A stretch of 63,759 bases of DNA, the filler included, from Dirinaria sp. TL-2023a (Eukaryota), in NCBI GenBank assembly GCA_051941275.1. It is 13 parts of 13 records of this genome, joined end to end, with 100 filler letters (N's around TTAATTAATTAA, not from the genome) between each part and the next. Parts side by side here need not be neighbours in the genome. Positions count along the whole stretch, not along the records: positions 9,881 to 14,705 come from JAVEBF010001764.1; 12 more parts are not named here. One strand, 5' to 3'. Under the pieces are notes generated by a model. The model was not told the DNA's origin, searched no databases, and saw only the letters and a program-made list of their open reading frames with translations. Below are positions 1-63,759 of the stretch, one piece after another; position 1 is the first letter of the stretch; the number at the start of each line of letters is the position of its first letter. A program made the position numbers and the translations under genes.

Positions 1-1770
1 GTCAAAAATTCACTCTCGGGTGTCGGTGTCGACACCCTCGACACCATCACATCATGCCCGGTTAACCTTGAGTCGAGTACCTTGGCTAAACCTGTGCTGA
101 CCAAGCTTACTCTTCACATTCTCGATAAGATTGAAATGGTCGAAGGAATGGTCCACCTTGATGCTATACCATGGCATTTCAACATGTTCAATTTCGTGAC
201 TCAGAGTCGCTTAGAATCCTTCGGGTCCAGCAGCAAAGCCACATACTGCTGCCTAGACGCACTCCTCACATCCTGCTCTGGAGGATGAGTCATTTCTGAA
301 GCCAGAATCAAAAGCTTCTGCATTCCAGTCATTTACCAGCACGGACAGACCCTCCGATCTCGTCTCGCATCTTATGTTTAAAGATGCATACCATGCGTAC
401 CCTTACTGATTCCCTCGAGAACATTCTCCACCCGGACTCCCGCATGACGACGACCCGCACATGGTAACAGTCGTGAGCCATATCAGGGCTCAATGGACCA
501 CATTGCCTTCGTTTCCCCCGGCTACATGCCCCGCCGATCCCACTGTCTCCGGACTTGAAGTGGTAACCACCAACGAGCCCGGCATCTCGTCCATTGTCCG
601 GACGTACGAGCTCAATCCTCGGCAAGACGGTTACATCGGTGCGAAACGCAACCCGGACAGGTACACGCTCGACACCATTTGGCGCAAAAAGCTGGCTAAG
701 ACGTTCAACCACATTTTTGTGGACGTGATGCGCTGGCTTCCAAGCGTGAGCTACCTCGTTAGGCATATGCACCCGCCTAATCTTTCCATTTGGGCGATTC
801 CCTTCCCGCAGGACACGAGCGGAGAAAACGGGGCGGCGCCGGAGTCGTCGCTTGTATAGCAGGAGTGCTGGGACACGAACGTTTTACTACTGCCTGCATT
901 CTTGGCGAAGGGGGTGAAGATTCGCGCAACAGTTGGCCATGAGGGTCAGGAAGAGTCATGCGAGGCTGAGCTGGGACTATTTGAACAAAGCAGCCGGTAT
1001 GAGATTTGGTATTTGAAGGCTGCGGTGAGCGTAAAGTTTTATGTGGAGGGTGCTTTTGAGAGAAACGAGGGGCCTGCGGCGGTCATGGCTGTGGGCAGCG
1101 TATGCAATGACAGCCACGAACAGGTTCCTTGTCGTGAGACCCATCGGTAAGCACACAGCGAATTAGAAAGAAACCTAAAATGATTTGGAGGCAATCGACT
1201 GTGCCTGTCGGTGAATGCTATCGTCCGGCTTGTAGTAATTTCCTTGATTGTCGATAGAAGTGCCTCGATAAGCGGTGGTTTACGAAGTCAGATTGAGACC
1301 ATGTAATCGTTAAACGCATTCTTCTTCAGGGTTCTCTGTATCGACAACCCTTGGAGGAAATTTTTCTCGATTGTTCCTTACTGTCGTTCTTTCTGTGTCA
1401 ATCACTTCTTGTTTTAGCCAGTATTTGTGCCGCAATCCCATCACCGCCACTCACCCTTCTACTCCACATCAGAATGCCCTAGAAATTTCCCAGCCATCTT
1501 CTAGTCGCTTTTCCATCAATATTCTGCCGCATCTGATGCCTGCCTGCTTCTCTGCTAGTTGTTTTGGGCTGGTCTTCATTCGCTTCGCCGCGGCTGCATT
1601 CCCCACCTTTATGATACCGAGTTTCTCCATCTCTTGGCAGCATCCTCGCCCTTGGAGATCCGACAATATACTCAGACAATTGTTCGGAGGTAAAGCATTC
1701 TCCTAGATGCTGTACGACACCATGATATGAGAACCTGTAATTCAAAGAATGGCACTGGAGAAACGAAAAG

Positions 1771-1925
1771 TACTCGTTTTCACCTACTTTCTTGCCTCAC
1801 CTACTTTCTTGTCACGGTTAGAGTTACACGCAGTTTTTCACTTAGGGTTGATGAAAGGTATCTTACCTTACCTTACCTTAATGGGGTGAAAAATCGGCTG
1901 TAAACCTAACCCTGACAAGAAAGTA
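1771..1925. mobile_element. Degenerate MITE, same family as 45133-45296, right end truncated
   Basis: Starts TACTCGTTTTCACCTACTTTCTTG (one mismatch to the 45133 left TIR). Has the same internal TCACCTAC...TTTCTTG duplication. 1802-1828 is an inverted repeat of 1899-1925 with 3 mismatches. Confidence 0.75.
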
Positions 1926-3002
1926 CCTCTTACGGTACCTTAGCTGGGATCGCCCGATAAACTTCGGCAAGGGTGGCTTTTTTGTTAGCCCGAGGGCCTT
2001 ACTCTACTCGTATGGCTGCTTCCCAAAAATGAACATCATTACGAGCAAGAAGACGCGCACGTTGACGACAAATTACATGGCGCTGCATCCTCGAGATACT
2101 ATTGCTTAGCATTTCATCGATACACTTTGGTGTATTTCATCATTCGACAGTCAGTATGGCAAGTTGTAGGTCCCACATGGGGAGCGATTGAGGTGCCTTA
2201 GCAGGAACGGCTAAGGGTTCACGATAGCAGCATTTCAGACGGCCACTTTGGCCAATTAGGGCGGAAACAAGTGGACAAAATTTCAGGACCTAAGACCGCA
2301 TCCACCGGCTTACATTCAACGATGGACGGATTTGCGTTACTACGAAACTCCAGGTACAAAGGGATTGTCCGTAGCGGCCTAAAGCCTACAACTTGAGAAT
2401 GTTGTTCTGTATGTGCTGCTAGGTTGGCAAAGCTTCATTTTGATAGATGTTAGCTCATACAGCTCCTCTAGGTAAGCAGTGAAGTGGATTCGGAGCGTCG
2501 AAGCTTAGCAAGAAACCACGAGCTCCATCATCGACTGAGTGCCTTTCATTACCGTGAGAAGACCTGCTGACTTTTCCTACATTTCGAAGTGGATCCAGTC
2601 ACTAAGGTGTTCATCTATCGAGCCAAATCGACTTCTGAGAATATCTCTCAGCCTTGAGAAGCTTTCCAACTTGCTCGAAGTTCAAGAACCGACTTCTGAG
2701 AGACCGATCTCGATAGTATTGAGGCGTCAGGAGAATACGCAATGGAAGCATGCGTGCAAGAAGTTGACACAATCGCCAAGTCTGCCCAGATCATGCTCAT
2801 CGTCAAACAGAGACGAAGGCTAAAGATAACTACATCAAGCTTTCCATAGAAGAATCAGAAAATTGCTTAATAAGTGTCTAACGTTACATGCATAGGGCGA
2901 AGTCCAGTTTCTATCCATCAAACAAGCCTCCGCATGCCAGTGTCTCCAACACCATCCTCCCTGTTTTCAAGATACTTTTCTGTACCACCTTCGTCCACAA
3001 AT

Positions 3003-3785
3003 CTAGTGTCTTGGGGGCCCCCAGAGATCTGAAAGGTCTGATTCAGACAGCCCGTCGTATCCGCCATCGCTGTCCTCGTCATCATCGTATCCGTCGTCGG
3101 GGTATGAATCATGATTCCTACCCCAACCACTTCCGTAATCAGGTGGTCCGTGAGGCCCTCCGTGGGTCCCGCCATAATGATCTGATCTACCTCCGTGATG
3201 TCCTGCGGGACCCTCCATGCTGGAAGCACTGGAGATGTCAGATAGGCCATCGTCGTCATCGAATCTGGGATCTCCTCTGTGACCCGGCCCTCCGTGAGGT
3301 CCGTCATAGTGGCCTTGTCTGCCTCGGTGATGTGGTACATGGATACCGCCGCCAAATGCACCAAACTGTGCTGACAGGCCACCATCGTTCACGTGCTGAA
3401 TACCTGCCTCCGCGAGCGCTTCGGCAGGATATTGAGGTACCACTGCAATGTGAGGTGGCAGCGCGCGAAAACGTGAACATAGCGGGTTATGGAGTCCTCC
3501 GATCGGAGAAGTGCACTCTCGCGATGAAGTAGGACTACAACCAATGAGGTGTCGAGTGTTCATCATGAATGAGTTAGCCACCCCTCTGTCTAAGCGCAAA
3601 ATCTCGTTCAGCTCCAGGTACGTGCAGTCATGCCATAGTCGCCGAGCATCAATACGTCCTTCCAAATAGGCGATCACTGCGCCACTAGGTCTGGGCCCGC
3701 CGCATTCTGGGTGTAGCCTCCGTGCATTTTCATAGGCACGACGGGCAACATTGTAGTATTGCATCCGGGAATGGTTGGAACCCAT
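3003..3785 (-). CDS. Hypothetical protein with Gly/His/Asp-rich low-complexity C-terminus and MGxxxS N-terminus
   Basis: Open 260-codon ORF. The ATG at 3785 follows a GCTAAC...TGCAG acceptor (5'UTR intron). TATAAAA-like box near 4034-4041 on the minus strand. Confidence 0.7.
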   Translation of the reverse strand: MGSNHSRMQYYNVARRAYENARRLHPECGGPRPSGAVIAYLEGRIDARRLWHDCTYLELNEILRLDRGVANSFMMNTRHLIGCSPTSSRECTSPIGGLHNPLCSRFRALPPHIAVVPQYPAEALAEAGIQHVNDGGLSAQFGAFGGGIHVPHHRGRQGHYDGPHGGPGHRGDPRFDDDDGLSDISSASSMEGPAGHHGGRSDHYGGTHGGPHGPPDYGSGWGRNHDSYPDDGYDDDEDSDGGYDGLSESDLSDLWGPPRH

Positions 3786-4854
3786 GGTCTGCAAGCGTTA
3801 GCACAGGTCTCGAAGTCATTGCCCGGAAGGGTAGATACTTGATATCAGTGTTTAGACAGTAACTCTTCGCATCTACGTGAACTCAACCAGTTGGTAGAGT
3901 ATTTGCGGAAACTCTGAGTGGAACCTGGCTTTGCTGAATTGGTGTTGGGAAGAATTTATCAGGAATATTGAGTCTTGTCTGTAAGCAGAAGCATGATGGT
4001 AAAGAGCAAGCCCAGGCACAGTCCCGGACATGGTTTTTATAGACCACAGAAGTGGGCTGTTGCCGTCATGTAATCATGGTGGAATCTAGTTCGAGTCAGC
4101 TCGAACCCATGACTCGATGTATGGAGCTGACTGACGCTGTTGGACCAACAAAGCCTCCGAGGTCAAAATAATATCATACCTGCAAAATTCATGACAGACG
4201 AGTGCCAGAAGGGTTCCTTACAGCGTCAGATTTTAACCATGACTCACGGTGAGATGCTCATGACCCTAGTAGGATATTAGCAGCTCTCCATTTCGGCACC
4301 TAACACTGTACAACTTGTTGAACGAGGTTCCACTCGTCTTCCTCTCGTCGAAAGCGATGAATTTTCCGTGATAAATTCATGCGCCACCTCAGCATTGAAT
4401 GGCTAAGGGGATGCCGGGTGGCAATTGCAGACCGACTAGTGAATGGACCCTCTAAAGGTACGAATTTCATTAGCTTTACATTATTCAGAGATCCTAGAAA
4501 CACTTGCAGGCTCCATTTAGCTAAAGCTTTCTATCTTCGACTATCTTGATCAAGACCTTTTTATTCCTTAGCGTGTCACTGACTACGTCGGCCACTACCT
4601 CAGTGCTCCAATTTGGGCAACGCTGCCAATGCTCCTAATCTCCGCTACCAGAGCCAACCAAAGGTTGACTGTTGCGACCACTTCGACAGGTAGCACAGGC
4701 AAATTTTCCGCTCCTCACCTCATCTTCGTGACCGGCGGACTCTTCGGCTGCACCAAAATTAGCAGTTCTGCGACGCATTCGGCGACGGCTTGCTTCTTCA
4801 ACGCCGGATATTGACCGGGCAATACCATCACCTTCTTGGTCCTCAGAGTCAGTT

Positions 4855-4954
4855 NNNNNNNNNNNNNNNNNNNNNNNNNNNNNNNNNNNNNNNNNNNNTT
4901 AATTAATTAANNNNNNNNNNNNNNNNNNNNNNNNNNNNNNNNNNNNNNNNNNNN
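4855..4954. other. Artificial contig-joining spacer N44-TTAATTAATTAA-N44 (first of 12)
   Basis: The same 100-nt spacer recurs at 9781, 14706, 19626, 24543, 29455, 34366, 39269, 44171, 49073, 53973 and 58871. TTAATTAATTAA puts stops in all six frames. Contig lengths fall steadily from 4854 to 4789. Confidence 0.99.
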
Positions 4955-5836
4955 GTTGAGGGGTCTGTTGGGGGCATCTGGGGTTTTTTGAGTGTACTGT
5001 GGATAGGAGGAGGTTGGGTTTCGTGGTTGGGTGAAAGTAGAGGCGCTGCAACGTTCGATTCAGGTTGGATAGAAGAGCCTTGCTTCTGGCTTTAGTCTCT
5101 TATTTCAATGTGAGTACAATCACAGACTACGGTTTTTTGTTTTTGGAATGGATATCATGGCTCTTGTCTTGGTCGTAGAGATCTGGTTGAAGGATGAATG
5201 GAGGTATCATATTTGGCGTGTGCATAAGTGTTGCAAGTCCTTGGCCCCTCATTCCTCCCCATCTGCGCAGGTTTATGCCAGTATCGATATCCTCATGATA
5301 TTCTTTTACCTAAACAGCGCCCAATTGACCGATTTCGAAGCTTCGATATTGTCATCACACACAATTTTCGATGTTGATTTGTCATTGTCAATGGATATAT
5401 GTTGGGACATGCTTGGATAGTATACACTCAATTTTTGCAATTTTTTTTTAAAAATGCCGCACATTGCTCTTAAACTCAAATAGTAGTTGCTCTTTCTTTT
5501 CTATGCTTCTAAATCAATCAATTGGCTGGTATTGGCATCAACCTGCATAAGGTATGTGAGAAGGAAGAAAGCTGTTCAGGGGCCAAGGAGTTGCAACACT
5601 TTGTGCACACGCCACATTACGTAAGCTGCCAGACCTCTATCAACCTTACTTTATTCGTCTATCCAGACAGTTCAACCTTTCCGAAGAAGCCTACATAGCT
5701 CCGGTCATTCCCGGAACCAAGTAGCATGACTTATAATGCACCAGAGTATGCGGAAATGGATCCTGAATGCCCAACCTTCATAATGCGATCATAGAGTGGG
5801 GGTGTAGCAGATCTCAGATATTCCTTTCTTTCGACT

Positions 5837-7978
5837 ATGCCTCGCTTTCTCCCGGGATTTTATTATGACGAGGCAAAAGGAAAATACTTCAAGGTCCAGC
5901 CTAGTCACGCTGTTCCTCAGGACTCCAAGTACTCCGCACAAAATATCAAGCTGCAGCAAGAAAATGCCATGGTAGGTCAACGCAAATGCATCAAGTCAAA
6001 TCACGAATGTTACTACCACTAAAATAGTCGAACACTGGCTTTCAATAATTGAAAAGTATTGATCTGACACCAATTTTTGACAGTATGAAAAGCAGAAAGC
6101 AGAAAAAAGTCAACGCAATCGAAACAGCCGCATTCAGAAGCACCCGGCGCTTCAGCATGCTCTTGTTGGAGGATTCAGACTGACTAGCGAGGCCGGCATC
6201 TCTCGAGTTGATCCATCGACTGTCGTTAATGATGCCTGGGTGAAAGGTCTCGACCGCGAATGGTTCATACAAGACCCTTTGGGAAAGCAAGCCGAAATCA
6301 GGCATCTCGTTTACGATGACGCTTCCACCTGCTTCATCTACAATCTAACCAAGGATAAATCATCTTTCATACAGAGGTAAGCCAAATCTATGGAATACAT
6401 ATTGCTTTCTCTCTTTGGCTTGTCGCAAGAACTTGAGCCCCAGAGAAGACTGCGTCTGCCATTGGCGGAGCATCCGCGTTTCTGATGTCAAACGATCACA
6501 AGACTGCGGAGCGTAAGCTGTGAGGAGGTTGAGGCCACAACTGAGTGCTGACTTCGAGCTTATCGAGACCCTGACGATCAGAACTGAGACTAGCATTGCC
6601 TGTCAGTTGATGTATCCGCCTAGTCCAAAGTCTTTATTTGGGCAAGGTAGTCTCTCAGACCTAGCAATCTACCTTGCTGAAAAACTGTATGTGGCTCTTG
6701 GGCCTCGATGCTGGCGCAGAAGCCCCTTGATCGGATCGCTTTTTGATGACTATCATGACACTCTGTTTGTGAATTTGCTAAAATTGGTTCAGTGGCTTTC
6801 TAGAAGCGCAGAGAGAAGCCAGAATGCCATCTTTTCAGGGTGGTAAACAGTTTGTGACCGAAGCTAGCTACCAATTGCTTTTGACCCATGGCATTGAGGT
6901 AAGAGAATTCAATAGTTGCCAACGGCCCACTGATGACAGACAGATAAGCTCAATATCGATAGACGTAAATCGTGTTATCCTGTGAGTCCTTTAATATCGA
7001 TTGGTGCAGATAAATGCATGGGCTCTTTTGATGTCCTTCGTACGGTAGGCGGTTTCAAAGCGCAGAAAATCATTTCCTGGCTAATTTTGTAAGAATTCTG
7101 ACTTTACCATAACTCGATTAGTTTTACGACGTATGATACCATGTTCCTCCGAAAGCTAATCCAACCCGAGACTTTCTTCGATGATCAACGCCAGCATAGT
7201 GGATTGGATACTATGGTAGATCATCCTGCAGTAAACATCTCCGTTCATACGGACATTTGGTGTTCAGCAGCGCGTCAGCTCGAGCCAGGCTTCGCTGTTG
7301 GCCACACTGGCTGCGTAAACGTAATTACGCCCAGGGAGTCTGGATGGGATTTCTCCGGATTCGGCCAGCCTAGGGGATCGAAGCTTTCAAGCACTGATAG
7401 GGTGCAAGCCATAGACTGGTTGGATCGCAACACCATTGTTGAGGGCGTCAGATCCGGAAAAGTCCTACTAATGGACGTCCGAAGTCGTGACTCAGCCATT
7501 CGAATTCTTCATGGGAAAGGAATACATCATGCCAGAGCTCTGGGTAGTAATCAAGTTGTAATTGCAGGGACGAAAAACCAGGTAAACCAAACCACTGCGG
7601 ATCAGTATTCAAAAAGTGAAAACTCACCACTGTATTCACCAGCTCTGTACCTATGACCTTCGCTACCTCCCAATGACCAAGCCGCAGAGTGCCACTGAGC
7701 CATACATCAGGTTTCCCGACTATGCCAGCAACGACGTAATACGTGGCTTTGATGTCAGTAGGAGTTTAGTTGTCTCGGGAGCTCCGAACGGCACCCTGCA
7801 AGTCTTCAACTCCTGCACAGGGGAGGAAATAGATCGCCAATGGGCACTCTTGCCGGGAGATCGAGGCTGGCGGCAGGAGGCCAGTGTCAAGAGTTTGTCC
7901 TTTGTCGACAGGGTCGGCCGGAAAAATAGCCCTCACTTGCTTGTCGCCGCTGGCAATGAGTTGTCAGGCTGGTGCTGA
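5837..7978 (+). CDS. DCAF4/WDR21-like WD40-repeat protein (multi-exon; internal exon structure 6377-7120 uncertain)
   Basis: N-terminal LPGFYYDEAKGKYFKV motif typical of the DCAF4 family. WD-like segments GVRSGKVLLMDVRS, LCTYDLRY and LQVFNSCTGEEI. Several GT-AG introns. Confidence 0.75.
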
Positions 7979-8913
7979 AAAGACTCTACCTGCTGGTCTG
8001 TGCTATACCTGCATCATTCAATACAGAACCCAATTTTGAAGATAGCGACACTGTTGGCTTGGCCGAATGATGAGCCGCCGCCCGTTCTAGTCGTGATGAG
8101 AAGGACCTAAATTCTTGCTGGTCACACCTATTGCATTCTGCATCTCGACACTAGGATCCTCAGGCCGTGGCGCATGCGAAGTGGTGACTTATCAATCTTC
8201 TCAGGCCACCCAATCACCTCCAGACGCCCTCAGCTCCGATCCTCTTTCCAGCTGGACCGCCACTGGAGTTCTGTTCTCGTTCAATATACAAATCAGAGTA
8301 AGAAGTCTTGCGCGAGGCAGCTCATACGAAGAAAAAAGCTCGCAGCCGGGTGATCAGATATTCTGCAACCAGAGAATCCTTCCATGGGCTGTTATCGAAA
8401 TGAATACTCTTTTAGACCCTCCATTCATAGAATTTTGAAAGCTACACACCGAACAGTAGAATTGAGAGAAGAAAAAATCGGGAGAATTTACCTCAAAGTA
8501 AGAGAATGGTCGAAGAATGAGAGCTGAATTGGCAGGTAACAGTCAATGTATTATACGACAATCCCGGCTGGACCATAGATTAATTGGAAAGGTTCATCAA
8601 GCTTTTGTGAGATATAGGCCGCATTATCGTCATCGAGGAATCCACGCCGCCGTGCATCCAACCAACACCACATAAAAATCGTCGCGTTCATCCACAGACT
8701 CTGGTCGACATTCAGATCATAGATTGGTGCGCCGTTTCCCAATGTCCGCTATGTAACCGTGATGCTATTCATTCCCGCCGGCGTCAGGGTGGGCCTGGTC
8801 TCGACTGCCGGGTCTGCTATGTTGCGCATATCTCTCGCTGCCCAACACCACCGGTCTCGACCTATGGCGCCAGAAAAAAAATCAACAAAACCACGCTTTC
8901 AAAAGACAAGAAA

Positions 8914-9741
8914 TCACATCTGGCTCTCGCCACGCTTAGCTTCGTACCGCATCACGTCCAGGCTACGTGGGAAATAGCTCTGCAGACCGATCTTGCTCTT
9001 GAGGAACGCGCCCGTCTTCTCCAGCCTCTTCACGTCGCGCCCGACCACCCACGGCGGCTCCTCCTGCCCCGCCTGTGACAGCCGCTGCCGGATCACGTCG
9101 ACCATGGCGTCATCGAGTTTCGAGTAGAATTGCGCGCGCGACGTCTGGTCTGCTTCGTTGTTCCAGCCGTCGTCGCCGCCGTGCGAGTTCAGGTTGCCGC
9201 CCAGCTTGATGATAAGTTCGAACGCGAGCGCGGCGCCCGTCGGCAGCGTCGAGAGCTCCGAGATGGGCGGGAGGAGGCTCAGCAGCGTCGTGGCGAAGGT
9301 GGATGTGGGCAGGTGCGTGGTGAGCGAGTCTTGCAGGCGGTGCAGGTCCCCGTTCAGCACCGTCATCTTGCGGTCGATGTGGTAATTGAGCGTTTGCGCG
9401 GATGAGGGATCGTTGGCGTTCATCGCGGAGGCGATGCGTGGTGGGACGTCTGTTAATCCAAAAGAGCTGGTCAGCGGGGTATTCTCTTTCTCACTCCCTC
9501 GGAGATATGGGGGGAGCCATTGTCTGTTGTAAGGAAGGGGGGAAGAGAAATCCCATCGCAACTTACCAGCTCTCAACCCCCGCTTATCGATCCAAGCATG
9601 CATATCGGCCCGCTCATCCTCCAACTGCTGCACGGACAGCGTCATATCCTCCAGCTCGTTCCTCAAATGCTCGATCTGATCCAGATAAGGTCGGATGGCC
9701 TCATTAAAAGCCTTGGTCAACGGATCCGGCGCCGGCGCCAT
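8914..9741 (-). CDS. Fungal hypothetical protein with N-terminal coiled coil; intron 9450-9566
   Basis: 275-codon ORF with strong GC3 bias outside a compositionally distinct GTAAGT...TTAACAG segment (117-nt in-frame intron). Confidence 0.8.
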   Translation of the reverse strand: MAPAPDPLTKAFNEAIRPYLDQIEHLRNELEDMTLSVQQLEDERADMHAWIDKRGLRAGKLRWDFSSPLPYNRQWLPPYLRGSEKENTPLTSSFGLTDVPPRIASAMNANDPSSAQTLNYHIDRKMTVLNGDLHRLQDSLTTHLPTSTFATTLLSLLPPISELSTLPTGAALAFELIIKLGGNLNSHGGDDGWNNEADQTSRAQFYSKLDDAMVDVIRQRLSQAGQEEPPWVVGRDVKRLEKTGAFLKSKIGLQSYFPRSLDVMRYEAKRGESQM

Positions 9742-9998
9742 TGTGCCTGTTCCCCCTCCCCCTCCTCCTCCACCAATGCCNNNNNNNNNNNNNNNNNNNN
9801 NNNNNNNNNNNNNNNNNNNNNNNNTTAATTAATTAANNNNNNNNNNNNNNNNNNNNNNNNNNNNNNNNNNNNNNNNNNNNTGGGGGGTATTTGATTTAGA
9901 TGCATGAGAAGATTTGGGTTTTTTTTTTTTTTTTTTTTTTCTTTTTTTTGTTTCTCCCCACGTAGGAGAAAAAATTTGATACGAGATGATGAACTTAC

Positions 9999-10584
9999 CG
10001 AGGGCAATTTCGGAATCACGACGCCCATTGTGGCCAGAAAATTCACCATAAACGCCCAGCCTTCATAATGGGTATAGTGCGTGCTCAGGAGAAACAAGAC
10101 GACGGGGGTGATGAGGAGGAATTTCTTGGTCGGCGTGTACTGGTCACCGTTGTCGATCTGCTCCCACATGTTCAGGTTGTCGTAGGCGCCAGCGTTGAAC
10201 TCGAAGGGCACGCCCTGCACGTAGTGGAACATCAGGTACGAGCCGAACATGTAGGTGATGTTGGTCAGCGTCCAGGAGGTTTCTTGGCCGAGTGAGAGCG
10301 TGCTGAAGAGGATTTTGAGCAGCGCTATTAGCAGGATGTGGATCGTCCATGCGCCTGTAAATCCGGCGACAGAATTAGTCTTTTTCATTTCGTTGGTCTT
10401 TGATTTATAACTTCTGTAATTCGTATGGAAAGGGGGCATTGAGGAGCATACCTTTCGCGTTCACCCAATCCGCATTCAAATTTGGCAGTGCTGATTGATC
10501 ACTCATATGTTCTATGCTCTCCGGGGGCTCCTGATACAGCAGGCTGCTGGAGCGTCTCCTCCGCCCTTTCTTGCCGTTGTTCAT
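9999..10584 (-). CDS. ORM1: ORM1/ORMDL sphingolipid homeostasis protein (3' end lost at the contig edge); exons 10584-10452 and 10354-9999
   Basis: RRRRSSS phosphosite cluster, NLNADWVNAKG/AW, SWTLTN, FHYVQGVPFEFNAGAYDNLNMWEQID, YTPTKKFL, STHYTHY, IPKLP. GTATGC..TTACAG intron and a further GTAAGT donor at 9998. Confidence 0.96.
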
Positions 10585-11448
10585 GCTTGCGTCGTCGGAA
10601 GCCGGGTTGCGGAAGGGTGTTTGGGGGAAGGAAACGGTTCGGGGGATTATCAAGGGAGACAGTTTGGCGGTGTTGGTTGGAGACCGAGGGGATAAATTGG
10701 GGGCGTTCCCTTTGTTGGGTGGGGTAAGGTAAGATACCACGGGAGCAAATAAGGCTGCGGTAGGCAACAAAAGTCAGCGGAGGAGGATTGTAGATACTCA
10801 AAGGCCTGAGATTGACTTTCGAGAAAGCAAATTTGAGTCAGAGGTAGACAGAAGAAAAGGAGATTCTCTTATACAAATGACGGAAATCATTAAACTGTGT
10901 GAGGATGTCGTACCAAATACCTTGAGTAACGAATGTCCGCAAATCACCTGCACAGGTGATAGCAATGACGGCAAGCCGCACGCCGGTGACAGAGATTCCA
11001 AGATTCGGGGGAGATGAATTGGCAGGAGGCCAGATTAGTATGACGTGTGTATGTCTGTGTGTACAGTATGTGTAAGGACTGCTCTGCTCTGGACTTGCGG
11101 ACCACGTAAGTGCTCGGGGCACGAGAACGCAGTACGAATATTGATTATTGCCTTATTACCTAAGTAAGGTCAGGTAAGTAAGAGCCTCTCAGAGCCTACT
11201 ACTGAGCTGCTCTGAACGGTCACGAAAAAAGCTTGGCGCCGTTGAACAGGGTCTGCGGCAGCTCACGTCGGCCCGATGCAATCCTTGCAAAGCGCGACTC
11301 CCGAGGCCGACCGTCACTGTTGGCGTCGATACTCTACCTTAGTTCTTCACTACAGGGGTTGTTCTTGCATGGGCATTGCAGCATGCTTGCTTAGGCAATG
11401 GGCATAGGACCGCCCGCGAGTCCATGACGAGCGCTGCAGACAGCAACC

Positions 11449-13806
11449 ATGTCCCAGCCAAGTGTTGAGAATTTCCGTATGGAAGGGCTGGATCCCCGCA
11501 ATCCCGCTGGTAAAAGGCCCCACGACGCTGGGGGAGCCGGTCCGTCCGGAGCCACACTCCGTAAGCGTCGCCAGCGGAAGAAGGGAGCTTTTCAAGATGT
11601 GAAAGATTTCGTGCCTCCTGGAGGCAACTTCCACGTCAATGCGGACTTACTGGATGACCTGGGCGATGACGAGCGGGGCACCCACTCTCCCCCACCTAGA
11701 CCAATTGGGTCTACAACAGGTGTCAAGTGGAACAGTGGTGCCAAAGCGATCATCAGGACATCTGCCCAGAGGAAACAAGTTGGCGGTGAGTAGCGATCCA
11801 GATTCTCCATCATACTTATCAGTCACTGACATAGAACAGCGCTCCAAGAGAATAGGTTGTCTGAGCGAACGCTCCGAAGACTAAAGGGGAGTTTGAATAA
11901 TATGCCCAAATCTGCCGTTGACCACCCGGAATGCCAGCAGCTCCAGCAGTCAATCCACAAAGCAGAGGTCGATTTCAACTATAGCCTTTACTTCCCGCTG
12001 GATAAAGAGTACCAGCACCTCTTCCCTCGTGAAGTGCCGCAGCAGCAGAGTTTCGAGGGATCAAGGCCTCTGCTGTGGTATTTTGTAGAAAAGTGCATGG
12101 TCGAGAGCAAATTAGAGGCTTTTAAAAACGGACTTTTGGATCAGGAGCTTGAGAAGGAAGGGCTGGTCTTGGGGCCCAGGAAGGAGGCGCCAAAAGCCTC
12201 ACACAAGGGAACAGACAACCAGATTAAAGCCCAAGTAATCCCAACCGATATAAAAAGTCCAGCATTAGAGCACCAAAGTTCAATCCCAGCATCGATCGAA
12301 AGGCTTCGGAATGATTCATTGTCCGAACAAGAGCAGCATCCACAAGTTGAACACGATGAACCTCGACGAAGTGAATTCAACCAAGGGTTCGTTGTCGAGT
12401 TATCCCCAGATCCTCAGCTCAAGCCCCAAGCACTCGATAAATTGGATGAAAATGGTGACAGCGTCATGCTCAACCTTGAGATCAACGAGCCCGAAAGCGG
12501 TGAGATATCTGAAGAGAAGCCACTGTCCTTCACAGGCGACGGTGCGGGCGATATGGAAAGTGACTCTGAGCAATATGCTGTAGACATCAGAGGCGAAATA
12601 GATGACACGACAGAAGAAGATGACGCTATGATTGAGTACGCGAACGCTGATCGAGCAATGGACCAGCCGAAACCCATGAGCCCCCACAATCGCGGTCCGG
12701 CGTCTCTGGTCGAGCTTAGTAAGGAAGACCTTGACGCGCAGATACGTTACTTTTATACGACCAGCAGCTCTCAAGACTTGAACTTGGAAGTGCTTCCTGT
12801 GCGCTGTCTGGTCTGCGCCAAAACAAGCCATGTGGCGCCGCAGTGTCCAACGCTCTTCTGTGCTGATTGTGGTGCTTATAACGAGCATTTTCTGCCATTC
12901 TGCCCGAAGAAGAAAAAATGCCAGAAATGCCGAGGCCAAGGGCATCATCACAGCCAGTGTCCCAGCAAGTTGAAGCTCACTGCAAGCGAGACCGAGTGCG
13001 ATCTCTGCCACCGCACTGGGCATACTGAGGATATCTGCGAGCTTCTGTGGCGAACGTCAGGGCTCCCCATGCCGTTAGACAACGTAAGCCAGCAGCTGAG
13101 ATACTTATCTTGCTATGAATGTGGCAGAATTGGGCATCTGGGCAACGATTGCAACACCAGGCGACCAGGCAAGAAAATGGGCACGAGCACCTGGTCTTTT
13201 TCTGGCCAAGCTCAGCACATGAGCCAGTCGATCAATTTGTCAAAGCGTGGGCTGAGCATCAAAGGCAAAGCTCTGCCAGCGAATCAACTGGCCAAGGCTT
13301 CTGGTCACGGACTGAGCATTAAGGGCACAGCCACGCAGCGAGAGCTCAAACGTATGAATCTCGGCTCAGACGAAGACGGCAATAGCGATGGTGACGGCGA
13401 TTTTGTCCGCCCTAAAGTCCCAGCCCCAATACGCAGCGGTCAGATCCGTATTGAGACATCGATGGCTAACAAAAACCAGGCAGCTAGCTTGTCGTCTGTT
13501 CACGAACCCTCTCAGAGTCATCAAGGCGTCAGTCCAAACACCAACAACAACAGGAATAGCCGGGCAGGCAATCCGAATCACCCTCGAGGTTCCTTTCGCT
13601 CTAAAAGCATTTCCAACCGCCCAGGTACTCGAAGCCGGCCGAATCCAAATTACGTACCTCCTCCGCCTCGCGAAAAGCCAGAGCAGACGCAGACTAGATA
13701 CCCTATTCGCACAAATAAGTGGCGGAATGCCCGTACCGATCGCGCAGAGATTTACCATCCGATGCCGAGCGCTGCTGAAAATGCTTGGATACAACACAGA
13801 ATATGA
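11449..13806 (+). CDS. AIR1: Air1/Air2-like (TRAMP) protein with five CCHC zinc knuckles and an N-terminal Efg1-like segment; intron 11786-11839
   Basis: Knuckles CLVCAKTSHVAPQC, CADCGAYNEHFLPFC, CQKCRGQGHHHSQC, CDLCHRTGHTEDIC and CYECGRIGHLGNDC. LWRTS after knuckle 4 resembles the Air IWRxY motif. A GTGAGT..CTGAC..ACAG intron joins the two ORFs in frame. Confidence 0.82.
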
Positions 13807-14450
13807 TGAGATCACGAGGACTACTGGTGCTAATCGTTGCGAGATGTAGGCATATTTGTTTCTACGTGCGAAGACGCCAAGGGACTAGTATTGATGAGAT
13901 ACCCCTTTTGTATGATACTCGGAGGAAAAAGCTTCACTGAATGCATGTGTGCTGAAAGAAATTTTTCCTGGTCGAGATGGGTTAACATGCATGTAATACA
14001 GACCAAGAGAGCCTCACAGGAGCTCAATCTTGTCGCTATCATGTATTTCATGCCCGCAAGAATGAATGCTAATTTCCTTCACTGACCTATCCGCGCCTTG
14101 AATAATGTGGGTTACGTTCTTCCGAAGCTCGTAGTAGCCGTTCATTACTTGTAACAATTTGTTCAATTAATGATGACTCTTTATAAGGAGAGCAACGCCA
14201 TTTCAATCATAGATTTTGGGTTTGAGCTGCCGGCGTGCCTGAAATCAGCTTGAATAGTAGCCCTAGGCAAACCCTACTTCTCAAAGTCGAGGGATTAAGG
14301 AGTTAGGTAGTATCAAGCTTGGCATGTCTAAGGTACTCCAATGCGGTAGGTTAGGTACCTTGCTACCTCGAAACTCCATCCGCATTTCCCAAACTTCACG
14401 CCTTACAACCCACTCTCTTCCAGAAATCTCCCACCGATCAAATCTCCAAA

Positions 14451-14622
14451 ATGCCAAAATATAAGTCGTGCCCCTTCCCCCTGTCCCAGCAAAAGCAAGC
14501 TAACCCCCTAGCACTCTTCTGCGACTACTGCGATGTCTACCTGACGCACGACTCTATGTCGGTCCGCAAAGCACACAACGCAGGCCGCAACCACGAGAGA
14601 AACGTATTGGACTACTATCAGC
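14451..14622 (+). CDS. YHC1: U1 snRNP protein C, partial (5' two exons: 14451-14460 and 14515-14622)
   Basis: U1-C zinc finger [35 protein letters not shown]. The second intron starts GTACGC at 14623 and runs off the contig. Confidence 0.95.
14461..14514 (+). other. Putative non-canonical AT-AC intron (54 nt) with U2-type donor context and branch point
   Basis: ATAAGT donor, GCTAAC branch at 14499-14504, GCAC acceptor. Removing it gives [17 protein letters not shown]. Confidence 0.75.
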
Positions 14623-15239
14623 GTACGCCCCATCATTCATTCCCCCTTTTCCTCCCACTCAATCACCTGTTCTCCTCCCTAAACCCTCCAAAATCCACAT
14701 ATTCCNNNNNNNNNNNNNNNNNNNNNNNNNNNNNNNNNNNNNNNNNNNNTTAATTAATTAANNNNNNNNNNNNNNNNNNNNNNNNNNNNNNNNNNNNNNN
14801 NNNNNAAGGCTTCTTCTTGGTAAGCGTCTGCGACATCAAATTAAGTATGCTTTAATACTTGAAAGTCGAACTTACGGTCTGCTTTATTGTTCAACGTTAC
14901 CTACCCCAAATGATCAATAGCACCTACTTGCTTGGGCTTCCGCATAACCGGCAGATTTTCCACCAACAATGACGAGCTTATATCATAACTTGGTCTTTGC
15001 AAAGTCTGCTTGGTATCGTGGACGGTTTGAGAGCGTTCCTTGACGACGGCGAATATCTTTCTTTCACGACGTTTATCGGAGACCCATAGTCGCAGGGGCC
15101 GCTATTTGCTAAGTATGCTGATGGGCGCAATAAGCAGCGTATTTCCAACGTTCGGTTCGAAAGGACTCTCCGAGTCTTCAGGTCTCGGAGGATCCTGCGT
15201 GGCCCACTGAGCTGTTCTATCCAGGCTGCTTACAATAAA

Positions 15240-18200
15240 AGAAAGAATGCTCATGGTCTTGCTAAAGCGCATCAGTTCAGCAATAATGTCCACAAGCACC
15301 TCCAGCCCAAGCTCTTTGCGAAGCAACATGGATGGTGGATGTAGATTGCAACAATTTGTGAGAGGATTCCTGTCTTTATGTTTTTTCTTAAGCAGCATTG
15401 CCATCAATGAAGGAGCAAACTCATTCCACCAAGGATTTAACCCTCTACGCAACACTAAAATCTACGTTCCATGAAGAGCTTAGCCAGAAAATATTGCTGT
15501 GCTCTACTTACAAGAAATACAATTACAAAAACAGCTCCTGGTCTGAGATCGCGGAACTCTTAGATTGATTCAAAACACTCCGAGCTAGCCAAAAAGTGGG
15601 AAGGACCTCAGAGGAAGGAACTGAATCGTCTTCAAAGCGTCCGAAGAAGAAAATGTTCAGACCGCTTGTCAGTCTGAGGAATTAAAAAAATCTCTCGTTC
15701 TGAATTTGATTCAATAACACGACTCCACATCTTATTTATAAATATCGATTCCTCATTGCAGAGCAACTTTTTCAGTTCGAGATCAAGCGATTGAAAAAAA
15801 ATCAAAGAAAAATTTTGAAAGACACACATGAAAACGAATATCTCGATTCAGAGCACTTTGAGACGATCAAGTGACGAAAGAATATGTTTTATCAAACACC
15901 ATTAACACATCTTCTGAAGATAGATATCGATATATCCAGACAGAGCAGTATGAGCAGACCGAACTTGAGACAAAGATTAAGGACATTTTCTAACAACAAA
16001 CGCAGCGGGTTCTTGAACTCACCAGTCTCAATCCGGGGCACTTCCAGCAGAACTTGAATTTCGCTCGACTTTTGTATGTCTTTCTAAATCCCGATTTTGA
16101 AAGCAAATGCATGAAAATAAACGAACTCTTGGCTGAGAAACCTGAAGAGCACTGGAGTCCTGATACTCTGATTGAGAAGATTTAAAACTAGTTGATTTTG
16201 AGTCGAAACGGCCATGGAAAAGGGATACTGAAGCTCGTTGAGAAGAGACTTCTTGTTGGTGCTAGTGACGAGGGGTCAAAATAAAGAGACCGAATGGAAT
16301 GAAGTGAAAGGCCTTAGAAACACGCAATAGAAACTGAGGCATAGATTGAGGTAAAATACTGATTGGAATCTTGCTGACTGCGTGATTGAAAGACCATAAG
16401 AGAGAAAAAAAGCATAAGCAAGTGCTTCAAAATCGCTTTGATCTCTCAGCCAAGACGCAGAAATAATACGACAGATTATAGTGGGACAACTGATAGGAAA
16501 AGAACGCAAGCACAGCTGCTACAGTTTTGATCGAAAAGCCGGCGCTCGAGAAGAAAGTCAAAATGATCGAGAAAGTCGAGCTGAACTCCACGCAGAAGAA
16601 AGATGAGAAAATTTTTTACAGCACTTCACATCTTGAACAGAAAGAAGTAGACAACACTTCGATCGAAACACCGCACGTTATAATAACGGGAAACGGATTG
16701 ACCTACGTGATCGGGCTGGAGCAAGACCCCGTCGAAATGCAGAAATCCTTCTGGATAATGGTCTAGCGTAAGCTTCAACCAGTCGCTGATTTTGACGAAA
16801 AGGGATACGGAGCCGACAGCAATATATATCCCAGTTGGACAACCTCTTTTCTGCTATGAAGCAGAAGCTACTTTCTCAGCTCTTCAACGATATGAGTCTT
16901 TTCAGCCATCGCTTATATTCAATCGCGCTATAATCATGATAAATAATACCCCGAGCTAGAATTTATCGATCTGATCAAACGACAAAAGAAAATTCGTTGC
17001 GTGAAGAATTTCAGAAAGAAAACAAAGCAATCAGAGTTCTACGAAAGAGAATTGCAGCGACTGTCAATCAAAACATGTCTGATTCTAAAATCAAAATTTC
17101 GCACTTTTTTACTCAGCATGACTGAGTTTTTATGTCATGATCCAGAACATTTCCAATCGATCAATGAACCGAAGGGCTTCGAGACAAGGGTACAGGAGTC
17201 AGAGAACAAGCACTCAATCGCATAAGTATACTAATTAAGAGCTAGTAAACCTTAAACTGAAATCGCTGAATCAATACAATATCGAAATCGTTCGGAAAGA
17301 ACTTCTTTAGCGCTAGCGGTTGGATAAACGTCCTATCTCTGAACCTGAGGGCATCCTCGAGTCCAAATATTTATTTCCTCATCTCTTCGAACTCGTGCAG
17401 CGGCAGAGAGGATTCTAGGCGGAAAAACGGAATTGAAAATTCAATTTGCCAGAGAAGATATTTCTCTGGCTCAGATTATGAAACAGTACTCGCAGTTCTG
17501 GATCAAACAGAACCAAGAAGGGAGACCATAGATGAGAGTTATAGTGTCTTAGTCACGCGCACCGAAAGGACACTTCTTACCTCATTCCGATCATCTTCAC
17601 AACACATACCGCATATGCCAATATCAATTGCCGGATCAATTATTCATAGTCCAGAGAGGGCTCCAATACTCCGCTATTTGTGGTTGCTCCTGGTTCGAGA
17701 ACAACCGAACAACATTTCACTATCATAACTCGGGCTTTCTAATGGATTTAGCATGCCAGTTAGTGCTAATCGTCGAATTCTGAATCCAATGCCGAGCTTG
17801 ATTCAGTGGGTGCTTTAACAGACCTCTATCCCGGACTCGAGAACATCGATCCTTCGATCCCTAGCTATTTGAGCAAACCTGAGTTTCGCACGAAGAGAAA
17901 AGATCAATAAAAAGAGACTCAATAAAATCCCGAAGCTCGCAAAACCCCTGAGTCCGTAACATATGTTTCAATACAGAGCCATTCGACCGATGCGAACTTA
18001 CTTAAGCCGCGAATGTTGGATGAATAACACCAAAAAAAAAAGACTCTCTAGAGAGGATTTTCCGCAAGCGCTAGCTGCAAGACGATACGTCTGATCTAAT
18101 GCTGCTAAACTTAAATTGCAAAAACACTCAGGGACGAGAGATCGTGAATGGGAAAAGAACCTTTCAACCAAGCGTGCAGCTTGGCGGCCCAGTAGTCGTC

Positions 18201-19238
18201 CACTGGGTTACGAATATTCCGAACTAGAGAACCGTCGACTGGTCGAATCTAAGATGAAGATGGAACGGTCTGGCTGATTCGAGGCAAGCCAGTAAAGCGG
18301 GAAAACTCAACGGCGCCCATAGGCCGACTCAGAGTAATCCACGCTAATGAAAAATAATAAATAGGATTGATTTAAACAAAATGAACAGCACTTTCGAAAT
18401 ACCAATACACCGGTCCAGGGTAGAATAATTAGTTCAAGACTCAAGAGCAAATTAGATCAAACATTAAAACCCCATAGGAATTGGAAAAATAATATGAACA
18501 GTTAAGTCAAAAACCTGACTCCGGCCCCCAAAAACTCCTCTATATGGGCTTGGATGGATAATCCTTGAATACAGTCGGAAAAGAAACCATATACCCTCAT
18601 TGACGGGCGAGGAGTAATTAGAGCTGGGGAATATGGCTGATTACGAAGCGAGAGAGAGAATGAGAGAGCTAGTATCGTCGACTCAATTTTGGTGTTTTCG
18701 AAACCCAATTTGAGAAAAAAAACTTTGAAATATTATCCCAAGATGAGAAATTCCGTCGCTTCATTAAATTTAATCTGATAAAACGGCCATTCTGAAGCCC
18801 GTTTCATACCTCCCATGAAATGACTCACTTCCACGCTGGATACTCCGACCTAAGGCAACGCAAGCTGATCACACGATTGGAAAAAAAAAAAATTGAATGT
18901 AAAATAGTCCAAAAAATATCTCAAAGCGTCATGCAGAAGAGTTTTTCGAAACGTTTCTCAACAACTTATTGAGAAACAACGTATTTATATCCGCAATTGA
19001 GTTCCAAGAACCGAATACTCATACGACGATCTATAGACTCGGCTACTATGATGTATTTTCAAACGTTAGTGATGAATTTGAGACAGCGAGCGCGTTCGCA
19101 GAACAAGCTTCTAAACCTCAGGAATCTGTTTTTGAAGAATGTGCTAAATTCGAAATATCGAGTAACGGAAAACCCGAAAATATCTCAATGTTCTATACAT
19201 ACGCCAAGAGGCCAAGAGGAAGTTTGAATGCAAAATGA
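15240..19238 (+). pseudogene. Decayed long coding region with RIP-like in-frame stops; origin unidentified (gene or transposon relic)
   Basis: Protein-like frames interrupted by isolated TAA/TAG/TGA codons. 16527-17225 is a single frame broken by four stops, and ~15920-16280 behaves the same way. The contig is A-rich compared with the gene-bearing contigs. Confidence 0.5.
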
Positions 19239-20392
19239 AAAGGGGGGGCGGAAACTTGCTAGCCTGCTATGACGGGGTTTTATCGTAATCAAGATAGGTG
19301 CTTGGTACATGTAGTTTATTATGATTAAAACATATAATTAACAATATATTTACAAATCGACACAATGACTCTTCAGGAACTAAAACCACTGCAGTCCCAT
19401 CATGATCATCGTCATTCCATGATCTCAAGCCATCCACTATCGTCTCATAAACCCAATCTCCGCCCCAGAAGACTAAATCCATTAAACACCGCTCCAAGCT
19501 CCGCTCTCATCGGACCTAGTGACATTAAGTAGTAATAAACACCCTACTCTACGAGCCCACCACAACCTCCGCGCTAAAAAACCAATTTTCACCTGTCAAA
19601 TACATTCGATCTCTTTTCTTTAAATNNNNNNNNNNNNNNNNNNNNNNNNNNNNNNNNNNNNNNNNNNNNTTAATTAATTAANNNNNNNNNNNNNNNNNNN
19701 NNNNNNNNNNNNNNNNNNNNNNNNNAGGGGGTGGTGGAGCTACTGCGTGTTGTAGAAGGGACTGTAGGAAGGAAATGTTAGAGTGTTTCGGGTTCTTATA
19801 ACTGTAAGACAATGCGCCGCATGCGGTCGGTTCGTAGTTATGGCTTATGTGTTGTGCTCTGGAGATTTGATGGAGGAGCTGCTACTACTGTATGGGAAAT
19901 CTATACAAGGAGTCGTAATATGAAGAGTATTGGGTCGTGAGCGGTCAAGTTTCGTTGGAGTTTTGATATTTTATGGATTGCACAGATTGCTGGGATGGCG
20001 ATGGGCTGGTCTATTGATTAAAAGTTATCGTTGATTCGGCAAATTGTTCAAGCTCGAGAAGACCACGCAAGTCGAGATAACCCTAGAACAAATCACGTGA
20101 TTCCGACCTAGGATAATGATCAGGGCTCTGCTATTAGGGAGGAACATTGGTTAACAAAAGCCTACTGCTCGATATCGACTTCGATCACATATTGTAGGCA
20201 ATCCCGGATTATCATTCCCAGGACCTCAGCTTCCACTCCACGCTTCTCCTTTCATTGGCCATCCGTGCTCCTTTCCCTACGACCTGACGAGGTATTCCTG
20301 GAAACCCAAGCGCATCTCATGCGCCGTATTAATGACTATGTGCTGAAAATCTTAAACAACAATCAGTAATTTGGTGCATGAGCCCCCAACTT

Positions 20393-21649
20393 TTACCACC
20401 TCCTCGAGCTCCTTGCCCCAAAGTCTTCACCTCTCCTCTCTTGATCGACTCTCTCGTCGAATTGCTTTTGTGCCTCGTCTTTGGCATAGCTCCTTTCCTC
20501 TTCGGTACGCGAAAAGCTGAAGCTGTCGCCCAGTGTAGACCCTTCTTGTTGTTCCTGTTGCAGCCCACCCCGCCTCATCCGCGCCCTGCCCATTGACCGT
20601 GTCGATTCGCCGGAGGCATTTTCTTGCCGAATACGCTCCCACGTGCTTTCTCCTCCCCCGGAACCATATGGACTAGCAGAAGGTGATGTATACGAAGAGT
20701 CGTCGGGAGAAGGGGTAGAGGATCCATAATCAGAGGTAAAATCGCGTGGTTGGGGTGGTTGTTGCCTTCGTCCTTTTGTCGGCATTTGGGAATCATCCAT
20801 CACATTCTCATCACTCGCTCCAGTAGACGAGCCAAGCCCGAAAAAGTCCTCATTACCCGCTGTAGGGCTAGCATCATCTTGATTTCTAGCCCCTATGGCG
20901 GTCCTGTGACTCCTCCATAGCTCTTCTGCGCTCCGCCTCCCTTGACCGGTCGGGTCGCGCCTCTGGCTACCGTCGGGTATGGAAGTTCGACCAGATCTTG
21001 ACGGAGCCTCTGGCGGCAGCCCTCGCCTTTCGCGAAGGCCCTTGTTCATTGCCGTATTCCAGTCCTCCATCCTCTTATCTTGCATGAGGCCCATAAGGCC
21101 TATTGAAGTGCCATAGCTTTTGAGCAATGCACTCCCTAACCAGTAGCCGATGGTTAAATAGCAGCTAGACCGCAACCCCTCCACCATAGATGCTGCAGGG
21201 GGTCCACGCAGGAGTGCTCTGCCTGCGTAGGAGAGTACATCGCCATTGAATGCCCATTTCGTATTCTTGAAAAACTTCTGAAACGGAAACCGGCGTTCCT
21301 CGCGGGTGGTGTAAACTCGATATTGAGCAGCCGCAAGACCCAGTGGTACGCCCATGGAGCTCAAGAACTCAGCACGACCGCGATGATAGCTCACAGCTTC
21401 GAACTCTTCGGGCCTCAGACGACGTTTTAGAAATCTAGATACCCAGCCCGCTTGCATTATTATCCTTCGCTCTATGCGCTTCTGGCTGTAGCCCCAGAGC
21501 CATGAAAAGGGGATGGGCTTTGGGATTTTCGTGAAGTCGACTGAATGGGTCGTAGAGTCGAAGCTGGATGATTGGAAAGGGTCGGAGGAAGGTGAGGAGG
21601 AAGGTGTGGAGTAGGGGTCGGGATCCGAGGGAATATTTTCCAGTACCAT
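20393..21649 (-). CDS. Conserved-looking fungal hypothetical protein (hydrophobic N-terminal half, Ser/Gly-rich tail with TWERIRQ and AQKQFDERVDQER motifs)
   Basis: Intronless ORF of about 418 codons from ATG 21649. The C-terminal motifs recall a widespread Pezizomycotina family. Confidence 0.8.
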   Translation of the reverse strand: MVLENIPSDPDPYSTPSSSPSSDPFQSSSFDSTTHSVDFTKIPKPIPFSWLWGYSQKRIERRIIMQAGWVSRFLKRRLRPEEFEAVSYHRGRAEFLSSMGVPLGLAAAQYRVYTTREERRFPFQKFFKNTKWAFNGDVLSYAGRALLRGPPAASMVEGLRSSCYLTIGYWLGSALLKSYGTSIGLMGLMQDKRMEDWNTAMNKGLRERRGLPPEAPSRSGRTSIPDGSQRRDPTGQGRRSAEELWRSHRTAIGARNQDDASPTAGNEDFFGLGSSTGASDENVMDDSQMPTKGRRQQPPQPRDFTSDYGSSTPSPDDSSYTSPSASPYGSGGGESTWERIRQENASGESTRSMGRARMRRGGLQQEQQEGSTLGDSFSFSRTEEERSYAKDEAQKQFDERVDQERRGEDFGARSSRRW

Positions 21650-24600
21650 TTCGGTACGCGAATTGGTGAAGAGAATAATATCAATCAACTTTTGCTCTGC
21701 GTAGTTGAGCCTTGCAGAGTAAAGGACTTGGTGGAGTGTGCTTCTCCATCCATCTAGCAGCAAGGGAGGCTTTCCGCGATGACGCTCGCTTGGAGCGCTA
21801 GTCGATTAGGTATTAAATCTTCAGTGGTCTCTCATCATTTGAGCCTCATTCTCAGATAATATTACTCGTTTACATATAATCGGCGCAGTCTTGTTAGATA
21901 AGCTCGAAGCCTGCGTTAGAGCCTTGAAAGAACGAATGTTAAGTATGATCTACTATGCTGTGGCTGACAAGTCCTACATGCCTTTTGTCGAACGCCAAAG
22001 CCATCTTCTTCGAAACGGTTCACTACACATGCTCATGCGCTACCTTGCACTTCCAGGAATCCTATAACTGCGGTACCTTACGACTACTTATAGGCATGGG
22101 GATACGTCTCTTGACCTACTTGGTACACGGTCTGAATGTTCCACCTACCACGAAATTTAGCCTTGCACGCCTTTTGCCTTCCCAGCTTCGATGAGGTCGG
22201 CGAATTGGTCTACTCGACATTTCACCGCCTCGTCAACCTTATTATCCCAAGGCCTAAAAACTAGCACTCATTGTCTTTTTGCTCACGATGCTAGCAATTC
22301 CAAATCTGGCCTGACCAGAAATGTTATGCGCACTGCTCTCAAAGGAGACTATATCAACTTACGAATCTTGGCTCTTACGTCCTTTCATTTCCTTGACCGA
22401 CTGCAAGTATGAGATAATTGTATGCATAGTACAGCCGGCTCCTGTATTTCCACTCTTCTTTCGGCTCCCTTAGAGCTCCTTTACTAAACTTTCTCAAACT
22501 TTCGATGTGGATCGGCCTACCCACCCCATTCAATAACACTGGCAGCCTGCTAATTCTATCTCGCTGCGGTCATAGCAGCATCTGGCGTCGAATAGGAAGA
22601 TACCTCCGATTTTGGGCGTCGAAATGCCCGTGTTGCCATGCCACACGTCACCGTGGATCAAGCAAGGCCTGATGATTCTCCTGGCTTTTTCTGAGGTTGC
22701 ATCGAGCGTGGAATAACACGGTCCAGTATTTTCATCTCTAAGCTGCTGAGTTTTAGCCGCTGTCCATTTTGCTTAACTTGGCCATCCAGGATACGATTCT
22801 CCGGTATCGTCTTGTAAAGCTCACACAGAGCTACTTCCTCTCATCTTATTATCGCCGCACTGGCTCCCATGGGGTCTGCTTGAGCGGACTTAAGAAGGAA
22901 CTTTTGGTCCGCGATCTTTCGTTTCTGTGTCGATACCTGCCTTGGGACCCAAAGCTAAGTTACCTTGCCTAGCGGCAGAAACCACAACTGCGCCCGCAGG
23001 AAAGTGTTTGGGAATTTCCGAGTCCAAGGGAAAATTCCCTTTGTAGCATAATTTGTACTAGGAATTTCCTCCACGTTCCTGTCCATTTGTATTGCTGCTC
23101 ATGAGAGATACGACTGCCTGTCTCTTTAAGGCGTATCCTTCCTTTCAAATAATAGAGCATGAGATCTACCAGTCCGGCATAGATTGTCTTCTACCACAGA
23201 TCCTATCGAACAGACCGCGCTCGCTTCTTTCCGGCGAATCATATCTGACTTCAATATGGCAACTCTTCGATGTTTCCTACAATATAAAGTGTACCTTTCG
23301 ACAATTGTATAGCGCTAAATCTAGGGCTATCACCGCGCGATCCGTCCACTCCTCAAAGCCGATAGACGATTCGGAACGCAGCCTTTGGCTCTTTCTGCCA
23401 AACCGGAAAAGTGACGGCGATCCGACCATTACAAAGGTATCCCATCCGTAAAGCTCTTAGAGCTCCCACTCATATGGCATCTTTTCGCTGTGACGATGAT
23501 CCGGTCAGCGAACCCTTCAGGTGCGGGAGCAGATCCGTCTTCGCTACACCCTGACTTGCCTCTGTCGGAGGATTTCCCCCATCGATGAGGTCTGCTCAAT
23601 ACGCGAAACCATTCCCTGTCATACTCTCAAGATCTCACTACCATTATATCTCCATTGTGCATCAAAATCTACATCTTTTCCTTCCATCTTGTTCTTCTTA
23701 TCAAGCCGCGCCGCATTACCTTATAACCATCAAAAAGCCTCCAAAGTACTATATTTATCTTCTCAACCTTTCTCGGCCGCTGGATGCCCTCACTCTTCCC
23801 TAGAATCCTTGACTGCAGGGTTATATACTTCCTAACCCCACGGGCACGGAATAGGCCTGACTCTGTACTAAGAGGATCATGCAGCGCTAGATAGGTTCTC
23901 TTGCTCCGCAACTACCAATGCTCCAGAGGAGGTAGCGCCACTTTCGATGATCTCCGGCGTCTCGATGGATTTACGCGTTCCTGCTGAGGGAGAGAACATG
24001 GTTTACCCAGGTCTCCATGATGGCTTCGAATCTTGGGATACACGTTAGCTCCCACGATTTAATGATGTGTCGCGCATATCTCTGGGCGCTATTTTTAAGA
24101 TCTGTCAAACATTAGAGAACTGCTACTGCATATGCGGTCTCAACTGTCGGTCTGGAACCTATCGAGGAAAATCAGCCGTTCGAAGAGAGAAAAGAGGTGA
24201 GAGAAAAGAAAGGGAAAAAAACCCCCCGCAGAACAGCAACGGGGAAAATGGGATCCCCCAAATCATATATGGCGAATAGCTCCAATCTAGACCAAATAAG
24301 AACAGAGAAGAAAAGAAAAAAAAAATCCAGGAATACGTAACTTCGAGAAAACTTGGGGCACAATCACTATTTATTGTAAGATAGATGCTACTAGGGGCGC
24401 CACTTAATTTTATATCACTCCTTTTCACTACTGTCTCTATTCGATTCTCCAGCGTATAAACCCTCATAACAATAAAGAACAGATCTTACACAAAAGCTGC
24501 TCTTCAATCATCCCCGCCTCCCCATGCATCTAGCACTCACCCNNNNNNNNNNNNNNNNNNNNNNNNNNNNNNNNNNNNNNNNNNNNTTAATTAATTAANN

Positions 24601-25440
24601 NNNNNNNNNNNNNNNNNNNNNNNNNNNNNNNNNNNNNNNNNNTGCTGGAAGCCTTCTTGATGTGGTAGAGGCTGCCGGTAAAGAAAGGTTCTGGGGCGTC
24701 GCTCTGTTCGCCGGACTCAGCTATGTAGCCGCCTTTCTATGTTTTGTATGGGTTAGGATCAGAGTAAAGGGGTGGAGTTGGAGGATAAAATGGTAGAAAG
24801 TCAGGCCCCGGGCGTTTCGGAGATCTGGATTCGTGTAGTCCCGACTTGTGTAGAACTTTATATTTTGAGAGGGAGCATTTCTGTGCAAACTGCTTTACTA
24901 TATGACCATCACTATATTTACTTCCTGGTTTTCGCAGCGTCAATTGCAGTGCTAAGATGTAGCGGACCTTCTCAGCTACACAGCGCGTGTGGGTCAACGT
25001 CTGCTGTACCGTACTGATTCGTATCACCCGATATAATACATTAAGTAGCAGACGTATTCACAGTACAGATCCTTCTCGGACTCTACACGGCAGTTCAATT
25101 GGCCTAAAGTGCGGGCGACGATGATAGGAGTGCACCGGGTGGGTTGGAGTGGTGGAGCTGATGAGCTGGAGAAATTTATGTAGAAATACTCGAGATTACC
25201 TAATCTGCCCGTGCCAAGACCACTATCGATAGTCACTTTCGATACCGAGGCGCATCTGATAAATCTTGGTACTGCTTCGAGCTCATTATTAATGTCTCCT
25301 GAACGCCTCGATTGCATTTTCCACTCATCTTTACATGCGCGATAACTTATGCCATAGCTGAACGTCATTCCATGGACTCCCATCCAATATCGCACAAGCT
25401 CCATCCAAGCTGTCTCGACCATCTTTGAGCTCAGCTCAAC

Positions 25441-26145
25441 ATGCAATCACAAACTCCGTGGTCGTCAATTAGTCCCGATCCTTTCGAAGATTCCCACTCC
25501 CGCTGGCGTGCTCTCACTCACCGCGCCTCTTCTTCCCACTCATCCTTTCTCTACGGTGTCATATCCACCAAGATCTACTGCCGTCCTACCTGCTCTGCAC
25601 GGCTTGCTCGACGAGCCAATGTCGTATTTTACGACACCGAAGCCCAAGCGCGACGCGACGGGTTCAGGCCATGTAAAAGGTGTCAGCCGGATAATCCAAC
25701 CTTCGTGGGAGAGAGGGAGGAGGTCGTCGTAAGAGCGATATCGCTTCTGCGGATAAAGAAAGATGGTTGGATGATGAAGAGAAGCTTGGAGGATTTGGCG
25801 AAAGAGGTGGGAGTGACGCCGAGTTATCTTTGCCGCGTGTTTAAGAAGACGATGGGGGTTACGATAGGGACGTACATGAAGGAATTTGAGAGAGAGCCAA
25901 GCGAGGGCGACACCGAGAGCTCAGTCGAATCTCCTGGGAGATTCGGATCAGGAGTCATAAACGTAGAGATGGGGCCCCTCATGCCGGCAATGGCAGCTAG
26001 CAGCCTTCCGGGGTCAGTGGAAGGTCGGAAGGGAGGGCTAGCGAAGGAGAATGAAGGAATTGGCGAAGAAGCATTTAATTTGGACTTCAATTTCGACGAA
26101 TGGATCTGGACTGAAGACTTTTCGAATGATAAGATCTATACGTGA
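25441..26145 (+). CDS. Ada-type Zn-binding methylphosphotriester-DNA methyltransferase / AraC-HTH regulator (AdaA/MPT-like)
   Basis: GVISTKIYCRPTCSAR...GFRPCKRCQP has all four Ada Zn-binding cysteines. It is followed by the HTH LEDLAKEVGVTPSYLCRVFKKTMGVT. Intronless. Confidence 0.92.
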   Translation: MQSQTPWSSISPDPFEDSHSRWRALTHRASSSHSSFLYGVISTKIYCRPTCSARLARRANVVFYDTEAQARRDGFRPCKRCQPDNPTFVGEREEVVVRAISLLRIKKDGWMMKRSLEDLAKEVGVTPSYLCRVFKKTMGVTIGTYMKEFEREPSEGDTESSVESPGRFGSGVINVEMGPLMPAMAASSLPGSVEGRKGGLAKENEGIGEEAFNLDFNFDEWIWTEDFSNDKIYT

Positions 26146-27046
26146 AATTTTCGGGGTTGCTCGTCTCACGAATCTTGTCATATTAGCGAAGCTGGCAGGA
26201 CCTCATCCATTCCACTTTCAGCGGTCTCTTGGCCATTCCGAACCCTGCACTATTGTTCGGTAAGGCTGGCAGTCGAAGCAGAGTATCAGTACTCCAGCGT
26301 CGCTTACTTTGAACCGAACAAGAGGTAAAGTCACATGTGTCTGTCATTGGTGTTGGCCTGCCGGTCCGGGGAAAAGAGAAATTTCCCGAACGATGGTCGT
26401 GATCATTCGACTGCGAGTCGCCCAGACCAGGCGTGAGTCCCTACTGATGCCATCCTACGTACTATCAGGCCCAAGCTCTGATTTGGTCAATCGATTGCTT
26501 GGCCCTGTAACGGTTCCCAATGCTGGACTACTGCAGCGCCATTTAGGCGGTGTCGCTTGTACAGTCGATTTCTGCGGATTGAAGCTTCCGCCAGGCGCAA
26601 AAAGCGTCTAACTGGTGCGTGCGATGGCCGATAATGACGAGATTTGGTTATGACTGCTGTGACTGTCAGATAAGCTCAGCTCACTCTCTTCATCAAGATC
26701 GATGTTCGATATCGTTGGAAATGTGTTTGAACACCATATAGCAGTAACTATCCAGGAAGCAAGGGCCGTACAAGAAGTACAGACTTGCCAATACCCTCGA
26801 GCTAGATAAATCAGGAAATAAGCAATCCACCAATGAATAAAACATACTATATCTAAAGGAATACAAGCATGCGACAGGCGTTCTGTGGGACACCCAATCG
26901 AATAGGCGAACCGTATCTGTAAGGCTATTGTATAAATGCGACGGTATGGAGCGAAGTTCCAACAGATGTGTTTGGGTTCCATCTTCACATCAAACGATCT
27001 GGTCTACATACTCTTTGCCAACTGACACCAACGCCCACACAGAGGC

Positions 27047-27676
27047 ATGATCTCGTCCCATCTTGCTTTGAGGATTCTTTGCCTTTGTATTCTCGGCATT
27101 CAATCTACGCTTAGTGTTTTGACGAACGCTAACGGTGAGCCCATCAATGTGGGCGCTTCAAGCTCCTTTGTACCCTGGAACTCAATCCGACTTTCCGGTG
27201 GCTGGACTGTACAGCTTGGCGCTGAACAGAACATCACACAATGGGTCCCTGTAGAATGGACAGCTACTCATCTCGAGAATTTCTACGCGTCCCTGTTCAC
27301 AATGGCTTCGACGAACTTTTGGACTGGAGTATCCCCTGCCAGCAGATATACTCTAAGCCTTGGGGCTTTGAACTTGATACTCTCGCCCGTCTCTGCCTCG
27401 GTACCAGTGCCGTGGAACATTATCGCCGAGTTCGCATGGGCTATGCTGGACTCCGCAAGGAGAGGATATACTGCTGGCTATTGTGTTCAGCTGCGCTCGC
27501 CGGCCGATAGGCAGAGTGGTTCGAACAATGGATGGTTGGCGCTCTTGATCGCCGCGCCAGAACGAGCCTCAACGTCGGTCTCATCACCACCAAACAGAGA
27601 GCCAGCTCGGAGCGCCTCGAGTGATGAGCCATCGTGCAAACGGCAATGTCCACCTAGAGGTCCCGAGCCTACTTGA
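27047..27676 (+). CDS. Putative secreted protein
   Basis: Hydrophobic signal-peptide-like N-terminus (LALRILCLCILGIQSTLS). 209-codon ORF with the core VPWNIIAEFAWAMLDSARRGYTAGY. Confidence 0.7.
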   Translation: MISSHLALRILCLCILGIQSTLSVLTNANGEPINVGASSSFVPWNSIRLSGGWTVQLGAEQNITQWVPVEWTATHLENFYASLFTMASTNFWTGVSPASRYTLSLGALNLILSPVSASVPVPWNIIAEFAWAMLDSARRGYTAGYCVQLRSPADRQSGSNNGWLALLIAAPERASTSVSSPPNREPARSASSDEPSCKRQCPPRGPEPT

Positions 27677-30161
27677 GATGGCATCTCTCAATAATCAGTT
27701 GGATGGTCCCGGGTCGACTGGAACGTGTTTTCGAAGTTTTATAAGCTTTCGTCAATTGCGAATCCTGAAGAACGGAGACCTGTCCACCCAAAATAAACCA
27801 CAATCCAAGCCAGATGAGCGAGCCGAGATCTGGGTAGCATCGGCCGAGGTAGCGCTAACACTGTGATGAACGTCTGGCGTCTTACCTACTAGAGCATGGC
27901 TGTTCCATCGAAATTCGTATAAGGCAATCGCTTCCATGGGCCCACTAATTCTCAACGCCGCATGGGATCTTATGAAGACCATTGCACTGTGTCGTTACTT
28001 CCGCTGATCTAGCTGCCGACTTTTATGGCTGCAGTGAGAGTCTGAGCCGGCTTTAGATCTGTGTGGTGCTAACTCACCGGCAGCACATGAAATGCAGTCA
28101 TGGGGCAGGAATGACCAGGTTTGGGCATGGCTTCAAGAAGCTAGCAAGCTTTGGAGTATGGAACTCTCTAAAGTGTATGTAAGGGTTGGTGAAGGGGCTT
28201 TAATTCCGCAATTCGGGGTTTCGTCGTCGTGAAACGGCAAAACTCAAGGAGACCAGATCTCTTCGAGCAATAATGCCACACAGTCCGACTTACGATGTAC
28301 GTAAGGCTCGTGCAAGTAGTGAAATGTCTCAATCTGCCACTGCCTTTTAGGTCATTGATCTCAGTGACTTCGAGCTACGAAGCTCAGAATAGTCTTTCAG
28401 AAGCAGGCTTTCTGTCAGCCATACAAGGTCGCCTTGGAGATGAACGTTACCCTGTAGTGGGTCATGAGTCAGCGCAGCTGACATAGCGCACTAAGAATGC
28501 TATATTGTGCGCCGTTACTGACACGCTACTGCGAAGCATTGTATCTTCCACAGCCCTAGCGCTTGATATAAGATAGTCCTACTAAAGCTCCAGCGCTCGG
28601 GTCATACCCAGCTAAGTACAGAACCAGGGAGACCATGTCCATGTCACCTTTGGGATCTCTACCGCCCAAGAGATCACAAAGGCAGGTTGATCTATTATTT
28701 CCAACATTACTATCCTCTTCAAGACGCATCTGCAACCCCCCCCCCCCCAACCATGCTGGCCAGGAGTCTAGTTCTTGCTCTCTATACATGTTGAAGCAGG
28801 GCCGGTTGCATAGGGAGGTGAACGACACTGGGGCCTCTCAAGGAATATAGTTCAGGCCGCTCGAATGAGCCTTCACCGTCCTATTTCCAGGAAAATCCAT
28901 TTCCATTCTCGACTTTGTAGCGGGGACGCAGCCTATTGAGAGATAGAAAGGAAAAGGGGAGAGTAAAGTAAGAAGAGTAATAGTTTAGAACCAGAATCTC
29001 GCTGAATCGAAGTCGAAGTCTGTATACATTTCCAAATTTTGTGGGATTTTCCCCGCAACTGTGCCATAACTATCACGAGTTCAAACTGAATCGCCCCCTT
29101 TTGAGCATGTTTGTTTTCTGTTCGTTTTGTTTTTGTTGCTGCCGAATTTGATACGTACACAATCATCTATTCATTACAAATTATCAAGATTATTAAACGC
29201 GGTCTTCTTAATTGTTCCGTATACTTCCTCAACAAATGTTCAACAACGTTCACCTTCTGCGCGTTTTTGCTATGACTTCACGTCTCAAATATTGTTGCGG
29301 GTTATATGCGATCAGGACAAAATTGCTCGTCTGGGAAAATTTTTGCACGCTGTGGAAATCACAAGGATAGGCGAACGAACATGGCCTCAATAGCCCCCAT
29401 CGTCGAAGGGATTATAAGATATGACCAGTTAGATGATCATAATTCGAATCAGATNNNNNNNNNNNNNNNNNNNNNNNNNNNNNNNNNNNNNNNNNNNNTT
29501 AATTAATTAANNNNNNNNNNNNNNNNNNNNNNNNNNNNNNNNNNNNNNNNNNNNGTATGGGGGGGAATGCGCGAAATCGCTCTTGTGATGCTTGAATGCT
29601 TGATCGGCCACGCACGAAAGTCGCCCATTAATAAGCGCGTGATTGGTGTCTTATCGTAATCCGAAGGTAGGAGGTCGGTCCGAGATGAAGCAAAGCCGAG
29701 GCGGGTTGGTGGGGCTAAGGTAGCTAGTAATGAATGTCATCCTAGCTTCTCTCTCTTACTCCGGATTTCGCTGCTGCCACTTTTTTTTCCCCATGTTACC
29801 TTACGTCAACTCCAGAACATTCTGTTTTTACTCGATGCCTTCCGATGCCGACAGAACCAGGTGCGGCGCGCTGACATATTCCCTGCTCCTCAGGTCCGAT
29901 GACTCCATGTCAGATCTTCCGTTGCTTGCCACCGTCACTGACCATAATATCAAACCCGTTCCTTCTCCAACCGTAGCTCCAAACAAATTTTCCCTCTCTG
30001 TACTTGACCCTCAAGGCAGCAAACACTGCCACCTCACGCCCACAATCTTCTTTCTGAGAATTCCGCACAAAGTCTTCTATTCCTCTTCCTGAAAGCTCTC
30101 CAGAGCTTCCCTTGTGGTCATTTTTTACTTCCTTTTAGTAGATCGATCTCACATTGAGCCT

Positions 30162-32029
30162 ATGGTTCACCTCTCCAGCTTCAGGTATTCTGCAGCGCTC
30201 GCGCTATACAGCGCGTTGCCCCAAGTGTTCGCTCATGGGCACGATGCATCCATGGATGTGGGAGTTGCTCCCAATGTCACATCAAAGCCTGCCGACATGA
30301 CATTTTCACATGCGCCGCCTCAGAGCTACTTCTCGTATCCCAGTTATTCGAGCCTGCTGTTGGCGCATATCGCGCTCATGACGGTCGCATGGTTTTTCAT
30401 ACTGCCAATTGGTGAGAGGTGTCCTCATAAAGCATGATGGACTTCTAACGGTTACTAGGTGTCATGCTGAGCGTTGCGCGGTCGCGTCTAGCAGTTCCAT
30501 TTCAGCTGACTTTCCTCGGCGTGAACGGGATCGCGCTTCTTGTAGGCAGTATCTACAATAATAAGACTCCAGATCTATACGAGAATAATTCGCATCACAA
30601 GCTCGGATGGATTATAACGTGGATTGTGATTGCGCAGAGCCTTATGGCTGTCACCAAATTATGTGGAGGCCGTTCGGGGTCTTATGGAAAATATGTGCAA
30701 GAGCAATCTTTTGGTTCAACGCCAGTCTCTGTGGAAGCTATCGCACAGCATCAGCAGATGCAGCAGAGACACGAATATTTGCACGATATCGGACATGGCA
30801 GCGACTCCGACACATCACGAACCAGCTCGATGTCAGGCACCACGGACTGTGAGGACAGTCCGGCGCGCGACTACCACCAGAAGCAGGATGATGAATCTGA
30901 AGCTGATTACACTGAAAAGCGTAGCCTGCTCGGCAATGGCGCCGTTGATCGCTTTCTCTCACGCGTCCCTTTTTCGATGCCAAATAGAGTAATGACAGCC
31001 ATTGACGTCGCGCATACTGTAATCGATCGCGTGATTTTGCTATTGGGGTTCCTTGCAACAACCACGGGTGTAGTCGTGTATGGAGGCGTCTTCGTAAGCT
31101 GCTCTGTTTCGGGTACGGATCTGCGGTGCTAATCGGGCCCTTAGCGCGGAAACAACGTCTTCAACGGACTTGCCCACTTCATTAAAGGCGGTATCTTTTT
31201 CTGGTACGGCCTTCTAACGCTCGGTCGTTGGATGGGATGCTTTGCTGAGCTCGGTTGGGCTTGGAACATTAAGCCGCCGACAGGCGTCGTCAGTGCTCGA
31301 AAAGCAAGGATCCCATCGGCCGAATTCGTCGAGTCGTTCGTCATCTTCCTGTATGGGTCTACGAATGTATTCCTGGAGCACCTAGCAGCATGGGGAGAAG
31401 CTTGGACCGCGCAGGATCTCGAGCACGTCTCTATCTCAATTATGTTCTTTGGCGGTGGTCTTTGTGGTATGCTGGTCGAATCGAAACGGATACGGGATCT
31501 CCTTAACACGAGCATCCTGTCCTCGCCTGCGAATGGCAAATTGAAACTCGCAGAAGAGCCTTGGATACCTCCTAAAACATACGGAATCTCGATGAACCCG
31601 TTCCCAGCCCTCATCATTCTCCTTCTCGGCGTGATGATGAGCTCCCACCATCAAGACTCGATGGTTTCAACCATGGTCCACAAGCAATGGGGCTACCTCT
31701 TCGTCGGCTTCGCTTTGGCCCGCGCAACCACCTATATCTTGACGTACCTCTCCCCGCCAACATCTTATCTACCATCTCGTCCGCCTTCTGAGATCATTAC
31801 CTCTTTCTGCCTCATCTCAGGTGGCCTCGTCTTCATGACCAGTAACAAGGACACGGTGGCAGCCATGGAACATCATGATCTCAACGCCATGTTTGCCTTA
31901 ACGGTCACCGTAGGATTTACAGCCTTCCTCATGGCTTGGACGATTCTAGCCCTCGCAATCAAGGGTTGGGCGAACAGGCGCCACCTGCCCAGGAATTCAA
32001 CTCTCAATGCTAACGCGGCGTTGGCATAA
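30162..32029 (+). CDS. YTP1/DUF2427-family (YCR061W-like) integral membrane protein; introns 30412-30458 and 31094-31144
   Basis: Signal peptide then AHGHD. Motifs TPDLYENNSHHKLGW, NGLAHFIKGGIFFWYG, EFVESFVIFLYGSTNVFLEH, DLEHVSI, MSSHHQ..STMVHKQWG and SRPPSE. Confidence 0.9.
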
Positions 32030-32728
32030 CGGCGAAAGTCTTGAATCTAGACCTTTCGCCAATTCCTTTCCTTGTCCAAGCGATTAAGCGATACAGCGTT
32101 ACGATTCATGTCTTTCATTTTAGGGGCCCCTTTTGTTGGGCATTTGCATACTTAAGATACCATCTGGTGTAGGATACCAGACAGCGTGTTCAATTAAACA
32201 AACCTTTTTTTTTTCTCCTCCATGTGCACCATCTCAGCCAGGATAATGTTGATTGTTGGTTCGTAAATGTTACCCAACTCGACGCTTCAGACGAGCAAAC
32301 TGAAACCCTGCTTTCAGACTACATCGATTGTATTCACAGCGGCATAAACTGTAATTACTACAATTGGCTTTCAAAGTAATCACCGAAAGCCAGTTTACAG
32401 GATGAAATATTGCTACAGGTGTAGTCCCAACGAGAACTTTGATCGTTCCGTAATTGATCAAGAAGTATTCAAGTAGAAGTGTAATCTAGGGTTATAAGCT
32501 AAATTTGCAAAGTCCGGCAAAAGCACGGAGTTTAGGGCTAGCGCTAGAAATTCTGAACAACCTAAGGTAGAGAGATGCTACCTCTCATGCCAATGTCTGT
32601 CCGAGGATCATGATGGGCGTCGCTTCCTACGAATATCCCAGCATTGTACGTAGTTGCAACGATTAAAGTTCCATGGAAAAATAGAACAGTCCCTCAAGTG
32701 CTACGATCGACCGTCACCCTTCCCCTTA

Positions 32729-33905
32729 ATGGCGCCTACGCTTCCTCAATTCAATCCTGCCCGACTAAGATCGTATATATTCCGGCTACCCTTGTTCACT
32801 CGGATCATACTCCTAGTAATCTTTTTGTTTTGGATATTGGAGCTTCAGTCGGCTTGGAACGTGGTGCAATGGGGTGCTCTCATTCCGCAGAAGGTCAATT
32901 TGGGAACAAGTGCGTCGATTGAAGAATGGACATCCTAGCCCGAGTATTGGAGAACTTGATGCTGACGCTCGGATTTGGGATCCAGTGTACCGGTTCAATA
33001 CTTATCCACTCATTCACCTCGGTCTTCTTCACGCCTTTCTGAACACATTGGCACTGGTCCCTCTACTAGAGAGGTTCGAAGCCGAGCATGGCACTTTATT
33101 GACCGGTGCAATGTTTTTTGGGCGTATGTTGACAGCGATCGCGGAAGGAGGACGAAACGCGGCTGACATAGCATTCCTAGCGCTGTCGAGCATACCGGCG
33201 GGCGCCTATCTGTTGATTGAAAGATTAATACTCAGAGGAAACAGTGCTGTGATGGGCGCAAGGTAGGACAGCTTAGCAGAACCTAAGTATTGAACTCAGC
33301 TGACAAAGTGCGAAGTATATGGGTCTTTGTCTTGCTAGGCGCAGAGGGTATCAAGACTTTCAAAGCAAACCCGTATTTCTCGTACGTTGATGAAATCATG
33401 AAACTCCCCAGATAATGTCGATCCAGCTAAAACCTTCTCAGCATCAGCACTTATAAGATACCAACATGGACGACTCCGCTCGTAGTCCTCCTGTTTGTCA
33501 CAGCACTGGTCCCGAATACTTCGTTTCTTGGTCATCTCTGCAGTGTTGGTGCAGGTTATCTATGTTCGTCTCTCTAGATTTCATCCAATACTGCCTCCCC
33601 CTTTCCATCGCCTTTTCAAGAAAACCCTTGAACAAAAAAAATTTCGACTAATAATAATCCCAATAGATGGATTGGGATACCTCAAGATCCTGGCACCGCC
33701 CGAAAAAATCCTTCGCTGGATCGAAGGCAAATTGAATCTCCTCGGCCGCTTACCGCATTACGTGTCCATAGATCAGAAAACATATGGCCGATACGGCGTC
33801 TTGCCTACCACAAGCTCAGGAGGGCCCTCTATGCCGCCCAGCGCAAGCGATGGGTCGACTCCGATGAACTTCTTGGGCGGGGCGGGACATAGACTTGGCC
33901 CGTGA
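32729..33905 (+). CDS. RBD2: Rhomboid protease 2 (five introns)
   Basis: YRFNTYPLIHLGLLHAFLN, ERFEAEHGTL, catalytic GAS (Ser codon split by an intron), NTSFLGHL with the catalytic His, and C-terminal LPHYVSIDQKTYGRYGVLP. Confidence 0.92.
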
Positions 33906-34465
33906 AAATCTGCTAGGGCTACCAAAAATTAAAGATAGAAAGGCTGTGTGTGCCTTTCTGACATTTACTCTATCTACCGCAATAGTGTTGAGATCATATC
34001 TCCATATCTGCGCGAGGCTCCGATTTCGTTCGGTTTCACATAACTCTCACATGAGACACATTTTGTCATCCCGGGCATGATCCTACCTACCTAGCGAAGC
34101 CTATTACTTCGTAATAACTCGACGTTCGTGACCTACAATTCTCAATCGTTATCTTTTTTCTATTCGTTCCCACCATCCCGCCCTTTCATTCCTGTCTCCG
34201 TAAGCTCCGTAAGCAGAAGGTGACATCCGGAAGGTTGGGGGATTCGAATATTTATGGATACATGGGGGCAAGGGCCGCGGTGGAGAAAATGCGAACTTTT
34301 CTGAGGGTTTTGTCTGGCAGTGGGCGAAGGATGATGAGTACAGCGCATATAGAAAAGTTAATAGCNNNNNNNNNNNNNNNNNNNNNNNNNNNNNNNNNNN
34401 NNNNNNNNNTTAATTAATTAANNNNNNNNNNNNNNNNNNNNNNNNNNNNNNNNNNNNNNNNNNNN

Positions 34466-35305
34466 GGGCGCTGGCTGTTGAGGCTGGGCCGGACCGTCGG
34501 TGGGGTGGGCTGGAGCTGAGGGGTTTTGTGTGTTTGCGGGTTTGAATGGCTGTGTGGATAGAGACTCTGGGGTGGGAGCTGGCGGCGTAATTAGTGCTTG
34601 GGAAGCTGACGCTGGTCGGGCCGGGCTTGGTGGCAGAGTTGCAGCTGTCATGCTGGGTACGAGTTGGGCCGATGAGACTGGGCTATGTGCGAGCTGTTGT
34701 TGATGCTGGCCTGGCTGAGAGCGTGGAAAATGGGTGGATGAGGGGGTTGGTGCTATCGATGCCGCTGTTGTTGACGGTGGATGCTGCGCATAGTATGGAT
34801 TGATTATGGATGCTTGAGCTAGCCAACCTTATGGTTAGCACTCATGAATGCCTGAAGGAAACGGGCAACGCGGGAAATGCAATGTATACATACCGTTTTG
34901 GGTGTACTGCTCTTGTATCTGCCGCTGCTCCTCACTCAGCTCCCTCGGCCACAGGTTGGGGGGCCGCTGGGGGTGGTGATTCCTTCGCTTGTTGATATCT
35001 TCGGGAATGTTTGGGGGAGGTGGCATGGAATTCGAGGAGGCCCGTTCGATAGGAGGATACTGTGGACTCGGCACATGTTGCTGCGTGGGACCAGGCCGTG
35101 AGTGCGCCTGAGCGTCGGATGCGGTCACGGCAGGATAAGAGTTCGGGTAATATTGCTGATTATATTGATGCTGGAAAGGGTTGTGGTGGTGCTGGGATAA
35201 GTGAGGTGCATGATGTGGACTAGGAAGGGCGCTATGGGGATCGTGGGAGAGGTTATGATTACCATTGAGCGGAGAAGGAGGGATGTAGCTGCCTTGCTGG
35301 GCCAT
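34466..35305 (-). CDS. Partial Gln/His/Pro-rich protein (N-terminus only, possibly a transcription regulator)
   Basis: ATG at 35305. Low-complexity exon ends at a GTATGT donor (~34892). A second Pro/Ser/Ala-rich exon runs to the contig edge. Confidence 0.6.
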
Positions 35306-35364
35306 TCGGAGTAAGGTATGGCTGGCTGTATGACTGTACTGTACCTATGGCTGGAGCTGGATGG

Positions 35365-35417
35365 GGCTCAGGCTCAGGCTCAGGCTCACGGCCCACGGGC
35401 CACGGGCCACGGGCCAC
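35365..35417. repeat. Compound microsatellite: (GGCTCA)4 followed by ~4 copies of CACGGGC
   Basis: Seen directly, just upstream of ATG 35305 (probable 5'UTR). Confidence 0.9.
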
Positions 35418-36552
35418 AGAGCGAGTACGAGTCACCGAGTGAGGAGTAGGTAACTACGGTAGCGAGGGTAAGGTTGGCTTCAATGGCTTGACTGGACTTG
35501 AAGAAGAAGCGGCGGTGGAGCTAAGCTCGAAAGACGGTGAGTGACTTGCTGGAGTGGTCTGGTGCCGGTCTGTAGGGACAAGTGAAAACATGGGGAGGAT
35601 GTGGGATGATGGAGCGACAAACTGGGATGCGTCGGGAATGCGCGTACCTGCGAGCCCCATGATTGGTCGGTGGGCAGGAATGAGGCGTGCACAGAGTTGC
35701 GACTGCAGGTGACCCACAGCTTTTAGACAGGGGACCAGCGGGAACCATTAACAGCCGTTTCCCTCTTAGCCTCCCTTGGCCCTCTCCCGCTCAACGCCTT
35801 TTCCAGCATCATCCGAGCTCAGTAGCTCACAGATTCCCTGATTACTTTCGATCTGGATCCAAATTCTTCCTCGATCCCGGTACCCATCACTTCCCATGAT
35901 TCCCAGCCTGTGTATTAATGTTTAGCGCTGGTATGCCTGGCAAGTCCGACCATTTTCACCGTCAAAACAGAGCAAGCGAGCCAAGACAGCAGTCATAGCA
36001 GGAACCTTCCTTCTGTCGATCTCCGATTCTACTGTATGTATGTACAGTAGGGGACTCTTGCATGCGTCCGCTCCGGCGCCGCATGCAACTAAGTGCTTCT
36101 GACGATATCAAACGCGCAGTGGCTTAGCAGCTAAGATGCAATCTCAACCTGACAGCCTCAGATCAAGCTGGAATGGCTGCACCTGAGTCGCCAAACACCG
36201 TGGACCGAGAGCAACAAGTTCTGAATGCCCCTGGGTCGCTGGGCCATCATGATATTATCAATCTCAAAGACGTGAAGCTCGAATGTATACGAAGAGATAG
36301 TGCTGGCCAACTAAACAAGCCTTGTGTGCATAAGGTAGATACTTTATTGTCGGAGTGATGTAAATAGCCAAGGGACTCGGACGAGGGGTAGCGGTTGGAT
36401 GTTCGGGGAAATTGTCGGAACGATACCTAGTGTGCGCACACAGAAGCTTGGCACTCAAACTCTGCACACCACACTCGCTGTCAACAAAGGTGTTTACGGA
36501 CTACACTATCGATTCCGTGTCACTGTAGAAAATAACCCTCAGGTTATTCAAG

Positions 36553-37973
36553 ATGACAAAATTGACATCTGCATTTGATCTGGCAACTTGTGCAAGGCCA
36601 AATATCATAGCATTGCAGCCATATAGATGCGCTCGAGAGTGAATATCAATGCTCCCACCCCGATTCGGCAGTCGCTGATGATCTAGTGACTACCAAGATG
36701 ATGGCTCAAATATTCTGCTCGACGCAAATGAGAACGCGTATGGCCCAGGCTTAGATTTACGTCCTGACGGCTTCCTGCCTACCGAAATAGTCAATGGTTA
36801 TGGCGTTCCTCGCAAATCCGAGCTGGATCTGCTCGGCTTGCACAGGTATCCGGATCCGTAGGTCGTGTCTCGGTGCCTTTCTCGTTCGTGTTCGTCTGAT
36901 TGAGTAGGCGGCAGATCGAATTGAAGCAGAAGCTCTGCAATCTCCGGAACACGAAAACGCATACGCCCAAATCGCTGAAACCAGACAATTTATTCGTTGG
37001 CGTCGGGTCTGACGAGGCTATTGATGCTCTTCTACGCTGTTTTTGCGCGCCTGGCCGAGAGAAAATCCTGACATGTCCACCGACATATGGAATGTACGCC
37101 GTGAGCGCGCAAGTCAATGACATTGAAATAGTTAAAGTCCCCCTGAATGTCGAAGATGGGTTTTCGTTGCGACCAGACGCGATCAACGAGGCCCTTTCGA
37201 ACGACCCCAAAATCAAACTTGTGTATATATGCTCTCCGGGGAACCCTACGGCTAGACTGATACGTAAGTCGGACGTACAGAAAGTGCTGGAACATCCAAC
37301 GTGGAACGGAGTCGTCGTCTTGGATGAAGCCTACATTGACTTTGCTCCTACTGGATCGAGCCTTGCCGAATGGGTCACCGAATGGCCCAACCTCGTAGTG
37401 ATGCAGACCCTCAGTAAAGCCTTCGGTCTGGCTGGTATCCGACTAGGGGTAGCCTTCACGTCGCCTGGTATTGCGCAGCTGCTCAACAACTTCAAAGCGC
37501 CTTACAATATTTCTAGTCCTACCAGCGCGCTTGCTGGTCTGGCTTTACAGCCGGAACATTTGGCAGTCATGGAACGCAACCGTGCAAACATATTGCGACA
37601 GAGAGACCGCCTGATGCAAGAGCTGCCTCAAATATCAGGGGTGGGCAGATTCTTGGGTGGAGCAGATTCTAATTTTTTGCTTGTAGAAATCCTGGATCGA
37701 TCCAGGAGCAGGGGTGGCAAGCCGAGCAATGAGGTTGCAATGGCATTGTATGAGGGTCTGGCCGAGTCACAGGGGGTCATCGTACGGTTCAGAGGGAAAG
37801 AACTTGGATGTCAAGGCTGTCTTCGAGTCACGGTCGGTACAGCACAAGAAGTGGATAAATTTCTTCGAGACACCGCCAGTGTATTGAAAGGACTACTTCA
37901 GGATAGTGGCGAGGTCGACCCAGCACGAAGCAAGGATAGCAGAGAGCGAGAAGCGAACGACGTTGTAGCATAA
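36553..37973 (+). CDS. HIS5: Histidinol-phosphate aminotransferase; introns 36639-36686 and 36858-36907
   Basis: LQPYRCARD, LLDANEN, RYPDP, GVGSDEAID, PPTYGMY, CSPGNPT, DEAYIDF, PLP-lysine motif TLSKAFGLAGIRLG, and LRVTVGT. Confidence 0.97.
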
Positions 37974-38890
37974 ATACATTAGTAGAAAGACTGCTGCCAT
38001 TTTGGTGACGTTATTTGATATGATTCTAGCACTTACATTTACTAGTAGTTACATGATCCGATTACTCTGACACGGCGTCCAACATGTTAGCATGTTGGCC
38101 CTTGGATCTAAGGTATTCATGACAGATGGTTAGCCGCGGAAGGTACCATAGATAGCTGTTCACTAGCGTAGAGCTTCCGGTTGGGCATCACTAGGTAAAG
38201 TAACGTATTCTATCATACCTGTTCGAGCTGTTTTAGGCGCATCCCACCAATGGCCATCTGACAATTCACGCCTGCATGACCTCTCACTTTATCCACTTAT
38301 CACATTATTGCTTTGCCTCTACAATCATTTGCTGATTTCGCCGAGCTCTTGTAGTCGTTCTTTGCTTTTCGTCACTCACTCCATAACCCGGTCTCGCGCT
38401 CTCCCTCTCATCAGCAGCCGGACACCCTCACTCACCCACTGCAGGACCCCTCCCTCCAAACCCTCTTCACCGGTTTCGCATCAGTATTGCCTAAAGCTGC
38501 TGCAACGTAGCAAAGCCAATATTGTTTCGATATCCCTGGTACTCCTCCAGACTGACGCAGGTACAACAAGTCCTCGAAAGCCACCAGGTCATCGCCCCGC
38601 TTCAGTCGCTGTGACCGGTTTTCACGGTCACGATTGCCGAGCTTTCGCTCAGTTCGTGCTACATATTCGCCGATACCTACCACCCGTTCTATCTGCCTCA
38701 TATCAATACCTTTGAAGCGGCGGGAAACGGTACGCTGCCCACATATGCTTGTACGCCTTGGCAACCAACCACGTAGGATTTCACGGGCATAGCATAGTCG
38801 CAGCCATAAGCGTCCCTAGTATGGCCTTATACCTCCGTATCGCCACCGAAGACTAGCCCAGTTCCTCGTCAACTGTTCTTCACCGTCAGC

Positions 38891-39268
38891 ATGGTGAAGG
38901 CTGATCCTCGCCATGATTATTACGCGGACCTCGATTGCCAGCCGGGGGCGACCGCGGATGAGATAAAAAAGCAGTTCAAGAAGCTCGGTGAGCAGAGCGT
39001 TGTCGTGCCTCCAAGTATGATTTTTCTGATATTTGTGTGCTGCAGCACTTAAATACCACCCTGATCGAAATCCCGGGAAAGAGCTTGAGTTCAACTCCAA
39101 GTTCCAAGAAATCCAGTCAGCGAATGAGATCCTCACGGATACCGCGCAGCGTGCCAAATATGATGCAGACCGTATTCGATCAGGCCTATTCCACACCTAT
39201 GCGTCGCCCACACGACCCAACATGCCTCCCCGTTCCCCCGCAACAAATTACCCACCACCTCCTCCAAG
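38891..39268 (+). CDS. DnaJ/Hsp40 J-domain protein, partial (intron ~38988-39044)
   Basis: DYYADL...DEIKKQFKKL/ALKYHPDRNPG...KFQEIQSANEILTD...RAKYD with the HPD motif. Truncated by the contig end. Confidence 0.92.
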
Positions 39269-39908
39269 NNNNNNNNNNNNNNNNNNNNNNNNNNNNNNNN
39301 NNNNNNNNNNNNTTAATTAATTAANNNNNNNNNNNNNNNNNNNNNNNNNNNNNNNNNNNNNNNNNNNNACCTTGGGGAACTGGTAGCGGCGCAATGAGAT
39401 CTCACCGGTTGCCAACCAATTTTCGTGAAGCCGGTCGATTTGTTGGCAGCGGCCGTTCCAAGTCGATCTAGGCCTTAATCAACAAGCGGCATCCATGTTT
39501 GGCGAGGTGATCACAACTCTTGCCCGCTGGCTGACGCTACTGTGTTATTCCCAAAGCACAAGCGCAACTTCCCACAGCATCAATTGTGTGACACAATTGC
39601 CCAGTTCGGGTGAAAAGCTTCGAAAAATAGAACAATCAACTAGCCAACCTGTTGCCTCGTCTTGGGAATATGCAACCTCGCACGCCACATACGCATCGAC
39701 TTCTACCGAACGGCTTGAGTCGCATGCGAACTGATTTCTCCGCAGCACGCCTGATTGCCTCCTTGTGTGTTGGCATACGTTCCTCCAATACTTGTTATCA
39801 CATCACCTAGCACCCCCGCACCCGGACGTCGATTACACGAAGTCCTACGCGCTGAGCACGTCACTGTACCGCCGGAATACAGAGGCCAGAGAAACGATGG
39901 ATCGAGAT

Positions 39909-40092
39909 CCCACACACTCCATCAACAACCCTGTCTGCATGAGGGAATTATCGAGACGGAATGGAGACGTTCCATGCACTGGGCATGTCGCTGGACCGAT
40001 GGAGTACCAAAGCTAGGACAGCTACTGGCCAAAAACCCACACACTCCATCAACAACCCTGTCGACATAGGGGAATCCCGAGGACGGAATGGA
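39909..40092 (+). repeat. Direct repeat of ~57 bp, two copies (39909-39965 and 40036-40092)
   Basis: The first 27 bp (CCCACACACTCCATCAACAACCCTGTC) are identical and both copies end GACGGAATGGA. Confidence 0.9.
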
Positions 40093-40503
40093 ACCTCTGC
40101 CGTCCAAGGACGGGGAATTCCCTATGGGAGTTGGTGGGAGTGTATTAAACAATGGGACTAGTATGTACGTGCAGAAATACCCGTGACTGTTGAAACTCGA
40201 GTTGATAAGAGTAGATAGATACCCCACTACTACCTTCTCGGACTTCAATCACCGTTGCTTCGTAGCAGGACAGTCATTGTTCGGACCCGCTGGCCAACCT
40301 CCATCTATGGTACCCCCTGTCTCCATATCCGTGCGTCTGGAGATCTAGTATCAAGCAAATAGCTTGAAATAGCTCATCGTGTGAGCATAAGTATCCATAC
40401 CTTATGTTCCGAAAGAAACCTCAGCACACCGCTTCAAGGGTACCTTGCGCGTAAGTTTTTGAATACGCGTGTAGTATCAGCGACGCTGATCACAGCCCAT
40501 GCA

Positions 40504-43500
40504 GTCTACGAGACTATCTCAGTAAGCGTGGCACCAAATTGGGTGGTCGTCGATTATCTGAACAGGATCGTGAAATTGCCTTCCTTCACTGGGTAGCGTA
40601 TGTGATGGATCTACCGCCTCAAGTCCAGATTGGTCATTTGGTCTGTCCGCTGCGTCAATGCGGTCGGTGCGGTTTCAAAGACATGAAGTCTTTTTTGGAC
40701 CATGTCGCCAATTGCGAATGGCTCTCAGATACAGACTACTGGTGTCCCGGCCACCGCCAATTTGAGCACTTTGGACTGCATGAAAAAGACTCGAAATTGA
40801 AGAGAGCTTACGAATTTTTCAAATCCTTTGGCTGCATTAACCGCAGGGATTCTTCAGATGATAGAATATATGCGGGAAAGCCGGAAAACAATGTGACTTA
40901 CCTAAACAAGCGTAACCTCTCTGATGTACATGAAAAGCCCGAGATGGAGGCTCACGCAACGAGAACTCAAGAGCTCGAAGGCACATTGTTATCCAAGAGG
41001 AAAAGTAGCCTCGCTTCGAGATCGGAGATGCCCGCAATGAAAACCAATTCGGTGTTTAAGCTATACGCCTCGCGGCCCAGAACCATGGCCTCCGAACCGC
41101 CGTCTTATTCGAGGGTTGAGATGCCCGCAATGAAACCCGACTTCTTATATGGCAGCACCGATTGGCATTCTTCGCCTTTGCAGACGGATCGATCTCAAAG
41201 CAGTTACACCATCGCGCAGCACCTCGCAAACACGGCATCTGACGGATCCAGGGTGTATATGACAAATGCCGGAAGTAGTAAAATGGAATGGGATCGTGCC
41301 ATTATACAGGAGCTTCGTCTCAGCACCCAAACAATGGGCCCTTTCGAGATCGGCCATACAGAGCATAGTACTCACAGCGGTTGCCTGGTCGATGCAGAAC
41401 CTCTCGAACATTCACAAGCTTATGCGCCTACCCAAGTACAAGGATCAATATCTCAAGGCTCTGCTAACGTAACACCGAACGAGAGGAGTCTCATACTAGA
41501 TCGTGACATTCCTTCGGTCGAAAACCTCACCTCGCCAATCTCTCCTACTTCCACGCAGTGTGCTAATCATTATTCGCCGGCGACAGTCAGCCCTCTCATA
41601 TCCCCAACCAATCGTGTTAATCCCAGTCAGCCCACTTGGGAATCCCAATCCTGGAATACATCGACACAATGCTCCCCTGATCGCAACGACATAGCGCAAG
41701 GCGAAAACTGTTCGCATGGGCAGAATGCCGCCGTATGCACGAGCGTTGAATCGGGCATAGATAACAACGAACAGACCTCTGTCGTTTCGAATATTTCAAT
41801 GCGCTCACAATCACCTGGAGATATTGAGCAGTGCTTGCCTAGCGTGAATCCGTCCGAGGATGTCTACGTCTCACAAGGGCACCGAATATCTTCTGACGAG
41901 CCATCGGAGATCTACGCTGCCGGTGGCGAAATGCCAACAACTGAAGTCTGTCCACAGCAAGGTGCGGACCTATCTAAACGTTGCGCTCTCAGCACCCGGC
42001 AATACGTAGAGAAACTTGATCAGCTAATGCGCATGTTGGACAAGCTATGGCAAGAAAAATTAGAGGACTGGCCAGAGCTCTGGATCCTCTCAGATGGCAT
42101 AAGATCTGGATCCCCCTTCGAGGCAAGGCTTGAAATATTGCGGCAATGTTTGACTGGCAATTTCCCGTCGGAAATCCAGTATTTATTCCCCTTGATGCAC
42201 CTTGCGTATGCATGTGCTTACATGTGCCACTGCGATGATGCGTCATATAATTGGGACAGTTTCTATAAGAATGTCCTACAATGGGCTAGCCTGATATCGG
42301 ATAGGCAGGATCAGTACCGTTTTCGTAAGATAGCAGATATCTTATGGTCGACCCCACGTACGTTTTTGGATTTTGGGACCCAGCTGCAATCGACAATTTT
42401 CGATCAGACGCCCCAGTCGAGCCAAGCGAGACCTGCTAGGCTTGACATTCGAGACTCCTGGGTCGTACCGAACGCCAGGGACACATTAACTGGAGATATC
42501 CACCCAGATATTAGACATGGAGTTGTTTTAGAAACCTGCGCAATGTTCTTAGATGGTAAGTCTAAGCCTTCCACTATGCGCCTGTTCGTATTTTTCTCCA
42601 TACTAGGGACGATTCATACCTGTAGTGATGAATCACTTACTCTCCTTTGTACAACAGCCGGTATGACTAGTTGCAGTATCATGCCATGCACCGCATTGAC
42701 TTCGCCGTGCCGGATAATGGGATTGTTGTGCTAATTCAATGTACAGGCTTCGCTTACTCCAGAATTCTTGAGAGACTCAATACTGTCGAACCAGATGGCC
42801 TTAATAGTACTCCTCTTCGCTCCATCGTGCCCGCTTCGGTGGTGTTAATGGTGATTGTTCCACTGTTGCAACAGTCTCGATATAGCGATTTCCATTCTAC
42901 TGTCGAGAATACCTGGACCGCCTTGGACGCTGGAAAATTGCATAATATTCGTGAAGTCGAACTATTTCTATCCGCTCATGGCCTGGTCAGTCATTTTTGC
43001 CCTGTTATCCTTGCTTGCGAAACTAAAGCTTGCAGCACTCTTGTGATTCTGGTCAAGCATGTACGAGATACCGTAACGAGGTCACCCTTCGATGCCAACA
43101 AGCTGGACGTTTCGAGGACTTGATGTTGCGGCATCACTATTATCTTTCACAAGTCGAGCGTTTACAAGAATTATGGAACGAGTTTGACAAGAAGCGACAG
43201 GGTGATTTCGAACATACGCCGTTGCTTGATCGATATAGCCAAGTTCAATCGTTCCCCAACAAGGCACAGGCTTTCTGTGCTGAACCTACATCAGCGATCT
43301 CGGACGGGACCTCTTCAATTGGTACTACTCTTGGATCAATCTCGTGCTCGTTAATCCCAATGAGCACGAACACTTCGAGTCAAGGCACACTTCTGACGAG
43401 CTCTTCCAACTCTTCCTCAGCCACGAGCACACCATCGTCATTGCCTTCCCCGGACCGTTTGCAAATTCATATGGGTGCGACGGCTCAAGGAGTGACATAT

Positions 43501-43734
43501 TGCGGCATTTGCCACCAGCCATTTACAGGGAAATTGCAGAACAGGCTGTCTAACGTTAGGCGTCATCTGCGGCATATCCATCATGAAGGAGAACCGCTCG
43601 TCTGTTCCGAACCCGGGTGTGATGAAACGTTTGGACGTAAAGATATTCTACGCTTACATCGCAACAAAGCTCATAATATCGAATCTCCTGTTAGAGAAAC
43701 CGGCTCCAAACGTCAGCGAAGATTGTCCAAGTAG
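40504..43734 (+). CDS. Large C2H2 zinc-finger protein (start exon uncertain; introns 42556-42746 and 42986-43035)
   Basis: C-terminal fingers CGICHQPF...RRHLRHIH and CSEPGCDETFGRKDILRLHRNKAH. N-terminal Cys/His cluster CPLRQC...HVANC...YWCP. Splice sites keep the frame. Confidence 0.8.
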
Positions 43735-45132
43735 AAAGCTAGACTTCAGGTCAACTACGTCTTACTTATAGTTGCTTGCAGCTAGTAACCTATATAGTTT
43801 TCAAGCCCCTTGGTAACGAGAGCTTCTTCATTCAAGGCATGTTGCGGAATTGATTGAGCCTCTCATGGAGATAAGATTTTGATTGGGTGGAGGGAATCAC
43901 TGCCTGTGCACATTGGATGAGACGAAGCGATGGTGTGGTCGCGGGTTCCTCAAAACCTAAATGCTCTCGAATTGTACTCATTCCCCAATCCAAAGGGTGT
44001 TCTGATTTCTATTAAAATGGCAATCGTATAATATGCTAGTTGGTGTCTCCTAAGCAGGAAGCTACGATTGTATGGATTATTACATCCGCCCATCGCATCA
44101 TATCCATCAGACCAGACAGCTCGACTCCACTCCTTACTTTGAATCCGCCATACATTAGCGAGTATATCACNNNNNNNNNNNNNNNNNNNNNNNNNNNNNN
44201 NNNNNNNNNNNNNNTTAATTAATTAANNNNNNNNNNNNNNNNNNNNNNNNNNNNNNNNNNNNNNNNNNNNATATTACGCAACGACGCTCATATTTGCTTC
44301 GTGAGCACCCTTTTTTTCGAGTACCTAAACCTCCCAAATTGAGCGCAATTTTCCAAATTGTACGCGATTGTCGTTCATAGAGGCAACAACTGCGCCCGCG
44401 TTCATGTTCCAACAAGGATGTCCGACCAGCTGGAGATGACATGGCTCCTGGCTATCTGAACGCGCCTGATTGGCGTTCGTTTGAAGGCGATTGACAAGCA
44501 AAGATTTCAAATGTAACAAAAATGTGCGGTACTCGTACCTTCCACATAAGCGCCCATTGACAGTAATTTTGGGTTCATGTTCCTTAGTTCACTGACCTCC
44601 CAACCTGCAGATGTGCGTGTTTTGCTGATGAGATACACAGCAAAGAGCGGTATGAAGGGCAGGCTGGCCTTTGTTTAGGAGGTTTCCAATATAGATGGAA
44701 AACGAATTCATTGAATGAGGGCTGTTTGCCCGAACATCGCGACCATTCAAGACCTCGGTCAACCACGGGGCCCCCGATTAATGATTATCCGGATTACAAG
44801 CTTCTACGCCCTAACATTATCCGGTCACTAAAGTATATATTCGATGGAGTGGCTCTCAAACGTACCAAAATGGAGAGTTAAAACGAGGCGCTTGGAAAAT
44901 TACCTACAGTGTGTACCTGTACTTCCGCCCTCTCTCGGGTGCCGACTGGCTTTACCTCATGCACGGATAGCGCGACACTTGCCAAGACTCGATCGTCGAG
45001 ATAAAGAGGTCCGGAGACCGGAGTCGAGTCAAGTTGATTGAAGGAAAGGTGTCGGGCGTTTACTCTTGCGATCCAGAATTAATTGGTAGTTCGCCCGCTA
45101 AGCCAGCTTACCGTAATTACAGTATCTTACCT

Positions 45133-45296
45133 TACTCGTATTCACCTACTTTCTTGGTTCACCTACCTTACTTTCTTGGTAGGGTTAGGGTTATCTCCCA
45201 CCAGAATTCTTCCAACCCTACCTTACCTTTCTTAGGGTTATGGGGTTCTCAGTGTAGTAACCCTAACCCTACCAAGAAAGTAGGTGAATACGAGTA
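45133..45296. mobile_element. MITE, 164 bp including terminal TA, Tc1/mariner-pogo-like ends
   Basis: Perfect 26-bp inverted repeats TACTCGTATTCACCTACTTTCTTGGT / ACCAAGAAAGTAGGTGAATACGAGTA. A related copy lies on another contig at 1771. Confidence 0.85.
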
Positions 45297-46145
45297 CCTA
45301 ATCAGGGTCCGCTCCCTAAATCAACCCTGTCGTAGAGTAATTGCGCTGATGCATAAGAAGAGAAGACAGCACCTACTTTTGAGGTGATGTAATACATACA
45401 TGGATTCCAGACTGTTGCCTTCTTAAGTATAATTACACGGTCTATCTTGCTGCACTTGCATTGAGCCTGCTTTGAGAATCGCTATGACCCAGCTGCGTTA
45501 GAGAGACCCTTACCTGGCACATTTCCAGAGCGACTTGAACTTCTACACTCCATCAATGATAAAGTACAATTCATCCTTTCTGGCCCCTATCAGGAGCCTC
45601 ACACAAAACTTCTGGGAAGCGGCATGACGATCGGTTGATGAGCCCCGCAGTTGTTCAGCCAGCCTCATCGCAAGCCACGTCCGCTTTTGACAACCTACGG
45701 CGCTTGACACGGACATCTTGCGCAGATCTATACTGAGGTAGTGGTTCTCCTACCTTTCTGCAGCATGTATCACACCCTGACGGTGATATGGACCCACCTT
45801 AGATCTCCATAACAGACGTTTGGAAATGCAGCTAGGAAATTCTTTTCACAATTTAGACTACATTCTGGTTGATCGGCGAGCTCTATACTGTCACGAAGCC
45901 TGTTAAACTGTGCAGCGACCCACTACTTTGAACTCCTTGCCATCCCGGTGGACTGTGACAGGTTACGACCTAGCGGGACGAGCGAGGGGGTCCTAAACAA
46001 GGGATGGCCTCCTTCTCTGCAAGGAGAGCCTTCATAAACGAAGGCGCTGCTATCTATAAGATCGTGTGAACCTCCATTGATCTCCACTTCCTGAACTTTG
46101 AAGCTTTCCAATCTGTCTTCAAGGTTTATTAGCTTTGTGAAAAAA

Positions 46146-48765
46146 ATGTCTGCAACAACAACCACGACCTTAACCAACACCAGGCCTCAGGACATCCAGT
46201 CATGGAAGTCTCTCTTTGCCAAGCGTTTAGCGGCGAAAAAAATCACAGAGGAATTCGATTACTTCGACAGAAATAAGAGTGTCATTAGTCCACCTGATCT
46301 CCTCAAAGACAAAACGAAGCTCAACGGCAAAGTGTGTATCGTTGGAGCCGGAATGTCAGGTAAGTCGCCTGCATCTATCTCAAGAAGAATGCTTAGCATT
46401 CTATCATAGGCTTGTACATTGCCATGATCTTGGACACTCTGAACATCCCGGGTCTCTCGTACGAGATCCTCGAGGCAGATAATCGTGTAGGAGGCCGTGT
46501 CTACACCTATAAGTTCTCTGATGACCCTGATCTAAAACACGATTACTACGATGTTGGAGCGATGCGATTCCCTCGCATTCCAATTATGGAGAAGTAGGAT
46601 AATGGGGTCGCTAAAGAGCGATAGCAGGACCTTTGTAACTGACGACAACGATTAGAACTTTTGCACTGTTTTACTACCTCAAAATGCCTTTAATCGACTA
46701 CTTCCTTGAAGGGCCCAAGCAACCAAGCAGGTACAACGATATTACGGTCATCGGCCCAGATCCCTTGAAGCCTTGGACGCCTCCCGTAGATCTTGAAAAT
46801 GAAGATGAATCACACTATGTGGATGAGTTCCATGTGTCGACAAAAAACGGCGGATCCATCATGCCAGAGTAAGCTTCCGATCCTACACCTACAGCTGTCG
46901 GGCCTTTGGTGTGTCAGTCTGGTCATGGATCGCTGACACAATGAGCGGAACAGGCTCGTCAATTGTCCGGATAGATATGTCACGGAAGCCTTCGAACCTT
47001 TCAAGAAGCGACTGCGTAAGAACTGGGTGAAAGGTTTTCAGGCGCTGATGAAGTACGACGAGTTTTCCGTCCGCGGCTACATGATGAGCCACGGAATTAC
47101 ACCTTTGTAGGCAAACGCCCGAGTCAAACGTCAATACGACGCTAATTTTCTTGCAGAGATGATTATTACTCGATACAGTTAGTCCTCTCTAAGCACCACC
47201 TTTGATGTGTCTATTCAGATCTACTTTGCAAAGCGCTCGTGGAGGATAGCATCCCTAAAGAAGCTTCGTACCTTTTCCCCCTGCTTTTAGACGCATTGCT
47301 GATCTTAGGACTGAGAATAGGTGGTTGGAGACATTGACAGAGTAAGACTGCATTTATCGTGCCGAGCCCAAGCACGCGCAGCTGATCCTATCTTTTAGTG
47401 GGAGTGGTCTTTACGATCAGGGTTTCTCTGAGGGAGTAATCGACAGCATGGACTTCGACTACTATACGTACTACCTTCATGGCGGTGATAAGAAGGTTGA
47501 GTGGTATTGCATTGATGGTGGAACCGCCCTCCTACCTCAAGCAATGCAAGATAAACTAGGAGAAAACTTTTCTAGCAAGGTGGGCCTTAATCAGCGTGTC
47601 AAGTCGATCGCACTACAGCGAGATGACCCGCCGACTTCGGCCACGAAAATGCCTGGCTCTAGCGCAATCAAGATCAGAGTGAACGAGGAAAAAGAGCCCA
47701 GGAAGTACGCAGCGGTTTTTAATACTACCACTCTAGCCTGCCTGCAGCGTATCGATCTTACGGGACTCGAGCTCCTCTACGAGCAGAAGGATGCTATCCG
47801 TTCTCTACACTACGATACCGCGTCCAAGGTTGGAATGAAGTTCCAAACGAATTGGTGGAAGAAGTACGGAATCAACAAGGGTGGCTTGGGAAAGACCGAC
47901 ATGCCGTTGAGAACCTGGTATACTGGACCCTGTTGATGGCGATGCTGATGGCTTTCGGAGTTCAGCGCTAACAAAGATCCAGTGTCTATCCATCCTACAA
48001 CATCCACGACCGAGAGGGTCCCTATGTCCTTCTTGTTTCCTATTGCGTCAGTCCCTGACACACAGTATCGTTTCTTCGCTCTATACTAACGTATTCCAGT
48101 GGGCCCAAGACGCCGCTAGGCTGAGTTCTCTTATGGTCAAAGGAGAACCCGAGAAAGAGATCGAACTCAAGGAAATGCTTATTCACAACCTGACCTGGCT
48201 TCATCTGGAGAACGCAAAGGCATGGGCTAAGGACCACGATAAGAAGATGGACTTCGACATACTCCATGATGAGATTGCCAATTCGTACATTACTCACCAT
48301 GTAAGTTCACCTTTTAGTCACTTTGTATCTACCCGTTGACGCTCGAAGGCCTTCAATTGGCACGACGACCCTTTCACTTCAGGCGCATACGCCAAATTCG
48401 CCCCGGGCCAGTTCCAGAACCTGTATCCCGCACTATCTTGTCCTACAGCAGACGACCGCTTCTTCTTCGTTGGCGAGGCAGTCAGTGCGCATCACGGCTG
48501 GATCGTGGGGGCATTGGACAGCGCCCACATGGCCGTCATCCGCTTCCTCAAGAGCTTCGGTCTCTTCGAGGAATTCGGTCACAGGGTAGCTGATCCCAAC
48601 AATGAGGACTATATCCAATGGCTCGGTCCGCTGCCTGACGAATATTCTCCGGAAACGGTGGAGAAACAGGTCAGCCTCGGACAGCTGCAGCCGGACGAGC
48701 GGATGGCGGCTAGAGTAGCGGTGGAGAAAGCTAAGACGGGAGCGGAAGTCAGGATCGAATCTTGA
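46146..48765 (+). CDS. Flavin-containing amine oxidase / L-amino-acid oxidase family (multi-exon, with two 21-nt micro-exons)
   Basis: FAD-binding KVCIVGAGMSGL, EADNRVGGRVYT, YDVGAMRFP, IDGGT, SKVGMKF, GAYAKFAPGQF and FVGEAVSAHHGWIVGALDSA. Confidence 0.93.
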
Positions 48766-49172
48766 ATCTCCGAGGCGGGGGTCAGACAGATAGGATCGAG
48801 TACCCGTACGCGTACAAGGATGGAAAATCAACTCGCCCTTTTTGTTGGAGATTCGATTCCTAGTCCTTCGCTTTTGTAATAGCACTTACACCGATCTCAT
48901 CTCAAACCCCACCTGCAATCTTCATTCAGTGCATTTTCTACTCCTATAGAGTCCTCGGACCCGCTAAACGAGAATAGATGATAGATAGAAAAGCAGCCAA
49001 CACCACCATTTTTCAATCCGGTTATATATATTTATATATACCAGAGACTTCCTCCCCCCCCCCTTCCCCCCCNNNNNNNNNNNNNNNNNNNNNNNNNNNN
49101 NNNNNNNNNNNNNNNNTTAATTAATTAANNNNNNNNNNNNNNNNNNNNNNNNNNNNNNNNNNNNNNNNNNNN

Positions 49173-50227
49173 TGCTGGTGACGGCGAGGTTTTACACTCT
49201 GCGTGTAGTTTTGCAACATTTTCGGGCATTTCTTTGTGCTGTAGCACAATCTGCTTTACTAAGTTTCCAAGAAGATTCGTCGCCGTTTGTCTCTTATGAT
49301 CCTTGTAGTCACAATAGATGTAGGAAATGGAAACACCTTGGTCAATGAACATCGCTTGAAGGTGTTCAATGACAACAGATCTGCACGCAGTCAGCTACAG
49401 TGAATTCCGTTCGCTTGAGCGTAGGATCTTGGATACTCACGTCATCACAGACTTGCCTGCTCCAGCTAAAGAAAAACGTCAGTCGAAGTTGGAAAATGAG
49501 ACTTGAAAAACTTACGAATGCCGGTACACCACATTACGGAGGACCTGTCAGAAACGCCATTCTGCCAAGCCTTGAAGCCGTCAAGCTCCAAAAACCATTC
49601 ACCTGTGCCGGGGTGACGTTTCGAAAATATGTCATTATGCTTTTCGGAAAAGCTCAAGTCGGAAAGCCAGTTCAGCACCTTCTGATTGTCTTGAGTATCA
49701 TGCCATGCCTGCTGTTCCTTCCGTGCCTGTTTCACTTCTCCTAGAACACTGATTCCCACATTCAAGGCATCTATCGAGACCATATCGTTAAGATTCCGAC
49801 ATCGACGTTGTACTTTATCGATTGACTTCTGGAGCCCTTTGGCGCAAAATGGTGCCTTGAGTCGCTCCCAGCCCAATCGGTGTCCTTTCCCTCTTTTCTT
49901 CAATTCTTCTAGCAGGCGACTCAGCTCGTCTTCGCACGACTGGATGGAAAGCTTTGTTTCCGTGGTCGGCGGAGCATTGGGACCAAGTTCAGACAGTAAG
50001 ATCGACGGTCGGTCTTGGAAAGCGTCTTTGAAGTCGGGACTAAGAAGCAAATTTGTGCGCGTTTCGGATAAGATCGTCTTAAGACTTTGTAGCTCGCTCA
50101 TCAGGGCTTTTGCTTCCTTGGGTGCGTCCTTCCAGTCGAGCCCAAACTGGACGATAACTTGCGAGATTTGGATGGTTAGGCTGAGAATACCAACGATTCC
50201 CGATGCACCTCCAAGTGCTTCCGCCAT
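49173..50227 (-). CDS. Fungal NLR-like protein: HeLo-like N-terminal domain plus NACHT NTPase, partial; introns 49466-49515 and 49381-49440
   Basis: Hydrophobic N-terminal helix MAEALGGASGIVGILSLTIQI...KDAPKEA, then RHPGTGEWFLE, spliced P-loop GIPGAGKSVMTSVVI, and YIYCDYKD...QTATNLLGNLVKQ. Confidence 0.9.
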
Positions 50228-51811
50228 CGATCTGGCTCGTAATATTTCACCAGCAATGTGTCCTAATTATCGAGAACTGCTTTCTCAACTTTTGCTGCCT
50301 ATATAGTAGATAGTGCACGACAGTAGAGCTGGAAGAACTCAAGCAGTACCTGCGTTGCTAAAGCTTATATCCGACATTGCTCGACCCTCTATGATCTACG
50401 GGATCGATAGTCGTCATGATTCGAAGAGATAGCATTAGTTCACAGGAATGAAATGGGCAGTGGAAGTACAAGCCTACAAGGCTCGTTTCGCATCAGCTGA
50501 AATCAGCGCTCAATCCACGTGACATCTGCATTGAGGGTCACGGTAGGGTTAGTCAAGTGCCATCTCAGCCCTTATCTACCTTACTACATGAACTTAACAG
50601 CCTCAAACCCAATCACCTGCTCGCTCTATTATTTCTTTCCAGGTAAATATTATATTCGCCATCTTTAGGTCTCTCGCTGCTCTCTCCTGATTTTCTTTAG
50701 ATGTTTAGGTGTGGGTCATATAATGGTCAGTGATGGGAATGGATTTGCCGTAAGTGGCGAGCTCTAATCCTCGACTGCCAAGTATTTTGCTGCGTTGAGC
50801 ATTATCCACGTGCGAAATGCGTTCGTCTGTTGTTACTTTAGCGTCTACCTTAGCTATCCCGTAGTCTAAGGTAGCGGGACGAAATACAGAGAAACGGGAA
50901 AAAATGGGCAGTGACGGACGGGGAAACGTTCCGCAGATCCGAACGGATGGCCCGTGCCCTTGAACCGGGAAAGCGGGAGAGTGGGGGCTCGTAACTTGTA
51001 AGCGAGGTAAGGTAAAGTCCAAGGTATGTATGTAGGTAAGGTATCTCGGGTATTATTATTGTACAGTACTTGAATCAGTACTCGTAGGTCGCAGAAGCGC
51101 ACAAATCATGTCGGCCATTCAATTCAGACAAGTTCGCGACATCATCTCATCACCATCACAGACACTCCGCAGATCAACCTCGAAATTCGAATATCATCCA
51201 ACTCGCTAAAGCGGCTTACTATTGCATGCTATGCGAGATGCTGCATCTCTGCTCCAGTACAGTAATTCACATCAGGAACAACGTGACACTCCATCTGGTA
51301 CGCTCTGGCGAGCAGCACTGCACCCTGGGTAGCAAATTAGTGCGTCGGGGTGATCACCTTCGATGGTCTCTGGGACGGCTTCCAGTTGATCAGATTGGTG
51401 GCGTTGACCGCGCTAGCCAGGACTCATGGCGGCGTGGTTCGTAGTCTTCCTGATTGTTCACTGTCAAATTCCTTAAAGCGGGCTTCCGTGCAGAAACAGG
51501 TCTCAGATCAGGACAAGGTGGTGGCATGGCAATTTAGTTCGCCCAATCAGCAAAATACCCCGAAGCCGTCCACACCATTACCATCTGGACTGTAACGGCA
51601 ATTTCCTACTGTCACCTACCCCACCTCACTCATAATTATGCAGGCACGGCTGCTCAGCAACAACTAACATGTCCTTGAGGAATTTTCGGAGTTACTTAGC
51701 TGAAGCCCACTGCTGCTCCAAGATGCCCTCGCGTTCGCAACTTTCCACCCACTTCTTGGTTGTGAGAGCTGTTGATCAACGTGCGGTATCGATTCTTCGC
51801 TCTGTATCTGA

Positions 51812-53376
51812 ATGGATTACGCCGTCGGCCCTCCTCCCGAAGGAGGTGCACAGGATCGAGGCCGCCAGATTATCGTCACTGACTCGGTCATTTTTAGTAT
51901 CTCGTGGTCCATGGTGATCCTTAGGTTAATTACTCGTACTTGGATCACGCGAAACCTAGGATGGGATGATGCCACCATCCTCTTTGCCGCGGTAAGCGCA
52001 AAGGCTCCCGTCGAGACTTCATAGGCCTCATGTTGAGTGCATAGATGACGAACTCGGTCGGTTTGGGATATTACGTGTCAATGATCTTCTATGGGCTGGG
52101 ACGACACAAGTATTACCTCTCTGACTACGCCTTCAAGGAATTCCTTAAGTACGACTATCTAGACTGGATACAGGCGTTCATTACTTTGGCTGTTTCCAAG
52201 GTCTCGATCTGTCTCCTGTTACTTCGATTGTCCAAGTTCAGCAGGCTCAAGATGATCCTATACGCACTGATCGCCTTTCTTGCGCTGACCCATGTTCCCT
52301 TGACCTTTATGATTATTTTTCAATGCCATCCAATTAGCAAAGACTGGGATCCAGTCATCAGCGGGCATTGCTGGTCTAAAGCGATGGTCATGAGGATCCT
52401 GATCGCTCAAGGAGGTATACTTCATTATTAATTCAAATAGCTCGGGTGCTAAGCTTTATTATAGCCTTCTCAATCGTAACCGACTTTATTGGAGTCGCAA
52501 TACCGATAATGCTGCTTTGGAACATTCGGATGGAGACCAAGAACAAAATCGCGATATGGCTTCTCATGGGTTTCGGTGTCATGTAATGGCTCTGCACTGG
52601 CCAGAGTATCTACTATAGGCTAACGACTTTCAAGCACAGGTATCGCGTGCATCATCAGGACATCTTTGACCCCGGCCGTGAAATCGTTGGATTTGCCATG
52701 TAAGCCAAAAGCATATGTTCATCCCATATTGATCGTCGAAGTGAACTAACAGAGATTGATTCACCAGGGGACGCTGTGGGTATCTCGCTTGCAAAATGGT
52801 ACATCCCTATCTTTTTCCCCAGGACCCTACACCATAATCGCCTTCCCCTTCAGCCTCCATCATTTGAAAAACCACTGATGGGCCTGCAGCCTTGAAGTCA
52901 ACTTTGGCATTATGGCTGCCTGCCTCCCACTCATGAAACCACTGGTGACCTACCTCCGCAGCATCTACTTCGGCGAGGTGGTCGATCTTCGTCATCGTGC
53001 TCGCCACCAACAGAGTGATCTCCCCCCCGAGCAGAGATCTTCGGGACCATGGCGCCGCCTTCGAGGTTCAATCAGCGCTATAAAACCGCTCTGGACAAAT
53101 CGAAGACCGAGTGCAGACCGGGAGGTACGGGCCAAGGATCCAGAGCTAAAGAGGCAGTATACGCTGAGGAGATCGTTGCCTCGACTACCTTCGAGAGCAA
53201 TGACTATCGAAAAGGGCCAGCCCAGGTATGGCCGACAGACCACTCAGACTAGGGAAGAAGAAAGTCTTAGCCTGCCAATACAAGGGGTTCGGAGGACGAC
53301 TACTAGCTTTGAGTTTGAGGACCCTTTGCATGCGGGACTGGAGAGCGCTGATCGTCCGTGGTTGGAGAGGTTGTGA
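51812..53376 (+). CDS. PTH11-like (fungal rhodopsin-domain/SAT4-family) seven-TM membrane protein without CFEM, multi-exon
   Basis: LRLITR...LGWDD, YGLGRH, SKVSICLLLLRL, FQCHPISKDWDP..GHC, SIVTDF, and EVNFGIMAACLPLMKPL. GT-AG introns. Confidence 0.9.
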
Positions 53377-54144
53377 TAGATGATATGAAATCCCTGTTAG
53401 TCACATTCTAAGTCGCGCATTTTGGTAGCTCTGAGAAGGGGTGAGCATAGATCAAGTAAAACTTTTCATTTTAGATAGCGTAAGCGATACTGGATTCATG
53501 ATAAAGGCAATTAGATCTATAGAACCTTGAAATAATCTTTCGAAAGTCTCCAACAGATCATCACACTCACACCGCGCACTCTAAACCACACACAATCCTT
53601 AACTTAACAAAATAATACAATTTCATAACCCACCAACCAACCTCAATCCCCTACCCTCGTACCCGTCTGTCTCAACCCCCAAACCCAGTCCCCCTTTCAT
53701 GTAGCCACCACCATTACAGCTTACAAGTACCATCTATTTTAAAACCACCTACCCCTCCTCATAACATAATCCCTTGCCAGCGGCTAGATATATCTGCCGT
53801 TTTACTCTGTAAGTGGATGAATGATAAGATGAGATTGAGAGAGGTGTTTTGTTATTTAAGTTTTTGCGGAGAGCTTGGTTTTTTCAAGGCTTGTAGACGG
53901 GGGATATTAGCGGGCAGGAGAAGATGGAGAGGGAGGAAGCGGTTTTGTTGAAGGTGAGGGAAGGGGTGGGGANNNNNNNNNNNNNNNNNNNNNNNNNNNN
54001 NNNNNNNNNNNNNNNNTTAATTAATTAANNNNNNNNNNNNNNNNNNNNNNNNNNNNNNNNNNNNNNNNNNNNACCTTATGCAAGGACTCCATGTTGAAGA
54101 TGCGTCAGCCACATGATTTTTTTAGGATTTACAAGAAAAGAAAA

Positions 54145-54169
54145 GGAAAGGAAAGGAAAGGAAAGGAAA
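54145..54169. repeat. (GGAAA)5 microsatellite
   Basis: Seen directly near the contig start. Confidence 0.9.
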
Positions 54170-55299
54170 GAGAGCGCATCTCACACATCGACCTCATATC
54201 CACAGAAATCAAGGTCGTAAGTAAATAAAACTACTTAAGTTCAAAAATCCTGAAATTTTGGAATTTCAATTCCATGATCTGAACTGTTGGAAGGGATGTG
54301 TGTCTGGATGTGGGAGCCAGTATTATTATCGTAGGTTGGTGGCGAAGTAGTGAAAAAAAATTTTCAAATTAGACAGGGATAGGAATTTTGAAAAGGGTGA
54401 AGAGCTTTGAACCTTTAACCTAATAAGTCCCGGTAGGTCGGTGGTTGAGATCAGAGAGAGAGCGCGCCTGATACTCTGTCCGCTCGCCTGCCTACGATTT
54501 AAGGAAGGACAAGGGATTTCGAATTTGCGGGTAGAGAGAAGGTTGGTTAATTAATATATGAAGGGAAAACTGAGGTTAAGGAAACAACAAGACTGGTATG
54601 GAGGGAGAATGATGGGCACTTTGTGGAATATGGGTGTATGTGTATATGTTGGAAAGGTGGGGATGAAAAAAAAAAAAAAAAAAAGAACAGCCTGCCACTA
54701 GGTACTGTAGATTTGGATGGGTTGTCATTGCTATTGCTATTGCTCGCTTACAGTGGTTTCAACTGAGCTGAATAATGAACATGCTAGCTAATTCAACCCT
54801 CAACAACCCTTTCGGTGAGGGATGAGCTGCGACTCCGCCCTCCCTAACCTAATAAGCTCGGTCCGGTAAGAAACCTGGGAATGGACCAACGTGCAAATAA
54901 GAGGCCGTCAGAATAAATGCTTTCCGGACAAGGGCAATCGTAGACCAGCTAATGATTGAGCGATTGATTCAACGGACACGCCAGGCCTCGTATCGGATCA
55001 AAGTCGGAGAACATACAGGTAAAAATCCCGGAAAAAAAAATCCCCAGTGTGGGCATATGTGTACAGTTACTGGTCGGAGTGCTCGAATCCATTTGCAAGT
55101 GGCGCATGTCTGCCGCAGAGTCCTTGGCTCACTATTGCAAGTCAAAGCGCCAAGATTGTGGAAAAGCCAGTGAAACACCAGACGTCGGAAGAGGATCCTT
55201 GGCGACGATATGATGATCGGAGTGCCCTAATGTGTTTAGTCTCGTGTTCCATGTTGAAGGACGGACATTGCTATTTCTGTAGATTGGATCTGCCGACTT

Positions 55300-56037
55300 C
55301 TAGTCCATGTAGAAATCCCCCTTCAAGATACGCTCCTGGAAGTGATCTGGCACCGGCCGCTCTTTCTTGGCCGGCTTCGGTGGCGGAGGAGCTTCTGCTG
55401 CAAGAGGAGCAGAACGGGGAGATTCGCGGGAAAAGGATCCCGAGGCAGCACCTGTCGGGCTGGTGATCGAGGAGGACCTCTCGGCCCGGGACCTAAGCTG
55501 CTCAGACCAGCTGAAGCCTTCGCCTGAACGTTGATGGAATTGATTAGATAGTCTCTTTGTATAAGTTCCCGAACTCATCTGATTCGATGACCCGCCACGG
55601 CTTTCATCATTGGTGGGAGCTCTACCATTGTTACCCGTTCCCGCTCTGGCGTCTCTCAGAGCTCTTGCCCCAAAGCTCAAGCGTCGGCCGAACGTGGAAT
55701 TGGGCGAGCTGTTGGGCGGTGCATCACCATCCTCGATGGCACTCTCGTCAATGGAGCCGTTGCCGTTGCTGGACGAGCTTTCCGCCCTATTGCGTGCAAA
55801 GATGGAGGATGTTGGGGAGCCGCCCGTGACCAGCGCTGAAATGGAGGTTCGTCGACGTTGGTGAGCCTGGGCGCTGGCAGCAGCAGTTGCGATTGGGCCT
55901 GGGTAGGCATTCGTGGTGCCGCTGAGGCCAGTGGGGGATCGGCTGAACATGTCGGAGAACTTCTGTCCGGGGGATAGAGAGGCACGGCGAGCTGTGGGAG
56001 AAGGAGGGGTCGGCGGTTGGGAGTTTTCGTCAGACAT
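55300..56037 (-). CDS. Conserved fungal Ser-rich hypothetical protein ending PDHFQERILKGDFYMD; possible in-frame intron 55524-55625
   Basis: ATG 56037 in ACCATG context. Motifs RRAS, RRLSFGARA and GEGFSWSEQLRSRAER, plus the recognisable C-terminal motif. Confidence 0.85.
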   Translation of the reverse strand: MSDENSQPPTPPSPTARRASLSPGQKFSDMFSRSPTGLSGTTNAYPGPIATAAASAQAHQRRRTSISALVTGGSPTSSIFARNRAESSSSNGNGSIDESAIEDGDAPPNSSPNSTFGRRLSFGARALRDARAGTGNNGRAPTNDESRGGSSNQMSSGTYTKRLSNQFHQRSGEGFSWSEQLRSRAERSSSITSPTGAASGSFSRESPRSAPLAAEAPPPPKPAKKERPVPDHFQERILKGDFYMD

Positions 56038-57133
56038 GGTATCAGAGGGGCGAGAGGTGTGATAAGATAAGTACAAGTATGTCGGAAGATTTGCTAGTCG
56101 GAGCACGTTTCGGTGATCCAAGTGGACCACGGCCGAAGGTATCAACAAACAACCTTTAACACAGTAATTGGGCGAAGGAGGTAGCCGGTTGAAGTGGGAT
56201 GAAGAATTGAACAAGAGTGGGGGAATTGGCAGATGACGACAAGAAGGAAGGAAGATTCATATCAGTCATCAAATCAAGGGAGGGGGGAAGGTGTGAGAGA
56301 TGTGAGGTATGTTGAAGAGTAAGTACTTGACGGTAAGTGTAGTCAACCAGCCAAAGCTCAGGTAGTCCCGAGTTGTCCAGTAGGAAGAGAAAGTGACACG
56401 CACGCCAATAATCCGCGACTAGGGGGGCAGGGGGGTTGCGCCGGTTAAGGCCAGTAACTAGTAGTACTGACTACCTTACTGGACTACGGAGGTACTTGGT
56501 GTCAGACCCAGCAAGGGGGAGCGCTTTCGAATGTGGGGTAAGGCTATTATCCATATAAGGTTTAGCTCATCTTCCCCCCTGGCGGCCCATACACAGTCGC
56601 TTGAAGATCTGCAGCAGGGGTGGCATTAGTCAGGTAGGATCGGCAATGTGCCCTTTGTTTCTATGGCTACTCAAAGCCCGACGTGCGTGGGTAACGCGTC
56701 CTCAATGTGCCCGTTATACAGAAATAGAAGCGCTCAAGGAAATCGGTGCTGTTTTCAGCGAGCGCTTGGATCGTTCCTTCTGCCACCGGACGCTTCCTGA
56801 CTCCTGCACCAGCCGGCTTGTATCAAGCTTTCAATCACAACCCTATTCCATTGACGGTAACAGCTCGGATTGGTAGGCCTGACGAGCGATGCCATACGGC
56901 TGGTGGTTTTGTTTGGGAACTCCGTACAGCAAGATGATATCATGTTCTGACCATCCTGCGAAGCGAGCCATCGAGGATGATCGAAACCCTCTCTCGCTTG
57001 CCTCTTTGTTAGTCCGTAGCTGTAAAAGGCCAATAGCCATTAGCCGGGCACAGATGTGTGCTTGTCAGACTGTTCGAATGCTCCAGCGTGACACCAGAGC
57101 GAATCCAGGCGCTCCCTTGGTGCAATGGTATTG

Positions 57134-58266
57134 TTACCCTTTGACCATCAAGATCTACGAGCAATGGTGTCAGTGTGAGACTTGGGAGCCGCTACAAACT
57201 CGAAAACGTACCTCGTTAAGGGCTCTAGGGTCAGCCACGGCCATTTTCTTTTGCTGGATATAACGCAGCCGGACCGCTTGTCTGCTGAAACACGGTGACG
57301 GAGCTGGCTGCGTATCTTCAGCTACAGTCACAATCTCGCCTTCCTCTGGTGCTCTGCGGCGATCCGCAACAAGTCGACCCTCGCCCTCTTCAAGAGCTGC
57401 TTTCTTCCGAGCGCTTTTCGCTTCTTTCCTTGAACGTCTTTCCAGCTTTCTTTGTACCTTTTCAGCCCGCTTTCGCTCCTTTTCTTCTGCCGATGCCCTC
57501 CTCATGGTGCTAGTAGTTGCATGTTCGGCGGGCTTGAAAGTGGCTGCTGGAACAGTATCATGGCTTTTAGCCTTGATCTCTGAAATTTGATCTGCATTGG
57601 CTTGCGTGCGGTCCTTCTTCCTCGTCTTTGACTTTCCAGTCTTCTTTGCCGTGCTAGCAGCCACGGATGCGTCCGCCACTGTATTTTCTAGGGTATCTTC
57701 CGTCGCCTCTGAGCTGGATCGTATGGCTTTCGGTGTTGTTGAAGATGCTTCTTTGTCTAGAGCTGGGACGGCACGTTGACCACTCTGGGATTGTTCCATG
57801 CAGTCTCCAACAAGAACACCTCCACTAACGAAACGCATAGGCCCCCACCGTTGCTCGACATAATTGACTCTGCGTAAACCGTCCCTAGTTTCTTGCTCAG
57901 TGGCGAGTGCGGCATCGCTCTTTCCATTCAGGCGGCCTAAGAGACCTTGGAAAGCATCAAGACCTGTTTGCAAAACAGCAGGCCCACCCCCTCTCCTTGC
58001 ACCAAGGCCGAGATTGTCATCTTTCAATGCAACCCTTACGTGCGCAATTCCTCTAGGCCTTGAATACGGCTTGTTCCGAGCCCCCAGCGACGCTCCAGGC
58101 ACCCAGCCTTGAGACTGTAGCATTCGTTGCCCATAATTGTCGATCTCTCGAGTCCATGCCGTATTGTTTGGATCGTAAGAAAACTTGGTACGCCTTTGAC
58201 AGTCAGCATCGTCGACATGATACCCAAGGAGTATGGTAGGTACTTTCGTGACTCTCCTAACCCCAT
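57134..58266 (-). CDS. PXR1: G-patch protein PXR1/Gno1/PinX1 (ribosome biogenesis); introns 58194-58243 and 57155-57211
   Basis: MGLGESRK/RTKFSYDPNNTAW, G-patch YGQRMLQSQGWVPGASLG...KDDNLGLGA, GLDAFQGLLGRLNGK, KKE-rich tail, and RYIQQKKMA..D..ALNEILMVK. Confidence 0.93.
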
Positions 58267-58521
58267 TTTCCAAAAGGCTTACAGTGAACTACCTTATCCA
58301 AATAAAAGTTCCACGCAAGATCTTACTTTTGTGCCGCGGCTCGGGTAAACTTTCCCTGCATGGACACTAGAATGCTCAGATATGATGAACAAGCTTTGTA
58401 AGGAGACAACAACCATAGCTACGGAGTGCTTCACAAGAGTCTCGACGAGTCTTTTAGAACTGCACAATGTTATGTGATCATGGTTCAAACGGGCCTTAGA
58501 AACAGACGCCTGTCGGATGCA

Positions 58522-58864
58522 ATGGCACCAAACAAGAACGGACCGGATGTACGAAGCCAGCCTCAGGTTACTGTTCCCAGAGCTGTGGATGAAGGCTGTC
58601 ACGATCGTGACAAAAGTGAAGACATAGTCGCCAATACTCCAACGGGCGCGCCGGCATACCAAGATGACGAAGTTATCCAATTGGCACGTGATTTGCAGAG
58701 AAATGTATACAGGCCGGCCCCGTCTCTGCCCACGGATTGACGGTTTCCAGATTCAAACACGTCGAACAGAACGTCGGCAACAGATCGAAAAGGACTACCA
58801 TGCCACTATGCGGAAACTGGAAGATTCCATGAATGCTCGCGTCACAGAGATATCCAAGGGAATG
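58522..58864 (+). CDS. Partial hypothetical protein (coiled-coil), divergent from PXR1
   Basis: ATG 58522, GTATAC..TTGAC..CCAG intron (~58705-58750), helical second exon, and a GTGAGT donor at the contig end. Confidence 0.5.
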
Positions 58865-59454
58865 TGAGTCNNNNNNNNNNNNNNNNNNNNNNNNNNNNNN
58901 NNNNNNNNNNNNNNTTAATTAATTAANNNNNNNNNNNNNNNNNNNNNNNNNNNNNNNNNNNNNNNNNNNNGTAAACCCTCCACCCCCTCAAACCACTTAC
59001 ATCCCAAAACCCCCCCTGAAGACCAAACCATCTTTCTCCCTCCATCTTGTTTCCGACCCTTACAAAAAGATATGCCATATTACAACAAAAGCTCATACAT
59101 ACTTCTGATTCCCAAACAACTTCGATCTCCAGATCGAGGCTATGGGTCTAGATCCTTTCAAATCCATGAAACTGTCTCCTTGTCTCTTAAACAGCTCTAC
59201 TCATATATCGATCTAGCATGGAATCCCGGTCGTGGGTTTTATAGAATAGGTCTTTTACTTAGAGAGATAGAAATATGATGATATTTCTGCCGAGGAAAGT
59301 CTTGGTTTATAGCTTTAATAAGAATTATGTATGTTACAGTCCCGCGAGCGTAGCGGTGTGATTATGATATACATACAGAGTTCTGGAGAAATCTATCTCT
59401 CAGGCGAGGATTGGGGAAAGGGAGAGGTGGGGCAATTCGGCGTTTGATCAGAAA

Positions 59455-59489
<35 letters not shown>

Positions 59490-60380
59490 TTTTCAAGGAC
59501 TAGCGGTATTTTGGAGTGGTTTTATGGAGGGGAGGTCTGAGAGGGGGTATTTTGAAGGTTTTTTTTATGTATTATTGGTTTTATTTCGTATATGTAGATA
59601 TTGTTGAGGAGATAAAAGGGGAATATATGGAGAGTAAGAGGGGATAATTTGTATTAATTGTAGCTTACTGGATTTTCTATAATAAAGATCCGGAGTATAT
59701 GGCGCTTTATGCGCGAGATAGGAATTTTTTGAAAGAGTAGGTTACAGGGACCCGTCGAAAGTCTCCTTTAACATGGGTGCTTAAGGTCGCGGTAGTTACG
59801 TCGAAGGCTCTCTATACTGACTCTCGATGAAAACACTCGTGTTAAATCTGCATTGTGAGTGAGTGGATTGATATAGAGGAGTTTCGGTTGTAGGATTTGA
59901 AGATCCACAGTGCATGTTTGCTGCATGCAACGCTTGAAGACGCAGAGCCGCTGATATAAATCGAGAATGAATGAGGGAAGAGTGTGGAATGGCTCGATGG
60001 GAAGGATCCTTGACCTGTTGCCGAGAGACAGCTTTGAGTTCCTGTCAATGTCGAATTGGTGGTGGGTAATACGCAGAGATCGGTAGCTTTCTAGCTTTTT
60101 TCAAGTGAGGAAGACAGACGCAAAGCTCACGGCTTAAGGTAGCAGAAGGAATTGAGTTCCATTGAGAACCAAACCCCGCATAATGGACTTGATGTGAGAG
60201 ATTTATGATACGCATCTACGAGAGTATAGATTGAGACAATCTGTTGACTTGTATCTGCAGTAGCTACGATGAAAAGGCTCTCATTCCCTACCCTCATAAC
60301 TTGTTTAACAATTACTTTGTCATTGAGTATGAACACCTTGTTGAAGAAAAGGCACAGACAGAAAAAGGCGGGCTCAGGGG

Positions 60381-63300
60381 AGTAAGGTAGGGTTGCGGGG
60401 AAGCTAGCCGTTTTCGGGTTGTCACTTAAGATTTTGTTGGATTGTAAAGGGGTTGCGGGTAGGAGTTGAAGGTCAAAAACAGTCCTCGGTGCTGCTAGCG
60501 TGGTTTGGTTGAAAAGATGGGAAAGGAGACAAGGCACACTTTAAAGAAAGTAAGATAGGATTGCAGGGAAGCTACCCGTTTCCGGGTTGTCACTTAAGTT
60601 TTTGATGGATTGTAAAGCGGTCGCGGGTAGGATTTGAAGCTGGAAACAGTCTCGGTGCTGTTAGCGCTGTTTCGGTTGAAAAATTGGGAAGCAGACCACG
60701 TCTTGAACGAAGTAAGGTAGGGTTTCGAGGAAGCTAGCCCGTTCTCGGAGTTTCACTTTGATTTCTGTTGGATTGTAAAGAGGTTGCGGGTAGGATTTGG
60801 ACCCGAAAAGACAGTCCTGATTGCTGTTAGCGCTGTTTGGTTGAAAAGATGGGGAGGCAGATAAGGTAGAATCACATCCACAAGCCTGCGGTATCTGAAG
60901 GACAAGGCTTACTGCCGCTAATAAAGTACAGATACCTGGCAAAACGGATGGAAAGAGATCATCGCGCGCACAAAAATTGATATGGAGATTGATCTGCGGT
61001 AGATCTGTACAGACGTTTTGCACTCCCGTACTCGGCCCTGTATGGGCAAATTGACTGCTGTTCGAGCTAGTAATGTGGTGCATCAAAAATATCACTGAAT
61101 AAGTCATCGCTGAATAATCTCAATTTTCTCAGCCAAGGTCTTGGGCATAGCTGACCATTGGCGACCTAATATCAATGCTCCAGCAATACTGCGAGGTCAC
61201 CTAATAGAAGGGATGCTTTCCGACTCCACAACATGAACTGTACCAGTTTCCTTCCTTATGGCCCTGGGCCTCGAAAAGCGCCTGTAATATCTTAACGCCA
61301 TCTATGATCTACAGGTACGAACGGGAGGTTGGCGCCAAAAGTGCTAGCTAGCGTCATGTGTACCAAGACGAGCCAATAAGGTCACGACAGGTAAGCTTTG
61401 GAGAGCACAGCTGCACTCTGAGGATCAAGTTGGGGCTTTCGGGTGACGATATTTGCTGGTCTCTCGAGCGACTTTTAGTGGACATTATCTGCGGCATTGA
61501 CCGCGCGGGTCAGGATTTATGGTGCAGAAACTCGTATCTTCAAAAACTGCCCGAGGTCTCAAAGCTCTACAGTCAGCAATCAGGAATCAATTCGAAAATG
61601 TCAGGATTCAAAATCTGGTTCTCATTCCTGAGTAGGAATCAGAGATTGATTTTGGAATTGATTACTGACTCCTATTGACCACAGAGTCCAAAGGGTTGAG
61701 AATTAGCGGTTGATGGAAGTAAAGTAGAATCATGGGCGAGCTAATCGTTATCGGGTTGTCACTTAGCTCTTTGTTGGGTTGTAAATGTCTGTAGGGTAGG
61801 ACTTGGACCAAGAACACAGTTCTTAATGCTTCTAGCGCGGTGCGGGTTGAAAATATGGGAGGGTGTATCGCTCAGTAGTACTGCGTACAGAGTACGAGTA
61901 CAGGGTCTTGCACTCGAAAATCAACCTCAAAGAGAACAAAAAGCTCTCACGTGGTAAGCCATTGCTCAACAGGCTCAAGTCTCTGACCAAGATTTTGGTC
62001 ATAGCAGGATATTGGCGAGCATCCAATGCTTCAGCTAGATGTGAAACATACAGCTATGGCCAGTAACGGAAAGGAACCCTTCGATGCTGCCCATTAACTG
62101 CGCCCACTCGTTCTTTGCTCCATCGTTTTGGGGTGCAATGACTTACTTAACCTTGTATACATTACCTTCAAACATTGATGGACGTCCCTTTCGTTTCGAA
62201 GTGTGGAGGGTTGGGGATTGAAGCAATTAAGGTAAGGTAAGGTAAGGTAAACTAAGGTCAAGTAGATAAGGTAGGGTTCCGAAGAATCTAGCCGTTTTCG
62301 GGTTGTCACTTAGTTCTCTGTTGGATTGTAAACAGCTCGCGGGTAGGAATTGGACCAAATCCACAGTCCTCGGTGCTGCTAGCGCGGTTTCGGTTGAAAA
62401 GAAGGGAGGAACTTACCTTAGGTTATCAGACAGTACCAGTGACCTGGGCTGAGGAAAGCATTTACCGAGCAAATACTTTAGGTAATGTAGATAGAGTACG
62501 GGCTTTTGCTACTCGAACTTAGCCTTACGAGGACAAGTTTTTCCTTACGTCAGAAAGACTGTGGCTGACATCCAAGAGTCTCACGAGGTAAGAATTTGTA
62601 CAATGATGCTGGCTCCATAGCGAATTTCTTGAGGGGCAGCTGATCATTGATGAGCATCAATACTTCACCTACACTTAGATGCGAAATATATCGCTGACTT
62701 CTGATGTCGTAACATGAACTGTACACAGTCATTCCTTCATCTATGGCCCTCGATTCTTGAGAAGCACCCGAAATGTTCTGATCAGTTAGTATACATTACG
62801 TTCAAAATATGACGGAGCTTTCAAAGAACGTATGGTCAGCATCTGACGGAAGTAAAGCAAGACAAAAGGAAGGTAAGGTAAGGTAAAGTAGGGTCGCGGA
62901 TGAGCGACTCGGCGCCCACATTCTAGAAGAAGGCTTCTCAATTGTTTCTGGGGTTTCACTTCAGCTTTTGCCGGTTTGTGAACGGGTCGCGCGTAGGATT
63001 TGGATCAAAACACAGTCCTCGATGCTGTTAGCGCGGAACTACATTGAAAAGACGAGAAGAAAGACCACATATCACCACAGGCCTGGATTATCCTGTAGGA
63101 AACACTTATCGCACTAATAAGTAGAGTACTGACCTTTGCACTCTGACTCAGCTTTCCAGGCACAAGACTTTTTTCAAGTACTCAAAATCTCTCCCAAGAG
63201 CAGCTCATAATGCAATAAGCTGAGCCGTTTCAGACAGACTTTGTGGACTTCGGCGGCCATCAATGTTTCAACATTCGACAAGCTCACTTGATGAAAAGGA

Positions 63301-63759
63301 TGCTTTTCATATCGCAACATGAGCTGTGCCTAGTTCTTTACTCCTTCTTGATCTTGAGCCTCCAAAAGCCAATTCCTAAACATTTGAGACACTGTATAAA
63401 CCTTCAATTCTACCTTGGCGGCCATATAAAATCCTAGGAGATCAAGAAGACGCGGTAGCTCTGGAGTAACAGTGTTCACATCTTAGTACTTCTTATTAAT
63501 CATATCGATGCAGTATTGACACAATTCTTATATCATCTTTCAGGTGTAGATACAATTTCTAAGAAACATCGAAGCTAAGATAAGGGAAGGCACATTGGCG
63601 GAGATTCAAGTGTGTTGGATCAGCGGTTGAAGTAAGGTAGGACTGCGGCTGAGCTAACTGTTTCGGGGTTGTCACTTAGTCTTTTGTTGGGTTGTAAACA
63701 GCTCCCGGGTAGGATTTGAATCCAAAGCACAGTCCTGATGCTGCTAGCGGGATTTGGAT
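60381..63759 (+). repeat. Array of seven ~140-bp direct-repeat cores with variable spacers
   Basis: Cores at about 60381-60522, 60549-60690, 60711-60855, 61718-61861, 62266-62408, 62882-63057 (with an insertion) and 63631-63759 (truncated). Shared consensus blocks: GTAAGGTAGG, CGGGTTGTCACTTA, TTGTTGGATTGTAAA, CGGGTAGGA, ACAGTCCT, TGCTGYTAGCG, GGTTGAAAA. Confidence 0.92.

Follow-up and report, generated by a model that had tools for sequence, protein, structure and literature searches.

An AT-AC Intron, Very Probably of the Major-Spliceosome Type, in the U1-C Gene of a Lichen-Forming Fungus

The stretch of DNA analysed here (hereafter, the window) is 63,759 nucleotides long and originates from Dirinaria sp. 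TL-2023a (GCA_051941275.1), Dirinaria being a lichen-forming genus of Lecanoromycetes. It is not one molecule; 13 contigs of ~4.8 kb are connected by 12 linkers (N44 + TTAATTAATTAA + N44), located at 4855–4954, 9781–9880, 14706–14805, and 9 more sites, and features are not readable across these joints. An Rfam scan of the window gave no matches, and no snRNA was detected by it. The U1-C gene lies on the plus strand at the 3′ end of the contig occupying 9881–14705 (JAVEBF010001764.1). The same contig carries two neighbouring genes, namely a minus-strand gene (9999–11116) with introns at 10354–10450 and 10755–10913, and a plus-strand Efg1/zinc-knuckle (AIR1-like) gene (11312–13969) with a 54-nt GT-AG intron at 11785–11838; the introns of both were confirmed by RNA. 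The product of the gene upstream of U1-C shows 100% identity to a protein from a metagenome-assembled Dirinaria sp. genome.

The 5′ untranslated part of U1-C extends at least over 14356–14450 on the plus strand, and is covered by an RNA contig (X3 record 17) that spans 14356–14460 and runs through the subsequent splice joint. Coding exon 1 (14451–14460, +) was read from the sequence as the ATG at 14451–14453 plus 7 bases, and ends in phase 1. It is followed by intron 1 (14461–14514, +), a 54-nt intron with AT-AC ends whose removal was observed as the RNA joint 14460>14515 in 4/4 runs. The 5′ splice site is ATAAGT (14461–14466, +), which has A at +1 and matches the U1-pairing consensus from +2 to +6. 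The branch-site motif GCTAAC (14499–14504, +) places the branch A at 14503, 11 nt upstream of the final base of the intron, and the intron terminates with GCAC, of which the final AC (14513–14514, +) is the 3′ splice site according to both the sequence and the RNA joint. An AG dinucleotide is present between the branch site and this acceptor (14510–14511, +), at which no joint was found in the RNA contigs, in which rare variants are dropped. The end bases 14461 and 14514 were read from the draft assembly. Exon 2 (14515–14622, +) is 108 nt long and encodes the zf-U1 zinc finger (Pfam PF06220); it is covered by RNA contigs over 14515–14620, and its end is placed at 14622 by analogy with the C/GT donors of orthologous sequences. 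Intron 2 would accordingly begin with GTACGC at the donor 14623 (14623–14705, +), where the RNA contigs of 4/4 runs have loose ends after 14620 and the orthologues have a GT donor. Past 14620 these contigs continue with the following exon, which translates as QQIGHEKAQS. The U1-C gene is truncated within intron 2 by the contig end at 14705, and the linker starts from 14706.

When 14460 was joined to 14515, the translation opened with the N-terminus of the U1-C family. The N-terminal U1-type zinc finger, by which the gene was assigned to U1-C, starts at the first residues of the protein once intron 1 is spliced; the contig stops before the C-terminal part. When intron 1 is retained, the reading frame stays open as far as the contig end without stops, and the zf-U1 profile (PF06220, E = 7.8e-19) is aligned at positions 5–38 of 38 only. 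The preliminary description, made from the sequence of the window, had recognized the ATAAGT...GCTAAC...GCAC layout, the recovery of the U1-C N-terminus on removal of 14461–14514, and the in-frame and stop-free nature of the 54 nt, all of which were borne out by the present reading, the translation, and the zf-U1 match. It had also noted that a GT-AG alternative at 14465–14511 shifts the frame; this was confirmed, and that alternative was ruled out. Enumeration of all GT..AG pairs in 14454–14519 gave none in frame (0/9). For GC..AG pairs in the same interval, 2 of 4 are in frame, yet they are 30 and 42 nt long, use the donor GCCCCT, and do not restore the family N-terminus.

A search of public sequencing runs gave 4 RNA runs and no DNA runs. 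The RNA runs derive from one lichen metagenome sample of one study and contain 6–16% of the sampled words, and their contigs were aligned to the window contig at 90% likeness. The junction that had been proposed for inspection, 14460>14515, was found in 4/4 runs, with one contig in each; it skips 54 nt with AT..AC ends and contains no ambiguous letters. The depth at this joint was 3.6–14.3, and its shorter side was 56–105 nt. The remaining 3 RNA joints on the contig 9881–14705 are all canonical: one is the GT..AG joint 11784>11839, and the other two appear as CT..AC, which correspond to GT-AG on the minus strand. The source of the RNA is a relative that is ~91–97% identical to the window (3/106 letters differ in exon 2 and 9/105 in the 5′ part), so that the joint was recorded for this relative, whose own intron ends are unseen and whose genome could in principle be without the intron. 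The RNA contigs display the spliced form only; as assembled contigs, they hide minor isoforms, retention, and rare junctions, and shares of isoforms are not quantifiable from them.

Orthologous introns were collected by comparing a profile of the zinc-finger exon with metagenome contigs, which gave 377 pattern matches; 267 of them passed confirmation, and the 80 best were retained. An intron is present at the identical site, after ATGCCNAAR+T, in 37 of 81 sequences (the best 80 of the 267 loci plus the window), and the site is intron-less in 44 of the 80 loci. At least 14 of these 44 lie on contigs longer than 10 kb and are therefore genomic. By locus, there are 25 GT-AG, 3 GC-AG, and 9 AT-AC introns (8 loci plus the window). 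The GC-AG introns were found in L022, L025, and L050, and GC-AG at the orthologous position was also read from the proteins P0012 and P0119; a single orthologous site therefore carries all three known combinations of ends. The introns comprise 32 distinct sequences (22 GT-AG, 3 GC-AG, and 7 AT-AC), and none of them is of a mixed type such as AT-AG or GT-AC. An AC end was thus found in 7/7 distinct introns with an AT donor and in 0/25 with a GT or GC donor. The AT-AC introns are divided into 6 lineages with dissimilar interiors (the window, L026, L023/L074/L075/L079, L040, L076, and L077), which appear independent when their sequences are compared. The gene upstream of U1-C in the window is also next to U1-C in 5 of the AT-AC loci, indicating synteny. 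For placement of the metagenome loci, tblastn with 37 named U1-C proteins gave top matches scattered over several classes because the U1-C C-terminus is Pro/Gly-rich, and the loci were not placeable by it.

The AT-AC introns share further features. The donor is ATAAGT in 5 of the 6 lineages and ATGAGT in one, and the CTRAC branch motif was identified in 6/6, with the branch A located 12–13 nt from the exon. This distance is mostly 14–29 nt in the other introns (p = 4.5e-4). The AT-AC introns are 49–54 nt long versus 51–151 nt for the others (p = 3e-4), and their positions +3 to +6 are AAGT in 5/6 lineages versus 5/22 of the others (p = 0.013). A Fisher test for the end pairing by lineage (6/0/0/22) gave p = 2.7e-6. 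All these p values ignore shared ancestry and treat the lineages as independent, which they are not. The proposal that the G>A change at the first base is compensated by the AG>AC change at the acceptor is hence reflected in the orthologues, where the first and last bases covary with no mixed pair among 32 distinct introns. The comparison of first introns among orthologues that had been suggested at the outset likewise revealed AT-AC ends in 6 lineages, besides GT-AG, GC-AG, and intron-less loci. Retention is in frame and stop-free in the window only; the lengths of the other 5 AT-AC lineages are not divisible by 3, and in-frame stops occur in 4 of them. A second RNA proof of AT-AC splicing was not obtained from these data: among the 44 intron-less loci, only L007 and L012 match an intron-bearing locus, and they represent the spliced form of L028, a GT-AG locus.

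Several differences in gene structure were observed around this site. In L023/L074/L075/L079, L040, L076, and L077, a 6-nt micro-exon (TCTTCT) separates the AT-AC intron from a second, GT-AG intron, which interrupts the codon for the first zinc-finger Cys and is absent from the window. The micro-exon site lies ~60–80 nt upstream of the match start, and in L062 the micro-exon is present behind a GT-AG first intron. The same arrangement was found for the proteins P0031, P0044, P0057, P0076, P0100, P0117, and P0171. In L026, the U1-C gene (31–640) is interrupted solely by a 50-nt AT-AC intron; an intron after YYQ, which is present in the window and most of the 14 loci listed, is missing from it. 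The L026 contig (1045 nt) may be genomic DNA or an intron-retaining transcript.

The U1-C proteins in the database were also inspected. A total of 125 models was obtained, consisting of 120 of the 409 found and 5 from a search limited to residues 1–40; the N-termini of these 5 extra proteins are all ordinary. Among the matches listed, 88 of the 125 models have the normal N-terminus, which is identical to that of the window after splicing. In 23/125 the model reads through an intron with an AG end (...AG/TC; V before FCDYC), in 7/125 through one with an AC end (...AC/TC; L before FCDYC), and in 6/125 through a second intron following an MPKY start, while 1/125 is of ambiguous N-terminus, again among the matches listed. 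Within the same set, MPKY starts occur in no V-type model and MPKC starts in no L-type model. By eye, all readable donors of the V group are T/GT or T/GC, as recognized from, for example, MPKC... starts or out-of-frame reading of those bases, and all readable donors of the L group (P0003, P0088, P0001, and P0005) are T/AT; the acceptor of P0003 is not readable from the protein alone. Of the named species, Orbilia brochopaga (Orbiliomycetes), three Penicillium species, and the Dothideomycetes Microthyrium, Rhizodiscina, and Lineolata show an AT or AC end, and Botrytis sinoallii, Diaporthe eres, and Nemania serpens an AG end. A false N-terminus, derived from intron read-through or an invented upstream start, was observed in 37 of the 125 models among the matches listed, and all 13 models with a visible AT or AC end belong to these 37. 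In P0171 (Lecanora helva, 934 aa), the upstream zinc-knuckle gene is fused to U1-C in the model.

These data indicate that intron 1 of U1-C is very probably a true AT-AC intron belonging to the U2 (major-spliceosome) type. AT and AC ends, exact removal in the RNA of a close relative, the ATAAGT donor, a CTRAC branch, and covariation of the end bases are found together, as expected for a U2-type AT-AC intron. CTRAC is the U2-type branch consensus of fungi, and U12-type introns have the donor consensus ATATCCTT and the branch site TCCTTAAC, neither of which occurs among the 7 distinct AT-AC sequences; the donor is hence not of U12 type and the branch point is of U2 type, as first described. The same U12 donor consensus is given in an excerpt of PMC5029451, which further reports the consensus /ATAAGT for U2-type AT-AC introns of metazoans and the splicing of an engineered AT-AC intron in yeast. 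Ascomycota are described as lacking minor introns and minor snRNAs, i.e., the minor spliceosome, in sections of PMC10639083 and PMC2396436, in agreement with what the preliminary description had stated for ascomycetes. The donor and branch of U2 kind, together with the reported absence of a minor spliceosome, are therefore the basis for reading it as a major-spliceosome AT-AC intron, and that absence in Ascomycota also suggests its dependence on the U1, U2, U4, and U6 snRNAs.

The following process is proposed for its removal. The U1 snRNP would pair with the donor from +2 to +6 despite the A·C mismatch at +1, and the first catalytic step would go ahead. The normal non-Watson–Crick contact between G(+1) and G(−1) would be replaced during the second step by the A(+1)/C(−1) pair; such replacement is proposed on the basis of work by Parker and Siliciano (1993). 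This contact would lead to selection of the AC, and would also explain why no RNA joint uses the AG three bases upstream. With their tightly limited length and spacing and their strong donor, the AT-AC introns seem to make up for the weakness of their ends.

Other explanations for the locus were considered. An assembly or sequencing error would imply that the true intron is GT-AG and that both end bases are wrong in a metagenome-assembled contig. The assembly is indeed a fragmented draft with contigs of ~4.8 kb, but two coordinated errors would be required, and AT and/or AC ends recur in 13 database proteins and, across 5 further lineages, at 8 independent metagenome loci, which makes such an error exceedingly improbable and strengthens the original judgement that a double error is unlikely. 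It is also highly improbable that no splicing occurs and the 54 bases encode an insert of 18 residues, or that the start codon is elsewhere: an open, stop-free frame would permit the insert, but these bases are missing from the RNA contigs, the insert would cost positions 1–4 of the zf-U1 profile, the orthologous AT-AC introns are out of frame, and the next ATG (14557) sits inside the zinc finger. A different question is whether the intron is a fossil, namely a former U12-type AT-AC intron that turned into U2-type upon loss of the minor spliceosome in the ancestors of Dikarya. Such an origin is compatible with U2-type splicing today. AT-AC ends are found in several classes of Pezizomycotina, including the early-branching Orbilia, and the fixed and short branch-to-exon distance of 12–13 nt resembles that of U12-type introns, which have a short distance between the branch and the 3′ end. 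The 7 distinct AT-AC sequences, however, bear no sign of the U12 consensus at either donor or branch, and among the matches listed in the literature on SNRPC and minor introns no paper contains SNRPC; this origin was hence judged improbable.

The preliminary description had raised the further idea that this intron acts as an autoregulatory sensor, in which the donor with A at +1 ties the productive U1-C mRNA to the activity of the U1 snRNP or U1-C, thereby feeding back on U1-C itself. The unusual donor indeed resides in the gene for U1-C, the very protein by which U1 is stabilised at mismatched 5′ sites. According to a portion of PMC4383343, U1-C aids competition by oligonucleotides with mismatches, +1 included; since U1-C thus assists the U1 snRNP at 5′ sites mismatched at +1, a dependence of intron 1 on U1-C is plausible. 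Long persistence is suggested by an AT or AC end in proteins of Orbiliomycetes, Dothideomycetes, and Penicillium, together with the complete pair in a lichen-forming fungus. Retention would be unproductive in 5/6 AT-AC lineages owing to off-frame lengths, with stops in 4 of them, which fits regulated unproductive splicing, and a related human circuit, where U1C controls the splicing of U1-70K, is described in part of PMC3798272. Against this, 44 of the 80 loci (best 80 of 267) are intron-less at the site and 28 have GT-AG or GC-AG introns, so that many relatives can do without the AT-AC feature in expressing U1-C. Nor does retention have a conserved outcome, being an in-frame insert in the window and a frameshift or stop elsewhere, and ~9–11% of fungal introns are in frame and stop-free by chance according to a passage of PMC7072748. 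Furthermore, a 5′ site dependent on U1-C would yield positive rather than homeostatic feedback, as deduced from the same portion of PMC4383343, and only the spliced form is seen in the RNA contigs, although minor forms are hidden there. The sensor idea is thus weakened by the intron-less and GT-AG relatives and by the in-frame retention unique to the window, as far as sequence comparison can tell, and we regard it as unlikely. A broader version is equally doubtful: the AT-AC intron might be ancestral to Pezizomycotina, perhaps as a converted remnant of the minor spliceosome, and might have been kept for hundreds of millions of years by coupling U1-C output to the use of a 5′ site mismatched at +1. 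If true, it would provide an inherent check on the function of the U1 snRNP, or a feedback on it, with the GT-AG versions and the intron loss being later escapes. A simpler account than regulation would be entrenchment of a major-spliceosome AT-AC intron. The compensated end pair would be difficult to abandon, since reverting one end alone, whichever it is, should block the second step in an essential gene, and with this barrier the AT-AC intron could therefore persist without a regulatory role.

An AT-AC intron in a fungal U1-C gene has no prior description that we could find among open-access papers and preprints. This kind of intron is known; what is new, as far as could be seen, is the gene in which it resides, its fungal setting, its spread over several classes, and its natural covariation. 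AT-AC introns constitute a minor class in fungi in one survey, as given in a passage of PMC7072748. Since those removed by the major spliceosome are rare, a conserved fungal case offers a natural substrate for examining how a first base other than G is handled, and some of the carriers, such as Penicillium and Orbilia, are tractable. The covariation of A/C versus G/G across orthologues represents a natural repeat of the classic experiment on the interaction between the first and last bases. As the intron is located in the gene for a protein that stabilises U1 on mismatched 5′ sites, the feedback hypothesis is directly testable by a two-base swap. In addition, gene finders restricted to GT/GC-AG introns mis-annotate the essential U1-C gene.

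U2-type AT-AC introns of animals and plants, which Sheth et al. (2006) reportedly catalogued as 'type II', resemble the present one in their AT...AC ends, /ATAAGT donor, ordinary branch, and presumed removal by the major spliceosome. The U1-C intron differs from them in residing in a filamentous ascomycete without an alternative spliceosome, and in being 49–54 nt long and present in several fungal classes beside GT-AG and GC-AG versions. U12-type AT-AC introns share the terminal dinucleotides and the short distance from the branch to the 3′ end, whereas the donor of the U1-C intron is ATAAGT instead of ATATCCTT, its branch is CTAAC instead of TCCTTAAC, and its lineage is reportedly without U11, U12, U4atac, and U6atac. 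The identical compensating pair, A with C for G with G, was reportedly engineered into yeast introns by Parker and Siliciano (1993) as a double mutant of G1A plus AG-to-AC; in contrast to these mutants, the pair in U1-C is natural and long kept, and its covariation is seen across orthologues. The cross-regulation from human U1C to U1-70K (a part of PMC3798272) is similar in that a gene for a U1 snRNP protein possibly hinges on unusual splicing; the known circuit involves an alternative exon, whereas the AT-AC intron of U1-C is a candidate event. The nested AT-AC intron of yeast RPL30, according to an excerpt of PMC5029451, is likewise an endogenous AT-AC junction in an ascomycete without the minor spliceosome. 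That junction is used in 1–2% of transcripts, has a donor unlike /ATAAGT, and is not one on which the protein depends, whereas the U1-C intron has the consensus donor and its removal is required for the conserved N-terminus.
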